NCBI GenBank assembly: GCA_965205015.1 | Contig: OZ242029.1 | Coordinates: 2,016,001 to 2,080,000, forward strand | Length of the DNA stretch: 64,000 nucleotides | Direction of reading: 5' to 3' | Source of the DNA: Candidatus Poribacteria bacterium | GTDB taxonomy: Bacteria > Poribacteria > WGA-4E > WGA-3G | In this document: positions 1 to 64,000 of the stretch, piece after piece | Position numbering within the stretch: position 1 is the stretch's first letter | How the letters are laid out: the number at the start of each line of letters is the position of its first letter | The notes under the pieces: generated by a model | The model's input: only the letters and a program-made list of their open reading frames with translations | Told to the model about the DNA's origin: nothing | The model's database searches: none | Made by a program: the position numbers and the translations under genes

Positions 1-16
1 TTCAACAAAACAATCT

Positions 17-227
17 TTTCACAGTAAACCCAAAAATCAGAAAATTCCCAAAGTGGCTCTAAACCCACACTGTGACTGGGTTTTCAAGGGATCGGAATCG
101 AGTCCCAATTTTAAAATTTCACAGTAAACGCCAAAAAATGCAAGACGCGCCAAATGCCTCTCATCCTACACCACACCTATGTTTTGAAAGGGTTACAAAG
201 ACCATTTTGCAAACGCTTACTGTGAAA
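17..227. repeat. Three copies of TTTCACAGTAA (17 and 117 direct, 217 inverted); possible MITE-like element
   Basis: tttcacagtaaac at 17-29 and 117-129; reverse complement ttactgtgaaa at 217-227. Confidence 0.6.
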
Positions 228-291
228 CTTTCATATCTTTGAAGTAATTTCCAATACCCAACCTACTTAAATTGGCTGTCTGCTTTTTTTT

Positions 292-321
292 TTGCAACTT
301 TTTTTGATTTTGGTGTATAAT
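292..321 (+). promoter_or_regulatory. Putative sigma70 promoter of the metal-efflux cluster
   Basis: TTGCAA (292-297), 18 nt spacer, TATAAT (316-321), upstream of ORF 382. Confidence 0.5.
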
Positions 322-381
322 ATCCTAAAGTATTTCATTCGGTTTCCACTTTCTGACGAAAACAGCGGAGTTTATTGAACC

Positions 382-822
382 GTGTTACAAAAACATCGGT
401 ACATTCTCATTCTACTCATGGGACTCTTGTACGTGTATTCGGTATGTCCGTTTCTATGTGCAACTTTAGATCAAAAGTCCTGCCACGACGCACCTCAAAG
501 AATCCTGAGTGGGGATACCGATCCCCAATCAACCTGCTGCCAAAGCACCAAACCAAGCACAGCGGGTGAAGCCGAAACTCCATCAGGGAGTGATAATTCG
601 TGCTGCTCAAAAGGTTTAGAACTTGTTCTTCCAGACGATAGATACAACACGCACGAATCCCGTGAATCGATTGAACAGTCTCTCGTCTCAATCCTCCCAA
701 TCTCAGCAACTTTACCTGTTACACCTTGGGAATCCCTCAAGAATTCCCCCGCACCGCTAACCTCCACATTTTTCCCCGACCACGCTCTATCCCATAGAGG
801 TCCTCCGTTTATCCAGTGCTAA
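382..822 (+). CDS. Cys-rich secreted leader protein with C-terminal RGPP motif (DUF2946/CutF/CruR-like putative arrest peptide)
   Basis: GTG start after GGAG; N-terminal hydrophobic segment; CPFLC and two CC pairs; Pro-rich C-terminus ending HRGPPFIQC; first gene of a metal-transport cluster. Confidence 0.7.
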   Translation: MLQKHRYILILLMGLLYVYSVCPFLCATLDQKSCHDAPQRILSGDTDPQSTCCQSTKPSTAGEAETPSGSDNSCCSKGLELVLPDDRYNTHESRESIEQSLVSILPISATLPVTPWESLKNSPAPLTSTFFPDHALSHRGPPFIQC

Positions 823-940
823 GTGAGTTCCACAAGATATCTTAAGCACTATCGTATTCCTTGATCCCATTACTTTTTTCAGAGTGTTTTCCCGAGCCTT
901 CTTTTTATGAAGGTTGGCAAGGAGAATTCTTAATAAACCT

Positions 941-975
941 GTCGCGCGGGGTTTCGTGTCTCGCCGCGCGACTTT
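941..975 (+). terminator. GC-rich hairpin with short U-run between leader ORF and barrel gene (possible attenuator)
   Basis: gtcgcgcgg (941-949) pairs with ccgcgcgac (964-972), followed by ttt. Confidence 0.45.
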
Positions 976-996
976 CAAATAAGAGAAATTAAAATT

Positions 997-2046
997 ATGA
1001 AAATCCGTCTGTTTTTATGCACACTGTTGTTCACTTCGGTATTTATCTCTTTCGGGTTCGCACAAGAAAGTTGTCCCGCTTGAAGTAACCCCGTCTTACC
1101 GCCCAGCGGTCTGATGAATGAAGTCAGTTTGGCTTCACAAGAGATAGATCAGTTTCGAGTGAATATCAATATGTTAGTGTCCCCCGACGCACAAGGTGGA
1201 CATCTTGAATCAAGGGGACTTTCACCAACAGGAAAAGTTATCGACACTCCTTTACATAGACACCGTGTAGGGTTGAGCACTTACCGGATTGATGTTGGGG
1301 TCCAATACTTGCTGAGCGATCGGTGGACGTTGCGAGCAAACATTCCGTATGCCGTCAAAGACCAGGACGCAAGTATTGAGTGGATTGATTCAGTAACTCC
1401 TGAAGATAGGCAAGCGATCTTGCGGAGTCGGGATATCCATCATCGAGATGAAACCTACGCCGGACTTACGGATTCAGATCTGTTTTTGGGTTATAAAATG
1501 CGTGGACTCTTTAAAACCGATGACCTACTGTTTGCGCGGTTGGGCACCACAATTCCGATTGGCAAAACCGAGGAAAATCCTTGGAAACTCGGAGATGCGG
1601 GCATTGAGCATCTCCATATCCAGTTCGGGACCGGCACCTTTAACCCAATTGCCAACTTGCAATACAGTTTACCGCTCTACCGAGGTCTGACGATTATGGC
1701 TTCTACACGTGGAACGTTTCCGTTCTATGAGAACAGCAAGACGTATCGAGGTTCAGTAGAGTTAACTTACACAGCTGGCTTTATGTATCGCCTTTCGGAT
1801 TGGTTTTCATTTAACGGGAACTATCTCGGATTTTATCAATCCCCTGCCGCTTGGGCTGGGGAGCGGGACATCAACACAGGGATGCGTTATAGCATGGCAG
1901 CACTCGGTATGTCCATAGTAACGCTAAACGACATTTCCGTGTCTGCCAATGTCATGTTTCCGCTGACGCAAGAAACCCTTTACGATGGCGGCGACGCAAT
2001 TGAATTTGGAACTTTGGTCTCTTTGGCAACAACCTATTCATTTTAA
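997..2046 (+). CDS. Outer-membrane beta-barrel protein with N-terminal CxxU motif; putative selenoprotein (in-frame TGA 1081-1083)
   Basis: ATG 997 is in frame with ORF 1114-2046 and reads MKIRLFLCTLLFTSVFISFGFA-QESCPA*SNPVLPPSGLMNE...; signal peptide, amphipathic strands, terminal Phe (TTYSF), His-rich loops. Confidence 0.7.
1092..1116 (+). promoter_or_regulatory. Candidate bacterial SECIS hairpin
   Basis: accgc(1098-1102)/gcggt(1106-1110) extended by cgtc/gatg; alternative fold cag-CGGU-ctg (1104-1113); directly 3' of the in-frame UGA. Confidence 0.4.
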
Positions 2047-2058
2047 AAGGAGAAAAAA

Positions 2059-2688
2059 ATGAAAATGAAATTGACACGGCGAATCCTCGCCTCTTTCATA
2101 GCAATTACAACCGTGCTACTGTTCTCAATCCTTTCACTTAAGGCAGAGAACGCACACAAACACGATAAAACCCATCAGCACGGTGATCACGCAGCTGCTG
2201 GTGAAAAAGTGCGTTGCACATTTAGTGGCATGATGATGAAACCTTCAGCGATGGTCAAAGTCGAACAGGACGGAAAAGCCTACTATTTCTGCAACGACAT
2301 GCAGGCAGAGATGTTCAAGGCGAATCCTGATAAGTACCTCCAGACAATTTCAGTGGGAAATTTGACATTCGATCTCAACGTGCTAACGACAGATGCATAC
2401 AAGATGATGATGTCTCACATGGGAATGGGAGGCATGATAAAAACTGACGAGATTCAGGGAAAAACGCACTATTTCAGTGTGTACCCGACGCAAGATCATG
2501 GGGAGATTGCGTTAGGTGATGTTAAACTCGCCATTCAGGTTACCAATGCCGAAGGGGAAACGAGGATGGCATTACTCAAATATAGCAAAATGACGCGGAC
2601 CTATGAGGGGTTCATTGTTATACCAAAGGGTGAGAAACACGAGGTGCGCATTCGGGTAACCAGCCCAGCTGTCAAAATTTTGCTTTAA
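2059..2688 (+). CDS. Secreted His/Met-rich YHS-domain-like metal-binding protein
   Basis: AAGGAG RBS, signal peptide, HKHDKTHQHGDH, CTFSGMMM...GKAYYFC...FKANPDKY (YHS-like), MMMSHMGMGGM. Confidence 0.8.
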   Translation: MKMKLTRRILASFIAITTVLLFSILSLKAENAHKHDKTHQHGDHAAAGEKVRCTFSGMMMKPSAMVKVEQDGKAYYFCNDMQAEMFKANPDKYLQTISVGNLTFDLNVLTTDAYKMMMSHMGMGGMIKTDEIQGKTHYFSVYPTQDHGEIALGDVKLAIQVTNAEGETRMALLKYSKMTRTYEGFIVIPKGEKHEVRIRVTSPAVKILL

Positions 2689-2690
2689 GG

Positions 2691-2830
2691 GTTGTCAATT
2701 GTCGGTTATCAGTTATCGGTCAAAGAGGGCTCTGATAGCAATCTTCCCCACCTTGGAATACGCCAGCGCGCGGTAAATTGTTACAGAGCAGCTTCTTAAC
2801 TGACGACTGACAACTGATAACTGACGACTA
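2691..2830. repeat. Intergenic element bounded by inverted heptamer arrays
   Basis: gtcggttatcagttatcggtca (2701-2722) versus aactgacgactgacaactgataactgacgac (2798-2829). Confidence 0.7.
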
Positions 2831-2847
2831 TTAACAAGGAGACCATA

Positions 2848-4200
2848 ATGCGTACAGTCAGGCTACGCCATCAAGTGACGGCAATTGTTATCGGCAGCAT
2901 GCTGGTGTTGGGTGTTCTGATGCAAACGGAAGCACATGGAATCACTCAGACAACACCAACGCCAGAACAAACCGATACGACAACCCTATTTGCTGAAACC
3001 CTTGAACTGCCGAATCTAATTCAGGTCGCTGTCGATCGGAATCCTAAAGTTAAAGCCGCAAAGGCACGGTGGCAGGCGACGATTGAGCAGTACCCACAAG
3101 TGACAGCATTGCCCGATCCGATGTTCATGTATGGCTATTTCTTACGGAGCGTGGAGACGCGAGTGGGACCGCAACGGCATCGGGTTAGCTTTTCACAAGC
3201 GTTTCCATACCCGGGCACCCTTGATGCAGCCGGACAGGTCGTCAAAAAAGCGATCGAAATTGAACGCGTGAAGCACGAGCAGGTAATACGGAATCTCATT
3301 GTTGAACTGAAACTGAGTTACCACGAGTTAGCGTATCTCCAGCGGGCAGTCGAACTGACACGACAAAACCATCAACTGATAGCCTCTATTCTCGCGATTG
3401 CCACAACTCGTTATGCCGAAGGGGAAGCGATACTCAATGATGTATTGAAGGCACAAAGTCAACTCGCTCAGTTAGAATACGATCTCGTCCTGCTGGAGGA
3501 ATTGCAGCGCGTTGAACATGCGAACATCAATGGAATCCTGTCTGTTCCTTCAACAACGCCGCTTGGCGCAACGGCACCTGTTGCCTATGAACCGCTTGAT
3601 GTGACGTTAGCCGATATTGAAAAACAGGCACTATCAAAGCGACAGGAGTTGCGAATTGCAGCGCTAACCATCGAAAAAGCCACCAAAGGGATTGTCCTTG
3701 CTGAACTCCAAACGAAACCCATGCTTAAGTTTGACTTAATGACAGTCGAAACGGGTAAAGCCTTGATGTTCGACACACCCGGCAGTGGTAAAAACCCATT
3801 TAGCATCGGGTTTGGTGTGACAATTCCGTGGTCAAGTTTGAAGAACAGCAGCAAAGTTCGCGAGGCGCAGCAAAACCGTGAGACTGTCACAGCGAACAAG
3901 CGCGCCTTGGAGGACGAAACGAAGGTTACCCTCCAAAAGATTTATTTTCGCCTTGAAAACGCGCGGCGGCTGATCGATCTCTATGAGACGACACTCATTC
4001 CGCAGGCGGGTGCTGCTATTGAGGTGGCGGAGACATGGCATCAAGAGGGACCCAAAAGCATAGCCGGATTCCTTGAGACGCAGAGTGTTTGGTTGAATTT
4101 TAATCTTGCTCGCCTACGTGCGATGGCAGACTATCAACAGAATGTAGCTCGATTGGAACGTCTGGTTGGGGGAAGGATCGATGATTCACAGAACCCTTAA
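2848..4200 (+). CDS. TolC-family outer membrane efflux protein (CusC/CzcC-like)
   Basis: NPKVKAAKARW...LPDPMF...SQAFPYPG motifs; OEP-type helical repeats; context. Confidence 0.9.
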   Translation: MRTVRLRHQVTAIVIGSMLVLGVLMQTEAHGITQTTPTPEQTDTTTLFAETLELPNLIQVAVDRNPKVKAAKARWQATIEQYPQVTALPDPMFMYGYFLRSVETRVGPQRHRVSFSQAFPYPGTLDAAGQVVKKAIEIERVKHEQVIRNLIVELKLSYHELAYLQRAVELTRQNHQLIASILAIATTRYAEGEAILNDVLKAQSQLAQLEYDLVLLEELQRVEHANINGILSVPSTTPLGATAPVAYEPLDVTLADIEKQALSKRQELRIAALTIEKATKGIVLAELQTKPMLKFDLMTVETGKALMFDTPGSGKNPFSIGFGVTIPWSSLKNSSKVREAQQNRETVTANKRALEDETKVTLQKIYFRLENARRLIDLYETTLIPQAGAAIEVAETWHQEGPKSIAGFLETQSVWLNFNLARLRAMADYQQNVARLERLVGGRIDDSQNP

Positions 4201-5758
4201 AATCGGTCTCATAGTGCTCACTGTTTTGGTAGGCGGGTGTGCCAGTCAGCGACTGGAAACCTACCAAGAGTTACGTAGCACTGAGATACAACGACCGGCA
4301 TATTACTATACCGAAGTCGAAACAGAGGTTTCCGATACGGAAAGCGAATCGACCGTGGAAACAGACCCATTTCTCAGCGAGATTGAAGCGAAGGTGTTGA
4401 AATACCAGAAACAGTGGCAAGCGCAATTGGAGAGTGAAACACCAGTACCCAATCTGTTTTACGATTTTTCAACGGACACCATGAAGGCACATCGACGATT
4501 GGCAGCATCACCGGAAGCAGCGAGAACCCAGCTTGCCCAACCTATTGTGCTGGAACTCCTCATAGCACTTGGATATGAATGGAACCCAGGTTTGAAAGCT
4601 GCCCATGAAAAAATTCGAGCGGTGCTGGAGCAGTATCCGCAAGCTGTTTACTTAGAAAATGTGTTACGTCAGTATAACGCTTTCACAAAACAACTGGATA
4701 CAAAAGTGGGACCGTTGACCCATAAAGAGATGACGGCAATGAAATTTCCGTTTCCAGGGACCTTGGCGTTGAAAGGGCAAGTTATTACTGAAGATGTGCG
4801 AATCGCCAAAAAAGAGTTCGAGATCGCATTACGGGATTTGGTGACCGAGATTAAGCTAGCTTACTACGATTATCTTTTTCTTACTGAGACAACCCATATT
4901 AACGAAGAAAATCAGGAACTACTAAAGCAGATGATTGCTATTGCGCAGGCGAAGTTTCGTGTTGGACAGGGCAAATATTCAAACCTCATTATGGCGCAGG
5001 TGGAATTAGCGAAATTGGCAGATGCAATTATTACACTTGAACAACAACGAGAAACTGTTATGGCACGCATTAATACATTGTTAAATAGTGCTGTGGATTT
5101 GCCATTAGGGGACCCTATGCCCGTTGAAGAAGATCGCGTGACACCTACTTTAACTGAGTTGTATGCGTTAGCAATTAAGAATCGTCAGGAGATTCAAAAA
5201 CAGAAATTGGCAATCAGTAAGATGGCTTTGGTTGTGGAGATGGCAAAGCAAATGACATATCCTGACCCGACGCTCGGGGCAAGTTACTTTGAAAATCGGA
5301 GCATGCCTGACTTGAAACACACACAAAAAATGCCGAGCACTTTTATGGCGCAACGTACATTAAATGCAAAGAATACAGCAGGGTTCGGACACCGAAATTC
5401 GTATATCCATGAAATGGGTGTAAAGATTGAGGCGATGGAGCACCAAATTGAGAAACTCGAAAGCGATCTCCGCTTTGTTGTGAAAAAACATCATTTTGGA
5501 ATGGAGACAGCAAATCGGAGTATTCGCCTTTATCGTCAGACACTACTTCCGCAAGCACAGCAGGCGTTGAGTGCCGCGAATACAGCGTATCAAGCGGCGC
5601 AAATTGACTTTTTGAGTTTCCTGGATGCCCAACGCACTTTATTAAATTTGAGGATTGAAGAGCAGCGGGCGCTGCGTGATTACCGCCAACACCTTGCACA
5701 GTTAGAACAGGCAGTTGGTATGATATTGCCCAAACAACCATTGATCCGAGGTTTTTAA
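4181..5758 (+). CDS. Second TolC-family outer membrane efflux lipoprotein
   Basis: ATG 4181, lipobox-like LVGGC, FPFPGTL, FLSFLDAQRTL...LEQAVG; overlaps previous gene. Confidence 0.88.
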   Translation: MIHRTLKIGLIVLTVLVGGCASQRLETYQELRSTEIQRPAYYYTEVETEVSDTESESTVETDPFLSEIEAKVLKYQKQWQAQLESETPVPNLFYDFSTDTMKAHRRLAASPEAARTQLAQPIVLELLIALGYEWNPGLKAAHEKIRAVLEQYPQAVYLENVLRQYNAFTKQLDTKVGPLTHKEMTAMKFPFPGTLALKGQVITEDVRIAKKEFEIALRDLVTEIKLAYYDYLFLTETTHINEENQELLKQMIAIAQAKFRVGQGKYSNLIMAQVELAKLADAIITLEQQRETVMARINTLLNSAVDLPLGDPMPVEEDRVTPTLTELYALAIKNRQEIQKQKLAISKMALVVEMAKQMTYPDPTLGASYFENRSMPDLKHTQKMPSTFMAQRTLNAKNTAGFGHRNSYIHEMGVKIEAMEHQIEKLESDLRFVVKKHHFGMETANRSIRLYRQTLLPQAQQALSAANTAYQAAQIDFLSFLDAQRTLLNLRIEEQRALRDYRQHLAQLEQAVGMILPKQPLIRGF

Positions 5759-5781
5759 TCCATTGAAAAGGAGTTCACAAA

Positions 5782-7578
5782 ATGCCTAAAAATTTCTGCT
5801 TTGCAACTGCACTCATAATGACTGTGCTTTTCGGATTCAGCTGTAATCAGCCAGAGAACACTAAAATGGAACATCATGTTAGTAGCAAACTTGAAACAGT
5901 ATCAGAGGATACTTCGAGCATAGATGAACACGCCAACCATACCGCAAGAGGGACATCCTCAGACGAAGCCAAAACGATCCGTTACTGGACATGTGTTATG
6001 CATCCGACGGTCAAAATGTCAGAACCTAACAATTGTCCAGTTTGTAAGATGGATCTGATTCCCATTTACGAAGGATCAGGACTGGAACTCACTGAGCAAC
6101 AAAAGGCGCTGATTCCAGTGCGTACTGAACCTGTTGCGTTCCGTGAGGTTTCCCGCGAAATTCGAACCGTCGGTGTTCTGGATTATAATGAGACCCGTAT
6201 GGCGTACGCTTCAACACGAATCTCCGGATGGATTGAGGACTTGCACATTGATTTCACAGGTATCAACGTGCGTGAAGGCGATGAGCTTTTATCTATCTAC
6301 AGCCCGGAATTGGTCACAGCGCAAGAAGAATACTTGACGGCACTTAAAAGCATTGAGGAACTGCAAAATACAGAATACGCTACACTTCGAAAATCAGTTG
6401 AACAGACCCTTACCGCTGCAAAATCCAAACTTGAATTATACGGATTGACCTTAGACCAGATTGAGGGGATACGCAACCGCGGAGAGGTCAGTACAACCTT
6501 ACCCCTGTTTGCACCGATAGCTGGTACTGTGGTTCACATGAACGTCACGGAAGGTCAACACGTGAACAAGGGGATGAATCTTTATCACATTGCCGACCTC
6601 AGTAGCTTATGGATTATGGCAGACGTTTACGAATATGAACTGCCTTGGATCTACATGGCGCAAGCGGTTGAAATTACGACGCAGTCGATGCCCGGACTAA
6701 CGTTTTCTGGTAAAGTCTCCTACATTTATCCATTCTTTGATGCCCAAACGCGGACCCAAAAAGTCCAGATAGAAGTCGCCAATCCCACTGGACGACTCCG
6801 CCCCGGGATGTATGTAACGCTTCAAATGAAGCCTACACTCGCAGAGATCTATACGCAAGGAGCTGTCTCGAATATTGCATCCGAGCCAATATCTGAAACA
6901 GAAGGGAAGTGGTCGTGTCCTATGCATCCAGAGGTGCAGTCTGATGAATTCGGAGAGTGTTCTATCTGTGGTATGGACCTCGTCGAAAAACAGGAGACCG
7001 AAACGGGAGGAAAATGGTCGTGTCCTATGCATCCAGAGGTGCAGTCTGACGAATTCGGAGAGTGTTCTATCTGTGGCATGGACCTCGTCGAAAAACAGTC
7101 AACTGATGCGCATTCTCACGGACATCAGTCTTTCACCTCGCCGACTGTTCCAGCAGATCAACCGCCACTAATTTTCAAATATGTGTGTCCTGATGATCCG
7201 GATGAATATGCGACCGTACCCGGCCTATGTCCACGGGACGGAAAACCCCTCCTTATGACAGGTGAAGTTTTAACTGTACCCAAAAGTGCAATCATTGACA
7301 CCGGTTTACGGAAGATTGTCTTTGTGGATCGGGGCGAATCAGGTTATGAACAAGTGGAAGTTGAAGTGGGTCCTGAGGCTTGGGGTACATCGAGCGGCTC
7401 AGAAACCAAACGCCGATACTATCCTATTGTGAGTGGGCTTACCCCTGGCGATATGGTTGTCACCCATGGCAACTTCCTGATAGATTCGCAGACGCAATTA
7501 ACAGGCTCCGCATCAGGGGCTTATGGCGGGGCACTCGGCGATGATGAATCAAAAGTATCGCCTGTCCATCAACATTAA
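5782..7578 (+). CDS. cusB: Efflux RND periplasmic adaptor (CusB-like) with multiple heavy-metal-binding domains
   Basis: WTCVMHP..CPVCKMDL, 2x WSCPMHP..CSICGMDL, YSPELVTAQEE, LRPGMY, GNFLIDSQ. Confidence 0.9.
   Translation: MPKNFCFATALIMTVLFGFSCNQPENTKMEHHVSSKLETVSEDTSSIDEHANHTARGTSSDEAKTIRYWTCVMHPTVKMSEPNNCPVCKMDLIPIYEGSGLELTEQQKALIPVRTEPVAFREVSREIRTVGVLDYNETRMAYASTRISGWIEDLHIDFTGINVREGDELLSIYSPELVTAQEEYLTALKSIEELQNTEYATLRKSVEQTLTAAKSKLELYGLTLDQIEGIRNRGEVSTTLPLFAPIAGTVVHMNVTEGQHVNKGMNLYHIADLSSLWIMADVYEYELPWIYMAQAVEITTQSMPGLTFSGKVSYIYPFFDAQTRTQKVQIEVANPTGRLRPGMYVTLQMKPTLAEIYTQGAVSNIASEPISETEGKWSCPMHPEVQSDEFGECSICGMDLVEKQETETGGKWSCPMHPEVQSDEFGECSICGMDLVEKQSTDAHSHGHQSFTSPTVPADQPPLIFKYVCPDDPDEYATVPGLCPRDGKPLLMTGEVLTVPKSAIIDTGLRKIVFVDRGESGYEQVEVEVGPEAWGTSSGSETKRRYYPIVSGLTPGDMVVTHGNFLIDSQTQLTGSASGAYGGALGDDESKVSPVHQH
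6910..7098 (+). repeat. Intragenic tandem duplication (84 nt unit, 105 nt period) of a heavy-metal-binding domain
   Basis: 6910-6993 and 7015-7098 identical except two synonymous changes. Confidence 0.95.
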
Positions 7579-7587
7579 GGCTCAGAT

Positions 7588-7647
7588 AAGAGGCGTTGTT
7601 AAACGAAAATCTCTTAACCGATAACTGATAACCGACAACCGATAACC
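7588..7647. repeat. Heptamer array (aaccgat/aactgat/aaccgac) element upstream of cusA
   Basis: aaccgataactgataaccgacaaccgataacc 7616-7647 preceded by aagagg...ctctt. Confidence 0.7.
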
Positions 7648-7650
7648 ATT

Positions 7651-10600
7651 ATGATTAACCGAATTATCGAAATCTGCATGAAGAACCGCCTGTTGGTGTT
7701 AGTCATCTTTGTCTTTGTCACAATGACGGGTTGGTGGGCATTGAACCAGACCCCAATTGATGCTATGCCCGACATCGGTGAAAACCAGGTCATTGTCTTC
7801 GCCGATTGGCCCGGACGAAGTCCACGGGATATTGAAGATCAGGTTATCTATCCCTTGAGTATTACCCTGCTTGGAATCCCCGATGTCAAAGATGTTCGCT
7901 CGACTTCCATGTTTAGTTTTGGCTACATTAACATTATCTTTAAAGATGATGTTGATTTCTATTGGGCTCGTACACGGGTACTGGAGCGAATGAATCTGGC
8001 ACAAAGGGACATGCCGGACGGTGTTGTGCCGATCCTCGGTCCCGATGCAACGGGCGTTGGACAAGTGTTTTGGTACACCGTTGAGAACGGGTACTATTGT
8101 CCGAATCATCCGACGAGACGCTATGCGAAGCCTGGTAAATGCCCGGAAGATGGTGAAACGCTTATTGCCTCCAATCTGGAGCTTCATGAACTTCGGACAC
8201 TCCAAGACTGGACGGTTCGTTACTATCTCGCCTCTGCTGATGGCGTTTCCGAGGTCGCCTCGGTCGGTGGATACGTCAAACAGTATCAGATCGACATCGA
8301 TCCGAACACTTTATTGGCGTATGATGTGCCGTTATCAATGGTTTACAACGCCGTCCGAGGGAGCAACCTTGATGTTGGTGCCAAGGTTATTGAGGAAGGC
8401 GGAATGGAGTTCCTAATTCGCGGCTTAGGTTTCATCAAAAGCATCGCGGATATAGAAAACATCGTTGTCAAGGAGCATAACGGCGTACCCATCTACGTCA
8501 AAAACCTTGGAACAGTCAGCGAAGGTCCCGACTTTCGGCGTGGTGCTTTGGACAAGGCTGGAATCCCCGCAACCGGTGGGGTCGTTCTCATGCGCTACGG
8601 TGATAACCCACTGCGCGTCATTGAGAACGTCAAGGCGAAAATAGCGGAACTCACACCTGGACTTCCACCCGGCGTCCAAATTGTACCATTCTATGACAGG
8701 AGCCATCTCATTCACCGCGCAACGGACACGCTGAAAGAAACATTGACGGAGGAAATCATCGTCGCGGCGGTTGTTATCCTGCTTTTCTTAGGACAAGTTT
8801 CAAGTAGTCTCATAATAGCACTTGTCTTACCGATGGGAGTTCTCCTGTCGTTTGTAGGTATGCGGATTATCGGTTTACCTTCAAACATCATGTCAATGGG
8901 TGGCATCGCCATCGCAATTGGCGTTATGGTGGATGCAGGTATTGTAATGACAGAGAATATCGCGCGACATTTACGGGAACCCCATGCAGGCGAAAGCAAG
9001 CTGCAAGTTGCAACGCGTGCCGCTAAAGAGGTGGGTCCACCTATCTTCTTTGCAATGCTCATTGTTATTGTTGCATTCATACCTGTTTTTTCTCTTACCG
9101 GTCAAGCGGGTAAACTTTTCAAACCGCTTGCCTATACAAAAACGTTCGCTATGATTGGGGCAGCACTTTTGGCGATTAGCCTTGTGCCGGTTTTAGCCTC
9201 ATTTCTACTCACGGACCCAACCCGTACCCCGACGGGTATGATTTCCAAGTGGGTGGCACGGTTCTTTTCACTACTCAGCTGGCCCCTAAGAAAGTTAGCG
9301 GATGGGATTACATGGATACTCAGAACTCTCTATCGTCCGATTATTCGATTGGCTGTAAGAAATATTTGGACCAAACTCGCTGTTGTTGTTTTAGCGGGAT
9401 TGGCTTTTGTCGCAAGTATACCCTTGACGCCTTTCTATAAAAATATTGGACAAGAATTCATGCCGCCACTTAACGAAGGCGCATTGTTGTTTATGCCGGT
9501 GCTGCTCCCGGGTGCCTCGATTACGCAAGCGAAAGATGTAATGGCGAAACAGGACTTGATTATGAATCGATTCCCTGAGGTTTCACTTGTCGTTGGAAAG
9601 TTGGGGCGAGCGGCAACAGCAACCGACCCTGCCCCAATTGGCATGTTTGAAACCATTGTCAATATAGTTGACCCAGCAGAGTGGCCCCGACGGGCTATTA
9701 AACATAATTCGACAAGGGAACTCGTACACCACCTCGTCCAACGCTTAAAACGCCAGGAACTGATGAGTGAGGAGCATGTAAACCATATTAACACCGAGTT
9801 TCTGGATGACATTGTTAAAGCTGCCATAAAACGGTTTGATACCTTGGCGACGACATACCATAATTCTTATCTGTCAGTTGATGCGCGCGAGAAACTCTAT
9901 CGAATCTGGTTATTACGAATCCTTTTGGAGGAGCTCCTCTCCGAAGAGCGAACAGGCGCAATGGGATTGGAACAGGTCAGAATTGGAGAATCTGAGACAG
10001 AAACGAAACTTCATCGGATTGCCGAGGAAATTGAGCCGACCCTCAAGCATAAAACTTATTTTCGGACCAAAAACCGCAACGAACTTATCACCGAACTGAC
10101 GGAGGCGACCCGGATGCCGGGGGTTTCCCCTATTATGACGCAGCCCATACGCAATCGTGTTGATATGCTCGCGACAGGTATACAGACGCCAATTGGAATC
10201 AAAGTGTTTGGGAAAGACCTCGCCAAGATTGAAGAGATCGCAGTGCGGATTGAGCAGGAACTCCTTAAACTTCAGGGAGCACAAGGTCCCTATGCCGAGC
10301 GCATTGGGAATAAGCCGTACCTTGAATTTCACATCGATCGAGAGGAAGCCGCCCGCTACGGCATCCAAATCAAAACAGTTCAACAAATCATCATGACAGC
10401 GATCGGCGGCATGAATTTAACCCATACCGTTGAAGGGCGGGAGCGATTTCCAATTCGTATCCGGTACATGCGAGAATTACGGGATAATATTGAAGCACTC
10501 AAGCGTGTACTTGTGCCAACACCAAAAGGGCTACACATTCCACTTGAGCAACTCGTAAAAATCGAAAGACGACCGGGGCCCGCGAAGATCGCAAGCGAGA

Positions 10601-11319
10601 ATACGCTCCTCTTTTCCCGCGTTTTTTGTGATGTAGATGTTGACACGATTGGGCTGGTTGATTTTGTCACATTAGCCCAAAAAACACTTGATGAGAAAAT
10701 TAAGCCAACCTTGCCCCAAGGCTATTTCTACGCCTTTAGCGGACAGTATGAAGCGGAACTTGAAGCCCGCGATCGATTAACAATTGTTGTGCCGGTATGT
10801 ATTGCCGTCATCTTTATGTTGCTGTACCTCCAGTTCAAGTCACCGTCTGCGATGTTTTCAATCTTCCTTGCGATTCCCTTTGCATTCATCGGGGGTATGT
10901 GGATGCAGTGGTTGATGGCATACGTGCCAGAAGCACTCGGCGGCGGTTACGCTATTAAATACAGTACGGCAGTATGGGTCGGATATATAGCCTTGTTTGG
11001 CATAGCCGTCGAAGATGGAATCGTCTTAATTGAATATCTACTGCAGCGAGTCCGGAGTGGTGAACCTATTGATGAAGCGGTAATCAATGCCGGCTTATTG
11101 CGTGTCCGCCCTATCATCATGACCACAGCAACTACAGTCTTGGCGTTATTGCCGATCATGTTAGCAGAAATTAGCACGACTACCGGCGCAGAATTAATGA
11201 AGCCCATCGCGGTCCCTACCTTCGGTGGTATGGTCTCGGCGACGGTGGCTAACCTTATCTTGGCACCCGTGTTATTTTCTCTCTTCTATCCGATTGAGCA
11301 TTGGATTCGCCAACGGTAG
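7651..11319 (+). CDS. cusA: CusA/CzcA family heavy-metal efflux RND permease
   Basis: PIDAMPDIGENQVIV, LGPDATGVG, NIMSMGGIAIAIGVMVDA, EFMPPLNEG, RVRPIIMT. Confidence 0.95.
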   Translation: MINRIIEICMKNRLLVLVIFVFVTMTGWWALNQTPIDAMPDIGENQVIVFADWPGRSPRDIEDQVIYPLSITLLGIPDVKDVRSTSMFSFGYINIIFKDDVDFYWARTRVLERMNLAQRDMPDGVVPILGPDATGVGQVFWYTVENGYYCPNHPTRRYAKPGKCPEDGETLIASNLELHELRTLQDWTVRYYLASADGVSEVASVGGYVKQYQIDIDPNTLLAYDVPLSMVYNAVRGSNLDVGAKVIEEGGMEFLIRGLGFIKSIADIENIVVKEHNGVPIYVKNLGTVSEGPDFRRGALDKAGIPATGGVVLMRYGDNPLRVIENVKAKIAELTPGLPPGVQIVPFYDRSHLIHRATDTLKETLTEEIIVAAVVILLFLGQVSSSLIIALVLPMGVLLSFVGMRIIGLPSNIMSMGGIAIAIGVMVDAGIVMTENIARHLREPHAGESKLQVATRAAKEVGPPIFFAMLIVIVAFIPVFSLTGQAGKLFKPLAYTKTFAMIGAALLAISLVPVLASFLLTDPTRTPTGMISKWVARFFSLLSWPLRKLADGITWILRTLYRPIIRLAVRNIWTKLAVVVLAGLAFVASIPLTPFYKNIGQEFMPPLNEGALLFMPVLLPGASITQAKDVMAKQDLIMNRFPEVSLVVGKLGRAATATDPAPIGMFETIVNIVDPAEWPRRAIKHNSTRELVHHLVQRLKRQELMSEEHVNHINTEFLDDIVKAAIKRFDTLATTYHNSYLSVDAREKLYRIWLLRILLEELLSEERTGAMGLEQVRIGESETETKLHRIAEEIEPTLKHKTYFRTKNRNELITELTEATRMPGVSPIMTQPIRNRVDMLATGIQTPIGIKVFGKDLAKIEEIAVRIEQELLKLQGAQGPYAERIGNKPYLEFHIDREEAARYGIQIKTVQQIIMTAIGGMNLTHTVEGRERFPIRIRYMRELRDNIEALKRVLVPTPKGLHIPLEQLVKIERRPGPAKIASENTLLFSRVFCDVDVDTIGLVDFVTLAQKTLDEKIKPTLPQGYFYAFSGQYEAELEARDRLTIVVPVCIAVIFMLLYLQFKSPSAMFSIFLAIPFAFIGGMWMQWLMAYVPEALGGGYAIKYSTAVWVGYIALFGIAVEDGIVLIEYLLQRVRSGEPIDEAVINAGLLRVRPIIMTTATTVLALLPIMLAEISTTTGAELMKPIAVPTFGGMVSATVANLILAPVLFSLFYPIEHWIRQR

Positions 11320-11345
11320 AAGATATATATCAAATGGGAGGAGTC

Positions 11346-11960
11346 ATGAAACTTCTAACGACATTCAGCACCTGCATACTCATCACTCTTATCGGGTTTC
11401 CATCTGTTGGCACTGCGCTTGAATTTGAAAAATACTTACATGTTGCAAAAGGTAGTGTAATAAGCAACGGTCGCGGATTAGCGATCACCGATGACGAACT
11501 GGAAACCGCACGCACTGAAGAGTTTTCAGTGGGGTTTCAATTGATGCCTGCCCTTCGGTTCTCAGTTCCATTCGGCAGTTACACCGTGGATACCCGCGCT
11601 GGCAACGCCGATGTCCTGCCCTTTGGAACGTTGAATGTTGAGACCGTTGGTATGATGTTGACTTTGAGTGGACGTGGGAAGTGGGCACCATTTATTGGAC
11701 TCGGAACAAATTTCTATGCCTTTTCTGAACAATTTGCTGCGCCTGCAAATATCGAGAACACTTTTGGCGCCGAAGCGTCTACTGGACTCAACATAAGACT
11801 TATCGACAGCATTTTCGAGGTGGCACAGTTATACGGATCGTTCGGCTATCAGTTCAGTTTTTTAAGACCGGGGATTAGCGTTCCTACCAGACCTGACGTT
11901 GAAGCGTTATCGTTAAACCGACATAGCATCACCTTCCGATTAGAAATCTTAGGATTATAG
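11346..11960 (+). CDS. Small outer-membrane beta-barrel (OmpW/porin-like)
   Basis: GGAGG RBS before ATG 11346; signal peptide; WAPFIGLGTNFY, FGAEASTG, YGSFGYQFSF strands. Confidence 0.6.
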   Translation: MKLLTTFSTCILITLIGFPSVGTALEFEKYLHVAKGSVISNGRGLAITDDELETARTEEFSVGFQLMPALRFSVPFGSYTVDTRAGNADVLPFGTLNVETVGMMLTLSGRGKWAPFIGLGTNFYAFSEQFAAPANIENTFGAEASTGLNIRLIDSIFEVAQLYGSFGYQFSFLRPGISVPTRPDVEALSLNRHSITFRLEILGL

Positions 11961-12093
11961 CGAAGGTATTAAGGTGTCCAAGGGCTGTGGCTGGCTTAAA
12001 CGGTGATCTACAGTAAAAGTCTTGCAAAAATAAAGATTTCTGGTAAACTTACGCATACTGATGAAGACATATAACGCTATAAGGAGATTATAG

Positions 12094-13071
12094 ATGTTTT
12101 TCCAAATCTGTCGGGGTCCTCGAACAAGTATTCTGTTAGCACTTATTTTTTTCATACTGAGCATGCCACTACTCAGCAACGCTCGTGAAACAAACGGGGA
12201 CGATCAAAAACTGGCGGCTATTTTCCCAAAAGCCAAGAAATTTGTTCAACGGAACCCCGTTTTGACGCCAGACCAGACAGTTTCTATTGAAAAGCAACTC
12301 GGAATTAAACTTCAATCGGAAGACCTGAAACCGATTTTCTACATTCCAATCAGCGAAAAAAAGAAACCTATGGGCTTGGTGTTGTTTACTGATGTAAAGG
12401 GACCCAGGGGCGTTATTGAAGGGTCCGTTGGATTGGATATGCGAGGGAAAGTCGTAAAAGTAAAAATTTATGAACACAAAGAATCAAACGCTATTACGGA
12501 AGAGGAATTTCTTCAGCAGTTCATCGGTATGGGTATAGACAATGCTTTTAAGGTGGGAGTGGACGTTGAAGCTATTGACGGGTATGAAGACGCTTCAAGC
12601 GGGGTCGCTCTAATTCCGAAAAAAACGTTGGTAATGAGTTATGCCCTCTTCCTAAAACAGGAACCGAGGTCTGATGCCGAAGAAGCACCAATGCCTGAGG
12701 CACCAGAGGAAGAATTGCCTGAGGCTGAAGACTTAAAAACTCTTATGGCGTTGATGATAGATGACTATTTTGTGGTCGTCGATTATTTTGATGAAAAGGA
12801 GAGCAAAACCAAAGCCATTCGAGCCGCAAAACGACTCGCTAAATATGCAAAAGGCATTTCAAACTTCGAGCCACCCAAGAATGCAGATCAAACCGAAGAG
12901 TATACCTACTTACAAGACACATTTAGCGAAAACCTCCTCAAATTCGCTGAAGCACTTCAGACAGAAGGTATTTCTGACGAAACGCGCAAACAGTGGGACG
13001 CTATCGTTACTTTAGTCAATCAGGCACACCTCCGATTTAGTGAGGAAGAGATTGATTTGGACACGTATTAG
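12094..13071 (+). CDS. Secreted FMN-binding-domain protein fused to a cytochrome b562/c'-like four-helix bundle
   Basis: VKGPRGVIEGSVGLDMRGKVVKVKIYEHKES...FLQQFIG (FMN_bind-like); C-terminal DLKTLM...EPPK...VNQAHLRF. Confidence 0.65.
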   Translation: MFFQICRGPRTSILLALIFFILSMPLLSNARETNGDDQKLAAIFPKAKKFVQRNPVLTPDQTVSIEKQLGIKLQSEDLKPIFYIPISEKKKPMGLVLFTDVKGPRGVIEGSVGLDMRGKVVKVKIYEHKESNAITEEEFLQQFIGMGIDNAFKVGVDVEAIDGYEDASSGVALIPKKTLVMSYALFLKQEPRSDAEEAPMPEAPEEELPEAEDLKTLMALMIDDYFVVVDYFDEKESKTKAIRAAKRLAKYAKGISNFEPPKNADQTEEYTYLQDTFSENLLKFAEALQTEGISDETRKQWDAIVTLVNQAHLRFSEEEIDLDTY

Positions 13072-13115
13072 CTGCGAGTGCTGCAGCTGTTGGTTGAATT
13101 TTGATTGGAGACAGT

Positions 13116-14504
13116 ATGAGAAAGTGGATATATTATTTGTGTATCGTCAGTCTATTGGTGTGCACATTGCCAACATCGGCACAGGTGCGTCCGCCTCGAC
13201 GGAAACACAGGATCATCGTGGATCCGGGGGCGAAGAAGGAAAAGCCCCTCGAGGCGGATATAGGGGCAAACCTTAAGGACATCGCAAAACGCGCAACGCA
13301 GCACGCTCAGAATCCAAAGGTGGATGTCGTCTTCGTTGTTGACGGTGGAAAACAGATGTTGGGACATCTCGCCGCCCTTGAAAAAAGATTTGTCGATATG
13401 CTCACCGTTATAGAGGCGAAAACGATGGACTACAGATTCGCCTTGGTGGGTTTCCATTCAGTATACGGAGAGCCACGCGTCAATTTCCATCAATGGACAT
13501 TTGACTATCTCAATATTGAAAAAGCTTTTCGGGAGATGCGAGTCGAATCCGGAAACAACATTGAATCTGGGTATGGACTCGATGCTATCATTAAAGGCTT
13601 GAACGAGTTGGAATTCCGAGAAGACGCAAGAACGCAATTCGTTGTGGTGGCCGACGCTCGGCTGCGCACCTCATGGACAGAAGCAAAGGCGAAAAATAAA
13701 ATTAGCCAACAGATTATCGACCTTTGTCGCAGAAACAGTGTACAACTCAACTGCATCGGTATTAGCGAAAAGGTACAAGCGGAACTGACTGATGAAACGA
13801 ACGGTGTTTGGTATCCGATTGATTCAAACCAGCGGAAGATGGATGGACAGCGTATTCGGAGCGGTGCGACAATTGCCGACAAGGCACTACTTAGGATTGA
13901 TGGCTTGTTTAAACGTATTGCCGAGAATCTGGTTGCGAGTAACCCTGGTAAAGTGGACGTTGTGTTCGTCTTTGATTACAGTCTGAGTATGCAAACCAAG
14001 ACGGATCCCGCATGCGACGGTTTGGATCTCATGGTCTCTGTGTTCAACACGGCCGGATTAGATTACCGATTTGGGATTATCCGGTTTTGGGCGGCAGTTG
14101 GGGGCGGCGAAAGTACGATTGTTGTAACCAAACCGCCCTTGGAAGCAGAGCAGGTAAAGTCGCTATTTCGCCTCCCAAAAAACGGCGATGAGCATCTATT
14201 GGATGCCATCATGGAAGGCGTGCCAAAACTCCGCACCGAAGAAGGGCGTAACCTCGTCCTTATCATCGTCACAGATGAACCAACAAGCAAACGATCAGAA
14301 AAAGGGTATACCGCGGGCAAAGCAATTTCAGTATGTCGAGGGGCGTTTGCTCGGGTTTACGTCATCGGCGGGGTTACCTCCATGCGAAGCAACTCCATCG
14401 GAGATAATTTCCAACGGCAGGTCGCTCAGGTAACCAAAGGTGAACACTATATTATGCCGGGGGCATTGGCAAGGCAGGGCGTTGGGGCTGATGAGCGGCG
14501 GTAA
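13116..14504 (+). CDS. Secreted tandem vWA-domain protein
   Basis: Two KVDVVFV.D repeats (DGGKQM, DYSLSM), DYRF, LIIVTDE; signal peptide. Confidence 0.8.
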   Translation: MRKWIYYLCIVSLLVCTLPTSAQVRPPRRKHRIIVDPGAKKEKPLEADIGANLKDIAKRATQHAQNPKVDVVFVVDGGKQMLGHLAALEKRFVDMLTVIEAKTMDYRFALVGFHSVYGEPRVNFHQWTFDYLNIEKAFREMRVESGNNIESGYGLDAIIKGLNELEFREDARTQFVVVADARLRTSWTEAKAKNKISQQIIDLCRRNSVQLNCIGISEKVQAELTDETNGVWYPIDSNQRKMDGQRIRSGATIADKALLRIDGLFKRIAENLVASNPGKVDVVFVFDYSLSMQTKTDPACDGLDLMVSVFNTAGLDYRFGIIRFWAAVGGGESTIVVTKPPLEAEQVKSLFRLPKNGDEHLLDAIMEGVPKLRTEEGRNLVLIIVTDEPTSKRSEKGYTAGKAISVCRGAFARVYVIGGVTSMRSNSIGDNFQRQVAQVTKGEHYIMPGALARQGVGADERR

Positions 14505-14531
14505 GCGCACTGTCTCTCCACCCATAGTGAT

Positions 14532-15506
14532 TTATTGTAAGTTGAGTTCATCTGCCGTCTTGGCATGGATAGCGATAAGCGCAAAACAGGTTGACTGTAA
14601 ATTGGCAGTCGGTTCTGACAGTTCAATCGGTGTACTGCTGACGAAGCTGCCATCCTCCTGCCGCACATCTGTTAGATAATTGATAGCAATCCGGCGGGTG
14701 TTGAGGGGATCGTTTCCAGCGGCGAGTGCCATAATTGCAATCGCTGTGATTTCTGGATCGCTTGGACTGCCCTTATACCTTCCAAAGCCACCATCCTCAT
14801 TCTGGAATTGTTTGAGCCAGGCAATCTGGGCATCAATATCGTAAACAGTCTCCAAACCTTGGACCACCCAGGCTGTTATAAAAACGTCAGATCTGCTCCC
14901 GCGTTCTAATGCCCAGCCGTCATCGAAATTAATGCCTTTAGCCAGCCAATCCGCCCCTTTGGAGATCGGTTCAAAGTTTTGTTTGAAGCCGAGCCTCCTA
15001 AATCCAGTTAATACAGCGGCAGTGTAAAGAACGTTATCAGGACTCCGTTCCTTTTTTCCCCACGCACCACTACGATTCTGTGCTTTTTTTAGCCAGCGGA
15101 GCCCACTAAAACGGACTTCAGGATCGGTCTCTGCCGCTGCTAAGGCAATAAGCGCGAAGGTCGTATGTGCGGTGTTGTTATTCCAACTCCCGTTATCCGA
15201 CTGCGTATTTCTGAGGTACTGAACCCCGGTTCGGATGACCTGTGATCCGGTGCCCCAACCCGCATCGATCAACGCCCACACAGCAAAAGCGGTGACTTCC
15301 ACATCGCTTTCGTTACTCGCTAAAAGGGGCCAGCCCCCGTCTGGGTTTTGATGTTCCACAATATAGGTTTTCGCGCCTTCAATCGTTTGATAAAGCTGCG
15401 GTGTTTCCTGTTCTTCCGTAAGCAAAGTTTGCGCTGTATTCAGATCGGAACAACTCAACAAAATAAACCAACAGAATAGCGTCAGTATGCATTTGCAATT
15501 TTTCAT
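14532..15506 (-). CDS. Prenyltransferase/squalene-oxidase (QW) repeat lipoprotein
   Basis: Lipobox LLSC; repeats QNPDGGW, QSDNGSW, QNRSGAW, QNEDGGF, QEDGSF. Confidence 0.8.
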   Translation of the reverse strand: MKNCKCILTLFCWFILLSCSDLNTAQTLLTEEQETPQLYQTIEGAKTYIVEHQNPDGGWPLLASNESDVEVTAFAVWALIDAGWGTGSQVIRTGVQYLRNTQSDNGSWNNNTAHTTFALIALAAAETDPEVRFSGLRWLKKAQNRSGAWGKKERSPDNVLYTAAVLTGFRRLGFKQNFEPISKGADWLAKGINFDDGWALERGSRSDVFITAWVVQGLETVYDIDAQIAWLKQFQNEDGGFGRYKGSPSDPEITAIAIMALAAGNDPLNTRRIAINYLTDVRQEDGSFVSSTPIELSEPTANLQSTCFALIAIHAKTADELNLQ

Positions 15507-15543
15507 CTTCCCACTCCTTAGGGCTTATCACTGTGAGAATCCC

Positions 15544-16668
15544 CTACAACTGTGGTTCAATCACAACCTTATAAACCCCTTCTTGCCCAAGCATCTCAAT
15601 GCCTTTTTCCAGTTGATGCAACGGTAGGTGGTGCGTTATCAATTCATGCAGGGGGGCACGCGTTATCTGAAGGAAATCCAACGCCGTTTGAAACTGAATC
15701 TGTGGATATGCCCATACACCGCAAACATCTAAATCTTTGTTGCAAATCTGGTGGGGGCGGACACGGATATCTCCAGAATCGGTGTAATGTCCAACTTCAA
15801 TAACTTTTCCGCCGCGTCTCACGACATCCAAGGCTTCGGAGAAAACAGCAGGGATCCCCGCACACTCAATCGCGATGTCCGCGCCGACACCGTTTGTGAG
15901 TTCCTGAATCTGCTCCACCCGTTCTTCAGGTGTTGTGTCTCCGACGTTAATGACCACATCCGCTCCCATCTGCTTCGCCATCTCTAACCGGCTATCAACA
16001 AGGTCAGTGGCGATGATAGTACCTGCACCGCTATCCCGTAGCACAGCAATGACAAGGAGACCAATCGGTCCACATCCAAGAACTGCAACCCGATTCCCGA
16101 TGCTGTATCCATCTCCGACTTGTGGTAAACCCGGGGCACACGCCCGTTCAACGGCACGCGTCGCAACCGCTACCGGCTCCGTCAGCACGCGGATTTCTTC
16201 AGGAACGCTTTCTGGCATTTTATAGACCCAAGAGTTCCCGTGAATATAGGTATACTCGGCGAATTCGCCGTTCAGATACGGGGGCGTTTCACTGTTGCTA
16301 AACCCATAAATAGTGCGTCCAGAACATAGCGTTGGACGGCCTGGGACGTGCAAGCAATAGTAGCATCTCCCACAGTTCTTTGAACCGGGCACCACAGTCA
16401 CGCGATCGCCTGCTTTGATGGGACCCCCCATCACATTCATGGCCTGATTCGCATCTTTACCGATCTCAGCAACCGTGCCGACGACTTCATGTCCGGGGAT
16501 GACCGGAAATTTTAGGGCGGTATGCCCAAGATACATATGTTTATCACTTCCACAAATGCCTACTCTGTCCACTTGTAAAAGGAGTGCGTCATCTGCAGGG
16601 GACGGTTTCTCAAATTCGCGGATCTCTATCTGTCCCGGTTGGAGCATCATTGCCGCCTGAACTTGCAT
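15544..16668 (-). CDS. Zinc-dependent alcohol dehydrogenase (MDR family)
   Basis: GICGSD, GHE, CGRCYYC...C structural Zn, GCGPIG. Confidence 0.92.
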   Translation of the reverse strand: MQVQAAMMLQPGQIEIREFEKPSPADDALLLQVDRVGICGSDKHMYLGHTALKFPVIPGHEVVGTVAEIGKDANQAMNVMGGPIKAGDRVTVVPGSKNCGRCYYCLHVPGRPTLCSGRTIYGFSNSETPPYLNGEFAEYTYIHGNSWVYKMPESVPEEIRVLTEPVAVATRAVERACAPGLPQVGDGYSIGNRVAVLGCGPIGLLVIAVLRDSGAGTIIATDLVDSRLEMAKQMGADVVINVGDTTPEERVEQIQELTNGVGADIAIECAGIPAVFSEALDVVRRGGKVIEVGHYTDSGDIRVRPHQICNKDLDVCGVWAYPQIQFQTALDFLQITRAPLHELITHHLPLHQLEKGIEMLGQEGVYKVVIEPQL

Positions 16669-16712
16669 AGTTAAGGTTCCTTATTGTATTTTTTCTAATT
16701 TATAGGCGCTAT

Positions 16713-17870
16713 TTATCGTGCCCAGAGCGGAATCAATATCCTGGTCAACTGCGCTAAACTCTCCAAATTGTGTGCTGGGAGAAAATAATCCACGTATGGC
16801 AAAGCCGTACGAATGCCTCGGCAAATCGGCTGATAGCCGTCACTGCCGAGCAGCGGATTGAGCCAAATTAACCGATAAGCATGCCGATGGATCATCTCCA
16901 TAGAACGGCGCAACACATCTACATCGCCGCGATCCCAGCCATCACTGATGAGGATAACGACTGAACGATATGCCGAGAAAGACGGCGCAAATTGCCGATA
17001 GAATTCCAGCAGACTTTCGCCAATCTTCGTCCCACCTGACCAGTCCGGCACGACGTTCGCGACCTCATTCAAACCCTCCGCCAACCCTTTTCGCCGCAGG
17101 AGTCCCGTGATGTCCGTCAGGTGTGTGCTAAAGACTGCCACATCCACTTCTCTCAGCTCCTGCTGCATGCCGTAGATGAATTGGATGAGAAACTTGGCGT
17201 AACAATCCATCGAGCCGCTCACATCACAGAGAAGTAGAATCTTGGTTTTTTTGATTTTCCGCTGTTTCCGTATTAATTCAAGCGGTTCGCCGCCATGTAC
17301 AAGACTTTGCCGCCAACTCCGTCGAAAATCAATTGTTTTCCCCTTTTTACCGACAACCTTTCGCCGACTGAGTTTTGTCGCCAACATCGCCGCCAGTTTC
17401 GCGACGATCTCTCGGGCTTGCTCCATATCTTCTTTTGTGAACTCGCTGAAATCTTTCCGACTCAGGAGATCTTCAGCACTATAAGCGATCGGATCGTCTT
17501 CCTCTCCTTCCTCATGCTCCTCTGCCTCGGTATCCAACCACTGTTCCACGATGTCCTGTTCATCGCCTGCATCCGAGAGATCTTGGAGTGCAGAGGGTTC
17601 ATGGGTCTGCTCCTCCGTATCCACAGTTTGGAATTCAGGACGCGGGTATCGCCAAAACAGATCGAAGGCGGCGTCAAACGTCTCCCGTTCAGCTTCTCCA
17701 GCGATGAGGTTCGTTCGTGCTGTATGATAAAACGCCTCCCGCTCACCGATGTCAATCAGTTGGACGCTCTCGCACCAACTCAGCTGATTGGTCGTCGTCA
17801 CATTGACACCCATCTGTCGGAGCAAGCGACAGAAATCTGTAATTTGTTGGAGGAGGGTCTGTTCAGTCAT
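16713..17870 (-). CDS. CoxE-like vWA domain protein
   Basis: LLCDVSGSM, WSGGTKIG, ILISDGWDRG, LIWLNPL. Confidence 0.88.
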   Translation of the reverse strand: MTEQTLLQQITDFCRLLRQMGVNVTTTNQLSWCESVQLIDIGEREAFYHTARTNLIAGEAERETFDAAFDLFWRYPRPEFQTVDTEEQTHEPSALQDLSDAGDEQDIVEQWLDTEAEEHEEGEEDDPIAYSAEDLLSRKDFSEFTKEDMEQAREIVAKLAAMLATKLSRRKVVGKKGKTIDFRRSWRQSLVHGGEPLELIRKQRKIKKTKILLLCDVSGSMDCYAKFLIQFIYGMQQELREVDVAVFSTHLTDITGLLRRKGLAEGLNEVANVVPDWSGGTKIGESLLEFYRQFAPSFSAYRSVVILISDGWDRGDVDVLRRSMEMIHRHAYRLIWLNPLLGSDGYQPICRGIRTALPYVDYFLPAHNLESLAQLTRILIPLWAR

Positions 17871-17929
17871 TGTTTATATGAGAATGTCAAGTTAATAAGT
17901 ACCGGAATCGGTATAGCACCGTGGTTTTC

Positions 17930-18298
17930 TTACGGCAGGCCCTCAATTGTTACCTCGCCATCAGTTATGACATCTGCTGTCAGACGATTTCCATAGAGAA
18001 GAGACATACCGATTAACGGTTTACCACTTGTTCGTAGCACCTGTACGATACGGTTTTCTCCCTGCCACAATACCATTCCAAGATATAGACCTATATCTAT
18101 CTCATTTCCATCACCCAGAGTTATGGGGAGTTCACCAATTCGTGGAAGCCCAAGGCGGTCAATTAAATCACCCGGTAGCGTTAGTTCCCCGGTGAAACCT
18201 GTATCAATGATTGCTTCAACTTTCTCCGTATCATTTGCGTCAACAATTTCCAGTTCAATGATTGCTTCTTGATTATTGACGATTTTTCCTGTTATCAT
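17930..18298 (-). CDS. Clan AA aspartic protease (AF_0612-like)
   Basis: AIIDTGFTGELTLP, PLIGMSLL. Confidence 0.85.
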   Translation of the reverse strand: MITGKIVNNQEAIIELEIVDANDTEKVEAIIDTGFTGELTLPGDLIDRLGLPRIGELPITLGDGNEIDIGLYLGMVLWQGENRIVQVLRTSGKPLIGMSLLYGNRLTADVITDGEVTIEGLP

Positions 18299-18600
18299 TG
18301 TGATTGTTTAGTGTTGGTCTTGACTGTGTTTGTTAGAATGCCATAAGTGCCTCTAAAACCCAGTTGATACGCGGCCCGGTGTCCGATTTTCAGTAGGTAA
18401 ATCACAGCATCAGGATGCTTCGCGAGGAGGCGAGTAATAGCTACCGTCCCATTGGCGTCAATTTCATAATCTTCCGTTTCAATGTCAATCGCCAAGAATT
18501 TTCCATTGTGGTGTGGTTCGACCTTGTCTCGGAGTTGCTGATATATCGTTTTCCCGCGAGTCGCGGTGGTTTCAGTTGTGTTGTTTGAATATCGCATCAT
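18295..18600 (-). CDS. Small hypothetical protein coupled to the aspartic protease
   Basis: GKFLAIDIETEDYEID...HPDA..YLLKIG; ATGA overlap with the protease gene. Confidence 0.75.
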   Translation of the reverse strand: MMRYSNNTTETTATRGKTIYQQLRDKVEPHHNGKFLAIDIETEDYEIDANGTVAITRLLAKHPDAVIYLLKIGHRAAYQLGFRGTYGILTNTVKTNTKQSQ

Positions 18601-18643
18601 AATTCTCTCAAAGTTTCAGAGTTTGTTTTAAAGCCGGATCTGG

Positions 18644-19540
18644 TCAATCATCTTCCAATTTCTCTAAGTAGGAGATGAAGGCATCGAGTTCTCTGAAGAT
18701 GCTGTCAAATACTGAGTTAACCTGCTTTGCCTTCTGTTCTATTTTTTGATAATCCAGTTCATCCGTAGAGAAACGAATGAAAAGGTAGCGAAACTCTAAA
18801 AACTCCTGAAGATGTCCCAAAGTTGTTTTGGAAATCACGGGTGACCGTTCACCATACGGCTCTGCCATCTGTGCCAGTAGTTCCTTATGCTCTCTATTTC
18901 CATCGGGCAAGCATAGATCAACCTCAAGGGCAATTTTCCTAAAGATGTTCTCCATGCCCATATAGCAATCCGAGAGATATTTGGCAATTGTAACTTCTAT
19001 GGCTGTTCTGTATTTTATCGGAGCGGTCTTGATTTTCCGTAACGCTTTTTGAATTCCTTTAATGGACCTTTCTATTTTCGGGCGTTCATCGGAGATGTCT
19101 TGTATCAACTGGTTCCGGTCCACCGGATAGGTTTCACCTTTTGCGATTCTAACTGCTTGACTTTCAATTCTTTCACGATATAACGCTGGACAACTCTTGA
19201 AATCGACCAGAGCCACCTTGAATAGTCGGCTGATGTCTTCGGCTTCCCAAACTGCACGGAAATACTGATCATTTGGGATATCCCAGACAGCAATGTCGAG
19301 ATCTGACCATTTTGAAAAAGCGTCTGGTTCAGCAAGCGATCCGAAAACAACAACCTGTGTTGCACCAAAATCTTCATAGAGCATAGCCGCTATCCGATGG
19401 GCAGTCTGCCAGGCGCGCTGCAGTAACGCCTCGTCCACCTTTCGGTTTTGAAACTGCTGATTGAGCCGTCGGCTGTATTCCGCTAATTCTTCAGGCGATA
19501 AATCTTTCGCTGTGCGATGAGTATCTGTGGGGTGATGCAT
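18644..19540 (-). CDS. Fused minimal nucleotidyltransferase (MNT) + HEPN-like domain (HEPN motif degenerate)
   Basis: FGSLAEPDAFSKWSDLDIAV (GSx10DxD); C-terminal YMGMENIF..IA...HKELL.QM; FRYLFIRF in place of the RH-containing motif. Confidence 0.8.
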   Translation of the reverse strand: MHHPTDTHRTAKDLSPEELAEYSRRLNQQFQNRKVDEALLQRAWQTAHRIAAMLYEDFGATQVVVFGSLAEPDAFSKWSDLDIAVWDIPNDQYFRAVWEAEDISRLFKVALVDFKSCPALYRERIESQAVRIAKGETYPVDRNQLIQDISDERPKIERSIKGIQKALRKIKTAPIKYRTAIEVTIAKYLSDCYMGMENIFRKIALEVDLCLPDGNREHKELLAQMAEPYGERSPVISKTTLGHLQEFLEFRYLFIRFSTDELDYQKIEQKAKQVNSVFDSIFRELDAFISYLEKLEDD

Positions 19541-19591
19541 ACCACTATCTCCTTAGAGAATAGGATAGCACAAAGTGGCTTGGCATGCAAG

Positions 19592-19629
19592 AAAAAAGAG
19601 ACGGATAACCTTTTCGGCTTTCCCGTCTC
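19592..19629 (-). terminator. Rho-independent terminator of the Uma2 gene
   Basis: gagacgg/ccgtctc stem with A6 tract (U-run on minus strand). Confidence 0.55.
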
Positions 19630-19677
19630 AATTGTCCGGAAATCTGTTGTGTTTTGACGTATGCTACTTCCTTTAGT

Positions 19678-20424
19678 TTACAAGCCTGATTTCAGGCGTT
19701 CCAGTTCTTCTCGGAGTTGTGCGACTTCCGCTTCCGCCTTCTGTCGGGCAGTGGCTTCCTGATTGGCGCGTTCTTCTGCGTCCTCGGCACGATCTTCTGC
19801 GTCTTCAGCACGCATCTGGGCAGCTTCAGCAGCAGTATTGAGCCATTCTTCTGCCTCCGGATCGTAGATATCAAAACTGTCATCAAGCAGGTGGAATTCT
19901 AAACCGAGTCTCTCAGAAGGAATTCCACCATTGGTGAGTGCCGGTATTTCGACATACGCGTGTCCGATGAGCCGAAACCCCATCAAAGGGGTTGGTAAAT
20001 AACGCCTATCAACATCGTAGAGGAAGTATTCAGGAATACCGATCTCTGCGTAGAGCTGCACCTTTCCAGTCAGATCATTACGGTAAGTGCCTTTGCTTGA
20101 GAACTCTAAGACGAAGTCAGGCGGTTTTCCCTCTTCCCATATCTTATAAATACGGCGTTCCTTCTTGCCGATACCGAAGGCAACGAAAATGTCAGGCGAG
20201 ATAGATTTACGCGGATCGCCTTCTTCGTAATACATCATCATATCCCCAAGGACATAGACATCAGGTATATGCGCGAAATGGGATTCAAGAGACTGCAAAA
20301 GCCAGAGGAGAATTTCTCTATGTAGAGCGCTAGCTGCCATAGGTTGACCGTCTGTTTCAGGATAAAGGTCGCTTGTGTCTGGTGGGGCGTAAGGAATTTT
20401 AAGACCGTTTCGGTGGGTTTCCAT
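19678..20424 (-). CDS. Uma2 family (PD-(D/E)XK) endonuclease with coiled-coil tail
   Basis: YPETDGQPM, SPDIFVAFG, PPDFVLEFSS, GIPEYFLYD; RAEDAEDRAEDAEERA tail. Confidence 0.9.
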   Translation of the reverse strand: METHRNGLKIPYAPPDTSDLYPETDGQPMAASALHREILLWLLQSLESHFAHIPDVYVLGDMMMYYEEGDPRKSISPDIFVAFGIGKKERRIYKIWEEGKPPDFVLEFSSKGTYRNDLTGKVQLYAEIGIPEYFLYDVDRRYLPTPLMGFRLIGHAYVEIPALTNGGIPSERLGLEFHLLDDSFDIYDPEAEEWLNTAAEAAQMRAEDAEDRAEDAEERANQEATARQKAEAEVAQLREELERLKSGL

Positions 20425-20476
20425 CGGTATTTCTCCTTTGCCTTGAGATGTGTGAAAGTAAATTTAAAGTTTTGGG

Positions 20477-20710
20477 CTATGATCTGGATAGTGCCTTTTC
20501 GACAGCACTGGGTAGTTGGATGAGGTGAAAACGGTTAATTGCGTAGGCATAGTCTTCGCCGCTTTCGTCTATGACACGGATATAACCGTGAGATGCTGCT
20601 TCGTTATCCTGAATCACACGATAAACTTTCCCGACTTCAAGTGAGGCAGCATATCCTTCGTTATTAAGGCACAGACCAAATTGCGGAAATTGATTTTCTT
20701 TTTTGTTCAT
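20477..20710 (-). CDS. Small hypothetical protein, second gene of a two-gene TA-like pair
   Basis: CLNNEGYAASLEVGKVY...GYIRVIDESGEDY; starts 2 nt after the stop of 20713-20949. Confidence 0.75.
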   Translation of the reverse strand: MNKKENQFPQFGLCLNNEGYAASLEVGKVYRVIQDNEAASHGYIRVIDESGEDYAYAINRFHLIQLPSAVEKALSRS

Positions 20711-20712
20711 TT

Positions 20713-20949
20713 TTAGTTAAGAAATGGGAGTTTAATCTTAAGTTCTCTCTTGCCGATGTTGTCAGCTTGATACCAATGAACTTCAGCAAGACGGACTGAA
20801 CCGTCAATCAGTTGGACGTATGCTACTCCCTTTAGCTTACGCTATCTACCTTGACCATACTGACGTTGTAACCGAGCGCGGTTTCGGATACCACCGCCGC
20901 GACTAATTGTTTCAATTTGCGTGATTTCTCCAATAATTTCAAAATCCAT
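20713..20949 (-). pseudogene. 78-codon basic protein gene interrupted by TAG (20842-20844); missing from the ORF track
   Basis: MDFEIIGEITQIETISRGGGIRNRARLQRQYGQGR*RKLKGVAYVQLIDGSVRLAEVHWYQADNIGKRELKIKLPFLN. Confidence 0.75.
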
Positions 20950-21053
20950 TCCAGTATATCTTCCCAATTGATACTGAATTGTAGCACATCTCTAACGATC
21001 TCTCAAATTAAAATCCCTAAATCAGAAGTGTATACAAAGGCGTTGTTTTGATC

Positions 21054-22985
21054 TTAAGGCCAGAAATTATACATCGGCTGTTGCGTCACAACACTCACAA
21101 GACTCCAGATACCACCGACAGTGAAATCACCCAACATCAACCCAATCGCGAACATCACCAGCTGCTGCGATGCCCGCGGACCGCCAATCTTCAAGACACT
21201 CCACTTGATAATCGAACTCACCAGCATACAACTCCACAGATACCGCATGCCCCAATCGCTGGAGACAACAAACCCGATCGGATGGAAGGGCCACCAGAAG
21301 AAACGCGCCCGCATGAACATCAAGAGCGTCGAAAAGAGTAAACCAAACACAATGCCGCCAGTCGCGTAGAGATTCGGTTCAGTCGGATAATAGATCCAAC
21401 GCTGGAGTCCGTTAAAGACGCGTCCACCGAAACCGGTTGCCCAACCGCTCCCACCCCCCATATTCAAAGCCCCATGGGTATAGAAGATATAGAGGATAAC
21501 GCCGAACACCATTACGGCAGCGAATCCCGAAACCCCTAACAGCGCGAAGAACAACCGCCTGGGTGCAATTCCAGAGCGTTCCGAGAGTTTGAAACCCTCT
21601 AACTGGTGGGGCATCGGGTGGCTCGTGTAACTCCGATTAAACCAACGGTAGAGCGTTAGCGCAACGAGGTTGTTTGTGCCAAGTAGCCGTGTGCCAAATC
21701 CGTCAACGAGGATATGATGGTTCGGCATGTTCTCCATCGCATGCACGGGAAACCCCTGTTCCGCGCGCATCCGTGTGAGCACCAAAGCGATGATAAAATA
21801 GATCGCGAAAAACAACGGAATCAGCCAGAGGGACATACCGATACGTTTGGAAAAAATAAAAAGTGTTACGAGTCCGACAACGATACCCCAGAGCGCAAGC
21901 CTGTAGGAAATCGGTTCGTCAGCATCCTCATCCGTGCGGTGACGTGCGATACGAAGGACGCCGCGAAAGTGGCGTAGGTTCAGTACTACAACAGAAATAA
22001 AAATGCCGATGGCAGCACCGAAGCATTGCCTATCAATATAGGGAAACCCCGGTAGACTGGACAAGCCAGCGGCACTCGCTAAAACCAATTGTGCTTTGTA
22101 GAAAATGAAGAAGAACCAACTGGAGAAGGATAAGTCGAGCGGCATCAATAATCCAAGTCCGATAACGAACGGATAATAAGACATACTGATCCCACCGATG
22201 GCGTTCCACGGCTTTTCTGTGAACAGGTGTCCAAATCCCCGCCAACCACCGATCCGCTTGATCGGTAAGGTAGGAAGCGTCGGATACAGGAAACTCAAGC
22301 CGTTGAGAATCGCGATAGATGCCGCAATCCCGAATCCGAGCCACGTGATACGGTGCGAAAACAGTGATTTCGTGTTGTGGGTAACGTGAAACGCAATCTG
22401 TGTGATCGGATAGGCGAGACGTTCGCGTTCCACCCACTGTTTTCGTAAAATGACGTTGATGCACAACATCACGAGGATTAGGACCGTCATGAACGCTGCC
22501 CAAGATAAGATTGGCACGATCCATACACCGATTATGTCTACGATAGAGAGACTCGATTCTCCTGTATAGTACCCCGCCAGTGCCTTTGGATTGTCGACAA
22601 GAAGCCATCTCGGAAGGTAATCATAGAAGAGCTGTTTCCATTCATTTTCGGGGGTTGCGAAATAAAAGGCGTGTCCGACGGTCGTGACAAGAATCGTCAT
22701 CAGCGTAATGGAGGGAAAAGCGCATGCCGTGCTGAGCAGGATGTATATCGTGAGGAGTTCTGCATCGGTGAAGAGGCGGCGGCGAACCGAGAGATTGAGA
22801 AGCGTGAACGCAAACACCACGAAGACGACGTTGTAAAACGGCACGGCGTAGGTATTCAGCGCATAACCGACAAGCCCGACTTCACCCGCAATGATCCAGT
22901 AGAAATTAAACGGAATCAGCACGAGCGTAATAGCAATAGACTTCCACGTGACACCGTGCGATCTGCGACGTTGATCTTCCTTCAT
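21054..22985 (-). CDS. Multi-pass membrane protein (DUF6785/DUF6784-like putative transporter)
   Basis: ILRKQWVERERLAYPI, FWWPFHPIG, LTRMRAEQG; many TM helices. Confidence 0.8.
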   Translation of the reverse strand: MKEDQRRRSHGVTWKSIAITLVLIPFNFYWIIAGEVGLVGYALNTYAVPFYNVVFVVFAFTLLNLSVRRRLFTDAELLTIYILLSTACAFPSITLMTILVTTVGHAFYFATPENEWKQLFYDYLPRWLLVDNPKALAGYYTGESSLSIVDIIGVWIVPILSWAAFMTVLILVMLCINVILRKQWVERERLAYPITQIAFHVTHNTKSLFSHRITWLGFGIAASIAILNGLSFLYPTLPTLPIKRIGGWRGFGHLFTEKPWNAIGGISMSYYPFVIGLGLLMPLDLSFSSWFFFIFYKAQLVLASAAGLSSLPGFPYIDRQCFGAAIGIFISVVVLNLRHFRGVLRIARHRTDEDADEPISYRLALWGIVVGLVTLFIFSKRIGMSLWLIPLFFAIYFIIALVLTRMRAEQGFPVHAMENMPNHHILVDGFGTRLLGTNNLVALTLYRWFNRSYTSHPMPHQLEGFKLSERSGIAPRRLFFALLGVSGFAAVMVFGVILYIFYTHGALNMGGGSGWATGFGGRVFNGLQRWIYYPTEPNLYATGGIVFGLLFSTLLMFMRARFFWWPFHPIGFVVSSDWGMRYLWSCMLVSSIIKWSVLKIGGPRASQQLVMFAIGLMLGDFTVGGIWSLVSVVTQQPMYNFWP

Positions 22986-22992
22986 GGGCGGC

Positions 22993-23916
22993 TTAGGTCC
23001 CGTTCAAAAAAGCATTGAATGCATCTAGCTCTTCGGTGACACTCTCAAACAGTTCACCTACCCGCTTCGCGTGTTTCTCCGCCTTTTTGTAGATCAATTC
23101 ATCGCCATAGATATTGTTAACCTTATGACGAGACCTTAAAAGTTGTCTTAATCGCTGCAGGGTGCCTTCGGAAATGACAGGCGGACGTTCTGGACGACGT
23201 TCTGCCATCTGTGTGAGCAAATCGGTATGCCATCGCTCACCCTTAGGCAAGTGTTTGTCAATTTCATTAGCAATTCGCTCAAAGATTCTCTCTATGCCAC
23301 TGTAAACTTCAGCGAGTTTTTTGGCAGTTAACTCTTCAAAAAATTTTCTGTGATAAGGAGTGGCTACCTCAATTTCTTGCAAGAGTTCCGTGATGCTTCC
23401 AATAGTCTGGTCTATTTTTGTACGTTCATCAGAGATACGTCGAATCAGTTCGTCGCGATTCACTATATAAGTTTCTCCATTTTCTGGGCTTGATGCGTTC
23501 ACCAATGTGAGAATGTCCATCCCCGCTTTATCAATAGGGATAGCTTGGCTTAGAACCCGCTCTCGGAATGAACTGTTAATGGATTTAAAATTGATAATAT
23601 CTATCCTAAACTCAGGACTCAAACCTTTTGTCTCCCAGAGCGCGTCCAGGCATTTGTTATATGATACCCCCCAAACAACGATATCAATGTCCGAGTTTTG
23701 GGTGAACCGTTCCGGTTCAGTGAGGGATCCGAAGGCGGCAACTTTCGTCGCACCAAAGTCTTGATAAAGGACAGCGGCGAGACGACGCGCCGTCTCCCAT
23801 GCGCGTTGAAGCAACGCTTTGTCAACCCGACGGTTTTCCCATTGGTGCTTGAGGTTTTCTCTGCACTCCGCAAGTTCTGATGGAGACATCTCTCTTGCTG
23901 TAGGTGCGCTATGCAT
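22993..23916 (-). CDS. Fused MNT nucleotidyltransferase + HEPN-like RNase domain
   Basis: FGSLTEPERFTQNSDIDIVV; YSGIERIFERIA...WHTDLL.QM...RHKVNNIY; paralog of 18644-19540. Confidence 0.82.
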   Translation of the reverse strand: MHSAPTAREMSPSELAECRENLKHQWENRRVDKALLQRAWETARRLAAVLYQDFGATKVAAFGSLTEPERFTQNSDIDIVVWGVSYNKCLDALWETKGLSPEFRIDIINFKSINSSFRERVLSQAIPIDKAGMDILTLVNASSPENGETYIVNRDELIRRISDERTKIDQTIGSITELLQEIEVATPYHRKFFEELTAKKLAEVYSGIERIFERIANEIDKHLPKGERWHTDLLTQMAERRPERPPVISEGTLQRLRQLLRSRHKVNNIYGDELIYKKAEKHAKRVGELFESVTEELDAFNAFLNGT

Positions 23917-23995
23917 GTTCAGAATCTCCTACCATCTGTCCGTTTTGAGACTGGGCGAAGTTGCGAATGTAAACCTGATTAGAGTCTCTGTTATA

Positions 23996-24982
23996 TCACG
24001 GTTGAATAGAACCAGCATAAAGATCGTTCAAAGCGTCTTCTGGAAGAGGTTCTGGGCTACTCTTGGCGAATTCAAGTGCCGCTTCAAGTTCGTTTGCGAG
24101 TTCAGTCTCAAGTGCCGAGAGTTCATCTTGCGTCATCCCCTCTTCTTCGATGAGAACCGCGGCGAGTCTCCGAATCGGATCGCGCTGGCGTTCTTGCTCC
24201 TGGACTTCCTCGCGGTCGCGGTAAGATGTCCCCGGATCACCGATGTGATGTCCTCGGAATCTGTAAGTATCGCAGTTGAGGAGCGTCGGTCCACCCCCTT
24301 CACGGGCGCGTGTGACGGCTTCGTCCGCTGCAGCGTAAACCTTAAGAACATCGTTCCCATCAACAGTGATGCCCGGCATATCATAGGCAGGCGCACGGAC
24401 AGCCGCAATATCTTCTACCCGCTGATGCTCGCGTTGTGGCGTTCCCATACCGAATCGGTTGTTTTCACACACAAAGATGACAGGTAATTCCCATACCGCA
24501 GCGAGGTTCAGCGTCTCATGGAACACCCCTTGGTTGGTCGCGCCATCACCAAAGAAGGACACTGCGACTTGCTGTGTCCCGCGAAGTTTAGCAGAGAGCC
24601 CCGCACCCGCCGCAAGCGGGATTCCAGCACCAACAACGCCGTTGGCACCCAGAATACCCGTCTCTTTATCGGCAATATGCATCGAACCGCCCTTGCCTTT
24701 ACAATAACCGGTGGTACGTGCGAACAACTCCGCCATCATCCGGTCGCGTTTACCGCCCTTTGCAATAAGATGTCCGTGGCCGCGGTGGGTACTCGTGATA
24801 TAATCAGCATCTTGCAAGTGCGCACAAACCCCTACGGCTGTGGCTTCTTCGCCGATGTAAAGATGCAAAAAACCCGGAAGTTGACCACTCTGATAAAGCG
24901 TGCCAGCGGCTTCTTCAAATTGACGAATCTCTAACATCTTACGATACATATACAGCATCTGATCTTTACTCGGTTTTGACAT
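23996..24982 (-). CDS. TPP-dependent dehydrogenase E1 alpha subunit (acetoin/pyruvate type)
   Basis: GFLHLYIGEEA, THRGHGH, GKGGSMH, GDGA...ENN, TYRFRGH. Confidence 0.93.
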   Translation of the reverse strand: MSKPSKDQMLYMYRKMLEIRQFEEAAGTLYQSGQLPGFLHLYIGEEATAVGVCAHLQDADYITSTHRGHGHLIAKGGKRDRMMAELFARTTGYCKGKGGSMHIADKETGILGANGVVGAGIPLAAGAGLSAKLRGTQQVAVSFFGDGATNQGVFHETLNLAAVWELPVIFVCENNRFGMGTPQREHQRVEDIAAVRAPAYDMPGITVDGNDVLKVYAAADEAVTRAREGGGPTLLNCDTYRFRGHHIGDPGTSYRDREEVQEQERQRDPIRRLAAVLIEEEGMTQDELSALETELANELEAALEFAKSSPEPLPEDALNDLYAGSIQP

Positions 24983-25045
24983 AATTCCTTCCTATTTTCT
25001 GTCTTGTTACAAGCGTTAAAGACGTTTTGCCAGTTTCATGGGCAT

Positions 25046-25762
25046 TCAGTTCAAGAATTGTGAAACTTCAAAGGGCGCGATACATTCCGGCGAATCGTTC
25101 GTAGGACGGTTGACGAACCTTGACACCGGGTACGCCTCCATTTCCGCATCGGTATACGGCACAAGAAGGGGTTGAAGCACATCCGATGATCGTTCATCTG
25201 GTACGAGCCATTCCGCATAAGCGTTTTGCGGCAGAATTACCGGCATTCTATGATGAATTTCCTCCAAAAACGCGTTCGGTGGACATGTAATGATCGTGCA
25301 AGAGCGGAGCGGTTCATCCATCCCATCCGCCTGCCATACCTCCCATAATCCCGCGAGTGCGAACGGTTGCTGCGATTTAAGACGGATGTAGACCGGTTGT
25401 TTGTTTCTGTCACCAGGGATCTGTTTCCATTCATAGTAGCCATCCGCTAAGATGAGACAGCGCCTGCGTTTGTATGCGTTCCGGAAGGAGGGTTTTTCTG
25501 AAAGCGTTTCCGAACGGGCATTGATCATCCGATTGCCGATTTTCGGGTCTTTCGCCCAAGACGGAATAAGTCCCCAATGAAAGAATTCCACCTGTCCTGT
25601 TTCTGGATGCTCCCCTGTATCCGGCAATGTATTTGCAATAACAGCGACATCTTGTGTCGGTGCGATATTATAGCGCGGGGACAAGTCCAGCGGCATCCCA
25701 AAGTCGAAGAAAGTTTGATGCAAGGCTTCAGCATCACTTGCGAGGGTAAATCGTCCGCACAT
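25046..25762 (-). CDS. SOS response-associated peptidase (SRAP/YedK family)
   Basis: N-terminal MCGRF, RYNIAP, INARSE, GYYEW, IHHRMPVIL. Confidence 0.95.
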   Translation of the reverse strand: MCGRFTLASDAEALHQTFFDFGMPLDLSPRYNIAPTQDVAVIANTLPDTGEHPETGQVEFFHWGLIPSWAKDPKIGNRMINARSETLSEKPSFRNAYKRRRCLILADGYYEWKQIPGDRNKQPVYIRLKSQQPFALAGLWEVWQADGMDEPLRSCTIITCPPNAFLEEIHHRMPVILPQNAYAEWLVPDERSSDVLQPLLVPYTDAEMEAYPVSRFVNRPTNDSPECIAPFEVSQFLN

Positions 25763-25821
25763 TTTTAATCTCCTAAAATGGAGCAGACACGGAGGTCTGT
25801 TCTTACAAAACGAGGATTGCC

Positions 25822-26661
25822 CTACACATCCTTTTTAGATTGTGGAACGAGAATATCATCTCTCCAGCGAAGACGGAAGGATGGGCGCACAAGTGCTTCT
25901 GGAGACTGAAGCGTCAAACCCCCATCGGCAGTCAAGACGATTCCAGTAACAAAATCCGCCTCATCAGATGCCAAGAAAAGCGCAGCATTGGCAATATCTT
26001 CAGGTTTCCCGTAGCGACCAATCGGATAGCAATCGCGAGAGGCTTGTTCTTCGAGTGAATCTTCAGCAAGAGAGACTTCACCTCTTTCGCCGACGATCTG
26101 TCCGGGGGCGATAGCGTTCGCACGGATACCATCCCTACCGTAATCAAGCGCAATACTTCGCGTCAGAGCGTTCAGACCCCCCTTTCCAGCACCGTAAAGC
26201 CCAAACCCTGGATTTGTAATTGTAGCGTTGACCGTGGAGATGAACACCAAGGCACCGCCGCCATTACGGATCATTTCAGGAATGCAATACTTCGCACCGA
26301 GCCACGGTCCACCGAGCGTCACGCCAAGGCTTTCGTTCCATTCTTCCGTCGTGAATTCAATCGCTTTTTTGGTGTAAGAATGCGCGGCGTTATGGACAAG
26401 GGTGGTTATTTTCCCATAGTTCGACAAGGCGGTTTCGATAAGGGTCTGCCACGTCGTTTCATCGGCGACATCACCCATGACGGCAATTGCGTGTCCACCC
26501 GCATCTTGAATACGATGGACAGTTTCATCAAGTTTTTCCTTGCGGCGGCGCGTATTAACAACCACTTTCGCACCTTCGCAAGCAAACCTATAAGCAGTCG
26601 CCGCCCCAATACCCCCCCAGGCGGCACCCGCGACAATCGCAACTTTTCCTTCCAGTCTCAT
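25822..26661 (-). CDS. SDR family oxidoreductase
   Basis: KVAIVAGAAWGGIG, HNAA, YGAGK (YxxxK), NAIAPG, DGG. Confidence 0.92.
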   Translation of the reverse strand: MRLEGKVAIVAGAAWGGIGAATAYRFACEGAKVVVNTRRRKEKLDETVHRIQDAGGHAIAVMGDVADETTWQTLIETALSNYGKITTLVHNAAHSYTKKAIEFTTEEWNESLGVTLGGPWLGAKYCIPEMIRNGGGALVFISTVNATITNPGFGLYGAGKGGLNALTRSIALDYGRDGIRANAIAPGQIVGERGEVSLAEDSLEEQASRDCYPIGRYGKPEDIANAALFLASDEADFVTGIVLTADGGLTLQSPEALVRPSFRLRWRDDILVPQSKKDV

Positions 26662-26763
26662 AATGAATCCTTTCGTTGTGATTCTACAACTTGCCAACTA
26701 TTATAACATATTTTTCACTTTTATGCTACAATGTTAATAACCGTAATGAAGGGAGAAACGCGT

Positions 26764-27123
26764 GTGAAACCAGCGATACAAGAATGGCTCAATAATTGTA
26801 TTGAAAAACTTCAGGCAGGCGAGTTGACCGAAACTGACTTGCGCGATGTAACTGCCGCTTTGAATTCTGAGAAACAACTGATTCTCTATCTCTATTCTAA
26901 ATCAACGAACTTACGCTCACCGCTTGGTGGATGGGCATTATACGATCCAACCGCGCCGGATGAACCAGTACTCCCCTCACAAGATGTTCCGTACGCATCC
27001 GTGCTTGAAGCGGTTAACGATGGGTGGAGAATTGTTCAATTCCCGCGCCCAGAACTTTACAACTTTTCGGATGTCGACAACGCCTATCTTACGTATGAGT
27101 TTGTTTTAGAGAAATTTGTATAA
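26764..27123 (+). CDS. Hypothetical protein paired with PhyH dioxygenase
   Basis: GTG after GAAGGGAG; QLILYLYS...PYASVLEAVNDGWRIVQFP...EFVLEK. Confidence 0.7.
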   Translation: MKPAIQEWLNNCIEKLQAGELTETDLRDVTAALNSEKQLILYLYSKSTNLRSPLGGWALYDPTAPDEPVLPSQDVPYASVLEAVNDGWRIVQFPRPELYNFSDVDNAYLTYEFVLEKFV

Positions 27124-27135
27124 AGGAAGCGCGCA

Positions 27136-27933
27136 ATGATTAACGTTGAACCCACACTCAATGACCAGCAGGTCATGCAGTTTATCCATAACGGCTATAT
27201 CACCTTAGAGAGCATTATTGATCCAGATTTCAATAAGGCGTGTGAATCTGTACACGGGGGGCATCTCAGCGATTTCGTCCTTACCGATGAATTTCGCCGG
27301 AACGTCTTATTGCACCCGGAAGTCGCCGGGGTCGTCCGTTCACTGTTAGGTGAGGATTTTCTCGTACCGACGAGCGCACATCATCATCTCTTTGAAGCAC
27401 CACACCGCGGGCAAACATGGCATTCCGACGGACTCACCGAATACGGATACGGTATCACACATCTCCAGTGCTACTATTACCCGAAAGAGGTGAAAATTGA
27501 GGATGGTCCGACAATGATATTACCCGGCTCGCACCATCGGCTTGTCGATAGGGAAGCGATCGCACATTACGGGGACATCCTCGGACAACTTTCCCTCACC
27601 GTTCCAGCAGGCACCGTCGCTATGACACGCTACGGTATCTGGCATAAGGCGGGTCCAAAACTCAATCCCGATAGACGCGGGATGATTAAGTTCTCCTATT
27701 TCCGGACAGCAATGCCCACGCGCGATTGGGCGCGGGATTCCGATGAGATTCCGCCTTACCAACATCAAGGACGGCATCCGTACGTAACTGAAGTAGAATC
27801 CTATCGCAACCGACGCAGGGGTGAATTGACATGGAACTGGCTATGCGGATTGGCAGAAGTGCCGGAGGAAATTCCGCCGGTACAGATGTTTAACAGCGGA
27901 ATTCCCTTATCAGAAATCCAACTTCATTTTTAA
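27136..27933 (+). CDS. Phytanoyl-CoA dioxygenase (PhyH) family Fe/2OG protein
   Basis: WHSD (HxD), GPTMILPGSH, IWH, R..IK. Confidence 0.88.
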   Translation: MINVEPTLNDQQVMQFIHNGYITLESIIDPDFNKACESVHGGHLSDFVLTDEFRRNVLLHPEVAGVVRSLLGEDFLVPTSAHHHLFEAPHRGQTWHSDGLTEYGYGITHLQCYYYPKEVKIEDGPTMILPGSHHRLVDREAIAHYGDILGQLSLTVPAGTVAMTRYGIWHKAGPKLNPDRRGMIKFSYFRTAMPTRDWARDSDEIPPYQHQGRHPYVTEVESYRNRRRGELTWNWLCGLAEVPEEIPPVQMFNSGIPLSEIQLHF

Positions 27934-28073
27934 TTTATGAAGTCTCTGTTCCGTATCGCACCAAGAACCAAGACCGCAACAATACGCAGAAACACCCTAT
28001 CAAAAACACGCGGGCGACTCGAACACGGAAACCATCAAAGTTTTAACCTACATCACTTATCCGCAAGGTAAAA

Positions 28074-28874
28074 TTAAAAACGCGCACCGCACGCTTGCAA
28101 ACATGCCTGCATGTGCCCACGCGATTCTGCCGCAATCGTGCAGCACTGTTCTAAACTGTACTCTTTCGCACCGATCACCTCAAGGTTCAACGGACCCGTA
28201 TAACCGTTTTCATGTAAAACCCGAATATAACCGACGAGGTCAATGTCGCCACGTCCATTCGCCTGCAACTCAGGGTCGCCAGGACCGCGTTGTGTGCCTT
28301 TGCAGTCTCGAATGTGCACGTGTCTGACGCGCGAGATCACCGCAGCAATCGCCTCCACAGGGTTCTCATCCGCACGATGAATATGAGACGGATCCATATC
28401 AATTCCAAACGCCGGTGACGAAATCGCTTCCATGATGCGGAGCGTCGTCGGTGTGTTATAGATGCTCGCGCCCACGTGTGCCTTGACGCAAAGCGTTACA
28501 CCGTAGTGTTCCGCACGTTCGGAGAGACTGCCCAATGAATCGACAACTTCGGGCCATGCGGATTCATCGTCTGACGTACCACCGGGACCGCAGTTAATAA
28601 TCGGGACACCGATCTCAGCCGCAGCTTGAAATGCCTGCTCCATGCGTTCTGGATCGCGTGAGGGTTGTTCCATTGCCAACAGATCGAGTTCGTATTCTTT
28701 CGCGAGCCGTTTGATGTCGGCAGCGAGTTCTTTCCAATTCGCGAGCACGAGATGTTGGCTCATCCCGTCAATCGCTGAGAGTTCAATCCCATCGTAACCC
28801 GCCATCGCGATGTGCTTGAAGGCGATTTCCATATCGTAACCGCCGAATAGTACCGAATTTGCTCCTAATTTCAA
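28074..28874 (-). CDS. Sugar phosphate isomerase/epimerase (TIM barrel)
   Basis: TTG 28874 after AAGGAG; GYDGIEL, DPSH, HVHIRD, GYTGPLNLE. Confidence 0.88.
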   Translation of the reverse strand: MKLGANSVLFGGYDMEIAFKHIAMAGYDGIELSAIDGMSQHLVLANWKELAADIKRLAKEYELDLLAMEQPSRDPERMEQAFQAAAEIGVPIINCGPGGTSDDESAWPEVVDSLGSLSERAEHYGVTLCVKAHVGASIYNTPTTLRIMEAISSPAFGIDMDPSHIHRADENPVEAIAAVISRVRHVHIRDCKGTQRGPGDPELQANGRGDIDLVGYIRVLHENGYTGPLNLEVIGAKEYSLEQCCTIAAESRGHMQACLQACGARF

Positions 28875-28927
28875 ATGTAAGTTCTCCTTCCGTAGCAGCG
28901 GATGTTGCACCACCTGCGCTACAACAA

Positions 28928-30007
28928 TTATCCTTTCAAAGACGGAAGTGGATGTGGACGTACCACGATACCGCCCTGTTCGTAAGACTCCATCGCCGCC
29001 CAAGTATACTCAAGTGCCGCGAGCGCATCTCTGCCAGAGGCACGTAACTGCTCTTTCGGTACGCCGTTCGTGATGTCCTCTAAAAAGGCATGAATCCTTA
29101 ACGGGAAAGTCTGACCGAAGTCGCTGATGCCAGATTCTGTGACAATAGGTGCGTCAGAGAAGTCGGGAGCACCAGGGGAGGGCCAATAGGTCACCTTCTC
29201 GATGCAGTTCTCGATGCAGAAGGTACCACGTGTGCCTGCGAGTTCGACACTCCACCATCCGCCGAGACCGAATGTGGCATCGCCACGTTGACTCAATAGG
29301 TAGCCGATACACCCGTTTTCAAAACGGAGGTGGATACTGTTAATGGAGACCATTACATCTCCTGCACCCCGTCTAAAATGCGGACGATCCATGAAGGCTT
29401 GAACGTGCGTCACATCACCGCAGAAATGACGCATCACACTGAACGGATGCGACAGGAAGGCCTTCACGTGAAAATAGGGGAATCCATCTGACCGCGGGGC
29501 TTTCGAGTAGCTATAACCGAACTCTCCGCCAGCAAATCCCATTTTGTGAAGGCAGTAAACCATCTCCCCGATGTGTCCATCGTCAATATATTTCTTCGCT
29601 TGCTCTGCAGGCGGTGTAAAATAGTGATTCAGATTACAACCGAGATAGAGGTCCGCTTCCGTGGCTTTGGCTACCATTTCTCGTGCCTGTCCGATATCGT
29701 TAGAGATCGGTTTCTCAACGAGCACATGTTTTCCTTTATCAAGAGCCTCCATTGTGGGTTCGTAATGCCAACTCCCGTTCTCATTCCCACCGGTACCGAC
29801 ATCGACGATGTCCAAATCGGGTTCGCCATCAATCATATCGGCTAAGTTATAGTATGCCTTGACACCGAGACGTTCCGCTGCGGTGTCCGCACGCTCTTTC
29901 ACAATATCACACACCGCAACGAGTTCCGCTAAGTCGTCATTCGTGTGGCAATTCGCATGATTATTACCAATCCCACTCATGCCGACAACGCCAACTTTTA
30001 ATGCCAT
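28928..30007 (-). CDS. Gfo/Idh/MocA family oxidoreductase
   Basis: VGVVGMSGIG, KHVLVEKP. Confidence 0.9.
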   Translation of the reverse strand: MALKVGVVGMSGIGNNHANCHTNDDLAELVAVCDIVKERADTAAERLGVKAYYNLADMIDGEPDLDIVDVGTGGNENGSWHYEPTMEALDKGKHVLVEKPISNDIGQAREMVAKATEADLYLGCNLNHYFTPPAEQAKKYIDDGHIGEMVYCLHKMGFAGGEFGYSYSKAPRSDGFPYFHVKAFLSHPFSVMRHFCGDVTHVQAFMDRPHFRRGAGDVMVSINSIHLRFENGCIGYLLSQRGDATFGLGGWWSVELAGTRGTFCIENCIEKVTYWPSPGAPDFSDAPIVTESGISDFGQTFPLRIHAFLEDITNGVPKEQLRASGRDALAALEYTWAAMESYEQGGIVVRPHPLPSLKG

Positions 30008-30369
30008 TTATCAAAAGTTCCTTCCAGTAATGAAATTTAATTTCGCCTATGGGGAAGACGTGCAGTTTAAATTTATGCTTGCTCGTAACACCCCACAGCG
30101 GCTTTGCACCTAATTATAAGGCTGTTCTCGGTTTTGTCAACAAGTATCTTCGAAAATATCCTTGACAGTATTCCCAATCTATGCTATTTTCTCGTATATA
30201 ACCCAAGTTGCTACTTACGAATGGTAAGGGTTTGCAATGTAATACAAGGAACGGATTTATTCTATTCCCAGACGAAATTCGGTATTTCTGCGGATTTCAA
30301 TAACGGTTTTCGAGCACTTCTGCACCCCGCAGGGGTGCTATGTCTATAGAGTGGAGGAGGAAACGACAG

Positions 30370-31464
30370 ATGAGTATCAGCGTCGGGATGGTAGGCTTAG
30401 GGATGTTCGGGCCCTCATTTATCCAATCGTATCAGTCACATCCAGATGTGCATCGTCTTGCGCTCTGTGATTTACGTGAAGACCGACTCACAAAATGGGC
30501 AAAGCAATTTGAGATTTCCGAGACCTATACAAGCTTGGACGACATCTGCAAATCGGATTTAGATGCCCTCGTAATTATCACACAACATTGGATGCACGCA
30601 CCGCAGGCGATTCAAGCGATGGAAGCTGGAAAACACGTCTATACCGCTGTCCCTGCCGCTGCATCGTTGGATGAATGCGAAGCCCTTATCAGAACCGTTG
30701 AGCGAACCGGAATGATTTACATGAACGGTGAAACGAGTTATTTCCGTCCCGAAACCGCCTTCTGTCGTCAGAAAGCAGCGGAAGGTGCGTTTGGAGAGTT
30801 CATTCATTGCCGTGCCGAATATTTTCATGACATGGACCACGGACTCTACGACGTCGCGAGAAATCGGTGGGGTGCGCTCTGGGGACGCGACAAGAGTGGT
30901 AATATCCCGATGTACTATCCCACGCATTCAACCTGCTTTCCTATCTCTGTAATGAAGGCACACGCAACATCGGTCTCCGCACAAGGGTACATCTATCCAA
31001 ACGACGATTGGTTTCGGAAGGATACCATTCACAAGAACCCATTTTCCAATGAGGTTGGGCTTTTCACAATGAGCAATGGGGCAACAATGCAAATCTGTGA
31101 GTTCCGACGGATCGGGCATCCCGGATCTGAACGCGTCAGCGGCATCTATGGAACAGAGGGGAGTTATGAACAGAGTCTGGCAGGGTGCGTTTGGGCGAGT
31201 AAACGCGAAAGGGAGATCGTCCAGCCTTCGCAAACACACGAAGAGCTGCCCGAGGTACTCGCAGCGGATCTCGGTGGACATGGCGGTTCACACGCCTATC
31301 TCGTACACGAATTCGTGGATGCTGTCAATCGCCAACGCTTGCCGCGCGTCAACGTTTGGGAAGCAGTTCGGTACTGCGCACCCGGGTTTGTCGCACACGA
31401 ATCTGCACTACGAGACGGAGAATTACTCCCGATTCCAGATTGGGGAGACGCACCCGAAACTTAA
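30370..31464 (+). CDS. Gfo/Idh/MocA family oxidoreductase
   Basis: VGMVGLGMFG, GKHVYTAVP, YPTHS, GGHGGSH. Confidence 0.9.
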   Translation: MSISVGMVGLGMFGPSFIQSYQSHPDVHRLALCDLREDRLTKWAKQFEISETYTSLDDICKSDLDALVIITQHWMHAPQAIQAMEAGKHVYTAVPAAASLDECEALIRTVERTGMIYMNGETSYFRPETAFCRQKAAEGAFGEFIHCRAEYFHDMDHGLYDVARNRWGALWGRDKSGNIPMYYPTHSTCFPISVMKAHATSVSAQGYIYPNDDWFRKDTIHKNPFSNEVGLFTMSNGATMQICEFRRIGHPGSERVSGIYGTEGSYEQSLAGCVWASKREREIVQPSQTHEELPEVLAADLGGHGGSHAYLVHEFVDAVNRQRLPRVNVWEAVRYCAPGFVAHESALRDGELLPIPDWGDAPET

Positions 31465-31633
31465 AACAGAAGATTATCCTTGATTTTTATTCCATTTTAG
31501 AGTATACTATACTATTTAAAGGGCTTCTAATGGCTGGATATCATGCAAATCGGCACGCAACCTTCGGCTAAATAGCAAGCAATCGGACATTAATCAACGC
31601 ACACTACGAATCTGAGGCAATAAGGAGTACAGA

Positions 31634-34078
31634 ATGGATACTGAACACGCGGGAGCTTATGATGTATCGGCTATCCCTGCTGATGTTGCCCGCGAAATTG
31701 AAATTTATGAGATTCAACTGGGTCGCGTCCAAGCCGGCCAGGTTGAAGAAACGCTCTTCACCGAATTTAGACTTCGGCACGGAGTTTACGGGCAGCGCGA
31801 TGACCGGTCGCAGATGATTCGGGTTAAAATCCCTTTCGGTGGACTCACAGCAGCACAACTCGAAATGTTAGCGGATGTCGCTGAAGAATTCTCGGATAAT
31901 ATCATCCACATTACGACACGTCAAGATGTCCAATACCACTATGTAGACATCAATAACACCCCTGAGTTAATGCGCCGCCTCGCAAGCGTAGACATTACAA
32001 CAAAGGAAGCCTGTGGGAATGTCGTGCGAAACGTTACAGCATGCCCGCTCAGCGGTGTCTGTCAAGATGAGACATTTGACGTAACACCCTATTCTAAGGC
32101 GTTGTCTGCATTCCTTTTAGGGCATCCAGATGCCCAAGATTTTGGTCGTAAGTTCAAAATCGCGTTTTCTGGATGTGAAGAACACGCGTGCGGCTTAGCA
32201 AATATGCACGACATCGGTGCCGTCGCTGCTGTTAAAGAGGTGGACGGTGAAGTCAAACGCGGTTTTAAACTTTATGTCGGCGGCGGACTTGGCGCAGTAC
32301 CACATCAGGCGAAAGTGTTTGATGATTTTGTCTCCGCAGAAGAACTCCTCCCGATTTCACAATCAATTTGCAGGGTTTTCACCCGTTTAGGGGAACGCCG
32401 GAATCGGAATAAGGCGCGTTTAAAATTTGTGATCGCCAAATACGGCATTGAGGAATTCCGTAGACAGGTCCTTGAAGATCGCGCTACCTTACGGCACGAC
32501 CCAGCATGGACGGCGTATCTGGACAATCTCGACGCTTACAACGAAAGTCCCCTCAAGGCACCGACGCAACTCAATGGTGCTTCAAGACCTGATGGGTTTG
32601 AAGAGTGGTATCAATCGAATGTGCGGTTACAGAGTCAACCCGGCTACGCTTTTGTGACAATTACGCTACCGCTTGGGGATATTACCGCAGATCAGACGCG
32701 CGCTTTGGCAGATATTTCACGGAAATATGTCAAAGATACCATCCGTGCCACGGTCGAACAGAACATCGTTCTCCGCTGGGTAACCATGACGGATCTCCCC
32801 GCACTCTATCGTGAACTCAAAGAGATTGGTTTGGGTGACCCGGGCGCAGAATCCATGGTTGATATTACCGCATGTCCCGGTACTGACTCTTGCAAACTGG
32901 GGGTTTCTTCTTCACGCGGTCTGGCAGCGCACCTGCGAAACTATTTCATTGAAGCCGGTGTGCAGAATGAAATCAAGGACTTTCGGATTAAGATTAGTGG
33001 ATGCCCCAACTCCTGTGGACAGCACCACATCGCGAATATTGGCTTCTTCGGATCCTCGCGTCGGATGGGTGAGCATATTGCGCCTTACTATCAGGTACTA
33101 CTCGGTGGACACATGGTGGAAAACGCCAGTTCTTACGGACTTGCCACTGGAAAAATCCACGGCAAATATATTCCAGCGTTCATTGAGGAATTAACCGGCA
33201 AGTACACGACGGAACGCAATGAGGAAGAGTCCTTTACCGATTACGTCGCACGGCTCGGTAAGGCGGAGATCAAGCAGATCTTGTCCAAGTACGATAAGAT
33301 TCCGTCTTATGAGGAAGCACCAGAGTTCTATGTGGACACCGGCGACACGAAGGATTACCAACTCAAGACAGGGGTCGGTGAATGTGCAGGAGAGGTCGTA
33401 GCACTTGTCTCCATGAAGTTGGAAGAGGCAGACCGACTCATCTATGAATCCGGATTGAATTTGGAAAAGGGTGAATATCAAGATTCCGCGGAGATGGCTT
33501 TTAATGCAATGATCAGAGCCGCAGACGGACTCTCAACGACGGTGGGGTTGCAATATATTGATGACGCAACCACTGTCAACGAATTCCGCACCCATTTCTT
33601 TGAACCTGGTAACTTCTTCCCCGGTTACGGTGCGCACATCTTCAAGGCGACTGAGGAAGATGCTTCTACGTTTGATCACGAATTGGCACACCGTCGCGTT
33701 GAAGAAGCGACACTCTTCGTAGAAGAATCGCATAACGTGTATAATCGTATGCGCATCAAGCAGGAGGAAGAGGAAGAGAGTCGTCGTAAACGACGTCGCT
33801 CACGACCTGCCCGGAAACCGCGGGTTGTCAAGAAGGCGAAACCCGTTGAGGAAATCGTGGATAGCCTCGATCTCAAAGGGGTTGCCTGCCCGTTCAACTA
33901 CGTCCAAGCAAAGATTCGGTTGGAAACGATGGACCTCGGTCAGCTTCTCGAAGTCACCATCGACGATGGCGAACCCATTGAGAACGTCCCCAAGAGCCTC
34001 ACTAACGATGGGCATGAAATCGTTGACACCAAGAAGATCGGAAAGCACTACCGTCTCACCGTTCGGAAGGGTGAGTAA
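31634..34078 (+). CDS. Nitrite/sulfite reductase hemoprotein fused to a helical domain and a C-terminal TusA-like sulfur carrier
   Basis: RLRHGVYGQR, HITTRQ, ACPGTDSC and GCPNSC siroheme/4Fe-4S ligands; C-terminal LDLKGVACPFNYV..K..LE. Confidence 0.9.
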   Translation: MDTEHAGAYDVSAIPADVAREIEIYEIQLGRVQAGQVEETLFTEFRLRHGVYGQRDDRSQMIRVKIPFGGLTAAQLEMLADVAEEFSDNIIHITTRQDVQYHYVDINNTPELMRRLASVDITTKEACGNVVRNVTACPLSGVCQDETFDVTPYSKALSAFLLGHPDAQDFGRKFKIAFSGCEEHACGLANMHDIGAVAAVKEVDGEVKRGFKLYVGGGLGAVPHQAKVFDDFVSAEELLPISQSICRVFTRLGERRNRNKARLKFVIAKYGIEEFRRQVLEDRATLRHDPAWTAYLDNLDAYNESPLKAPTQLNGASRPDGFEEWYQSNVRLQSQPGYAFVTITLPLGDITADQTRALADISRKYVKDTIRATVEQNIVLRWVTMTDLPALYRELKEIGLGDPGAESMVDITACPGTDSCKLGVSSSRGLAAHLRNYFIEAGVQNEIKDFRIKISGCPNSCGQHHIANIGFFGSSRRMGEHIAPYYQVLLGGHMVENASSYGLATGKIHGKYIPAFIEELTGKYTTERNEEESFTDYVARLGKAEIKQILSKYDKIPSYEEAPEFYVDTGDTKDYQLKTGVGECAGEVVALVSMKLEEADRLIYESGLNLEKGEYQDSAEMAFNAMIRAADGLSTTVGLQYIDDATTVNEFRTHFFEPGNFFPGYGAHIFKATEEDASTFDHELAHRRVEEATLFVEESHNVYNRMRIKQEEEEESRRKRRRSRPARKPRVVKKAKPVEEIVDSLDLKGVACPFNYVQAKIRLETMDLGQLLEVTIDDGEPIENVPKSLTNDGHEIVDTKKIGKHYRLTVRKGE

Positions 34079-34230
34079 AGTCCAAGGTTGTGGTTCCTCA
34101 GAACCGAATTTCACACAGGCGATTGCCGCCCGCGCCCAAAACGGGTGTGGGTGGGCAAACGCCCTAATTTTTTTCAAAATTTATGTTCCATAAAGCCAAT
34201 ATAATACTGTGGGAAATGAATTAATTAATA

Positions 34231-34569
34231 ATGCGTGACGTACATCCGCGTGAAATCGAATATTACTACACACCAAACGGCCAACGCCCTTTCATTGAGT
34301 GGTTAGAGTCAATCCAAGATATACGGACACAAGATCGGATTCAGGCACGCGCGGACCGCCTTAAATTTGGCAATTTTAGTGATTACAAACCTGTTGGTGA
34401 CGGTGTCTGTGAGTTACGTCTCAACTTTGGACCAGGTTATCGAATATATTTTGGGATGGTAGATCGTACAATTGTCCTTCTGCTCTGTGGTGGTGACAAG
34501 TCATCGCAGAGACGTGATATTGAGCGTGCAAAAACGTACTGGCGAGAATACAAGGAGACACATTCATGA
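34231..34569 (+). CDS. RelE/ParE-family addiction module toxin
   Basis: PFIEWL, GNFSDYKPVGDGVCELR..FGPGYRIYF, LLLCGGDKSSQ. Confidence 0.92.
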   Translation: MRDVHPREIEYYYTPNGQRPFIEWLESIQDIRTQDRIQARADRLKFGNFSDYKPVGDGVCELRLNFGPGYRIYFGMVDRTIVLLLCGGDKSSQRRDIERAKTYWREYKETHS

Positions 34570-34943
34570 GAAAAATGGGAAAATGGCGCGAGTATCTCAT
34601 CGAAAAACTTGCAGATCGAGAAAGGGCAATTGGTTATCTCCAAGCAATTCTCGACGATTACTATATCTACGGAGGGACTGCTGTAGTTAGGGATGCTCTT
34701 GATACTGTTGTTGAAGCTCAGGGTGGGGTTTCCAAGCTTGCAAAGTATGCCGATATAGACCCACAAGTGCTTTCAAGAGTGCTATTCAACGAAAAGACAC
34801 CGCTAATTGACGCACTTGGAATCGTTCTGAAAGCACTCGGATACCAACTTTCAATTAAGCCTTTAGAAAGCGAAAATTCCAACCTTAGCACTGATACTGT
34901 GCAAACGACACATGTGGCGGAAAGCTCTACCTCATTACAATAA
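34566..34943 (+). CDS. Addiction module antidote (HTH antitoxin)
   Basis: ATGA overlap with toxin; AQGGVSKLAKYADI...L..VLKALG. Confidence 0.85.
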   Translation: MRKMGKWREYLIEKLADRERAIGYLQAILDDYYIYGGTAVVRDALDTVVEAQGGVSKLAKYADIDPQVLSRVLFNEKTPLIDALGIVLKALGYQLSIKPLESENSNLSTDTVQTTHVAESSTSLQ

Positions 34944-34944
34944 A

Positions 34945-34973
34945 TTGACTTTCCGAACAAATTACAGTATAAT
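34945..34973 (+). promoter_or_regulatory. Sigma70 promoter
   Basis: TTGACT-17 nt-TATAAT. Confidence 0.75.
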
Positions 34974-35099
34974 AAAGACAGCGGATTGTAATGAATCCAG
35001 CAGGAATAGTGTGCTGGTAATTAAAATATCGCGGGTGAACCCTGCTCTTACACGAAAAGCCCTTCTGGGCGTTATGTTTATAGGAAATTTTTTACCAGA

Positions 35100-35678
35100 A
35101 TGGATCTACAACAGATTAACATTAAGGTTTTTACAACCGAAGATAGCAAAATCAACTATACCAACTTCATCAAGGTCTTCAACCGTTGGATGGAGGAAGC
35201 GGATTCGGAGGATTATTTGAACTACGCCGACTATTCGCACGTTGATGCAGGACCGGGTGTACTGTTGATTTTGAAGCAAGCCAACTATAGCATCGACAAT
35301 GCTTACCATGAGGACGGGTTCCTCTATAACCGGAAACATGCAGTCGAAGGCGACAATGCTGACAAGATTCGCCAAGCACTCGCAGAAGTGCTCTCCAAGT
35401 GCGAACAACTTGAAGCAGCAGCAGAGTTGGAAAACGCAGTGCATTTCAACGGCGGAGACCTCCTGTTCATGATAAACAATCGGCATATCGCACCGAATAC
35501 ATCAGAGACAGCAGCGTCCGTTGAGGCAGACCTAACACCCGTCCTACAACAGATGTACGGCGGTGACGATTTCACCGTGGAACGCACCTCTGAAGATGCC
35601 CGCGAACGGTTCGCTTTGCGAATCTCGGCGAACGCGGATAAACCCATTTCAGAACTCCTCTCTAATCTGGGAGCCTAA
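35100..35678 (+). CDS. Hypothetical protein in the sulfite reductase/MoeB neighbourhood
   Basis: 192-aa ORF with ADYSHVDAGPGVLL motif; 1 nt gap to the moeB-like start. Confidence 0.8.
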   Translation: MDLQQINIKVFTTEDSKINYTNFIKVFNRWMEEADSEDYLNYADYSHVDAGPGVLLILKQANYSIDNAYHEDGFLYNRKHAVEGDNADKIRQALAEVLSKCEQLEAAAELENAVHFNGGDLLFMINNRHIAPNTSETAASVEADLTPVLQQMYGGDDFTVERTSEDARERFALRISANADKPISELLSNLGA

Positions 35679-35679
35679 G

Positions 35680-36486
35680 ATGTTTAACTTCAGCAACGAA
35701 CAGATTGAACGCTACAGCCGACATATTATTCTCAACGAGGTCGGTGGGATGGGGCAGACGCGGTTGCTTGAATCGAAAGTGCTACTTGTCGGGGCAGGTG
35801 GACTCGGTTCCCCTATTGGAATGTATCTTGCAGCGGCAGGGGTCGGCACGATCGGCATTGTTGACGACGATGCCGTCGATCTCAGTAATTTACAACGTCA
35901 AATATTGCACGGTGTCAGCGACATCGGCGTTCTGAAGACAAAGTCCGCAGAAGCCACTATCGCAGAGATGAACCCAGATGTCAAGGTGATCCCCTACAAC
36001 GAGCGTATCACTTCGGAAAACGCTTTTGAGATATTAGAGCCGTATGATCTGATTGTAGATGGGTGCGACAACTTTCCAACCCGCTATCTTCTCAACGACG
36101 CATCTGTTATGCTTGGCAAGCCGATTGTGCACGGCAGCATTTCCCAGTTTGAAGGACAGGCCACCGTCCTTTACCCGGGCAAAGGACCCTGTTATCGATG
36201 TATCTTTCCTGAACCGCCACCCCCAGGGATGGCACCGAGTTGCCAAGAAGCCGGTGTCTTTGGGGTGTTACCCGGCATTATCGGCACAATTCAAGCCGTT
36301 GAAGCGCTTAAAGTCCTGCTGGACATGGGTGAATCGCTAATTGGGAGCCTTCTGCTTTTCGACGCGTTATCGATGGATTTCAACAAACTGAAACTCCGCC
36401 AAAATAGCGATTGCCCGATGTGTGGTGAGAATCCCACCATCCATGAATTGATTGATTACGAGGAATTTTGTGAGGTGCGTTGGTAA
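35680..36486 (+). CDS. moeB: ThiF/MoeB family adenylyltransferase (no rhodanese domain)
   Basis: RYSRHI, GAGGLG, SNLQRQ, DGCDNF, CYRC, SCQEAGV, CPMC. Confidence 0.9.
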   Translation: MFNFSNEQIERYSRHIILNEVGGMGQTRLLESKVLLVGAGGLGSPIGMYLAAAGVGTIGIVDDDAVDLSNLQRQILHGVSDIGVLKTKSAEATIAEMNPDVKVIPYNERITSENAFEILEPYDLIVDGCDNFPTRYLLNDASVMLGKPIVHGSISQFEGQATVLYPGKGPCYRCIFPEPPPPGMAPSCQEAGVFGVLPGIIGTIQAVEALKVLLDMGESLIGSLLLFDALSMDFNKLKLRQNSDCPMCGENPTIHELIDYEEFCEVRW

Positions 36487-37826
36487 TCCAACGAATTGTC
36501 ATGGCTATAGGCGATCGCGGATTTCATGTGTTTCAACGCCGCGTGAATTTCAGGGAGTTCCTCAAATCCGTAAGATATACGGAACTGTCGTTTCCCAGCC
36601 TCAACCATTTCTCCATCGGGGTGGACACAATGTTCCCCCGGAATGTAAATCACTTTCGGATGCTGGAAACCTGGCGGTCCATCGACCGTTTCCTGTCCAG
36701 TTGTTCGCGTCAAAAACTTGAAAAAATCAGAGGTCGTGTCTGTTGTGACACTCGCCAGTGTCAAGTAGTAGTAGAATCCAGCACTCCCACCCCGGCACTC
36801 CTGAACGTTATCACCCAGTAATTCTGCCATCCACGCTTTGACCTGTTTCGCCTTCTGGTGATACCCGTTATTAACCTTTTGGATTTGTGCTGCTATGCCG
36901 TGGTCGAGTAGGTAGCTTGCGATTTCTTGATTGATTAACGGCGCGCTGAAGCCGATGTCGCTTGTACGTTGAATAACACTGTCAAGAAACCGACCTTTCG
37001 GACCGATGAGGTAACCGATGCGTAACCCTGGGGCAAGGATCTTTGACAATGTGCCAATTTCATAGACAATGCCGAGTGTATCGTAGCAGCGCGCGGACGC
37101 CAAGGGTTCGACTGCACTGTCATGCACGAGGTCGCTATAAGCATTATCGAAAAAAATGGGGATTTTGCGTCCGACTTCGTATGAAAGTCGGGTAACAATA
37201 TCAACGAGTTCTCTCTTACGATGATTGGATAGAATTGTACAGGTCGGATTGTTAACCGTTACAACATAAAAAAAGCGGATAGCCTCTTTTTGGTTGCCAA
37301 GCGTCTTTAGTTTCGTCCGCAGACGTTCAGCATTAAGTCCTTCGTCATCCTCAGGTATCGCGATAACGCTGAAACCTTTCCGCCCCAAATCGTTGCAGTA
37401 GATATAATACATCGGATCCGCGGTCAGCACAATACCGGCAGGAAGTAGGTGGGTAATGCTCTCTAACAAACTCGTCGCACCGTTCGCGCCGATAACAATG
37501 TCTCGACCGTTCAAGGTCTCTTCAGTGATCCCGCCAATCCGATTCTCGATGTGAAACCTTCTGAGTGACGCAATCAGGTTCGGCGAACCTTGTGCCCCAC
37601 CGTAATTGAGAGAGGCGCGGTATTTTTGAGGGTGCGCCAGAACCTCTTCACAGGCGTGCTGAATCTGTTGATGCGGAATTGTTCGTTCATTGACATATCC
37701 GACACCGAGGTTGATATCGCGTCCGTCTCGAAAGCCGACAGCGAAATCGGTCATCAGCTGATTAACTGGGGACGGTATACTTGAGGCTTTTCCGTAATCA
37801 GAAAGCGGGACATCGCGGATCTTCAT
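36456..37826 (-). CDS. PLP-dependent aminotransferase class I/II
   Basis: NNPT, DNAY, GTLSKILAPGLRIGY, RISY. Confidence 0.88.
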   Translation of the reverse strand: MKIRDVPLSDYGKASSIPSPVNQLMTDFAVGFRDGRDINLGVGYVNERTIPHQQIQHACEEVLAHPQKYRASLNYGGAQGSPNLIASLRRFHIENRIGGITEETLNGRDIVIGANGATSLLESITHLLPAGIVLTADPMYYIYCNDLGRKGFSVIAIPEDDEGLNAERLRTKLKTLGNQKEAIRFFYVVTVNNPTCTILSNHRKRELVDIVTRLSYEVGRKIPIFFDNAYSDLVHDSAVEPLASARCYDTLGIVYEIGTLSKILAPGLRIGYLIGPKGRFLDSVIQRTSDIGFSAPLINQEIASYLLDHGIAAQIQKVNNGYHQKAKQVKAWMAELLGDNVQECRGGSAGFYYYLTLASVTTDTTSDFFKFLTRTTGQETVDGPPGFQHPKVIYIPGEHCVHPDGEMVEAGKRQFRISYGFEELPEIHAALKHMKSAIAYSHDNSLDYQRTSQNSS

Positions 37827-37848
37827 ATTTCGTTGGGGTGCTGTGCGT

Positions 37849-38757
37849 TTATAGCAGGTCTCTCAAAGCAGATTCAAGCGTCCGATGGCGGAATTCGTAG
37901 CCGCTGACTTCCGTTTTCTCTGGAAGTACGTTCTGGCTCAGCACAACGAAGTCCGCAAATTCGCCCATCATCAACCGCAAGCCGAACGTCGGGACAGGAA
38001 ACAGTGTGGGTCGCCGTAGCACAGTGCCGAGCGTCTTCGTGAATTCCAGATTTCTGACAGGGACGGGTGCCGTCGCGTTCAGAGGACCCCGAATCTCTTC
38101 ATTCTCTAAAGCGTGTATCACGATACCAACGACATCGTCGACATGAATCCAAGACATCCACTGCCGCCCATTGCCGAGTATACCACCGACTCCCATTTTA
38201 AAGGGGGGAAGGACCTGTGTTAACAGCCCGCCTCCTAATCCAAGCACAAGCCCAATGCGAACCATAACTACCCGAATCCCAAACGCCTCCGCTTTTTGTG
38301 CCTCTGTTTCCCATTCTTGACAGACTTCTGCGAGAAAGTCGGTCCCAGCGGGCGACACCTCCGTAAAATGCGCGTCGCCACTATCCCCATAGTATCCGAT
38401 TGCGGAAGCACAGACAAGTACATCCGGTTTTGTTGACTGCTCCGCAAACGACGCAACGAGGTTTCGGGTCGAGAGAATTCGGCTCTCCCGTATCCGCCGT
38501 TTTTTTTCGGCGTTCCATCTACCGGCGATAGTTTCACCCGCCAGATGAACAACCGCTTTCGCATCTGATACGGCTTCTGAAGGGAGCTTTTCGGTTTCAG
38601 GGTTCCAACCATAGACCGCGCTTACGGATTTCAATTGCGTTTGTGCGCGTGTCGGATTACGAGAGAGGACCTGCACGGTATCGCCCTGTTCATGGAGGAC
38701 AGTGCAAACTCGACTGCCAATGAATCCGGTACCACCGGAGACCAATACATTTGCCAT
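37849..38757 (-). CDS. TIGR01777 family NAD-dependent epimerase
   Basis: GGTGFIG, HLAGE, SAIGYYG, WMSWIHVDD. Confidence 0.92.
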   Translation of the reverse strand: MANVLVSGGTGFIGSRVCTVLHEQGDTVQVLSRNPTRAQTQLKSVSAVYGWNPETEKLPSEAVSDAKAVVHLAGETIAGRWNAEKKRRIRESRILSTRNLVASFAEQSTKPDVLVCASAIGYYGDSGDAHFTEVSPAGTDFLAEVCQEWETEAQKAEAFGIRVVMVRIGLVLGLGGGLLTQVLPPFKMGVGGILGNGRQWMSWIHVDDVVGIVIHALENEEIRGPLNATAPVPVRNLEFTKTLGTVLRRPTLFPVPTFGLRLMMGEFADFVVLSQNVLPEKTEVSGYEFRHRTLESALRDLL

Positions 38758-38776
38758 TTTTTCTTCCTTACGTTCC

Positions 38777-39505
38777 CTATTTTGACAGTTCAGTAATGGT
38801 GGTTTCTAACTTCCGATAGTCGTCGACAACAGCATCACTCAGCGTGTCGTCTCCTTCCCCTTTATTGAAGCCTGCGAAACGAATCGCTTTCATCCCGGCG
38901 TTTTTTGCCCCGACAATGTCCGTTCGGAAAATATCGCCGACGTGCACCGCTGCCGCGGGTTCAGCGTTCAGTTGTGCTAAAGTTGAATGGAATTGCACCA
39001 CTTGAGGTTTTGTATAATCCGTTTCGTCGGAGAATGTGAAAGCTGTAAAGTATTGCAAAATGCCGTCACGTGCCATCAGTTTTCGCGCAAAGCTGCCGGG
39101 CGTTAGTGCCGAGTCTGATATAATTCCAAGGGGATAACTTTCACTCAACCGAGAAATGACCGGTTTAACATGTGGCATCATAATCGGCGGTGCTTCCAAG
39201 AAAGCTGCACCAAGGCACGCAATTAACTGGTCAAAGTCTTCCGCCTCAAGCTGCAGGTGAAGCACCTCGGCGAACCGATGCATACACCGTTTCACGGAGA
39301 TCCCTTTATGTTGATGCCATAGAGACGCTACCAAATTGTATGCCTCTTCAAGTCCGAATTCCACGTCCTCCAATGTGCAAGTATAGTCGCGGCTGCCAAG
39401 ATACGTATGACAGTGCGCAACGCGTATCGCCTGACGCTTTCGCCAGTTGCTATCGGAATCTGCATAAAGGGTTTGCCAAAAATCAAATGTAATCGCTTTA
39501 AACAT
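38777..39505 (-). CDS. HAD family hydrolase
   Basis: FDFWQTL, ISD, KP, HVGDIFRTDIVGA. Confidence 0.9.
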   Translation of the reverse strand: MFKAITFDFWQTLYADSDSNWRKRQAIRVAHCHTYLGSRDYTCTLEDVEFGLEEAYNLVASLWHQHKGISVKRCMHRFAEVLHLQLEAEDFDQLIACLGAAFLEAPPIMMPHVKPVISRLSESYPLGIISDSALTPGSFARKLMARDGILQYFTAFTFSDETDYTKPQVVQFHSTLAQLNAEPAAAVHVGDIFRTDIVGAKNAGMKAIRFAGFNKGEGDDTLSDAVVDDYRKLETTITELSK

Positions 39506-39567
39506 CAAGTGTTTCCATTTCTAAGGTGCGTTTCCATCTCAGGGGAGAAGGGACGCATATTATTACA

Positions 39568-39652
39568 ACTTACGCAATTTCTATGGAAGACCTACGGCCC
39601 ACACGCCGCTGGCGAGGTTTCAAACCTCGCCAGCAAAGGATGCTGCGTAAGT
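39568..39652. mobile_element. Small MITE/REP-like element with terminal inverted repeats and internal palindrome
   Basis: acttacgca (39568-39576) / tgcgtaagt (39644-39652); gctggcgaggttt-c-aaacctcgccagc (39608-39634). Confidence 0.6.
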
Positions 39653-39896
39653 CCTGATTATAAAACATAATTCCATTTTATCCGATTTGGATGAAAAAAT
39701 CAAGTGAGATGTGGTTTTATTCAGGGCTATTTCGTTTTCGTTTTTCTGTAAGTTTCGCTTTCTCCAGAAAAAACAGATCTGCCAGGAAAATCAGCACAAA
39801 ACGCGCTTGAATCAAAATAGACTTGCAATTTCCTTTTAAAAGTGATACCATAATTATATGTAGGCAATCAATAGGCAAACAGATTGCGTCCGATGT

Positions 39897-41405
39897 GTGC
39901 GGAGGAATACGAAGTTGCGGTTGAATCGTCGAATTATCCCTGGGTATACGACCACCCGTTTAATACTCGTTTACTTCATTGTCGGGTTGGGCACACTAAT
40001 ATTTGGGTTCTTTCATTATACCCAACAGATTTCTCGGCTGAATGCGGATATAGAAGCCCAAATAGACCTTTTCGCGGATCTCGCAGCGGAACTCCCCGGC
40101 GTGGAGAACCGAGGGTTGCAACAAAAGTTAGTTACGATCGTCGGAAAATCATTCGCTGAAGACAGATCACGTACATTCTCGTTCATCATCACGGATGCAC
40201 AGGAGAACGTTTTAATTACGCGAGGCGTTGACCAACAATTAGACGCGAAAATTGACAGTTTGGATATCAAAGTCAACGAAAATGAAGATCTCTCGTTAAC
40301 ACAAAATGAGCGTGCTTTGTTAGAGTCAACATTAGCACGCATGAAAAAAAAACATCTACCTCGTGAAATACACATGCTCCTTGAAGACAGGCAGTTAAAG
40401 GGGTATATTTACTATGGAGATGCCGCACCCAGTGAAATGGCAGATATGCCTTTTGTGATGACCGATACCACTGGCACACCGCAGAAATGGCAGATATGGG
40501 GCGATATTATTACTGCGGATCAGGCAACTGCGGAGGAACAGGAACGAGCGAAAATTTTCATTCAGAACGCACCCGCATCCTCTGCGATTGAAACAATACC
40601 CGAATGGCACAAAGGCTACTTCTATTATGAAAGTAAGCCATACTATGGATTAGTCGTGCCTCTCATAGCACCGGGGGTCCTCTTCGCATTTGGGACTGTC
40701 TGTTTCCTCGTCTATCAACGGATAAAGTCTTATGAACACTCGGCAATTTGGGGAGGCTTAGCCAAAGAGACCGCGCATCAACTCGGAACACCTATCTCGT
40801 CGCTCTTGGCGTGGACAGAACTGCTCCATGAACGTGGTAAAGAGAATGATGATCCAGCACTTGCTGAACTCTCCGAAAGTATGAGGAACGATCTGGAGCG
40901 TTTGCAGAAAACAACCGCTCGCTTCGGTATGATTGGCACGCAGCCCCCACTGACCGAAGTGAATATGAATGAAGTCTTTGAAGAAGTTCGAGCATATTTT
41001 GAAAAACGGCTACCGCATATCAGTCGACGCGTTGAAATTCGATTGAAATTGCAGGAAACACCGCCTATACTCGCAAACGCCCAATTACTGCACTGGGTGT
41101 TTGAAAACTTAATTCGTAATTCGTTGGATGCAATGGACAAAACGGATGGATGGATCCAGATTGAACCAACGTATGACAAACGACACGGCGATGTTGTTAT
41201 CCAATATGCGGACAATGGAAGCGGGATCGCCCGCGAAAATCAGCGAAAGATCTTTGAACCCGGGGTGTCTACCAAGGCACACGGATGGGGACTCGGGCTA
41301 ACAGTCGTACAACGGATCATCCGTGAGTACCATCACGGAAGTATCCGCATGATTAAAACGAGTCCTAACGGGACAACTTTTGAAATTCGGCTGCCAGTTG
41401 CATAA
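39897..41405 (+). CDS. Membrane sensor histidine kinase
   Basis: Two TM helices; AKETAHQLGTP H-box, ENLIRNSLDA, DNGSG, GWGLGL. Confidence 0.93.
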   Translation: MRRNTKLRLNRRIIPGYTTTRLILVYFIVGLGTLIFGFFHYTQQISRLNADIEAQIDLFADLAAELPGVENRGLQQKLVTIVGKSFAEDRSRTFSFIITDAQENVLITRGVDQQLDAKIDSLDIKVNENEDLSLTQNERALLESTLARMKKKHLPREIHMLLEDRQLKGYIYYGDAAPSEMADMPFVMTDTTGTPQKWQIWGDIITADQATAEEQERAKIFIQNAPASSAIETIPEWHKGYFYYESKPYYGLVVPLIAPGVLFAFGTVCFLVYQRIKSYEHSAIWGGLAKETAHQLGTPISSLLAWTELLHERGKENDDPALAELSESMRNDLERLQKTTARFGMIGTQPPLTEVNMNEVFEEVRAYFEKRLPHISRRVEIRLKLQETPPILANAQLLHWVFENLIRNSLDAMDKTDGWIQIEPTYDKRHGDVVIQYADNGSGIARENQRKIFEPGVSTKAHGWGLGLTVVQRIIREYHHGSIRMIKTSPNGTTFEIRLPVA

Positions 41406-41526
41406 CCCGTCTTAACGGACGATGTGGAATTACCTGTGGGGTTTTCCTACGTCCGCTGAAGTGAAAACTTTCACTCCCGTTAATTGGACGCTATACGGCA
41501 CCTGAGCAGATTTTGAAAACTTACGT

Positions 41527-43095
41527 ATGTCACAAACACACCACATCTTATGGATTGATGATGAAATAGAAGCGTTGCAACCGCATATTCTTGTGCTACG
41601 CGACCGAGGTTACGCGGTCACGCCCGTGACAAATGGTGAAGACGGCATAGCACTTTTAACGCGCGGTGATACGCAGTACAGTGCTATCCTACTTGACCAG
41701 GTGATGCCCGGTAAAGATGGAATGGCAACGCTTGATGCAATCCGCGCCATCAATACACAAATCCCAGTTATCCTCGTCACCCAATCCAGCGATGAACAAT
41801 TTGTTGAGGTCGCTCTCGGTAAGCAGGTAACCGATTTCTTGGTGAAACCGATCGGTGTAGCCCAGATCGTCTCAACGCTGAAGCGCGTCCTCGATCAGCC
41901 CCAGATCGTTGTAGATCAGATTCCGAGTCGGTATACAACCGATTTCAACACGATTCGCGCGATGAAGGACTCGTCACCGAGTTGGCAGGACTGGGTCAAT
42001 ATCTATGTGAAGTTATTGCAATGGGATATGGTGTCTGAAAAGTTAGCCGAGGGTGGGTTAGAGGAAACGCATCTCGCACAGAAAAAAGAGTGCAATACCG
42101 AATTCTCTGACTTTGTCGCAACACATTATCCTGATTGGGTCGCAGGGAGTTCAGACGCACCCCCTTTATCGGTCAACGTTCTGGATCGGCATGTTATCCC
42201 TCAACTTCAAGATGGAAAATCTGTTTATTTTATTGTGGTTGACTGCTTCCGATTAGACCATTGGTTGGCAGTCGAATCCCTCTTGTACCCTTATTTCTCT
42301 ATCGAACGTCAATATAGTTTTTCAATCCTACCGAGTGCGACGATGTACGCGCGAAATGCCCTCTTCAGCGGCTTGTTCCCCATAGAGATTGCTGAACGCT
42401 TTCCACAATACTGGCAGGAAGAATCTGATGGGGACACAAGTACAAATCGCTACGAACGCCAGCTCCTTGAAGCGCATCTGAAGCGCAGAGGTGTCAAACT
42501 GAAACCCGGAATCCAGTACTTCAAGATTTTTGACACCCGAGGTGGCAACACCTACAAAAAACGGGTCGCCGCGAACACGCGTGTGAGTCTCTCAGCACTG
42601 GTCATTAATTTCATTGACATCTTGACCCATCAGCGCTCACAATCTGATGTCCTACAGCAGCTTGCCCCTGATGAATCCGCCTTTCGGGCTTTGGCGCGCT
42701 CATGGTTCTCGCATTCGGTACTTTTCGATATTTTACGTATTATTGCGGCACAAAACGCAACTGTAGTCCTCACCAGTGATCACGGTTCTGTCTTCTGTAA
42801 CCGAGCAACCCGCGCTTACGGTAATCGTGAGACAACGACCAGCCTTCGATTTAAAATCGGCTCTAATTTAGGATGCGAAAAAGGCGAGGCTGTGTATCTC
42901 CGAAATCCAAAGGATTACCGGCTACCGGCGGAGAATGCCAGCAAGGACTACATTCTCGCAAAAGACGATTATTATTTCGTCTATCCGAACGATTTTTATA
43001 AGTATAAACGGCAGTTTCAAGGAGGGTTCCAGCACGGCGGTATCTCGATGGGTGAACTCATAACGCCCGTCGTAACGTTAACGCCGCGGCTGTAA
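41527..43095 (+). CDS. porX: PorX-like response regulator (REC + PglZ alkaline-phosphatase-fold domain)
   Basis: ILWIDDE, LDQVMPG, KP; VDCFRLD, SILPSATMYARN, NFIDILTH, TSDHG, FQHGGIS. Confidence 0.85.
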   Translation: MSQTHHILWIDDEIEALQPHILVLRDRGYAVTPVTNGEDGIALLTRGDTQYSAILLDQVMPGKDGMATLDAIRAINTQIPVILVTQSSDEQFVEVALGKQVTDFLVKPIGVAQIVSTLKRVLDQPQIVVDQIPSRYTTDFNTIRAMKDSSPSWQDWVNIYVKLLQWDMVSEKLAEGGLEETHLAQKKECNTEFSDFVATHYPDWVAGSSDAPPLSVNVLDRHVIPQLQDGKSVYFIVVDCFRLDHWLAVESLLYPYFSIERQYSFSILPSATMYARNALFSGLFPIEIAERFPQYWQEESDGDTSTNRYERQLLEAHLKRRGVKLKPGIQYFKIFDTRGGNTYKKRVAANTRVSLSALVINFIDILTHQRSQSDVLQQLAPDESAFRALARSWFSHSVLFDILRIIAAQNATVVLTSDHGSVFCNRATRAYGNRETTTSLRFKIGSNLGCEKGEAVYLRNPKDYRLPAENASKDYILAKDDYYFVYPNDFYKYKRQFQGGFQHGGISMGELITPVVTLTPRL

Positions 43096-43202
43096 AGCGC
43101 AGCTTGAAAGCCCAGATGAATATGCTATAGAAACCAACATAAGGAGGGGGAAACCTTTCTCCCCTACCTAAAGATAGGGGGCTCAGGTTTCCCGAACATT
43201 TA

Positions 43203-44783
43203 ATGGAAAAGGAGATACTTATTTCTGATGATGAGTATGAAACGCGCTGTGCAGTACTTGAAGGGGGGATGCTGAATGAAATTTACATTGAACGGAAAGC
43301 AGCGACGCAAACATTGGGGAATCTCTACAAAGGACGCGTTGAGAACGTACTACCTGGAATGCAGGTAGCATTCGTTGACATCGGATTGGAGCGCCACGCT
43401 TTTCTACATATTTCTGATCTCAAATATGAGCATGCTGACGAAGATGAGGACGAAAATGGGAAACACAATGGAGACCGGAAATCCAGCAAAAACACCGCTG
43501 TATTGGACCTGAAGGGAAAACAGTCCAAACAGACACGCGGTGGACGCGGCTTCCCGTTTCTCATAAGTGACCTGATTTCAAAAAAACAGGAACTCCTCGT
43601 TCAAGTCGGCAAGGAACCTATCGGAACAAAAGGGGCACGGGTTACCAGTAACATCACACTCCCGGGACGTTATGTCGTCTACATGCCCAATTCCTCGAAT
43701 ATCGGCGTATCACGACGCATTGAGTCTGCATCTGAAAGAGACAGGCTCCGGAACATGGCAAAGGCAGTGAAAGCCGATGTTGAAGGCGGATTTATCATCC
43801 GTACTGCCGCTGAAGGTTTGAACGAAACCGAATTCGCAGCCGAAATCCGATACCTTATCGATCAGTGGAGACAGATATGCACCCGCGCAGACAAAAAATC
43901 CGCACCGAGTCTCGTCAGCAAAGACCTCAGTTTTACCAACAGGATCGTCCGGGATATGCTCACGAAGGAGGTCAAGCAACTCCTTATCGATTCAGACGCA
44001 GGATACCAGGAGACGATGGACTACGTTTCCTCTGTCATGCCGAATCTGAAAGCTCGCGTCTCGCTCTATCGGGAGGATCCAACACTCTTTGAGGCTTACG
44101 GTGTTGAACGCGCACTCAAGGAGGCACTCAGTGAGAAAATTTGGCTCAAGTGTGGAGGACATATTATCATCCAACAGACTGAAGCCATGGTCTCGATTGA
44201 TGTCAACACGGGGCGATTCGTTGGAAAGTCTGACCCAGATAACACAATTCTGAGTGCGAACCTGGAGGCTGTTGAGGAGGTCGTCCGCCAAATTCAATTG
44301 CGGGATTTGGGGGGAATTATCGTTGTTGATTTTATTGATATGGAAGAGGCTGCGCACCGAAAACGGGTCTTTAAAATGCTACAGGAAGCGCTCCGAAAGG
44401 ACCGGGCCCGCACAAACATCCTTCATTTCTCAGATTTAGGACTTGTTGAGATGACACGCCAGCGCACCCGTCCAAGCCTCTCTACCTTACTCATGGAGGA
44501 GTGTCCCTACTGCGATGGACATGGCACGATCCTGTCCGTTGAGACGGTCGTCATTCAGTTGCTACGTGCGATAAAGATGGCGCATAAACAAACGCAGCAG
44601 TCCCAACTACGGGTTATCGCCAATGACTATGTCGTCTCGCATATAAAATCGAAGATGTCGAATAAATTGCGAGAACTCAAGAAGTCATTGAAGTTAGAGC
44701 TCATTCTGGAACCTGATGCCGACTTGCACCTCGAGGATTATCGGATCTTCGTCGGAAAAGGTGAAGAATTGTTTCTCGACTAA
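43203..44783 (+). CDS. rng: Rne/Rng family ribonuclease (RNase G-sized)
   Basis: S1 domain (VLPGMQVAFVDIG), IDVNTG, LGGIIVVDFIDM, CPYC. Confidence 0.92.
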   Translation: MEKEILISDDEYETRCAVLEGGMLNEIYIERKAATQTLGNLYKGRVENVLPGMQVAFVDIGLERHAFLHISDLKYEHADEDEDENGKHNGDRKSSKNTAVLDLKGKQSKQTRGGRGFPFLISDLISKKQELLVQVGKEPIGTKGARVTSNITLPGRYVVYMPNSSNIGVSRRIESASERDRLRNMAKAVKADVEGGFIIRTAAEGLNETEFAAEIRYLIDQWRQICTRADKKSAPSLVSKDLSFTNRIVRDMLTKEVKQLLIDSDAGYQETMDYVSSVMPNLKARVSLYREDPTLFEAYGVERALKEALSEKIWLKCGGHIIIQQTEAMVSIDVNTGRFVGKSDPDNTILSANLEAVEEVVRQIQLRDLGGIIVVDFIDMEEAAHRKRVFKMLQEALRKDRARTNILHFSDLGLVEMTRQRTRPSLSTLLMEECPYCDGHGTILSVETVVIQLLRAIKMAHKQTQQSQLRVIANDYVVSHIKSKMSNKLRELKKSLKLELILEPDADLHLEDYRIFVGKGEELFLD

Positions 44784-44806
44784 CACAGACGAATTGCAAA
44801 TCTGAA

Positions 44807-44835
44807 TTGACATTGACGCGTTTTTAGGGTATAAT
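44807..44835 (+). promoter_or_regulatory. Consensus sigma70 promoter of rplU-rpmA
   Basis: TTGACA-17 nt-TATAAT. Confidence 0.85.
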
Positions 44836-44862
44836 TTAATCAGAAAGGAGTGATATTTAAAA

Positions 44863-45201
44863 ATGTATGCAGTCTTTGCGAGCGGAGGGAAACAGCATCG
44901 GGTGGAAGTCGGAAGCCTTATTGATGTTGAAAAACTCGATGCAGCGGTCGGTGACAGCGTCACGTTCTCATCCGTTCTGGCTCTCGCTGACGATGCAGGT
45001 CAGTTACAAGCCGGCTCACCCTATCTTGACAATACTTCAGTTACAGCCGAAGTGATGCAACAGGCACGCGGGAAAAAGATGGTGGTCTTCAAATCGAAAC
45101 GCCGTAAAGGTTACAAACGCAAGTTAGGGCATCGTCAATCATTTACACGCGTGAAAATTACCGCCATTGGCGCGGTGGAGGAACAATCTGATGGCTCATA
45201 A
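44863..45201 (+). CDS. rplU: 50S ribosomal protein L21
   Basis: [12 protein letters not shown]...[14 protein letters not shown]. Confidence 0.98.
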
Positions 45202-45457
45202 AAAAGGCGGCGGCAGCACCCGAAATGGACGCGACAGTATCGGAAAACGACTCGGTGTCAAAAGATTTTCTGGAAGTTATGTCACCGCAGGGAGCATTCT
45301 CACCCGACAGCGTGGAACACACATTCACGCCGGAAACAACGTCGGAGTCGGGAGGGACTATACACTCTTCTCAAAAATTGATGGATATGTATGGTTTGAG
45401 AGAAAAGACAAATATCGCCGGAAGGTGAGTGTCTATACAGAGCGTCCTGAATTTTAG
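45191..45457 (+). CDS. rpmA: 50S ribosomal protein L27
   Basis: [27 protein letters not shown]. Confidence 0.98.
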
Positions 45458-45489
45458 CGGGTTTACCCGCCTCAGGAATCAACGACCAG

Positions 45490-45542
45490 AAGCCTCGCCT
45501 TAGGGTGTTGCAGCCCGCACCACCCCAAGCGAGGCTTTTTTA
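45490..45542 (+). terminator. Rho-independent terminator after rpmA
   Basis: aagcctcgc...gcgaggctt long hairpin followed by T-run. Confidence 0.7.
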
Positions 45543-45626
45543 CTCCAAACTACCCATAAGTTCGGACGCATTGTAGGGGGAGGTCTTGTGCCTGCCTAAC
45601 TCGAAACCGATGGGAAAATTAAAAAA

Positions 45627-46031
45627 ATGAAATGGACAGTCTGGTTCATAACGCTGACAGTAATGTTGGGGTGTGGCGGACAATTACAGCAACTCGCCGT
45701 CGAAACGATGGAGAACGCTCAGGTAGCACTCTCCTCTGCCAACGCGATGGGGGCACAGGAGACTGCCGATACCCCGTTACGCACCGCTCAAGAGATGCTT
45801 GTCACGGCTGAAAACGCTATGAATGCTGGTGATGTAGAGCAGGCGTATCGACTTGCACTCCGCGCGTATCTTCACGCGCGAATCGCAACCGAGACGGCTA
45901 TCGCGATTCGCGAGGAAGCAAACGCGCAAGAGGTCCAAGCGCAACTCGCGCTCACTGAGCAGAACGTTGACGAAGTGCGCCAAAGGCTTGAGGCTATGAG
46001 GGCTGAACTTGAAACGTTAAAGAAATTCTAA
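45627..46031 (+). CDS. DUF4398-like helical lipoprotein
   Basis: Lipobox MLGC; Ala-rich helices A.RLA.RA...A..A. Confidence 0.75.
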   Translation: MKWTVWFITLTVMLGCGGQLQQLAVETMENAQVALSSANAMGAQETADTPLRTAQEMLVTAENAMNAGDVEQAYRLALRAYLHARIATETAIAIREEANAQEVQAQLALTEQNVDEVRQRLEAMRAELETLKKF

Positions 46032-46127
46032 GCAAATCAAATGCCATAACCGCAGAATGACTGACGTAACCCCGACTTCATTCTGTTTGTGGGAAGGGTT
46101 TGTAACCCCGAATTACGAGGGAAACCG

Positions 46128-47771
46128 ATGAAATATTACGCATTGCTGCTTTTGGCGACAGCCCTTATCGCATCTGGATGCACTGCACCAGAGATTGATG
46201 AAGTCATGCTCGCGACCCAATTCCAGGACGCGCAGCAGGCGATCAATAACGCAGCCGCATTGGATGCTGAACCGTTGGTGCCAGAGGAATTCGGGCGCGC
46301 AGTGAAACTTCTAAATTTCGCTCGGAACTCACAGGAAAAGGGAGACATCCCCCAAAGTGCTGAATTTGCGTATCAGGCAGAATTGGTTGCGCAGATCGCC
46401 AGCGCAAAGGCACGGCAGCACCACGCTCGGCAAAAAGCCGTTACACTCCGAGAACAGATATACCAACAAATTATAAAGACACACGAGCACGAACTCGAAA
46501 TCGCCCGCATTCGTGAGGCGATCCTTGAAGAGCAACTCGCCCGTGCGTTGACTTCTCGCGACAAAGGGCAACAGCATGCAGAGCAACTTTCGACGGAACT
46601 CGCGCAGTTAAAAACATCCCTACGTCAAACCGAACTTCGGTTGTCACTCACGAGCGTGGAATCATTCGTTAATGTTTCAAAATATACCTATCCAGCGATC
46701 GAAGCAACTGCGGACTACGAGCGCGCCCAAGCATCAACCGCTTCGATAGCGAACCTCATTGAGCAAGAGGCGTTCGTTGAAGCAGAGGATGCTATCTCGG
46801 TGGCCCAGAAACTTGCCGATAAACTTTACCAGTTGGCGCAGGAAAACCAGAAGGTGGAAGCAGAAGCAAGGACACGCGCACACGTCTCTATTGGGAAGGC
46901 GGAGGTAATCATCCAGCGCGCACAATACCTCAACGCCAGCCAACACGCACCCCAGCAATTCCAAGAGGCAACGGCACGATTGAAACGCGCAAAACAGGAA
47001 TTAGCCACCAATCGCTACCAGCAAGCGCAACAATTTGCGCAGCAGGCGCAGCAAACCGCCGACGAGGCAACCATAATCGCGGAAGCAGCGGAATTCAGAC
47101 AACGCGCACAGAGGGAGTTAGATCAGCAGGCAGCGAAAGCGCAACGAGCGGTTGATACACTAAAAGGAAATCTCGCAGCGCAAGCAAAGACACAGGTCCC
47201 GCGGTTAGAAGCGCGACTCTATGAACTCGCCAATACAGCTTACACACAGGCAAAAACCGCATTCGCAAACAACGAGTATGAGACGGCTATCGCGGCTTCC
47301 GCTGAGGGCAGTGATTATCTCGAACGTGCTATTGCAAACGCACAACGAATAACATCGGCGAAATCAGATTTACTAAAGGCAGCAAGGCAGATCCCTAAAG
47401 CCACCGTTATAGAGCAGCCGGATAGCGTCCTTGTCCGTATCAGAGGCAATACGTTTGCCCACGGCAGCATCCAGCTTCAAAAAGATTTTTTCGCGACGTT
47501 TGAACAACTCGCAAGGGTCTTACGTCGGGAGAGTTTCAGCAGTTACCCCGTCCGAATCGAGGTACACACAAGTGCCTTGGGAAGTGCGAACCTCAATCGA
47601 AATGTAAGTATGGGGCGGGCAGACGCAATCAAAAGGTCTCTCGTTGAAGAACGGGTCAACCCGGAACGCCTCACGGCTGTGGGCTTGGGAGAAACCCAGC
47701 CCCTTATCAAAGAGGGTCCCACCAAAGAGGAACAGAACCGCAGGATTGATATAATTATCAAGACGAACTAA
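46128..47771 (+). CDS. Lipoprotein with repeated DUF4398-like helices and C-terminal OmpA-like domain
   Basis: Lipobox ASGC; IEVHT...N...S.GRA.AIK...GLGETQP...NRRIDI. Confidence 0.85.
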   Translation: MKYYALLLLATALIASGCTAPEIDEVMLATQFQDAQQAINNAAALDAEPLVPEEFGRAVKLLNFARNSQEKGDIPQSAEFAYQAELVAQIASAKARQHHARQKAVTLREQIYQQIIKTHEHELEIARIREAILEEQLARALTSRDKGQQHAEQLSTELAQLKTSLRQTELRLSLTSVESFVNVSKYTYPAIEATADYERAQASTASIANLIEQEAFVEAEDAISVAQKLADKLYQLAQENQKVEAEARTRAHVSIGKAEVIIQRAQYLNASQHAPQQFQEATARLKRAKQELATNRYQQAQQFAQQAQQTADEATIIAEAAEFRQRAQRELDQQAAKAQRAVDTLKGNLAAQAKTQVPRLEARLYELANTAYTQAKTAFANNEYETAIAASAEGSDYLERAIANAQRITSAKSDLLKAARQIPKATVIEQPDSVLVRIRGNTFAHGSIQLQKDFFATFEQLARVLRRESFSSYPVRIEVHTSALGSANLNRNVSMGRADAIKRSLVEERVNPERLTAVGLGETQPLIKEGPTKEEQNRRIDIIIKTN

Positions 47772-47777
47772 AAACTC

Positions 47778-48068
47778 GTGCAGCACAAAAATCCTTATCT
47801 CATCAATCAGGTCGCGATGAGCCTGTTTGGAGATAGATATATCATCATTTACGGGAATACGATTCAGTTCCACAACCACTGTTACCATCTGCGGTCCATC
47901 AATACGCCGGAGCATCCGCACTGTGGATGCTACTACTTAGAGGACGCGAACACCGGTTTGGCTATGTCAAGCGATGTCGATTTCGCACCCCCTGGGGCAT
48001 ACGGCGCGATTTTCGAGCCGCAGACGGGGGACCTTATCGAGTGCGAAACAGTACCTTTCTTGCTGTAG
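47778..48068 (+). CDS. Hypothetical His/Cys-containing protein
   Basis: GTG 6 nt after the previous stop, fills the gap to guaA; FHNHCYH, HPHCGC. Confidence 0.6.
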   Translation: MQHKNPYLINQVAMSLFGDRYIIIYGNTIQFHNHCYHLRSINTPEHPHCGCYYLEDANTGLAMSSDVDFAPPGAYGAIFEPQTGDLIECETVPFLL

Positions 48069-48123
48069 GAGCAAGTGATGCTCGCGATTCCAAATTATTT
48101 TTTTCATCTGAAACTGCAAGGCT

Positions 48124-49701
48124 ATGACGAACATCAACAGCACAAACACACCATCCACACAGCAAGAGACTATCCTCATTTTGGATTTCGGGTCGCAGTA
48201 CACGCAGCTGATTGCCCGACGCATCCGTGAGCAAAACGTCTACTGCGAAATTTATCCGCACACGCTACCCCTTTCGCAGATAGAGGCTATTGCCCCAAAG
48301 GGAATTATTCTCAGCGGTGGACCCGCAAGCGTCTACGAGGCGGATGCCCCAAAAATTGATCCCAAACTCTTCGAGTTGGAAACCCCGATATTGGGTATCT
48401 GTTACGGTATGCAACTCATGGCGGCACTGTTAGCAGGCGGAAAAGTCCATCCAGCGACACAACGGGAATACGGGCATGCACCCCTCCAAGTGCTTGATGC
48501 AGCTGACCCACTTTTCGCAGGACTTTCCTCGCAATTTTCTGCTTGGATGAGCCATGGCGATCGTATTGAGGCACCCCCCGTTGGATTCCAGACAATCGCA
48601 CAAACACAGAATGCCCCCATCGCGGCTATGGCGGATCCCACACGCGCGTTTTACGGGTTACAATTCCATCCTGAGGTCGAACATACCGAAGATGCCGATC
48701 AGATTTTGGCGAACTTCACGCGTAGCATCTGTGGATGTCGTAACGCCTGGACAATGCGTGCTTTCATCGCCCGTGCCACAGCACAAATACGGGAACAGGT
48801 CGGAAGTGAACGCGTCCTGTGTGCTGTTAGCGGAGGTATCGATTCAATGGTGCTGGCGACACTTTTACATCAGGCGATTGGAGAGGCACTTGTACCTGTC
48901 TTTGTTGACAACGGTCTCCTCCGAAAGAACGAAGCCGCTGAAGTGCTCAAAACCTGTGAGCAACTCGGAATTCCTCTCGTCGCTGTTGATGCGGTGGCGC
49001 CGTTTCTCAACGGGTTGGCAGGGGTGACAGATCCGGAAAAGAAGCGGAAGGTGATTGGGGCGCAGTTCATCGAAACCTTTAAAGCAACGGTGCAAGAATT
49101 GGGATACACCTTCCGATTCCTCGCGCAGGGCACACTCTATCCCGATGTTATAGAGAGTGTCTCTGTGAAGGGACCGTCCGCTACGATTAAGACGCACCAT
49201 AATGTCGGTGGCCTTCCATCCGACATGCCGTTTGAGCTGCTTGAACCCTTTCGGGAGCTTTTTAAAGACGAGGTACGGGCGGTTGGGGCAGAATTAAACG
49301 TACCAGCGTATGTCCTTGGGCGACACCCGTTTCCGGGACCGGGACTCGCCGTCCGCATTCTGGGTGAGGTGACGCATGAACGTTTAGAGGTACTCCGTTC
49401 AGCAGACGCTATCTTTATCTCTGAAATCAAAAAAGCGGGATTGTATGACGAAATTTGGCAGGCATTGGTTGTTCTTCTGCCCGTCAAAAGTGTTGGCGTG
49501 ATGGGCGACGCGCGGACGTATGAAAACGCGGTTGCACTCCGCGCCGTCACGAGTAGTGATGCAATGACAGCGGATTGGGCGCGTATACCAACCGATGTAC
49601 TCGCCAGAATCTCCAACCGTATTATCAATGAAGTGCAGGGCATCAACCGTGTCGTCTACGACATTAGTTCAAAACCGCCCAGCACAATTGAATGGGAATA
49701 G
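48124..49701 (+). CDS. guaA: GMP synthase (glutamine-hydrolyzing)
   Basis: [51 protein letters not shown]. Confidence 0.98.
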
Positions 49702-49702
49702 A

Positions 49703-49865
49703 TGTCAGTCATTAACGATCAGTAGAAAGTTTGCCAGTTGAGAAGTTAGAAAGTTGCGAGAACGTTTAATCGCTGCTGACAACTTTACAACTTTGAAACT
49801 TTAGCACACTTCACAACTTCCCAAGATTCACGTCCTTTTTACTGACCGCTGACGGCTAATTGCCA
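49703..49865. repeat. Nested inverted short-tandem-repeat arrays between convergent genes
   Basis: aaagtt-type arrays (49725-49755) versus aacttt-type arrays (49781-49820), flanked by gtcagtc / ctgaccgctgacggct. Confidence 0.6.
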
Positions 49866-51047
49866 TTACACTGAATAAACCTGCGATGCGGCGTGAACAG
49901 CCGCGCCACGCGTCGCGCTATGCCCCGACTCAATGAGGAGTTTCTCTAACGCACTCAGGACGAGCATAACGTTTCGTTCGTTTGAAGATTCACCCATCAG
50001 CCCAATTCGCCACGCCTTTCCAGCAAAGACACCCAAACCCGCACCGATTTCTATGCCGTAGTCCGCGATGAGGCGTTTCCGAATCAGCGCGTCGTCGATC
50101 CCATCAGGAATACGGAGAGTTGTGAGCATCGGTGCACGGTAGCCCTTTTCGGCTGCAGGTTGCAGACCGATCGCTTTTGCACCCGCAAGGAGCGCACGAG
50201 CATTGTGCACATGCCGTTTATAGCGGACATCCAATCCCTCTTCCAAAACAACGCGCAATGCTTCCCGCAAGGCGTAGATAAGCGATATTGAAACAGTATG
50301 ATGATAACGCCGCTTTTCCTTCTCGCCATGCCAATAGTTTTCGAGGAGCGTCATGTCGAGATAGAAACTCTGGATAGGCGTTTTTCGGTTCCGAATTACC
50401 TCAACGGCACGATCACTGAAACTGATAGGTGAGAGTCCGGGGGGACCGGCGAGACATTTCTGGGTACAACTATACGCAATATCAATGCCGAGAGCATCCA
50501 TATCTACCGGGTGTCCTCCGAGACTGGTCACACAGTCTGCAAGGAAAAGGGCACCGCTTTGATGGGCAATCTCAACGGCATCTTTCAGAGGTTGCAGGAT
50601 ACCCGTAGAGGTTTCGCCATGTACCAACGCAACCAGCTTTGGGGTAGAAACGTTCGCAACGGCTTCAGCGATTTTTTCGGCAGAAATGTGTGTACCCCAT
50701 TCGGCTTCTACCCTTGTCACCACGCCACCGCATCGAGCGGCGATATCGGCGATCCGTTCGCCGAAATATCCTTTGACACCAACAACGACACCGTCACCGG
50801 GTTCAACAACGTTGGCAAGTGCTGCTTCCATCCCGGCGGTACCTGTGCCGGAGACGGGTAGCGTCAACCTGTTTTCGGTTCCAAAGACACGACGGAGCAG
50901 TCCGACCGTGTCGTCCATCACTTGGACAAATTCGGTATCTAAATACCCCAACATCGGGGTGGTCATCGCTTTAAGAACCCGCGCATTGGCTTCGCTCGGT
51001 CCGGGACCGAGTAGCACGCGCGGTGACACTATTAATTCATCGTACAC
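49866..51047 (-). CDS. Alanine--glyoxylate aminotransferase family (class V PLP)
   Basis: LLGPGPS, SGTGTAGMEA, VHGETSTG, DCVTS, TQKCL, WRIGLMG. Confidence 0.93.
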   Translation of the reverse strand: MYDELIVSPRVLLGPGPSEANARVLKAMTTPMLGYLDTEFVQVMDDTVGLLRRVFGTENRLTLPVSGTGTAGMEAALANVVEPGDGVVVGVKGYFGERIADIAARCGGVVTRVEAEWGTHISAEKIAEAVANVSTPKLVALVHGETSTGILQPLKDAVEIAHQSGALFLADCVTSLGGHPVDMDALGIDIAYSCTQKCLAGPPGLSPISFSDRAVEVIRNRKTPIQSFYLDMTLLENYWHGEKEKRRYHHTVSISLIYALREALRVVLEEGLDVRYKRHVHNARALLAGAKAIGLQPAAEKGYRAPMLTTLRIPDGIDDALIRKRLIADYGIEIGAGLGVFAGKAWRIGLMGESSNERNVMLVLSALEKLLIESGHSATRGAAVHAASQVYSV

Positions 51048-51114
51048 TTTTTTAATTTTTCCTTGCGGTTTTTTAATTTTTCAAACAGTCTTGGCGTGAG
51101 GGGAGTGTGCGCAT

Positions 51115-51147
51115 AAAAAGGGAGGGTGCTATACCGCACCCTCCTTT
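51115..51147 (-). terminator. Rho-independent terminator of the TPR gene
   Basis: ggagggtgc/gcaccctcc 9-bp stem with A-tract. Confidence 0.7.
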
Positions 51148-51198
51148 CAGGGAAAGCCTTGCTCAGGCGAGCGAGACTATGGGAACAGGATGTTGCAA

Positions 51199-54100
51199 TT
51201 ACTCGCCACCACCGCCGCCACCACCGGCAGCACCACCACGAATTTCCAGATTATTCGCCCGCATGTAGCTTTGAATCGTCTGGATTTGGCTGATTGCGTA
51301 CGTGAGTGCTTGGTTGACCTTCGTGTCTACAGGCGGCGTTGTCTCATATTTTGCCCACAACCGGTTGAAGTAATCCAACGCATCGTTGAAATACGCGTCG
51401 TCGCTATCGGCTAACACCATGTATGCCTCACCAATCTGCACGAAACCGAGATCTGCATACTTGCTTCCCGGATATGCGTCGATGATCTTCTGATACTCAG
51501 CGATGGCGGCTTCGACGGCAGGTTTCTGCTCGTCACCCCTCGCGAGTTTCGATTCATTCAGGAGCGTCGTTGCGACCTCATACTCGTAGAAAGCGAGCGC
51601 ATTCGCAGTATCATTGAGATAGCCTTGTGCTGTCGATTTCGACTCTGCACCGATACCGGGCGTATTGACTGCTTGCTGATAGTTCTCTATCGCCATCTGA
51701 TAGAGACGAATCCGTTCCGCTTGCTCCAGCTCAGATTCGGAGCCTGCGTTGTAGTACTTGTTGCCAATGTTAATAAGGGCATCAGCGGTGTACTGACTGT
51801 TCGGATACTCAGCGGCAAGCACTTCGTTCGCCGCAAAGAGTTGATCATACCAGCGCTGTTTCGCGTCCTCATCGCCGGATTTTTCGGCGGCTTCACTGAG
51901 AAGCTGCGCACATGTCGAGATAGCATACAACGATTCAGCAGCACTCTTGTGAGTCTTATTCACAGTGCGCACCTTCTCGTATTCCTCAATCGCTTTCTCA
52001 AACTGTTGCGCGGCGTAGTAGGATTCGCCGACGTGATACTGCCAGAAAGCGGCATCGTTCGCACTCGGATAACGACGCACCATATCACGGAAGACATCGC
52101 CAGCGGCAATGAAAAAGCTTACCGCTTTTTCAGACATCTCACCGTCCATACCGACTTGCATCCGTCCGAGTTCAAAGTTCGAAGCGGCTGTGTAATTCAG
52201 TGCGGTTTCCGTATTCTTACGGAGGGTATCCGATTTCGGGAAGAGTCCCTTATCGACGTAACTCACGAACGTCGTGAGCGGTTGCAGCGCACTGAGGAGG
52301 TCTTGCGGAAGTTTCACGCCAATACCGACAGAATAATATATCTGACCGGATTGGAAGAGTGAATTCTGAACATACGGGATGACCGTCTGTTTGTCCGCCT
52401 TTTCAACCGGGGCTGCAATTGAAGCGACTTCAAAGAATGTGCTTGCGGCATCCCGACTCGCATCAATGTACGGCTTCAGGTCTGTGCCTGCCTCTGTGGA
52501 GAAGAGCGAACGCGCTTTGTCAGAATAGAGGAAACCGAGGTTGTATTGTGCAGCGGCTTTTTCTGCTACACTCGCGTTCGGATTTTCTGTTGTCCGATCA
52601 CGGGCTTCAATCGCTTCAGCGATCGCTTCATCTAAGCGTCCCAATTCAACGTAGAGCGTCGAGCGACGGATACCAGCGTCTGCTACCATTGAGGCGACAT
52701 TCGTGTTGTCCGAACCGCTATATTCTCCGATAAGGGTTTGGAAGGTTTCCAACGCCTTAGACGGCTGTTTCAACTGGTCTTGATAAATCAAGCCGATCCG
52801 ATAGTAGGATTGCGCTTTGACGAGTGCGTCTTCTACTAACTCAATGGCGTTCTGGTAACTCATCAAGGCGTCCTGATAAGTTTTCAGTTGCTCCTCTTGG
52901 GCAAATGCCATTGCGAAGTAGGAGCGTCCCTTCATGTCTGCCTCTTCGGTGTTCTCAATAATATATTGATACTCTTGCACCGATGCGGCGTGGTCGCCGA
53001 GGATTCCGTTGAGTTCAGCAAGACGGGAATGCGCTTGGAAGATAAGCGACTTGCGCGCCTCGTCCTCGGTTTGTCCTTCTAATGCTGTAACCGCTTTGAA
53101 GGCGTCTGCAGCCCCTTTATTGTCCTCGAGTCCGAGCAACGCCAAACCCGCAGTGTAGTTAGCACTGATGAGGTTGTTCGCATCTTCCGTCAGGGTGCTC
53201 ACTTTTTCCGCAGCACTTACAGCGTTCTGTAGGCTCAACTGCTTGCTGCCTGCATCCGTCGCGGATTGCGCGATCTGATAATGACAGACTGCTGCTTGAT
53301 ACTGTGCGTTCGGGGCGAGTTCACTCTTCGGGAAAGTTTGCACAAAGAAGAGATACTCCGCCAGTGCTTCATCATAGCGTTTCGCACTATAGTAAGTGTG
53401 CCCGATCTTCAGTTGCGAACGGCTGCGTGCCTCTTCCGGCGCACCTGTGTTATCGACAATGCGCTTCAGCGAAGCCACGAGCGCATCAACATCGACCTCT
53501 TCACCGCTGTTTTCAACGGCAGTGGCTTTAATCAAGTCGATATGTCCGAGCGTCTTGAGAACGAGCTCATTGTCACTGGATCCATATTTATCGCTCGCTT
53601 CGTCGGCGAGTTGCAGGATGAGGGGCCATTTTTCCGTATCGTTCTGCTTTTGTGCCGCATCGCGATAGGCGAGTGCCAAGCCGTAATAGGCTTCAACGGC
53701 GTTGGGACTATCGGCATAATCGGAAATCACGCGTTTGAACGCTGCTTCGGAGGATTCCAAGAGTGCCGGATCTTCAGAAGCGGCTTGGTAATAGCAAAGT
53801 CCGACGAGGTAGAGCGCATCGTCTGCGTATTCACCCGTCGGGTTCCCATCGACCACAGCTTGGTACTGGGTAGCTGCTTCTTCAAAGCGCTCCTCTGCCC
53901 GGAGCAGGTCAGCGAGTTTAATCTCTGCCAACGAACGGTTGTCAGCGTCGGCAAGCTTATCTAAAATGCTGTTATAGTAGTTAATCGCACCCTCTTTATC
54001 GCCTTCCTTGACATGACTATTCGCAACGAGAAGGAGTGCGCGTTCGTAGTATTCACTCGTGTCAGGAATAGATGCGTAGCGGTCGCGTGCTTGCGTCCAG

Positions 54101-55905
54101 TCACCGAGCATTTCATGCGAAAGGGCTTCGTTCATGATACACGCTTCCACCTGAGCGATACGTTCACTGAAGTCATCGTAACGTTCCTCGGCGACCCCAG
54201 GGAGGAATGCATCGTCATTGAACATGGCGACCGCTTCCTGATACGCTGAAACAGACTGCTGGAGATAATCGGCATTGAAGTTAGCGTCTGCATCGCCTTC
54301 TTGATAGCCTTCAGGTTTCGCGGCTTCGTAATAGGAACGTCCTTCAAAGAATTTACCCATCAACTTGACGAGATGGAACTTCGGTAGTGGACGGTAGTCC
54401 CACAATTTCGCATATTCTTCAGCGGCTTCAATGTACTGTTTGAATTCAGTCCGCTTGATGTCAGCGAAACGGAGTTGAACCTCAGCGGCGAGGATGTCGA
54501 ACTCGTTATCGTTTTTGTTTTTCTCAATGAACTCGCGTGCGATTGTTTCCAACTCGTCTTTGCGGCCGAGATCGTTGAGTGCCCAAATTGCGCCGTAGAG
54601 CGCGTGGGGAGCAACCGGATCTTGCGGATAGTTGTCAACCGTTTTTTGATACCATTGCAGGGCGAGCTCAAGCGTTGCCATTCCGGTATCGGATTCCCCA
54701 GCCTTTATTTGATTGCTGCCGAGTTTGTAGTAGGCTTCACCAATCTGGTAGGAGCAATAGGGAACGAAATCGGTCGCTTCTTCATGTTCGTTGATAACAC
54801 GTTGATATGCTGCTGTTGCTTCGCTCCAATTCGCTAAGCGGAAATGGCTATCGGCAATACCGAGTTTTGCTTCGGCGATGAAGTCGCTCTCCGGGTATCC
54901 TTCAAGGAGTGTGTTATAGGCAACAATGGCGTTTTCATAGTCCCCTTGATCGAAGTAGGTACGTCCGATGGCAGACTGAATTTCTGCTTGGAGTGTGCGG
55001 TCGGCAGTGTTTTGGAGCGCTAACTCGTAGTTGACGCGTGCGTTGTCATAATCCTTCTGCCGGGCGTAAATCGCACCTTGGTCGAAGTATGCCGCCGTGA
55101 CGTATTGGCTTTCCGGGAACTGCGTGATGAAGTTGGTATACCGACCGATCGACTCATCATCCCGACCGAGTTGGTTCAAACTATAAGCCGCTTTATACAT
55201 CGCCTCGGCTTGCAGATCCGGGTAGTTCTTGAATTCCTCTGTCGCGATTTTATCGAACTCCTGATACGCTTGTTCATAGTTGGATTCGTTGAGGAACGAC
55301 TGCGCAATCAGGTGCTGTGCGTCATCTTTAAAATCGGAATTTGGGAAACCATCAAGAACCGCTTTGAACGCCTGTCGGGAGTCCTCGTAGTTCTGCAGTT
55401 TATAGTTCAGCTGCCCGATAGCATACCAAGCGTTTTCGACGAAAAGGCTGTTCGGGAAGTTCTCAATGAGCTGCGTGAACTTCGGCTCCGCCAATTCAAA
55501 CTGCTCCGTCCGATAGAGGATATGTCCCCAGAGGTAGGTTAACCCCTCTTGGTGTTTGGGGATCGTTGCCGTTGGCGCAACCTTTTCGATGTACTCAATC
55601 GCAGTGTCGTAGTGATTTACATCGCCTGACTGTTCAGCGAGACGTGAGTAGCTCACTGCAATCTTATAATTGGCGAGGGTGGGGAAATCCTTGTCAATAA
55701 CCTCGGTTTTCACACCCCGCTTTGTTGATTCTTCGAGTGCCTCTGTATACTTTGCAATTGCGCCTTCATAATCCGCCTGTCCGTACAAATCTTCAGCGGA
55801 TTGGAAGAGTTGCTCCACCTTTTTGGAGCTACCCATCATAAAAGGTGAAAGGAGCGCAACTATTAAAGCGAGACCACCGATAATGCCCAAAATCCTTGGG
55901 TTCAT
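51199..55905 (-). CDS. Giant membrane-anchored tetratricopeptide-repeat protein (1568 aa)
   Basis: N-terminal hydrophobic anchor; many TPR units (F..L...FP.S....A.Y.IG); Gly-rich tail. Confidence 0.9.
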   Translation of the reverse strand: MNPRILGIIGGLALIVALLSPFMMGSSKKVEQLFQSAEDLYGQADYEGAIAKYTEALEESTKRGVKTEVIDKDFPTLANYKIAVSYSRLAEQSGDVNHYDTAIEYIEKVAPTATIPKHQEGLTYLWGHILYRTEQFELAEPKFTQLIENFPNSLFVENAWYAIGQLNYKLQNYEDSRQAFKAVLDGFPNSDFKDDAQHLIAQSFLNESNYEQAYQEFDKIATEEFKNYPDLQAEAMYKAAYSLNQLGRDDESIGRYTNFITQFPESQYVTAAYFDQGAIYARQKDYDNARVNYELALQNTADRTLQAEIQSAIGRTYFDQGDYENAIVAYNTLLEGYPESDFIAEAKLGIADSHFRLANWSEATAAYQRVINEHEEATDFVPYCSYQIGEAYYKLGSNQIKAGESDTGMATLELALQWYQKTVDNYPQDPVAPHALYGAIWALNDLGRKDELETIAREFIEKNKNDNEFDILAAEVQLRFADIKRTEFKQYIEAAEEYAKLWDYRPLPKFHLVKLMGKFFEGRSYYEAAKPEGYQEGDADANFNADYLQQSVSAYQEAVAMFNDDAFLPGVAEERYDDFSERIAQVEACIMNEALSHEMLGDWTQARDRYASIPDTSEYYERALLLVANSHVKEGDKEGAINYYNSILDKLADADNRSLAEIKLADLLRAEERFEEAATQYQAVVDGNPTGEYADDALYLVGLCYYQAASEDPALLESSEAAFKRVISDYADSPNAVEAYYGLALAYRDAAQKQNDTEKWPLILQLADEASDKYGSSDNELVLKTLGHIDLIKATAVENSGEEVDVDALVASLKRIVDNTGAPEEARSRSQLKIGHTYYSAKRYDEALAEYLFFVQTFPKSELAPNAQYQAAVCHYQIAQSATDAGSKQLSLQNAVSAAEKVSTLTEDANNLISANYTAGLALLGLEDNKGAADAFKAVTALEGQTEDEARKSLIFQAHSRLAELNGILGDHAASVQEYQYIIENTEEADMKGRSYFAMAFAQEEQLKTYQDALMSYQNAIELVEDALVKAQSYYRIGLIYQDQLKQPSKALETFQTLIGEYSGSDNTNVASMVADAGIRRSTLYVELGRLDEAIAEAIEARDRTTENPNASVAEKAAAQYNLGFLYSDKARSLFSTEAGTDLKPYIDASRDAASTFFEVASIAAPVEKADKQTVIPYVQNSLFQSGQIYYSVGIGVKLPQDLLSALQPLTTFVSYVDKGLFPKSDTLRKNTETALNYTAASNFELGRMQVGMDGEMSEKAVSFFIAAGDVFRDMVRRYPSANDAAFWQYHVGESYYAAQQFEKAIEEYEKVRTVNKTHKSAAESLYAISTCAQLLSEAAEKSGDEDAKQRWYDQLFAANEVLAAEYPNSQYTADALINIGNKYYNAGSESELEQAERIRLYQMAIENYQQAVNTPGIGAESKSTAQGYLNDTANALAFYEYEVATTLLNESKLARGDEQKPAVEAAIAEYQKIIDAYPGSKYADLGFVQIGEAYMVLADSDDAYFNDALDYFNRLWAKYETTPPVDTKVNQALTYAISQIQTIQSYMRANNLEIRGGAAGGGGGGGE

Positions 55906-56056
55906 TCGTATTCTCCTTGTTTACGTCGTGCACGCTCAAAACGCGCCCACGAGGTTGAAAATTATAGTAACGTTCATAATCACAATTTAACTTCAATGCA
56001 ATCCCACTCGTTTAGCTGCCGTTGGGATTCGAAGGGGAAGGTCCGTAAGAAAACAC

Positions 56057-57142
56057 CTACAACTCTCTGGAATCGTAGACTTCTGAAATAGATAATGTTT
56101 CCAACGGTACATCCAACAATTTTTTCTCTGAAAAGTCTTTAAATCCGCTCCACTTCCGCTCATACTGTTGGAGTGCGTGCCGTCCATCCATACCCTGCAA
56201 CAAGAGCAATGCATATCTGCTTTCGGTTAATACATCGCGACCCGTGAGACGTTCCCAGAACGCACCCTGTGCCGGAATTTCGGCATAAGCGAGCAATTCC
56301 GAGTCAATGTCTAACGCCGCACTTGGGACTGTATCAGAATCCCCCTCTTGAAGTGTGGTGAAGATATATCCCTCTGTCATCGGTTCATCAGTGAATAGCC
56401 AAACATCGGAACTTGAATCAATAGCGGGAGGCTCCGTCGGACGCCTGTACGGGCTGGGGGATTTCGTCTGTGAATAGATGAAATCCATTCCTTGTATTAC
56501 ATTCCCAGCCCCTACCGATCGATGAATGCCCGTCGGTTGAGTCCCAGCGGCATCTTGTCTGATAGCAAGGGCTGCAGTAGGTTGGACCGAGGTCGGTGAG
56601 TCGGCAGAGAAGAACCGAATTTTCGCTGCTCCATACAGACGACCCAGCATGGAACCACCGTCATCGTGTGTTGAGACTTGGTTTAGCAGAAGCGACGCAA
56701 CAACTAACATCGTCAGCGTTAGACCGGAAATATAATACGGAAAAGCGTGTTGTCTTATGGAGAGAAACCCACCCAAACGGGAATGATCAATACCGCGATG
56801 GAGCTGGGTGAACAGCTGCCATCCAAGACGCATAGCGACTGCAAAGAGCCGTTGATGGAGGGCAGTTGGCGCACTCTGTTCAATACGGTGTTGGAGTTGC
56901 GTTGTAAACCGAGCGTAATAGGCATCCGATGCTTCCGGTTCAACGTAAAAATTTTCGAGGAGGTGGTTCGTTTTCTTTAGGTCTACCAGTTCTCGTTTGC
57001 ACGCTTCGCAGGAGCGGAGATGCACTGCGACGACACTACGCTGCCGTTCGGAAAGCGTCCCATCTATATAGTCAGATAAAAGGCGTTCTATTTTGTCACA
57101 CTTCGATCTCATGGATATTCCCCTCGAGAGTGTGTATTCCAC
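56057..57142 (-). CDS. Zinc-finger (zf-HC2) anti-sigma factor
   Basis: C..I..LLSDYIDG.L......V..HLRSCEAC; one TM; directly downstream of ECF sigma; start could be ATG 57112. Confidence 0.85.
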   Translation of the reverse strand: MEYTLSRGISMRSKCDKIERLLSDYIDGTLSERQRSVVAVHLRSCEACKRELVDLKKTNHLLENFYVEPEASDAYYARFTTQLQHRIEQSAPTALHQRLFAVAMRLGWQLFTQLHRGIDHSRLGGFLSIRQHAFPYYISGLTLTMLVVASLLLNQVSTHDDGGSMLGRLYGAAKIRFFSADSPTSVQPTAALAIRQDAAGTQPTGIHRSVGAGNVIQGMDFIYSQTKSPSPYRRPTEPPAIDSSSDVWLFTDEPMTEGYIFTTLQEGDSDTVPSAALDIDSELLAYAEIPAQGAFWERLTGRDVLTESRYALLLLQGMDGRHALQQYERKWSGFKDFSEKKLLDVPLETLSISEVYDSREL

Positions 57143-57205
57143 ACGTCTATAAACCCACGAAACTCAACTAATTTCGGTTACCGAAATTTTCCTTTGAATC
57201 GAAAC

Positions 57206-57790
57206 CTAAACGTTGCTTGCATCTACATACGGTTTGAGCAAAGTTCGGAGCTTTTTACGCGCATAGTGCAAGCGGGAACGGACTGTGCCTTCGGAGCAGT
57301 TGAGAATTGAAGCGATCTCCGCGTGCGTTAACCCTTCAAATTCATGAAGAATAACAACTGTCCGATGTTTCAGTGAGAGGCTATTGACTGCTTTTGTGAC
57401 ATGGTGTCGCAGTTCAGCTTTTTCAGCATGGGCATGTGGGTCATTGGCGACTTGCGCACGGTATCGCGTGACCGCCTCATACTCTGATTCCGATGCCGTT
57501 TCAAGTGTAGTCACTCGCTGACGCTCTCTACGTTTGACAAAGTTCAGGGCTTCATTGACCGCTATTCGGTAGAGCCACGTCTCAAAAGCCGCATCCTTCC
57601 GAAACGTCCGAATTGAGCGATATACCTTAATAAAGGTCTCTTGCATGACATCGTCGGCATCCGCGTGGTTCTTGGTGATCTGCATCGCCAGACGGTAGAC
57701 CATCCGCTTATATTTTTCCACCAACGGTGCCAATGCTGTCTCGTCGCCTTCACAAAGATCGGCAATGAGCAAGGCTTCAGTTCTTTCCAC
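57206..57790 (-). CDS. ECF-type RNA polymerase sigma-70 factor
   Basis: DADDVMQETF, FETWLYRIAVN, EGLTHAEIA.IL....GTVRSRLH. Confidence 0.95.
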   Translation of the reverse strand: MERTEALLIADLCEGDETALAPLVEKYKRMVYRLAMQITKNHADADDVMQETFIKVYRSIRTFRKDAAFETWLYRIAVNEALNFVKRRERQRVTTLETASESEYEAVTRYRAQVANDPHAHAEKAELRHHVTKAVNSLSLKHRTVVILHEFEGLTHAEIASILNCSEGTVRSRLHYARKKLRTLLKPYVDASNV

Positions 57791-57936
57791 CGAACTTTCT
57801 CCTTCAGGTTTCTAACGGATTAATGGGTTAGACAACGCCTTTTTGAAAACCGTTCAAAAAAATAAGACACTTTATACGCTATTATAGCACTATTCCGAAA
57901 ATTGTGTAAAGAAAAAATATTTAGCAGTCAGCCATT

Positions 57937-57971
57937 AAAAAAAGGGCAACGTATTAAAAATACGCCGCCCT
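57937..57971 (-). terminator. Rho-independent terminator of the Ig-like lipoprotein gene
   Basis: agggc..cgtatt/aatacg..gccct stem with A-tract. Confidence 0.6.
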
Positions 57972-57993
57972 CTTTGTTGAAATAGCCTCAAAT

Positions 57994-58644
57994 TTACTCT
58001 TTACCCTTGGTTACAAAGGTTACACTGACATCCGTAGAGTTGCCAGCAGCGTCTGAGACTTTACCTGCGACAACATAGGTTGTCTCGTTGCCAATCTCTT
58101 TGCCTTTGACGACTTCAAGCGTCGCTTTGTTGCCTTCGACTTTGCCGAGCCAACCGACATCATCGCCGCCTTCGGTCTGCAGCGCGATGTTACCAGAGAC
58201 ATCTTCACTGAACTCGATCTCGATCTTCCCATCGGTATTGATGGCTTCGGGATCAACATCCTTGTCCCCGTCTTTGACGGTGCCACCAGTGACTGTGGGC
58301 GCATCGATATCCGGTGCGGTGACCGTATAGTTCAGTGCCTGGGTTCCATCAGCCCACGTGACCGTCAATGCGAGCGGACCCGGGGTGAAAGGACCCGTAA
58401 TAGTCGCTGTCTTACCTGCGACTGTGACAGTACCAGCACTTACCGTGACATCGGCGGGTGCGTTGTCAAAGGTAACCGTAATGCTTCCATTCGCGGCAAT
58501 CTCACCACCCGGCGGGGTTGCACTTACGAAATTAGCTGGTGCAGCTGTGTCGTCTGTTTCTTCACCGCCACCACAGCCGACTATCAGCGAAACGGCGAAC
58601 ATGCCTGCCAGCAATAAAGCGAAAGTTCTAAACAATTTTGTCAT
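57994..58644 (-). CDS. Lipoprotein with two bacterial Ig-like domains
   Basis: AAGGAG RBS; lipobox IVGC; D..APTV...IEIEFSEDV...V.DAAGN. Confidence 0.8.
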   Translation of the reverse strand: MTKLFRTFALLLAGMFAVSLIVGCGGGEETDDTAAPANFVSATPPGGEIAANGSITVTFDNAPADVTVSAGTVTVAGKTATITGPFTPGPLALTVTWADGTQALNYTVTAPDIDAPTVTGGTVKDGDKDVDPEAINTDGKIEIEFSEDVSGNIALQTEGGDDVGWLGKVEGNKATLEVVKGKEIGNETTYVVAGKVSDAAGNSTDVSVTFVTKGKE

Positions 58645-59211
58645 TAGAGTTAACTCCTTAAATTGTAAAGTTTATCAAAATACACCCTTCGGATAGGGTG
58701 TTCTAACAACTTTCGGTCCTTTCCCAGAGACGCTTGCAAAAGCGCTCGGGAAAGTCGGTTTCGGGTACGTTGCTGCTTGTACAATTCAGCAACGCCTTGA
58801 AACCTATGATCATATTCTCGTTAAGTCAAGTAAAACGTAAGGCTATTTCGTTTGTTGTTCTCTCCGCAGTGCGTAAAGAACAAACCGACACGTTGAGAAC
58901 AGAATTCCACGGGGGCAGTTTACAGAGGAAAACACCATTGGATTGTTGTACCCCTCGCCCGAAAGTCAATATCTATCTAAACGAGTACCTTAAAGTTTAG
59001 CAAAAATTGCAAACTTTGTAAAGGTAAAATTACGGATTTTCCCAAAATTATATGAAAATTAGTCTCTTTTGTCAAGAGAAAACTTCATTTTTTTGTAAAT
59101 TTACCATAAATTTTAACGGTGTCAAGAAAAAATTGGTACATGTACTCGTAAAATCAAGTTTAAGGACATTATATAGTATATCACATATTGAAAAGAAAAG
59201 CAATTTTTTTT

Positions 59212-59330
59212 ACTGGCTATCGGCTTTCAGCGAAGAAGGTTTTCGTTTAACGATACCCTCTTAACTGACTGCTGAAAGGGTTTTCGTAGCAAACCCTCTT
59301 TGTCGACAGCCGACGGCTGATTGCCGACTG
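59212..59330. repeat. Heptamer-array intergenic element (same family as 2691-2830 and 7588-7647)
   Basis: ggctatcggctttcagc ... ctcttaactgactgctg ... cgacagccgacggctgattgccgactg; core gttttcgtttaacg is nearly the reverse complement of tgttaaacgaaaat near 7597. Confidence 0.6.
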
Positions 59331-60293
59331 CTATTCTTCAAACAATCCCATCTGTTCACTCGCGACTCCACTCGCATACCTTTCAAGTCGTTCTGGATGT
59401 GTTAGCACATCAATCACTTTGTCAACCTCGGTCGGTGTGAAAGGAAACGCCCCTGTCCCTATCAACTCTTGTGGTCCTTCACGTTGCGCGTGCGCTGTAT
59501 CCCAGCGACATGCGAGTACTGATCTGTCCTGACGCTGCGCATACCGTGCTGTATGCATCGCACCGCCGGTCTTTCGCGCCTCAATTACAATGGTTGCTAT
59601 GGAAAGCCCGCTGATAATACGGTTTCTCTGCACAAGGTTGCCGGGTGACGGGGCTGTCGGGAAGGGATGCTCTGAAAACAGGCAGCCATGCTCATAAATC
59701 TTCATGGCAAGTGGGTTGTTCCGTCCGGGATAGATAGAAGACAGGTCCGTTCCGACAACGCCAACCGTCTTGCCCATCCCCGCGAGCGCCCCCGAGTGTG
59801 CATACGTATCAATACCAGTTGCTAACCCACTGACAACCGTAAATCCGGCGAGCACGAGTTGCGTCGCCAGCGAAAGGGTGAGTTCAATCCCCGCTATGCT
59901 CGGCTGCTGACTCCCCACAATCGAGACACACCGATCACCGATGTCCGTGAGTGTGCCGACGCTACAGAGAATTCCGGGGGCATCGGGTAGATTTTTGAGT
60001 TGTGCCGGATAGTCTGAATCTTCAAGGCACATTACCCTGACCTCCTGATCTTCGAGGGCATCGAGTCTCTCACGAAAGGTCGGAAAGTTACCGGATACTG
60101 TGAGGATACGAGATGCGAGAACGGGGTTGAAGGAGGGTAACCGCGCAATTTCGGGGAGTTCCGCTTCAAAAATTGCCTCGGCGCTACCGAAACGCGCGAT
60201 CAACCGTCGAATCCGCACGCTACCGAGTCCCTCAACAGATGCAAGTGCCAGCCAGTATTCAAGGGGGGTGTTCCTTTTTTCCGAATGTGTCAT
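59331..60293 (-). CDS. dprA: DNA-processing protein DprA
   Basis: SIVGS, VVSGLATGIDTYAH, RNRIISGLS, IEA...GGAMHTA; ATG 60293 preferred. Confidence 0.9.
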   Translation of the reverse strand: MTHSEKRNTPLEYWLALASVEGLGSVRIRRLIARFGSAEAIFEAELPEIARLPSFNPVLASRILTVSGNFPTFRERLDALEDQEVRVMCLEDSDYPAQLKNLPDAPGILCSVGTLTDIGDRCVSIVGSQQPSIAGIELTLSLATQLVLAGFTVVSGLATGIDTYAHSGALAGMGKTVGVVGTDLSSIYPGRNNPLAMKIYEHGCLFSEHPFPTAPSPGNLVQRNRIISGLSIATIVIEARKTGGAMHTARYAQRQDRSVLACRWDTAHAQREGPQELIGTGAFPFTPTEVDKVIDVLTHPERLERYASGVASEQMGLFEE

Positions 60294-60544
60294 ATCTATT
60301 TGCACTTCCAGAGCCTGTTTTGTTGATACCTTAATATATAATGCATAACGCAAGTTGCCGCTTACAAAGTTTGGACGCTTCAATAAGGGGCGGTTGGAGT
60401 TCGCTCACGCCGTAGGAGTGCTATATCTATGAAAACCTACGTTTAAATAAAGTATAACACACTATCAAGATAGATGTCAAATTTACGTCTTAACACGCCC
60501 TCCACTACGGACACCTGCCCTTAGCATCCTTCGGGAAAAACAAA

Positions 60545-60574
60545 TTGACACGCCTTCTTGATTAAAGGTATACT
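60545..60574 (+). promoter_or_regulatory. Sigma70 promoter of livG-livF
   Basis: TTGACA-18 nt-TATACT. Confidence 0.65.
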
Positions 60575-60610
60575 TTAAGGGCAGACAATTGAACGCTGTA
60601 GGAGAGAAAA

Positions 60611-61393
60611 ATGCAAAATACCCCCGTACGCCTGCTTTCAACAAATGGGATCAGTCGGCATTATGGTGGGGTCATCGCCTTGTCCGAAGTGACAATGGCG
60701 GTACACCCCGGGCAAATCTTCAGCTTGATTGGACCGAACGGGGCAGGAAAAACGACGCTCTTTAACTGTGTTACGGGTTTGGATAGACCAACATTTGGCA
60801 CCGTTGAGTTCTTGGGCGAATCTATTACAGGTCTTCGTCCAGACCAAGTTACGAAACTCGGTATCGGTAGGACCTTTCAGAACATACGACTCTTCGCAGA
60901 ACTCACAGTTCTTGATAACGTTAAGATCGGGAGGCATCCCCGCACAGCCAGCACATTTGTCGGTGCAGTCTTCCGCACGAATCGGCAGAAAAGTGAGGAA
61001 GAGGAGATCGCCGCCCGCGCACAGGATATGCTTGAATTTGTCGGGTTAGACAACATCAGCGACCAGACGGCAGGAAACCTCTCCTACGGGGACCAACGAC
61101 GCGTCGAAATTGCCAGAGCTTTGGCGACTGAACCGAAACTCCTGCTCCTTGATGAACCTGCCGCTGGAATGAACCCTCAAGAGACACAGGAGCTTATCGA
61201 CCTTATCTACGCCATACGAGAGCAAGGTGTCACCGTGCTGCTCATCGAACACGATGTAAAACTGGTGATGCAAATCTCCGATTGGGTCACAGTGTTAGAC
61301 CACGGCGAAAAAATCAGCGAAGGCGTACCCTCGGACGTGCAGAACGACGAACGCGTCATTGAGGCATACTTAGGAACTTCTGACGATGCTTGA
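60611..61393 (+). CDS. livG: Branched-chain amino acid ABC transporter ATPase
   Basis: GPNGAGKTT, GRTFQNIRLF, LSYGDQRRVEIARAL, DEPAAG. Confidence 0.92.
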   Translation: MQNTPVRLLSTNGISRHYGGVIALSEVTMAVHPGQIFSLIGPNGAGKTTLFNCVTGLDRPTFGTVEFLGESITGLRPDQVTKLGIGRTFQNIRLFAELTVLDNVKIGRHPRTASTFVGAVFRTNRQKSEEEEIAARAQDMLEFVGLDNISDQTAGNLSYGDQRRVEIARALATEPKLLLLDEPAAGMNPQETQELIDLIYAIREQGVTVLLIEHDVKLVMQISDWVTVLDHGEKISEGVPSDVQNDERVIEAYLGTSDDA

Positions 61394-62090
61394 ACTTCGG
61401 AACATTCATACCTATTACGGGAACATACGCGCCGTTCGCGGCATTTCCATCACTGTCAACGCGGACGAGATGGTCTGCCTCATTGGTGCCAACGGTGCCG
61501 GAAAATCGACAACGCTCATGACAACCTCGGGAATACATACCCCTGTTGAAGGCAGTATACACTTTGATGGCAATGACATCACAACAACATCGGCAGAAGA
61601 ACGCGTCAGCCTCGGCATCTCACAGGTCCCGGAGGGACGACTCATCTTTCCGGATATGAGCGTCCGTGAAAACCTCGAACTCGGTGCCTATTCGAGGACC
61701 GACAAAAGCGGCATCAGAGACGATTTAGACAGAATCTTTCAGTTTTTCCCCGTCCTACACAACCGGCAGAAACAGCGTGGCGGCAGTCTCAGCGGTGGCG
61801 AGCAACAGATGCTCGCAATCGGACGCGCCCTGATGTCCAAGCCGAAACTTCTCTTGTTGGACGAACCCTCCTTAGGACTCGCGCCGCTGATCGTCAAACA
61901 GATTTTCGAGATCGTCCAGCAGATTAACGCTGACGGCACAACCATCCTCCTCGTCGAGCAGAACGCACAAATCGCACTGCAAGTGACCAATAGAGGCTAC
62001 GTCATGGAGACGGGTGAAATTACAATTGAAGGCACCTCTGCCGACCTGTTAGCCGACGAGCGCGTGCGACAAGCGTACCTCGGAGAATGA
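61386..62090 (+). CDS. livF: Branched-chain amino acid ABC transporter ATPase
   Basis: GANGAGKST, VPEGR, LSGGEQQM, DEPSLGLAP, VEQNA. Confidence 0.93.
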   Translation: MLELRNIHTYYGNIRAVRGISITVNADEMVCLIGANGAGKSTTLMTTSGIHTPVEGSIHFDGNDITTTSAEERVSLGISQVPEGRLIFPDMSVRENLELGAYSRTDKSGIRDDLDRIFQFFPVLHNRQKQRGGSLSGGEQQMLAIGRALMSKPKLLLLDEPSLGLAPLIVKQIFEIVQQINADGTTILLVEQNAQIALQVTNRGYVMETGEITIEGTSADLLADERVRQAYLGE

Positions 62091-62147
62091 AAATATGTTT
62101 GACACCCACGCGCGAATATGGTTTACTATACGCCAAGGAGATGCCCC

Positions 62148-62588
62148 ATGAAAACATGCTTTTTTTTCTCTATCCTCTTTTGTATAATTACGGTGCCTGC
62201 TTTCGGTGCGCTAACCGATGCTGACTTTGATAAGATCCGCTTGATCGTCAAAGAGGAAGTCAAGGCAGAGATTGAGAGTTCTGAAAAACGGATGAAAACA
62301 TATATTGATACCAAAATTGAGGCGGTTAATGTCAAAATTGATGCTGTTAATACCAAAGTTGATGGCGTTGAGGAACGTTTGGGTAACAGAATTGATAGCG
62401 TTGAGAAACAGATGACGTTCCTGCTGAATGTCATCTATGGATTGATCGCCTTGATTATCATAGCGATAGGTATCCCACAAGTCATCATAGGATGGCGGAG
62501 CAAAAGAGACCACTCGCTTGAAAATCGGATAGAAACGCTCACACAAGAGATCGAAACCCTCAAACGACAGCACATCGTCAAACCCTAA
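62148..62588 (+). CDS. Hypothetical coiled-coil membrane protein
   Basis: AAGGAG RBS; signal peptide, KIDAVN repeats, C-terminal TM. Confidence 0.75.
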   Translation: MKTCFFFSILFCIITVPAFGALTDADFDKIRLIVKEEVKAEIESSEKRMKTYIDTKIEAVNVKIDAVNTKVDGVEERLGNRIDSVEKQMTFLLNVIYGLIALIIIAIGIPQVIIGWRSKRDHSLENRIETLTQEIETLKRQHIVKP

Positions 62589-62595
62589 CAAACAG

Positions 62596-63438
62596 ATGTA
62601 TCCAACACTTATTGATTTCGGTCCCTTTGGTATCCATTCTTACGGATTGATGTTAGCCACGGCGTTTATTACAGTCGTCTTTGTTATACAATCCGAGTTA
62701 AAGCGCCGCGGTTTTGTCCCGGAACTCGCCTCGACGATCGTCATGGCTGCAGCGATCGGTGGCATTGTCGGCGCGAAAATCTATTATGTGTTACTCGACG
62801 GTCAAATCACTTTCCACGAACTCTTCTCAACGGGCGGGTTAGTCTGGTATGGCGGTTTCATCGGTGGATGTCTCGCCGTTATTATCGTGGTGCTCCGTTC
62901 TCCGAACCCGTTCTTACCTACAATTGACATCGTCGGTCCGACAGTCGTCCTTGGATACGGTATCGGGCGGATCGGGTGTTTCCTCGCGGGGGATGGCGAC
63001 TACGGACCCCCGTCAGATCTACCTTGGGCAATGGCGTTCCCGAACGGCACTGTCCCGACCGATGTTCCTGTCCATCCGACGCCTATATATGAGACGCTGA
63101 TGGCATTCACATTTTTCGGTATTCTCTGGTCGCAACGCCGTAAGTTTGAGTCGACGCCCGGTGCACTGTTCGGTGCGAGTCTGGTCGCGTTGGGGGTGGA
63201 GCGGTTTATTGCCGAGTTTTGGCGGCTCACACCGCGCGTCCTTGGATGGGTGTCAGCGGCGCAACTCTTCAGTATCGCGGCATTTGTTATGGGGATCGCG
63301 CTCATACTCTGGATGCGCAACCGGCCTCGCGTAGCGGAAAGCGAAGGGAGCTACCTCGCCGATGAAACCGGCGGCGGTGAAGGTCAGAAGTCGCGTCAAC
63401 AGCGTAGACGTGGCAGACGCCGCCAACGCCGGGGTTGA
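62596..63438 (+). CDS. lgt: Prolipoprotein diacylglyceryl transferase
   Basis: HSYGLM, GGLVWYGG, GRIGCFLAGD, HPTPIYE, RFIAEFWR. Confidence 0.92.
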   Translation: MYPTLIDFGPFGIHSYGLMLATAFITVVFVIQSELKRRGFVPELASTIVMAAAIGGIVGAKIYYVLLDGQITFHELFSTGGLVWYGGFIGGCLAVIIVVLRSPNPFLPTIDIVGPTVVLGYGIGRIGCFLAGDGDYGPPSDLPWAMAFPNGTVPTDVPVHPTPIYETLMAFTFFGILWSQRRKFESTPGALFGASLVALGVERFIAEFWRLTPRVLGWVSAAQLFSIAAFVMGIALILWMRNRPRVAESEGSYLADETGGGEGQKSRQQRRRGRRRQRRG

Positions 63439-63480
63439 CAACCCTTATATACCTTAATATATAGAGGACCCTGAAAAAAC

Positions 63481-64000
63481 GTGCAAACAAAACGGATCTG
63501 TCTCTGGTCGGGACCGCGGAACGTCTCAACCGCACTGATGTACGCCTTCGCACAACGCAGCGATACCGAGGTCATTGACGAACCCCTCTATGCGCACTAT
63601 CTCTACACAAAATACGGGTCCCAGGCTCTCAAGAGTACACATCCCGCCACAGCGGAGGTGATGGCGTCCATGTCAACAGATGCCGGACACGTCATTGAAA
63701 AGGTGATCTTGGGTCCCTGTGAGAAACCCGTGCTTTTCATGAAACAGATGGCGCACCACCTCATCAACATCGACCTAAGTTTCCTCCAACACACCCACAA
63801 CGTCCTGCTCATCCGAGATCCACGAGAAATGCTCCCGTCTCTTGCAAAGATCATCGGGACACCCACACTCGCCGATACCGGGCTTAAAACACAATATGAT
63901 CTCTTAACCGACCTACGCGCCGCGGGGCACTCCCCTCCGATTCTCGACGCTCGACTCCTATTGGAAAACCCCTCCCCTGTTTTATCGCAATTGTGTGAGC
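63481..64000 (+). CDS. Sulfotransferase-family protein, 3'-truncated by the window end (absent from the ORF track)
   Basis: GTG 63481: MQTKRICLWSGPRNVSTALMYAFAQRSDTEVIDEPLYAHYL...KQMAHH...LIRDP; open to the end. Confidence 0.85.
   Translation, partial: MQTKRICLWSGPRNVSTALMYAFAQRSDTEVIDEPLYAHYLYTKYGSQALKSTHPATAEVMASMSTDAGHVIEKVILGPCEKPVLFMKQMAHHLINIDLSFLQHTHNVLLIRDPREMLPSLAKIIGTPTLADTGLKTQYDLLTDLRAAGHSPPILDARLLLENPSPVLSQLCE

Follow-up and report, generated by a model that had tools for sequence, protein, structure and literature searches.

The window, that is, the entire 64-kb stretch of DNA analyzed, comes from Candidatus Poribacteria, a sponge symbiont. Positions 382-13071 carry nine genes which, by the ORF calls, all lie on the + strand with short gaps or overlaps. 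These genes and the elements associated with them are as follows.

17-29 (+), 117-129 (+) and 215-227 (-): TTTCACAGTAARC, a 13-nt motif present three times, 5' of the promoter-like site that precedes the leader
292-321 (+): sigma-70-like promoter match, TTGCAA-18-TATAAT, 60 nt 5' of the leader's GTG start
382-822 (+): gene 1, Cys-rich leader, 146 aa, with a GTG start and the ending ...HRGPPFIQC
796-807 (+): R-G-P-P codons AGA GGT CCT CCG, candidate ribosome-arrest site
823-996 (+): leader-barrel spacer, 174 nt, with a post-stop hairpin, a C-rich/G-poor tract and a GC-rich hairpin
997-2046 (+): gene 2, predicted outer-membrane beta-barrel selenoprotein, 349 aa, reading through TGA 1081-1083
1092-1137 (+): candidate SECIS, with hairpin 1 at 1092-1116 and hairpin 2 at 1119-1137 (GAAGUCA-GUU-UGGCUUC)
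2059-2688 (+): gene 3, exported His/Met-rich YHS protein, 209 aa, first gene of the variable cassette
2848-4200 (+): gene 4, outer-membrane factor 1 (OEP, TolC-like), 450 aa; OEP E 2.9e-37
4166-5758 (+): gene 5, outer-membrane factor 2 (OEP), 530 aa; OEP E 5.6e-31
5782-7578 (+): gene 6, CusB-type periplasmic adaptor; HlyD_D23 E 2.5e-73, HMBD E 1.9e-35 in three stretches
7651-11319 (+): gene 7, CusA/CzcA-family RND pump, 1222 aa; TIGR00914, 938 bits (cut-off 701)
11301-11960 (+): gene 8, exported protein, possibly a small outer-membrane barrel, 219 aa, last cassette gene
12094-13071 (+): gene 9, exported protein, 325 aa, with a sub-threshold RnfG/FMN_bind-like N-terminal domain and a helical C-terminal domain

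Position 13071 is an arbitrary end point: 29 nt farther on begins a VWA gene (13101-14504) in the same orientation, which is a conserved neighbor of gene 9. Upstream of the leader, TTTCACAGTAARC has three matches in the 64 kb, a number reached by 0/100 shuffles, and zero exact copies among the 82 loci compared, so that it is not a conserved element. The promoter at 292-321 is a consensus match only, agreeing at 10/12 positions and being the best in 1-2900; the count of such matches in the region shows no excess over shuffles. Single contigs from RNA libraries in two studies span the leader, the spacer and the barrel gene, and in one of the two studies also the YHS gene, a weak hint of expression rather than proof of one transcript.

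The leader begins with a hydrophobic anchor containing C-P-x-x-C, continues with C34, CC52-53 and CC74-75, and carries RGPP as residues 139-142, with four codons between it and the stop. Conservation in 53 related loci (29-83% identity) extends along the entire protein, and the invariant residues of the family alignment include C22, P23, C26, C34, C52, C53, C75, R139, P141 and P142; seven cysteines are invariant, with fixed spacing. Among 54 leader copies, 53 have RGPP and one has RAPP, with 2 or 4 residues after the motif, and the last CC lies 63-66 residues from the R of RGPP in every copy (54/54). Six-frame translation of the window yields five occurrences of R[AG]PP, and only that of the leader lies no more than 15 residues before the end of an ORF of at least 60 aa. 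Neither Pfam nor NCBIfam has a match to the leader, and the DUF2946 model does not match it even at a permissive E-value; this model picks up another small RAPP gene in related genomes, and similarity between the leader and the DUF2946-like gene of a related genome is undetectable. Searches recovered the family only from Poribacteria-type sequences (237 proteins), and the relatives among the 120 listed matches have neither a source annotation nor a precomputed Pfam family.

Parallels come from the copper-sensing arrest leaders of the DUF2946 family, CruR (Bp2923) of Bordetella pertussis and CutF of Rhodobacter capsulatus (PMC9426467; PMC9973294; 10.1101/2025.02.05.636593). Both share with gene 1 an N-terminus that serves as export signal or anchor, cysteines placed at a set distance from the arrest motif and a position as the first gene of a metal-homeostasis operon. 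CruR is also a small protein, with RAPP at residues 139-142, 3 residues from its end (RGPP of gene 1 occupies 139-142, 4 from the end), and with a long structured spacer behind it (162 nt, against 174 nt here). Unlike these leaders, gene 1 lacks a DUF2946 match, has the Cys pattern C-P-x-x-C, C, CC, CC in place of one CXXC, places its cysteines 63-66 rather than 45 residues from the arrest motif, and precedes a selenoprotein barrel rather than a TonB receptor or multicopper oxidase gene. Copper acts on the two in opposite ways, relieving the CruR stall but prolonging that of CutF (PMC9426467; PMC9973294; 10.1101/2025.02.05.636593), and CutF-like genes have been reported upstream of OEP, CusA and CusB genes (PMC9973294).

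The RAPP/RGPP arrest peptides (ApcA, ApdA, ApdP and a Streptomyces set; PMC12992588, PMC10987492, PMC10951233), likewise carry an R-[AG]-P-P core at the C terminus, shortly before the stop, and are small secreted or membrane proteins encoded upstream of a presumed target gene; gene 1 differs in that the searches recovered its family only from Poribacteria-type sequences and its arrest is predicted from sequence. In PMC12992588, RGPP was the core that arrested most robustly in reporter assays, RAPP/RGPP are strongly avoided in proteomes and enriched at the C termini of small exported proteins encoded ahead of metal genes, and metal-related and thioredoxin-type genes are enriched downstream of such peptides. 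All the sequence features that mark a CruR/CutF-like RGPP arrest peptide are present in gene 1, for which an arrest-peptide role had been suggested on first reading, and it most likely stalls its own ribosome at this motif.

In the spacer, the post-stop hairpin (approximately 825-840) is found family-wide but is poorly formed in the window's own copy, with compensatory changes in 6/7 pairs across related loci; in the same test, none of 500 shuffles reaches the covariation score of the two helices taken jointly. In a separate prediction, 2/10 pairs show compensatory changes, both of them in the GC-rich hairpin at 941-972. The first ~55 nt contain 24% C versus 9% G. The window's own copy has a fold z of -2.12, and the helix that it folds has no covariation support across the family.

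Gene 2 opens with a signal peptide (MKIRLF...GFAQE), which is followed by S-C-P-A-U-S-N-P, where the U stands for the in-frame TGA 1081-1083 at codon 29, and it ends in ...TTYSF. The element S-C-P-A-TGA-S-N-P after an in-frame signal peptide recurs in 53/53 related loci containing the relevant DNA; across them the Cys codon alternates between TGT and TGC, and the TGA is never replaced by a sense codon, TAA or TAG. Cys and Sec homologues occur side by side in the wider family: 11 loci from other phyla with N-terminal DNA comprise nine UxxU, one CxxU and one CxxC form, and 11/13 distant barrel representatives have CxxC at the Sec site. The family alignment further shows invariant residues that include H69, H89, H148, H149 and H205. 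Pfam gives only sub-threshold barrel matches, and no NCBIfam model matches the barrel or two of its Cys forms. The family was not found in the selenoprotein tables of PMC13188914 and PMC9312934, as far as these were accessible; the only outer-membrane barrel in them is GSU2204/MtrB-PioB (NF041027), which gene 2 does not match. Metal-related selenoproteins in the same tables (the UxxU HMA-like NF041115, MerT-like and YHS-domain proteins) resemble the barrel in using Sec for Cys in a CxxC-type soft-metal/redox motif and in having Cys-form homologues as well as UxxU forms, in which two UGA codons are separated by 9 nt; the barrel differs in that its motif lies at the extreme N terminus of a predicted mature outer-membrane beta-barrel.

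The candidate SECIS begins with hairpin 1, 8 nt after the UGA, and the window's hairpins have a z of -3.16, with 0/200 shuffles folding as well. Synonymous-codon entropy of gene 2 reaches its minimum 13-20 codons past the UGA, over hairpin 2 (0.055 bits versus an average of 0.84 bits); constraint extends to the stem codons of hairpin 1, but the wobble position of its loop, CCA without a G, is free. The loop of hairpin 2 lies 44 nt downstream of the UGA; that of a typical bacterial SECIS is nearer. No Rfam family matches the candidate, and for 8/10 distant Sec forms the fold energy after the UGA is no better than that of shuffles. Five related genomes encode selB (5/5), selA (4/5), selD (5/5) and tRNA-Sec (5/5), with selD itself carrying an in-frame TGA, and from them we infer the presence of the Sec machinery in the window's own genome.

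Genes 3-8 constitute an RND cassette. The YHS match of gene 3 (E 2.7e-6, 27.7 bits) is slightly below the Pfam cut-off of 30.3, and this gene comes next after the barrel in 35 loci. The outer-membrane factors are 30% identical, and gene 5, which has a lipobox-like VGGC, overlaps gene 4 by 35 nt. Two of the three HMBD copies of gene 6 represent a 105-nt tandem duplication (6895-6993 versus 7000-7098, 94% identical), and its orthologues have 3-5 copies (n=31). Relative to E. coli CusA (3t51), gene 7 has inserts of 25 aa (Cys4, ~147-171) and 131 aa (679-809), the former being HMBD-like at 22.5 bits, slightly below the cut-off of 23.6. Gene 8 overlaps the end of the CusA gene and follows it in relatives; it has no match in Pfam or NCBIfam and is unrelated to gene 2, and the one pointer to a barrel is a language-model lead to OMP_b-brl clusters. 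E. coli CusCFBA likewise has a CusA/CzcA-family pump, a CusB-type adaptor and an OEP outer-membrane factor; the locus differs from it in having a YHS protein and no CusF, two outer-membrane factor genes with the above divergence, an adaptor with multiple HMBD copies (3-5 among orthologues), two inserts in CusA and, overlapping the end of cusA, a further gene for a small exported protein.

Gene 9 is a backbone neighbor and not a member of the cassette, as genes 9 and 10 are in place with or without it. Its FMN_bind match scores 19-19.6 bits against a 22-bit cut-off, the "b562-like" part has no family match, and an SGAT-type (flavinylation) motif is absent; its invariant residues are M218, M221 and H312, and searches found its relatives only in Poribacteria-type sequences. 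Seven of the nine gene labels given in the sequence-only reading stand, with the YHS-like protein, both outer-membrane factors, the multi-HMBD adaptor and the CusA with an insert confirmed by profile tools (YHS below the Pfam cut-off); the "small barrel" label of gene 8 and the "FMN_bind/b562-like" label of gene 9 stay weak, neither having a family-level match, and a redox module is thus not supported.

The TGA in gene 2 might be a true stop, with the barrel starting at ATG 1114 and the upstream signal-peptide frame being either a relic or a mini-ORF in its own right. None of the 120 database homologues listed is annotated with a signal peptide, most being 310 aa long and starting directly after the TGA, which, like the lack of an Rfam SECIS match, fits such a stop. 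However, a barrel devoid of a signal peptide could not get to the outer membrane, Cys homologues continue straight through the same motif, and the 53/53 retention of frame, signal peptide and C-P-A-TGA-S-N-P, with TGA never becoming TAA or TAG, makes a true stop very improbable. Because the codon is thus kept, has CxxC and UxxU homologues, precedes strong RNA-level (synonymous) constraint and is accompanied by selA, selB, selD and tRNA-Sec in relatives, TGA 1081-1083 almost certainly encodes selenocysteine, to judge from these comparisons, and the barrel is a genuine selenoprotein candidate and not a pseudogene. Gene 1, for its part, might mainly be a working membrane protein, such as a MerT/MerF-like binder or carrier handling soft metal via vicinal Cys pairs and the C-P-x-x-C in a membrane helix, with RGPP as a structural or sorting motif. 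Conservation of the entire 146 aa and not the tail alone, seven invariant cysteines with two CC pairs among them, and the lack of a DUF2946 match would suit this role, and mercury transporters typically have vicinal Cys pairs. We nevertheless consider it unlikely as the main function, since RGPP is invariant whereas the 2-4 residues C-terminal to it vary, the motif is avoided in proteomes and enriched at the C termini of small exported proteins (PMC12992588), and the fixed Cys-cluster spacing with a long structured spacer is the CruR/CutF layout (PMC9426467; PMC9973294). The two roles are not mutually exclusive.

Similarly, the Cys-Sec pair of the barrel might serve thiol/selenol redox, or uptake of a sulfur or selenium compound, instead of metal transport. 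Outside Poribacteria, a co-oriented signal-peptide HMA-thioredoxin protein is encoded immediately upstream of the barrel in 10/10 distant loci with upstream DNA, and no RND pump was found beside the barrel in any locus examined. The thioredoxin domain (WCxxC) of this constant partner favors redox, as does the standing of CxxU/UxxU as classic redox motifs in the selenoprotein tables (PMC13188914). These partners, however, also carry the HMA-type domain, one barrel representative is itself a barrel-HMA fusion, the Poribacteria neighbors are YHS or YtkA-like proteins and a Cus-type pump, and the barrel has five invariant histidines; a purely redox or uptake role therefore seems rather doubtful. 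The broader proposal of the sequence-only reading, that all nine genes form one coupled capture/redox/export system in which two translational controls tie metal handling to selenium availability, draws on their common orientation with short gaps or overlaps, the preserved order of genes 1-8 in the 30 loci with enough DNA, the arrangement of genes 8-12 as in the window in 3/3 cassette-bearing genomes checked, and a codon-29 UGA that makes barrel synthesis Sec-dependent. Against this, the six-gene cassette is present at 35/54 loci and missing from the locus in 16/54 species, and it is distributed patchily over the barrel tree, which implies six or more changes. Five genomes with a cassette-less locus have no close CusA at E 1e-100; looser matches in three of them have a best identity of 26% in two and of 35%, elsewhere, in the third. 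With genes 9 and 10 remaining without the cassette, the pump missing beside barrels of other phyla, and the FMN_bind match of gene 9 under its cut-off with no SGAT-type motif, a single nine-gene system is improbable. Gene-neighborhood comparison upholds the order of genes 1-8 but shows the cassette to be variable and the conserved unit to be leader plus barrel.

Hence, we propose, as the probable interpretation, that this is a modular metal-handling locus of Poribacteria, with a conserved core of leader and Sec-barrel and an optional RND cassette, rather than one nine-gene machine. By analogy with CutF and CruR, metal bound by the exported Cys cluster of the leader would alter the duration of the stall, which might in turn control transcription or translation over the 174-nt structured spacer into gene 2. 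The barrel would be produced only if selenocysteine is inserted at the codon-29 UGA, with the downstream hairpins acting as the SECIS, and the mature protein would begin Q-E-S-C-P-A-U-S-N-P. As to the metal handled and the direction of transport, we infer that the Cys-Sec pair may be either a binding site for soft metal (Cu(I), Ag(I) or Hg(II)) or a site of redox hand-off, at a channel that the invariant histidines would line, and that the cassette, where present between the core pair and the backbone genes, probably exports the same metal class. Given the UGA at codon 29, synthesis of the barrel would depend on the Sec supply, and metal handling in these bacteria may thereby be coupled to the supply of selenium.

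All nine co-oriented genes that the sequence-only reading had reported at 382-13071 were recovered, separated by short gaps or overlapping, and that observation largely stands. The end coordinate of 13071 is arbitrary, because a further co-oriented gene, coding for a VWA protein, begins 29 nt after gene 9. The genes under discussion are the following.

Gene 1, 382-822, + strand: 146-aa Cys-rich leader without a Pfam or NCBIfam match
Gene 2, 997-2046, + strand: barrel, with sub-threshold Pfam barrel matches only
Gene 3, 2059-2688, + strand: YHS protein (Pfam, 27.7 bits against a cut-off of 30.3)
Genes 4 and 5, 2848-4200 and 4166-5758, + strand: two OEP outer-membrane factors with a mutual identity of 30%
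Gene 6, 5782-7578, + strand: CusB-type adaptor with three HMBD copies (Pfam)
Gene 7, 7651-11319, + strand: CusA/CzcA pump (938 bits)
Gene 8, 11301-11960, + strand: 219-aa exported protein without a family match
Gene 9, 12094-13071, + strand: sub-threshold FMN_bind match (19 bits against 22)
Gene 10, 13101-14504, + strand: VWA gene

The barrel is the most novel element of the locus. We predict with high confidence, from comparative sequence evidence, that it is a selenoprotein. Read through the TGA at 1081-1083, gene 2 begins at the ATG at 997 and encodes a typical signal peptide followed by S-C-P-A-U-S-N-P-V-L-P-P. The frame, the signal peptide, and the C-P-A-TGA-S-N-P motif are kept in all 53 related loci containing the DNA; in none of them is the TGA replaced by a sense codon or by a different stop, and the Cys codon switches between TGT and TGC. 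The family comprises 407 representatives at 50% clustering (E of 0.001 or better). Among 11 loci from other phyla with N-terminal DNA, nine encode U-x-x-U, one C-A-S-U, and one (L064) C-P-G-C, with cysteine at the UGA position. Distant full-length representatives show C-x-x-C-[SGRQ]-N-P directly after the signal peptide in 11 of 13 cases, and the remaining two have W at the U position, which we take to be a TGA rendered as Trp by the gene caller. All 120 close homologues among the matches listed were called without a signal peptide, most of them as 310-aa proteins starting just after the TGA.

The RNA downstream of the UGA is likewise constrained. Two hairpins at this point fold better than all 200 shuffles (z of -3.16), with atypical loops and spacing. 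Across 54 orthologues, synonymous-codon entropy reaches its minimum for the whole gene (0.055 bits; gene mean, 0.84) in an 8-codon window that covers codons 13 to 20 past the UGA and falls on hairpin 2; in hairpin 1 the stem codons are constrained, with a free wobble position in the loop. In most minimum-energy folds of the distant Sec forms, a GC-rich hairpin lies 10 to 14 nt 3' of the second UGA, and in three its loop is GGUC; the fold energies after the UGA equal those of shuffles in 8 of 10 of these forms. Rfam returned no match in 780-1260, even at an E of 10, and the SECIS of the Poribacteria SelD provided no usable template for comparison. The machinery for recoding is encoded in related genomes, with selB, selD, and tRNA-Sec in five of five and selA in four of five, all above curated cut-offs; the one selA miss reflects a fragmented assembly. 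Taken at the level of sequence, these data bear out the earlier proposal that the barrel is a selenoprotein.

Some further features of these genomes touch on selenium and on the barrel. In Poribacteria, the tRNA-Sec gene lies about 40 nt 3' of selB, and the selD gene of all five related genomes carries an in-frame TGA (K-C-A-G-U-A-S-K), so that the selenium-donor enzyme is itself a selenoprotein (L072, G001:C1:1917522-1919548; L073). The genome of locus L034 has a second, partial copy of the barrel elsewhere in the chromosome (L056; residues 197-310, 78% identity). The barrel family is absent from NCBIfam, and our literature searches found no description of it as a selenoprotein. As far as term matches in the main texts of two selenoprotein reviews go, neither mentions it, and the sole outer-membrane barrel there is the unrelated GSU2204/MtrB-PioB family (PMC13188914, PMC9312934). 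Within the reach of these searches, it represents an uncatalogued selenoprotein family.

The assignment of gene 2 to a barrel topology is a prediction from sequence. In Pfam, Toluene_X scored 16.6 bits against a cut-off of 29.7 and OMP_b-brl 17.8 against 28.7, with no assignment to FadL/TodX or Phenol_MetA_deg; PF13557 is precomputed on 5 of 120 homologues among the matches listed. A profile of the family found no relative among PDB sequences, and a crude amphipathic scan, to which we give little weight, suggested 12 to 14 beta segments. The C-terminal residue is aromatic. Outer-membrane barrels usually end in an aromatic residue. Five histidines are invariant across 46 diverse members.

The genomic partners of the distant barrels offer a clue to function. 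In all 10 distant loci with upstream DNA, a co-oriented gene directly upstream of the barrel encodes a protein with a signal peptide, an HMA-type domain, and a thioredoxin domain with WCxxC (as defined by Pfam for five loci and from translations for the other five), and one barrel representative is itself fused to an HMA domain. The main rival readings of the N-terminal Cys/Sec pair are a purely redox role and a role in soft-metal binding or hand-off at a histidine-lined channel. We favor the soft-metal role because of the invariant histidines, the HMA-thioredoxin neighbor, and the barrel-HMA fusion.

The leader is a real conserved protein-coding gene that aligns over its full length in 53 loci and lies upstream of the barrel in all 53 loci with upstream DNA. 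It has 237 database relatives, and the 120 listed carry neither a source annotation nor a precomputed Pfam family. By eye, the 146-aa product begins with K/H/R followed by about 20 hydrophobic residues. Its invariant positions are C22, P23, and C26 (all three within the hydrophobic stretch at the N-terminus), C34, C52, C53, C75, R139, P141, and P142. Among the 54 copies, 53 have RGPP and one has RAPP, followed by two or four variable residues. Seven cysteines are invariant, and in all 54 copies the last CC lies 63 to 66 residues from the motif. No other R[AG]PP occurs near an ORF end within the 64-kb window.

Published work describes RGPP as the most robust arrest core, with RAPP/RGPP avoided in proteomes and enriched at the C-termini of small exported proteins, which sit upstream of metal, TonB-receptor, and thioredoxin genes (PMC12992588). 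In CruR, which has a CXXC and, three residues before its C-terminus, a RAPP, control of the receptor gene downstream works by Rho-dependent termination within a spacer of 162 nt (PMC9426467), and CutF senses periplasmic copper during export, which prolongs the stall and opens a stem-loop, with CutF-like genes reported upstream of OEP, CusA, and CusB genes (PMC9973294; preprint 10.1101/2025.02.05.636593). Gene 1 resembles CruR and CutF in its Cys motif at a fixed spacing and its C-terminal RAPP/RGPP; unlike CruR, in which the CXXC is 45 residues from the motif, it has another Cys pattern and a spacing of 63 to 66 residues. With invariant cysteines at a fixed spacing from a C-terminal RGPP, gene 1 carries the published RAPP/RGPP arrest-peptide signature, and at the sequence level the arrest-leader interpretation is well supported. 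A spacing of about 64 residues would be long enough to bridge the ribosomal tunnel and a translocon, which would be compatible with sensing in the periplasm, the mode described for CutF. DUF2946 (PF11162) gave no match to gene 1 at E values up to 5. When related genomes were searched in six frames with PF11162, the gene recovered was another one, with CxxC...RAPP and at a different place, which is not an orthologue of gene 1, and the DUF2946-like gene of a related genome shows no similarity to gene 1. The distant barrels have no RGPP/RAPP leader in front of them. The leader forms a new family of candidate arrest peptides; their kind, RAPP/RGPP, has been described before.

The separate DUF2946-like leader in a related Poribacteria genome (L080, 1348-1737) is His-rich, with CAAC and with RAPP 12 residues before its end; its score of 20.5 bits is under the cut-off, and a His/Asp/Glu-rich exported protein is encoded downstream. 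The phylum would then have a second candidate metal locus under arrest control.

Of 53 loci, 39 have a leader-barrel spacer of 160 to 205 nt, and insertions lengthen it in most of the remainder. A hairpin starts 3 nt after the leader stop, with compensatory changes in six of its seven pairs and a covariation score, for two helices tested together, that none of 500 shuffles reached; the window's own version has a 2-nt deletion and pairs poorly. The C-rich, G-poor tract that follows (24% versus 9%) looks like a Rho loading site. A GC-rich hairpin at 941-972 shows weaker covariation, two alternative helices around the leader stop codon have no covariation support, and RNAalifold gave no pairing of the RGPP codons with the barrel start region. 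Twelve loci (L001, L004, L011, L013, L016, L018, L019, L023, L024, L026, L035, and L037) have about 80 to 250 nt of extra sequence, giving spacers of 259 to 425 nt against about 180; these extras may be small mobile insertions, which would separate the arrest site from the barrel start.

In a census of 54 Poribacteria-type loci, the leader-barrel pair persists, and genes 3 to 8, the RND cassette, follow the barrel in 35 of the 54 (30 complete through CusA, five cut by contig ends). In 16 loci, the barrel is followed by a YtkA-like gene or by nothing, then by gene 9, often a 510-aa CxxCH gene, and then gene 10; two have other genes after the barrel, and one is too short to tell. Genes 8 to 12 follow as in the window in all three cassette-bearing genomes checked. 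A quick maximum-likelihood tree of the barrel intermixes loci of the two arrangements, with no more clustering than in shuffles and at least six changes forced by well-supported branches; nearest to the window on it are one locus with the cassette and one without. A close CusA (94% identity) is present in two cassette-bearing genomes; at an E of 1e-100, none was found in five genomes without the cassette at this locus. Looser matches, listed for three of these five, reach at best 26% identity in two of them, and in the remaining one 35%, at another place in the genome. Gene 3 shows no similarity to the YtkA-like gene that replaces the cassette. This pattern of presence and absence marks the leader and the barrel as the unit that persists, with the RND cassette as an exchangeable add-on. 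With the cassette exchangeable and genes 9 and 10 belonging to the backbone, a single coupled nine-gene system is not supported.

The cassette itself encodes a CusA/CzcA pump (TIGR00914, 938 bits against a cut-off of 701) together with a CusB-type adaptor (HlyD_D23, 246 bits) and OEP components (129 and 108 bits for genes 4 and 5 in Pfam). Gene 7 contains two inserts relative to E. coli CusA, a Cys4 insert of 25 aa and another of 131 aa, and no CusF family match was found among the nine proteins in Pfam or NCBIfam. The pump is a decorated Cus system; our literature searches found no description of metal efflux in Poribacteria. In the adaptor, two 99-nt tandem copies within 6895-7098, 94% identical and 105 nt apart, encode HMBD copies 2 and 3, and among 31 orthologues the copy number is three in 17, four in 13, and five in one. 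Loci that lack the cassette have the 510-aa CxxCH gene between genes 9 and 10 (L003, 13094-14626). This gene, which is missing in the window, weakly matches a GEGP di-heme family in its first ~110 residues, and the long C-terminal part beyond them is barrel-like.

Gene 9 had been read as a redox module, and this is not supported. It matches FMN_bind (PF04205) at 19.0 to 19.6 bits against a cut-off of 22, over profile positions 3 to 36 of 77 only, and RnfG chains in the PDB at E values of 0.018 to 0.05. The flavinylation motif is [S/T]-G-A-[S/T]. None of 15 aligned orthologues has SGAT or SGAS; the window reads A-S-S-G-V-A-L at this site, and most orthologues read A-S-N-A-V-A-L. Residues 205-325 have no Pfam match. 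This C-terminal domain has invariant M218, M221, and H312, about 91 to 94 residues apart, a spacing that resembles the Met7/His102 pair of heme ligands in b562 and is compatible with a b562-like heme site. Relatives of gene 9 are of Poribacteria type only, and the data examined hold no functional tie between gene 9 and the pump.

Scans for promoters and terminators returned no more matches than in shuffles, and neither a tRNA nor an Rfam family was detected within the 64-kb window. In RNA libraries from two studies, single contigs of 2.3 to 2.7 kb from close relatives bridge the leader, the spacer, and the barrel, and in one study also reach the YHS gene; such contigs are proof neither of one transcript nor of transcription, and their cover over genes 4 to 9, being absent or patchy, is uninformative either way. 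Upstream of the leader, a close relative (L002) has at 5793-8177 a gene for a 794-aa protein with leucine-rich repeats and a Por secretion tail, and no regulator gene adjoins the locus.

Two kinds of repeats were also seen. The 13-nt motif TTTCACAGTAARC occurs at 17-29, 117-129, and 215-227, upstream of the leader's promoter-like site, with two copies exactly 100 nt apart; these are the only three in the 64 kb, a count reached by none of 100 shuffles, and no exact copy exists in 82 fetched loci. Runs of CTGAYAA-like heptads lie at 2686-2723, just after the YHS stop (as the reverse complement), and at 2799-2831 and 7614-7651, directly before the OEP1 and CusA start codons, and the arms at 2686-2723 and 7614-7651 are 87% complementary. 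The element is also found, at high depth, on many unrelated RNA-library contigs and therefore has the look of a repeat that is common in intergenic or 5'-leader regions of these bacteria.

The coupling of selenium to metal handling that the sequence-only reading had entertained is not supported by these results. As a tentative model, which we regard as rather unlikely in its entirety, the barrel might be a multi-phylum channel whose mature N-terminal Cys/Sec or di-Sec pair would form a soft-metal gate or hand-off site at the outer membrane, working with the periplasmic HMA-thioredoxin partner. In Poribacteria, its synthesis would be gated twice in series on one mRNA, by the metal-sensing RGPP arrest leader and, about 270 nt further on, by SelB-dependent recoding, such that both metal and selenium status might govern the expression of the channel and, in species with the cassette, of the pump.

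Should the barrel prove to be a true selenoprotein, the prokaryotic selenoproteome would gain a family of 407 representative clusters, with UxxU, CxxU, or CxxC at the mature N-terminus of an outer-membrane channel; selenium chemistry would then take place at the outer membrane and, if the proposed role is true, be linked to soft-metal handling. The leader, with a Cys architecture that lies outside DUF2946, would widen RGPP/RAPP arrest control, so far shown for a small number of copper genes, to include an uncultured phylum of sponge symbionts and a gene for a selenoprotein. The presence and absence of the cassette provide a natural comparison for the role of the leader-barrel pair alone.

What the first reader, a model, noticed from the sequence alone, without database searches (positions are those of the whole stretch)
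997..2046. Hidden CxxU selenoprotein candidate: an outer-membrane beta-barrel with in-frame UGA
Seen: the 310-aa ORF called from 1114 has no signal peptide and no obvious RBS. The same frame extends to ATG 997 and gives a clean signal peptide (MKIRLFLCTLLFTSVFISFGFA), then QES-C-P-A-[TGA]-SNPV. The only stop falls exactly at the second position of a CxxC-like motif at the mature N-terminus. The body looks like an OM barrel (terminal Phe) with His-rich loops. Known: CxxU/UxxC is the typical selenocysteine context, and known bacterial selenoproteins are mostly oxidoreductases. Inference: a Sec-containing outer-membrane metal receptor/channel, with a selenolate ligand for soft metals (Cu+, Ag+, Hg2+), inside a Cus-type operon. 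I do not recognise this as a described family.
Basis: partly seen in the sequence, partly recalled or inferred. Interest (0 to 1): 0.92.

Follow-up and report, generated by a model that had tools for sequence, protein, structure and literature searches.

The report
Selenocysteine outer-membrane barrel, metal operon
The "stop" codon near the start of this sponge-symbiont gene almost certainly encodes selenocysteine, revealing a widespread, apparently undescribed family of outer-membrane barrel proteins that carry a selenium-containing CxxU or UxxU motif and sit beside heavy-metal handling genes.

Summary
Frame 997-2046 encodes a signal peptide, then QES-C-P-A-TGA(1081-1083)-SNP, then a beta-barrel body.

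Evidence that the TGA is selenocysteine:
- TGA is invariant in 46/46 orthologous Poribacteria loci, while neighbouring codons vary synonymously.
- A paralog in 33/33 loci has TGA at both motif positions (UxxU).
- Of 74 metagenome relatives with an N-terminus, 49 are UxxU, 5 are CxxU and 20 are CxxC.
- SelA, SelB, SelD and tRNA-Sec are present in 5/5 related genomes. The window's own genome is not held.
- A 7-bp hairpin with an NGUNN loop lies 36-48 nt after the UGA in 110/117 unique Sec-form sequences, 0/17 Cys-form sequences and 57/2340 shuffles. All 7 pairs show compensatory changes.
- Synonymous variation collapses only over that hairpin.

A Cys homolog folds (pLDDT 88) as a barrel most like FapF and the COG4313 channel, with a disordered N-terminal tether carrying the motif.

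The genomic context is heavy-metal handling. Here it is a YHS/Met-rich protein, two TolC-like genes, CusB and CusA. Elsewhere an HMA-thioredoxin fusion gene lies directly upstream (38 loci), with P1B-ATPases and MerT-HMA nearby in some.

No NCBIfam model matched, and no paper I could search describes the family. Metal binding by the selenolate is inferred, not shown.

The parts
997..2046 (+). Full coding sequence of the selenoprotein: 349 codons with Sec at codon 29, plus TAA
   Evidence: tblastn matches cover query residues 1-349 in most of the 80 genome loci.
997..1062 (+). Signal peptide MKIRLFLCTLLFTSVFISFGFA. The cleavage site after GFA is inferred by rule; no predictor was run.
   Evidence: a charged start, a hydrophobic core and G-F-A/Q-E-S are conserved as protein across loci. 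No lipobox is present.
1072..1083 (+). C-P-A-U motif. The Cys codon is 1072-1074 and the TGA (Sec) codon is 1081-1083.
   Evidence: TGY CCN GCN TGA in 46/46 orthologous loci plus the window, TGA GGN GCN TGA in 33/33 paralog loci. CPAC in distant homologs.
1092..1116 (+). Hairpin 1, a spacer hairpin between the UGA and the SECIS-like hairpin. Its 3' arm contains the ATG 1114 that gene callers use as a start.
   Evidence: a hairpin is present at this place in Sec forms of all lineages. The stems have different sequences and the loop is not conserved. I did not count its pairs formally.
1119..1137 (+). Hairpin 2, the SECIS-like apical hairpin UGAAGUC-AGUUU-GGCUUCA. The loop G is at 1127, 46 nt after the U of UGA.
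   Evidence: 110/117 Sec forms, 0/17 Cys forms, 7/7 pairs with compensatory changes, and a collapse of synonymous variation at codons 41-50.
1114..1116 (+). Internal ATG, the false start of the 310-aa ORF found in databases
   Evidence: most of the 120 listed homologs are called at 309-312 aa, and none covers the N-terminus (coverage 89% or less).
382..822 (+). Upstream ORF of 146 aa: hydrophobic N-terminus, Cys-rich (CPFLC, CC, CC), no Pfam family
   Evidence: tblastn match in 46 of 47 group-1 loci.
2059..2688 (+). YHS-domain protein with His- and Met-rich stretches. It starts 12 nt after the barrel stop, after AAGGAG.
   Evidence: Found downstream in 30 of 47 group-1 loci.
2848..4200 (+). 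TolC-like outer membrane efflux protein (OEP) 1
   Evidence: PF02321, E=2.9e-37
4166..5758 (+). TolC-like outer membrane efflux protein (OEP) 2
   Evidence: PF02321, E=5.6e-31
5782..7578 (+). CusB-like membrane fusion protein with three HMBD stretches
   Evidence: PF16576 E=2.5e-73, PF19335 E=1.9e-35
7651..11319 (+). CusA/AcrB-type RND pump with an HMBD stretch
   Evidence: PF00873 E=1.6e-209

Best explanation
Window 997-2046 encodes a secreted selenoprotein. After signal-peptide removal, the mature protein starts Q-E-S-C-P-A-U-S-N-P. A flexible N-terminal tether of about 25-30 residues carries a Cys-x-x-Sec pair and is followed by an outer-membrane beta-barrel of the FapF/COG4313 fold class with a set of invariant histidines. 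UGA 1081-1083 is decoded as Sec by SelB and tRNA-Sec. The decoding signal is an RNA element just downstream: a variable spacer hairpin (1092-1116), then a conserved 7-bp hairpin with an N-G-U-N-N loop (1119-1137). The protein belongs to a large family found in sponge, marine and other environmental metagenomes. The family occurs in three forms: UxxU (commonest), CxxU and CxxC. Mechanism (inferred): the selenol/thiol pair on the tether is a soft-metal binding and/or redox-active site for Cu(I), Ag(I) or Hg(II), working with the His-lined barrel to pass or hand over metal at the outer membrane. In this window it works with a YHS/Met-rich periplasmic protein and a Cus-type RND efflux system. In other lineages a dedicated secreted HMA-thioredoxin partner keeps the pair reduced or exchanges metal with it. 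Shown: the conserved recoded UGA, the Cys/Sec alternation, the RNA element, the Sec machinery in relatives, the barrel fold of a homolog and the gene contexts. Inferred: actual Sec insertion, the location of the tether, the metal ligand role, and the direction of transport.
For: UGA and coding:
- TGA is invariant while flanking codons vary synonymously (TGT/TGC, CCN, GCN, AGY, AAY, CCN). This holds in 46/46 group-1 loci plus the window; 33/33 group-2 loci have TGA-GGN-GCN-TGA.
- of 74 metagenome loci with an N-terminus, 49 are UxxU (all TGA), 5 are CxxU and 20 are CxxC.
- full-length database homologs read CPACSNP.
- TGA ends 4 of 32 long frames in the window, and the 1222-codon CusA frame has none, so TGA is not generally a sense codon.

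Sec machinery in 5/5 related genomes:
- SelA, E about 1e-155.
- tRNA-Sec at 78 bits against a cut-off of 47, with anticodon tca in 2/2 loci checked.
- SelB next to tRNA-Sec.
- SelD, itself carrying one in-frame TGA.

RNA element:
- a hairpin with 6 or more of 7 pairs and an NGUNN loop lies 36-48 nt after the UGA in 110/117 unique Sec forms, 0/17 Cys forms and 57/2340 shuffles.
- 7/7 pairs have changes on both sides. 86.1% of cells are paired against 64.7% in shuffles (0/500 reach the observed value) and at most 50.8% when partners are slid.
- synonymous codon entropy is 0.02 (group 1) and 0.19 (group 2) at codons 41-50, against 0.56-1.73 in every other 10-codon window.
- mean fold z-score is -1.93 for Sec forms (n=46) and -0.47 for Cys forms (n=16).

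Fold:
- AF2 model of Cys homolog P0126, pLDDT 88.3, pTM 0.83, with residues 17-47 disordered.
- best Foldseek hits are FapF (5o65/5o67) and the COG4313 channel 4rl8, TM by target 0.63-0.70.

Metal context:
- the Cus-type operon.
- His- and Met-rich YHS protein.
- an HMA-Trx fusion lies directly upstream in 38 metagenome loci (20/20 CxxC, 16/49 UxxU, 2/5 CxxU). P1B-ATPases and MerT-HMA lie nearby in some.
- one homolog (P0130) is fused to a C-terminal HMA domain.
Against: - No protein-level evidence of selenium exists.
- The window's own genome is not held, so its Sec machinery is inferred from relatives that are 84-94% identical in this protein.
- The conserved hairpin lies farther from the UGA than I recall for the canonical bacterial SECIS. 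The loop G is 37-49 nt from UGA2 and 46-58 nt from UGA1 in UxxU forms, against roughly 16-37 nt as recalled from the bSECISearch description.
- No Rfam family matched.
- Which hairpin binds SelB is not established. Hairpin 1 was not tested formally.
- The hairpin alignment was built by picking the best-pairing window around a GU. This inflates the percentage paired; the Cys-form and shuffle controls address that bias.
- 7 of 117 Sec forms lack the hairpin by my criterion. One is a scoring miss (L054, loop GGU). The ANP-type loci L166-L168 and L174 may use another structure.
- Metal context is not universal. YHS is present in only 30/47 group-1 loci and the OEP/CusB genes in 28/47. The UxxU paralog sits between an aldo-keto reductase (33/33) and a family-5 solute-binding ABC importer (31/33), which fits uptake as well as efflux.
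- The modelled structure is of a homolog about 37-39% identical, not the window's protein.
Confidence: 0.65

Rival explanations
1. It is a genuine selenoprotein, but the CxxU/UxxU pair is a redox centre rather than a metal ligand. It would cycle between selenol/thiol and selenylsulfide/diselenide and be recycled by the thioredoxin domain of the partner. Possible roles are reducing Cu(II) or Hg species, reducing disulfides or peroxides at the outer membrane, or gating the barrel by redox state.
For: The commonest partner gene carries a thioredoxin domain with WCGPC. CxxU, UxxC and UxxU are typical redox motifs in the selenoprotein tables of PMC13188914 and PMC9312934 (passages read). The Poribacteria paralog lies next to an aldo-keto reductase in 33/33 loci.
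Against: The same partner also carries an HMA metal-binding domain. Other neighbours are P1B-ATPases, MerT-HMA, Cus pumps and YHS/HMBD proteins. One homolog is fused to HMA. The window has no thioredoxin gene adjacent to the barrel. Redox and metal roles are not exclusive.
Confidence: 0.27
2. The UGA is decoded, but not as selenocysteine. It would be read through by near-cognate or suppressor tRNA as Trp, Cys or Gly, or under a local code change.
For: Two database homologs show W at the TGA positions (P0181, P0183). No protein data exist.
Against: Those W residues probably reflect a gene caller using a TGA=Trp table. TGA terminates other genes in the window. The position alternates only with Cys across the family. 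The downstream hairpin occurs only in TGA forms. A complete Sec machinery is present in relatives.
Confidence: 0.03
3. The UGA is a true stop. In this reading, 997-1083 is a 28-codon leader peptide or non-coding DNA, and the real protein is the 310-aa ORF from ATG 1114, as annotated in the databases.
For: Gene callers called most of the 120 listed homologs at 309-312 aa, and none includes the N-terminus.
Against: The 310-aa form has no signal peptide, although it is a beta-barrel with a C-terminal Phe. The upstream part is conserved as a signal peptide with synonymous variation. Cys-form homologs are continuous through the motif. ATG 1114 is absent from 11 group-1 loci that read ...SGIGEV... 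instead. The paralog would need two leader stops that are both always TGA.
Confidence: 0.02

Closest known systems
COG4313 / Pfam PF13557 (Phenol_MetA_deg) outer-membrane channels (PDB 4RL8, Pseudomonas putida F1) and FapF (PDB 5O65)
   Same: The barrel fold class is the same. These are the best Foldseek hits for the homolog model (E 3e-11 to 5e-10; TM by target 0.63-0.70). Protein-language features place the homolog next to PF13557-carrying clusters. A few family members hit PF13557 weakly (precomputed; 1 of 14 at E=0.0013).
   Different: The window's protein does not match PF13557 at E<=0.01. Sequence identity to the solved structures is 11-15%. I recall no N-terminal CxxC/CxxU/UxxU tether, invariant His set or metal-gene context for those proteins. 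They are described in the PDB titles as a hydrophobic-molecule channel and an amyloid secretion channel.
NCBIfam NF041115 'UxxU_metal_bind' metal-binding (seleno)protein, and NF045683 MerT/CopZ fusion-like heavy-metal transport selenoprotein
   Same: Sec replaces Cys in a CxxC-type soft-metal motif, including the double-Sec UxxU form, and the genes lie in heavy-metal contexts (names; table of PMC13188914).
   Different: Those are small HMA-fold or inner-membrane MerT-type proteins. In one search their models matched only the C-terminal HMA domain of homolog P0130, not the barrel or its N-terminus. In the barrel family the motif is not part of an HMA fold; it sits on a disordered tether.
[quoted passage not shown]
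   Same: It is the only outer-membrane beta-barrel entry I found in the selenoprotein tables of the two reviews.
   Different: It is a different barrel family (MtrB/PioB, Pfam PF11854) with no listed CxxU/UxxU motif and a role tied to multihaem cytochromes. No NCBIfam model, including this one, matched the window's protein or P0126.
Canonical bacterial SECIS (E. coli fdhF type)
   Same: A stem-loop lies in the coding sequence just 3' of the UGA. A G-U in the apical loop is conserved and the stem covaries. Loops such as GGUCC and GGUCU resemble the fdhF GGUC loop as I recall it.
   Different: The distance is longer: the loop G is 37-49 nt from the nearer UGA. A second, variable hairpin fills the gap. 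In UxxU forms, two UGAs 9 nt apart precede one such element. No Rfam model matched.

Membership tests
Bacterial selenoprotein (SelB/SECIS-dependent UGA recoding) | An in-frame UGA is conserved across orthologs, with coding-type conservation on both sides | tested here: met
   46/46 and 33/33 genome loci; 54 metagenome loci. Flanking codons vary synonymously.
Bacterial selenoprotein (SelB/SECIS-dependent UGA recoding) | Homologs carry Cys at the UGA position | tested here: met
   (CPACSNP in 9 full-length homologs). (20 CxxC loci). Group 1 has Cys where group 2 has the first UGA.
Bacterial selenoprotein (SelB/SECIS-dependent UGA recoding) | A SECIS stem-loop lies downstream of the UGA with a conserved G in the apical loop | tested here: inconclusive
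   A covarying hairpin with an invariant GU in the loop is specific to UGA forms. Its spacing of 37-49 nt is longer than the canonical range I recall, no Rfam model matches, and SelB binding is untested.
Bacterial selenoprotein (SelB/SECIS-dependent UGA recoding) | The genome encodes SelA, SelB, SelD and tRNA-Sec | tested here: met
   5/5 related Poribacteria genomes. This could not be tested in the window's own genome. The window itself holds no tRNA.
Bacterial selenoprotein (SelB/SECIS-dependent UGA recoding) | Selenium is demonstrated in the protein | not testable with these tools
   This needs 75Se labelling or mass spectrometry.
Outer-membrane beta-barrel protein | Signal peptide, closed antiparallel barrel and C-terminal aromatic residue | tested here: met
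   Signal peptide and terminal Phe are read. The barrel is shown for homolog P0126; the window's own protein was not modelled.
Pfam PF13557 Phenol_MetA_deg / COG4313 | A match to the family HMM above the gathering score | tested here: not met
   There is no PF13557 hit for the window's protein at E<=0.01. 1 of 14 homologs hits at E=0.0013. The similarity is at fold level only.
NCBIfam selenoprotein families (e.g. NF041115, NF041027, NF045683) | A match to the family HMM | tested here: not met
   0 families for the read-through protein and for P0126 at E<=0.01.
Cus-type Cu(I)/Ag(I) efflux operon component | Conserved co-location with CusCBA genes | tested here: inconclusive
   It is present in the window and in 28 of 47 group-1 loci (40 of these have at least 6.5 kb downstream). 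It is absent from the paralog and from most metagenome relatives.

The most novel reading that the evidence does not exclude
This family could be a missing outer-membrane component of bacterial soft-metal trafficking. It would be a His-lined barrel channel whose periplasmic tether carries a diselenol (UxxU) or selenol-thiol (CxxU) pair. The pair captures Cu(I), Ag(I) or Hg(II) and passes it to or from the pore, and a dedicated secreted HMA-thioredoxin partner recycles or loads it. Its mRNA would use an unusual Sec-decoding signal: one SelB-type hairpin placed 37-58 nt downstream behind a spacer hairpin, serving two UGA codons only 9 nt apart.
Probability: 0.35. Interest if true: 0.9.

Novelty: new variant of a known kind. 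Interest (0 to 1): 0.8.

Why it matters
If confirmed, this adds a widespread, systematically mis-annotated family to the bacterial selenoproteome. None of the 120 listed database homologs includes the signal peptide and motif.

It would be a Sec protein that is exported and inserted into the outer membrane. I found only one precedent for that in two recent reviews.

It would extend the use of selenium as a metal ligand to the cell surface. It also points to an unrecognised outer-membrane step in Cu/Ag/Hg handling, including a conserved two-gene module of HMA-thioredoxin plus barrel.

The tandem UGA-N6-UGA, with a distant covarying hairpin, is a natural test case for how far and how often one SECIS can act.

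In practice, gene callers and SECIS finders tuned to canonical spacing would miss the family.

Tried and rejected
Leads that went nowhere:
- Other 'TGA AGY AAY CC' sites in the window (51351, 57293) and in loci L041, L047, L051 and L001 were inspected. All are out-of-frame chance matches with many stops around them, so I dropped them.
- Rfam gave no SECIS hit (the only match was a CRISPR-DR at E=2.9, which is chance).
- RNAalifold on the Poribacteria-only alignment recovered hairpin 2, but the sequences are too alike there to show compensatory changes. The wider metagenome set was needed.
- The PDB sequence search with a family profile found nothing.
- The promoter/terminator scan gave counts no higher than shuffles.
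- I read the SelD SECIS of relatives for comparison, but it did not settle which hairpin binds SelB.

Reads:
- Only contigs were available, so they show presence, not expression level.
- The possible source run X1 is not independent.
- X4's listed pieces leave 1054-1130 uncovered, although depth is reported for that stretch.
- 51 difference rows were not shown, so 'no change at 1081-1083' rests on the 40 rows shown.
- Small-share runs X17-X20 were not used for any claim, except that X18 was laid.

Literature:
- I searched.
- I read passages, not whole texts, of PMC13188914, PMC9312934, PMC12013277, PMC13326102, PMC2398784 and bioRxiv 10.1101/2022.07.06.499078. None mentions this family.
- The Haft & Tolstoy paper cited in two of them is not in the library, and I did not see it.
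- Supplementary family lists, such as BSepDB Table S2, are closed and could hold it.

Not attempted:
- A model of the window's own protein.
- A complex prediction.
- A phylogeny of Sec/Cys switches.
Full report
**What is in the window**

Reading 997-2046 on the + strand gives MKIRLFLCTLLFTSVFISFGFA, then QES-C-P-A-TGA-SNPVLPPSG..., and a 310-residue body ending in ...TTYSF followed by TAA. The TGA at 1081-1083 is the only stop in the frame. The ORF that a standard caller finds starts at ATG 1114 and lacks a signal peptide.

Pfam finds only sub-threshold barrel matches for the body (Toluene_X E=0.002, OMP_b-brl E=0.006). The downstream genes are a YHS-domain protein starting 12 nt after the stop, two TolC-like OEP genes, a CusB-like gene with HMBD repeats and a CusA-type RND pump.

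**Is the TGA conserved, and is the upstream part coding?**

A search of 5.8 billion proteins gave 611 homologs. Most of the 120 listed, named Candidatus Poribacteria where named, are called at 309-312 aa, and none covers the N-terminus (coverage 89% or less). They start at or after the internal ATG. That pattern is what a conserved upstream stop would produce.

I fetched 80 loci from species-representative genomes, all Poribacteria MAGs or uncultured bacteria, and translated them through the stop. They form two groups.

- Group 1 (L001-L046 and L075; L044 is cut at its 5' end) is 69-94% identical to the window's protein.
- All 46 group-1 loci with an N-terminus read ...GF(A/T)QES-C-P-A-stop-SNP.
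- At the DNA level the motif is TGT/TGC, CCN, GCN, TGA, AGY, AAY, CCN. The third positions vary freely while the TGA never changes.
- Group 2 (33 loci, 55-61% identical) reads Q(E/M/D/N)S-stop-G-A-stop-SNP, with both stops TGA in 33/33.
- In group 2, a second TGA stands where group 1 has Cys.

Signal peptides in both groups keep their charge and hydrophobic pattern while changing in sequence. TGA is not a general sense codon here. It ends 4 of 32 long frames in the window, and the long efflux genes have no internal TGA.

**Cys homologs and the wider family**

An exhaustive HMMER search of 1.84 billion cluster representatives found 407 relatives at E<=0.001. Those called with a full N-terminus read A-C-P-A-C-S-N-P or C-A-x-C-x-N-P. 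Two show W at the TGA positions, probably because the caller used a TGA=Trp table. One carries a C-terminal HMA domain.

A metagenome scan with a family alignment returned 80 more loci. Of the 74 that include the N-terminus, 49 are UxxU (all TGA), 5 are CxxU and 20 are CxxC. The double-Sec form is therefore the commonest form in this sample. It occurs in sequences only 28-47% identical to the query homolog, so the pattern is not a Poribacteria peculiarity.

**Sec machinery**

No genome is held for the window, and the window has no tRNA. In five related Poribacteria genomes reached through the loci:

- SelA is present in 5/5, E about 1e-155.
- tRNA-Sec is present in 5/5 at 78 bits against a 47-bit cut-off. 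ARAGORN calls it tRNA-SeC with anticodon tca in 2/2 loci checked.
- SelB is present in 5/5, immediately beside the tRNA-Sec gene.
- SelD is present in 5/5 and itself has one in-frame TGA.

**The RNA element**

The 76 nt around and after the UGA fold into two hairpins (z=-2.6).

In the Poribacteria alignment the second hairpin, UGAAGUCA-GUU-UGRCUUCA, is almost invariant at the nucleotide level. It keeps all seven pairs in 73 of 74 unique sequences, with only G-U, A-U or C-G switches.

Synonymous-codon entropy along the gene shows one trough. It falls to 0.02 (group 1) and 0.19 (group 2) at codons 41-50, against 0.56-1.73 in all other 10-codon windows. That marks a constraint on the RNA itself.

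In the diverged metagenome Sec forms the same two-hairpin layout recurs with quite different stem sequences, for example GGAGGCC/GGUCUCC, GUCGGCC/GGCCGAC and GGGAACC/GGUUCCU. The loop is AGUUU, GGUCC, GGUCU, GGUUC or CGUGC.

I scored every unique sequence for the best 7-bp stem around an N-G-U-N-N loop lying 25-62 nt after the UGA.

| Set | Scoring 6 or 7 of 7 pairs |
|---|---|
| Unique Sec forms | 110 of 117 (93 with 7 pairs, 17 with 6) |
| Unique Cys forms | 0 of 17 |
| Shuffles of the Sec forms | 57 of 2340 |

Loop offsets are 36, 39, 42, 45 or 48 nt, so they differ by whole codons.

On the 42 unique hairpins:

- All 7 pairs show changes on both sides (72 cells).
- 86.1% of cells pair, against 64.7% in column shuffles (0/500 reach the observed value) and at most 50.8% when partners are slid.

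The alignment was chosen for pairing, which inflates the paired percentage. The Cys-form and shuffle controls are the fair comparison. Whole-segment fold z-scores agree: -1.93 for Sec forms (n=46) against -0.47 for Cys forms (n=16).

The first hairpin (1092-1116 in the window) is also present throughout with different stems, but its loop is not conserved, and I did not test it formally.

I read hairpin 2 as the SelB-binding apical hairpin and hairpin 1 as a spacer. This is inference. The spacing (loop G 37-49 nt from the nearer UGA) exceeds the canonical range I recall, and Rfam has no matching model.

**Reads**

Contigs of a run from a different study (X4, sponge metagenome) and of two metatranscriptome libraries (X8, X18; single contigs of 2274 and 2685 nt, about 95% identical) cover the start of the frame, the TGA and the body. 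No change at 1081-1083 appears among the 40 difference rows shown; 51 rows were not shown. These are contigs, so they say nothing about expression level. DNA carry-over in RNA libraries cannot be excluded.

**Fold**

- Mean pLDDT is 88.3 and pTM is 0.83.
- The model is a closed beta-barrel with two short helices, at 137-150 and 197-202.
- Residues 17-47, the stretch carrying CPAC, are disordered.
- The best Foldseek hits in the PDB are FapF and the COG4313 channel of P. putida (TM by target 0.63-0.70), followed by FadL-type transporters.
- Language-model neighbours are clusters carrying PF13557 and a Poribacteria cluster.
- Invariant residues include H71, H91, H150, H151, H207 and H209 in P0126 numbering. 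In the window protein the invariant columns are H69, H89, H148 and H149. I did not map the HxH pair onto window numbering.
- Their position in the pore is assumed, because I could not inspect coordinates.

**Context**

Group 1 loci (n = 47, that is L001-L046 and L075, including the 5'-cut L044 but not the window):

- 46/47 have the Cys-rich 146-aa ORF upstream (window 382-822).
- 30/47 have the YHS protein downstream.
- 28/47 have the OEP-OEP-CusB genes.

The YHS protein has His- and Met-rich stretches of the kind seen in periplasmic Cu(I) binders. That comparison is recalled (sequence).

Group 2 has a fixed different context: an aldo-keto reductase upstream in 33/33 and a family-5 solute-binding ABC importer downstream in 31/33.

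In the metagenome loci, the gene directly upstream encodes a secreted fusion of an HMA domain (GMxCxxC) and a thioredoxin domain (WCGPC). In several loci it overlaps the barrel's start.

- Matches that end 72-165 nt before the motif occur in 38 loci: 20/20 CxxC, 16/49 UxxU and 2/5 CxxU. One further locus has the match downstream.
- In two loci the partner's own HMA motif reads GMT-TGA-PSG-TGA.
- P1B-type ATPases lie nearby in 7 loci (one with YHS and HMBD), and a MerT-HMA fusion in 4.

**Interpretation**

The evidence that codon 29 is Sec is about as strong as sequence analysis allows; I put it near 0.93. It remains untested at the protein level.

The role is inferred. A selenol/thiol or diselenol pair on a flexible tether, next to a His-lined barrel and among copper, silver and mercury genes, most simply acts as a soft-metal site. 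The thioredoxin-bearing partner makes a redox cycle at least part of the mechanism.

Whether metal moves in or out is open. The Cus context suggests efflux or periplasmic clearance. The paralog's ABC importer suggests uptake.

**Comparison with what is known**

NCBIfam release 20.0 has no model matching the protein or its Cys homolog. Its UxxU metal-binding and MerT/CopZ selenoprotein models hit only the HMA domain of one fused homolog.

The tables of two reviews of prokaryotic selenoproteins (PMC9312934, 2022; PMC13188914, 2026; passages read) list one outer-membrane barrel family (MtrB/PioB, GSU2204) and several metal-binding Sec proteins, but nothing of this fold. PF13557 does not occur in the 2026 text. 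Other searches found nothing.

The novelty claim is therefore limited to what I could search.

I class it as a new variant of a known kind. Recoding is standard. What is new is the family, its location in the outer membrane, the tandem UGAs and the distant two-hairpin signal.

Noticed in passing
window 382-822 (+): A 146-aa ORF with a hydrophobic N-terminus and Cys clusters (CPFLC, CC, CC) has no Pfam family. A tblastn match lies upstream of the barrel in 46 of 47 group-1 loci. It may be a membrane-anchored metal- or redox-active partner that takes the place of the HMA-Trx gene seen in other lineages.
   Followed up: partly
L114 about 3300-3950 and L116 (metagenome loci): The HMA-thioredoxin partner gene upstream of a UxxU barrel itself has two in-frame TGA codons in its HMA metal-binding motif (GMT-TGA-PSG-TGA), with WCGPC intact downstream. 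It is probably a double-Sec HMA domain.
   Followed up: partly
L053 and L065, 5054-10700, and 31-33 of 33 group-2 loci: The UxxU paralog in Poribacteria is always flanked by an aldo-keto reductase (33/33, at a fixed distance) and is followed by a family-5 solute-binding protein and an ABC permease (31/33 and 30/33). An MIP channel lies further on in 19/33.
   Followed up: partly
L076 (group-2 locus), about codon 63: This copy has an extra in-frame stop where the others have Trp (MMR*FDAQGGH). It could be a pseudogene, a sequencing error or a strain variant.
   Followed up: no
L093, L094 and three further genomes: SelD of the Poribacteria genomes is itself a selenoprotein candidate (TVKCAG-TGA-ASKLAPGE), with a small hairpin just after the UGA.
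   Followed up: partly
window 5782-11319 (+): The CusB-like protein carries three HMBD stretches and the CusA-like pump carries one (1222 aa, longer than usual). Two TolC-like OEP genes stand in tandem and overlap by 35 nt.
   Followed up: no
database proteins P0181, P0183, P0046, P0130: P0181 and P0183 show Trp at the TGA positions, probably called under a TGA=Trp table. P0046 is named 'restriction endonuclease subunit S' by one source although it is this barrel. P0130 is a barrel fused to a C-terminal HMA domain.
   Followed up: no
window 942-976 (+): A G+C-rich inverted repeat (GTCGCGCGG ... CCGCGCGAC) followed by TTT lies between the Cys-rich ORF and the barrel start, as read. It may be a terminator or a regulatory hairpin. 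The simple scan listed only a shorter stem at 938-950.
   Followed up: no
L166-L168, L174 (metagenome loci): UxxU forms with the motif U-P-A-U-A-N-P or U-A-G-U-T-N-P lack the NGUNN hairpin by my criterion and show only the first hairpin. They may use a different Sec-decoding structure.
   Followed up: no
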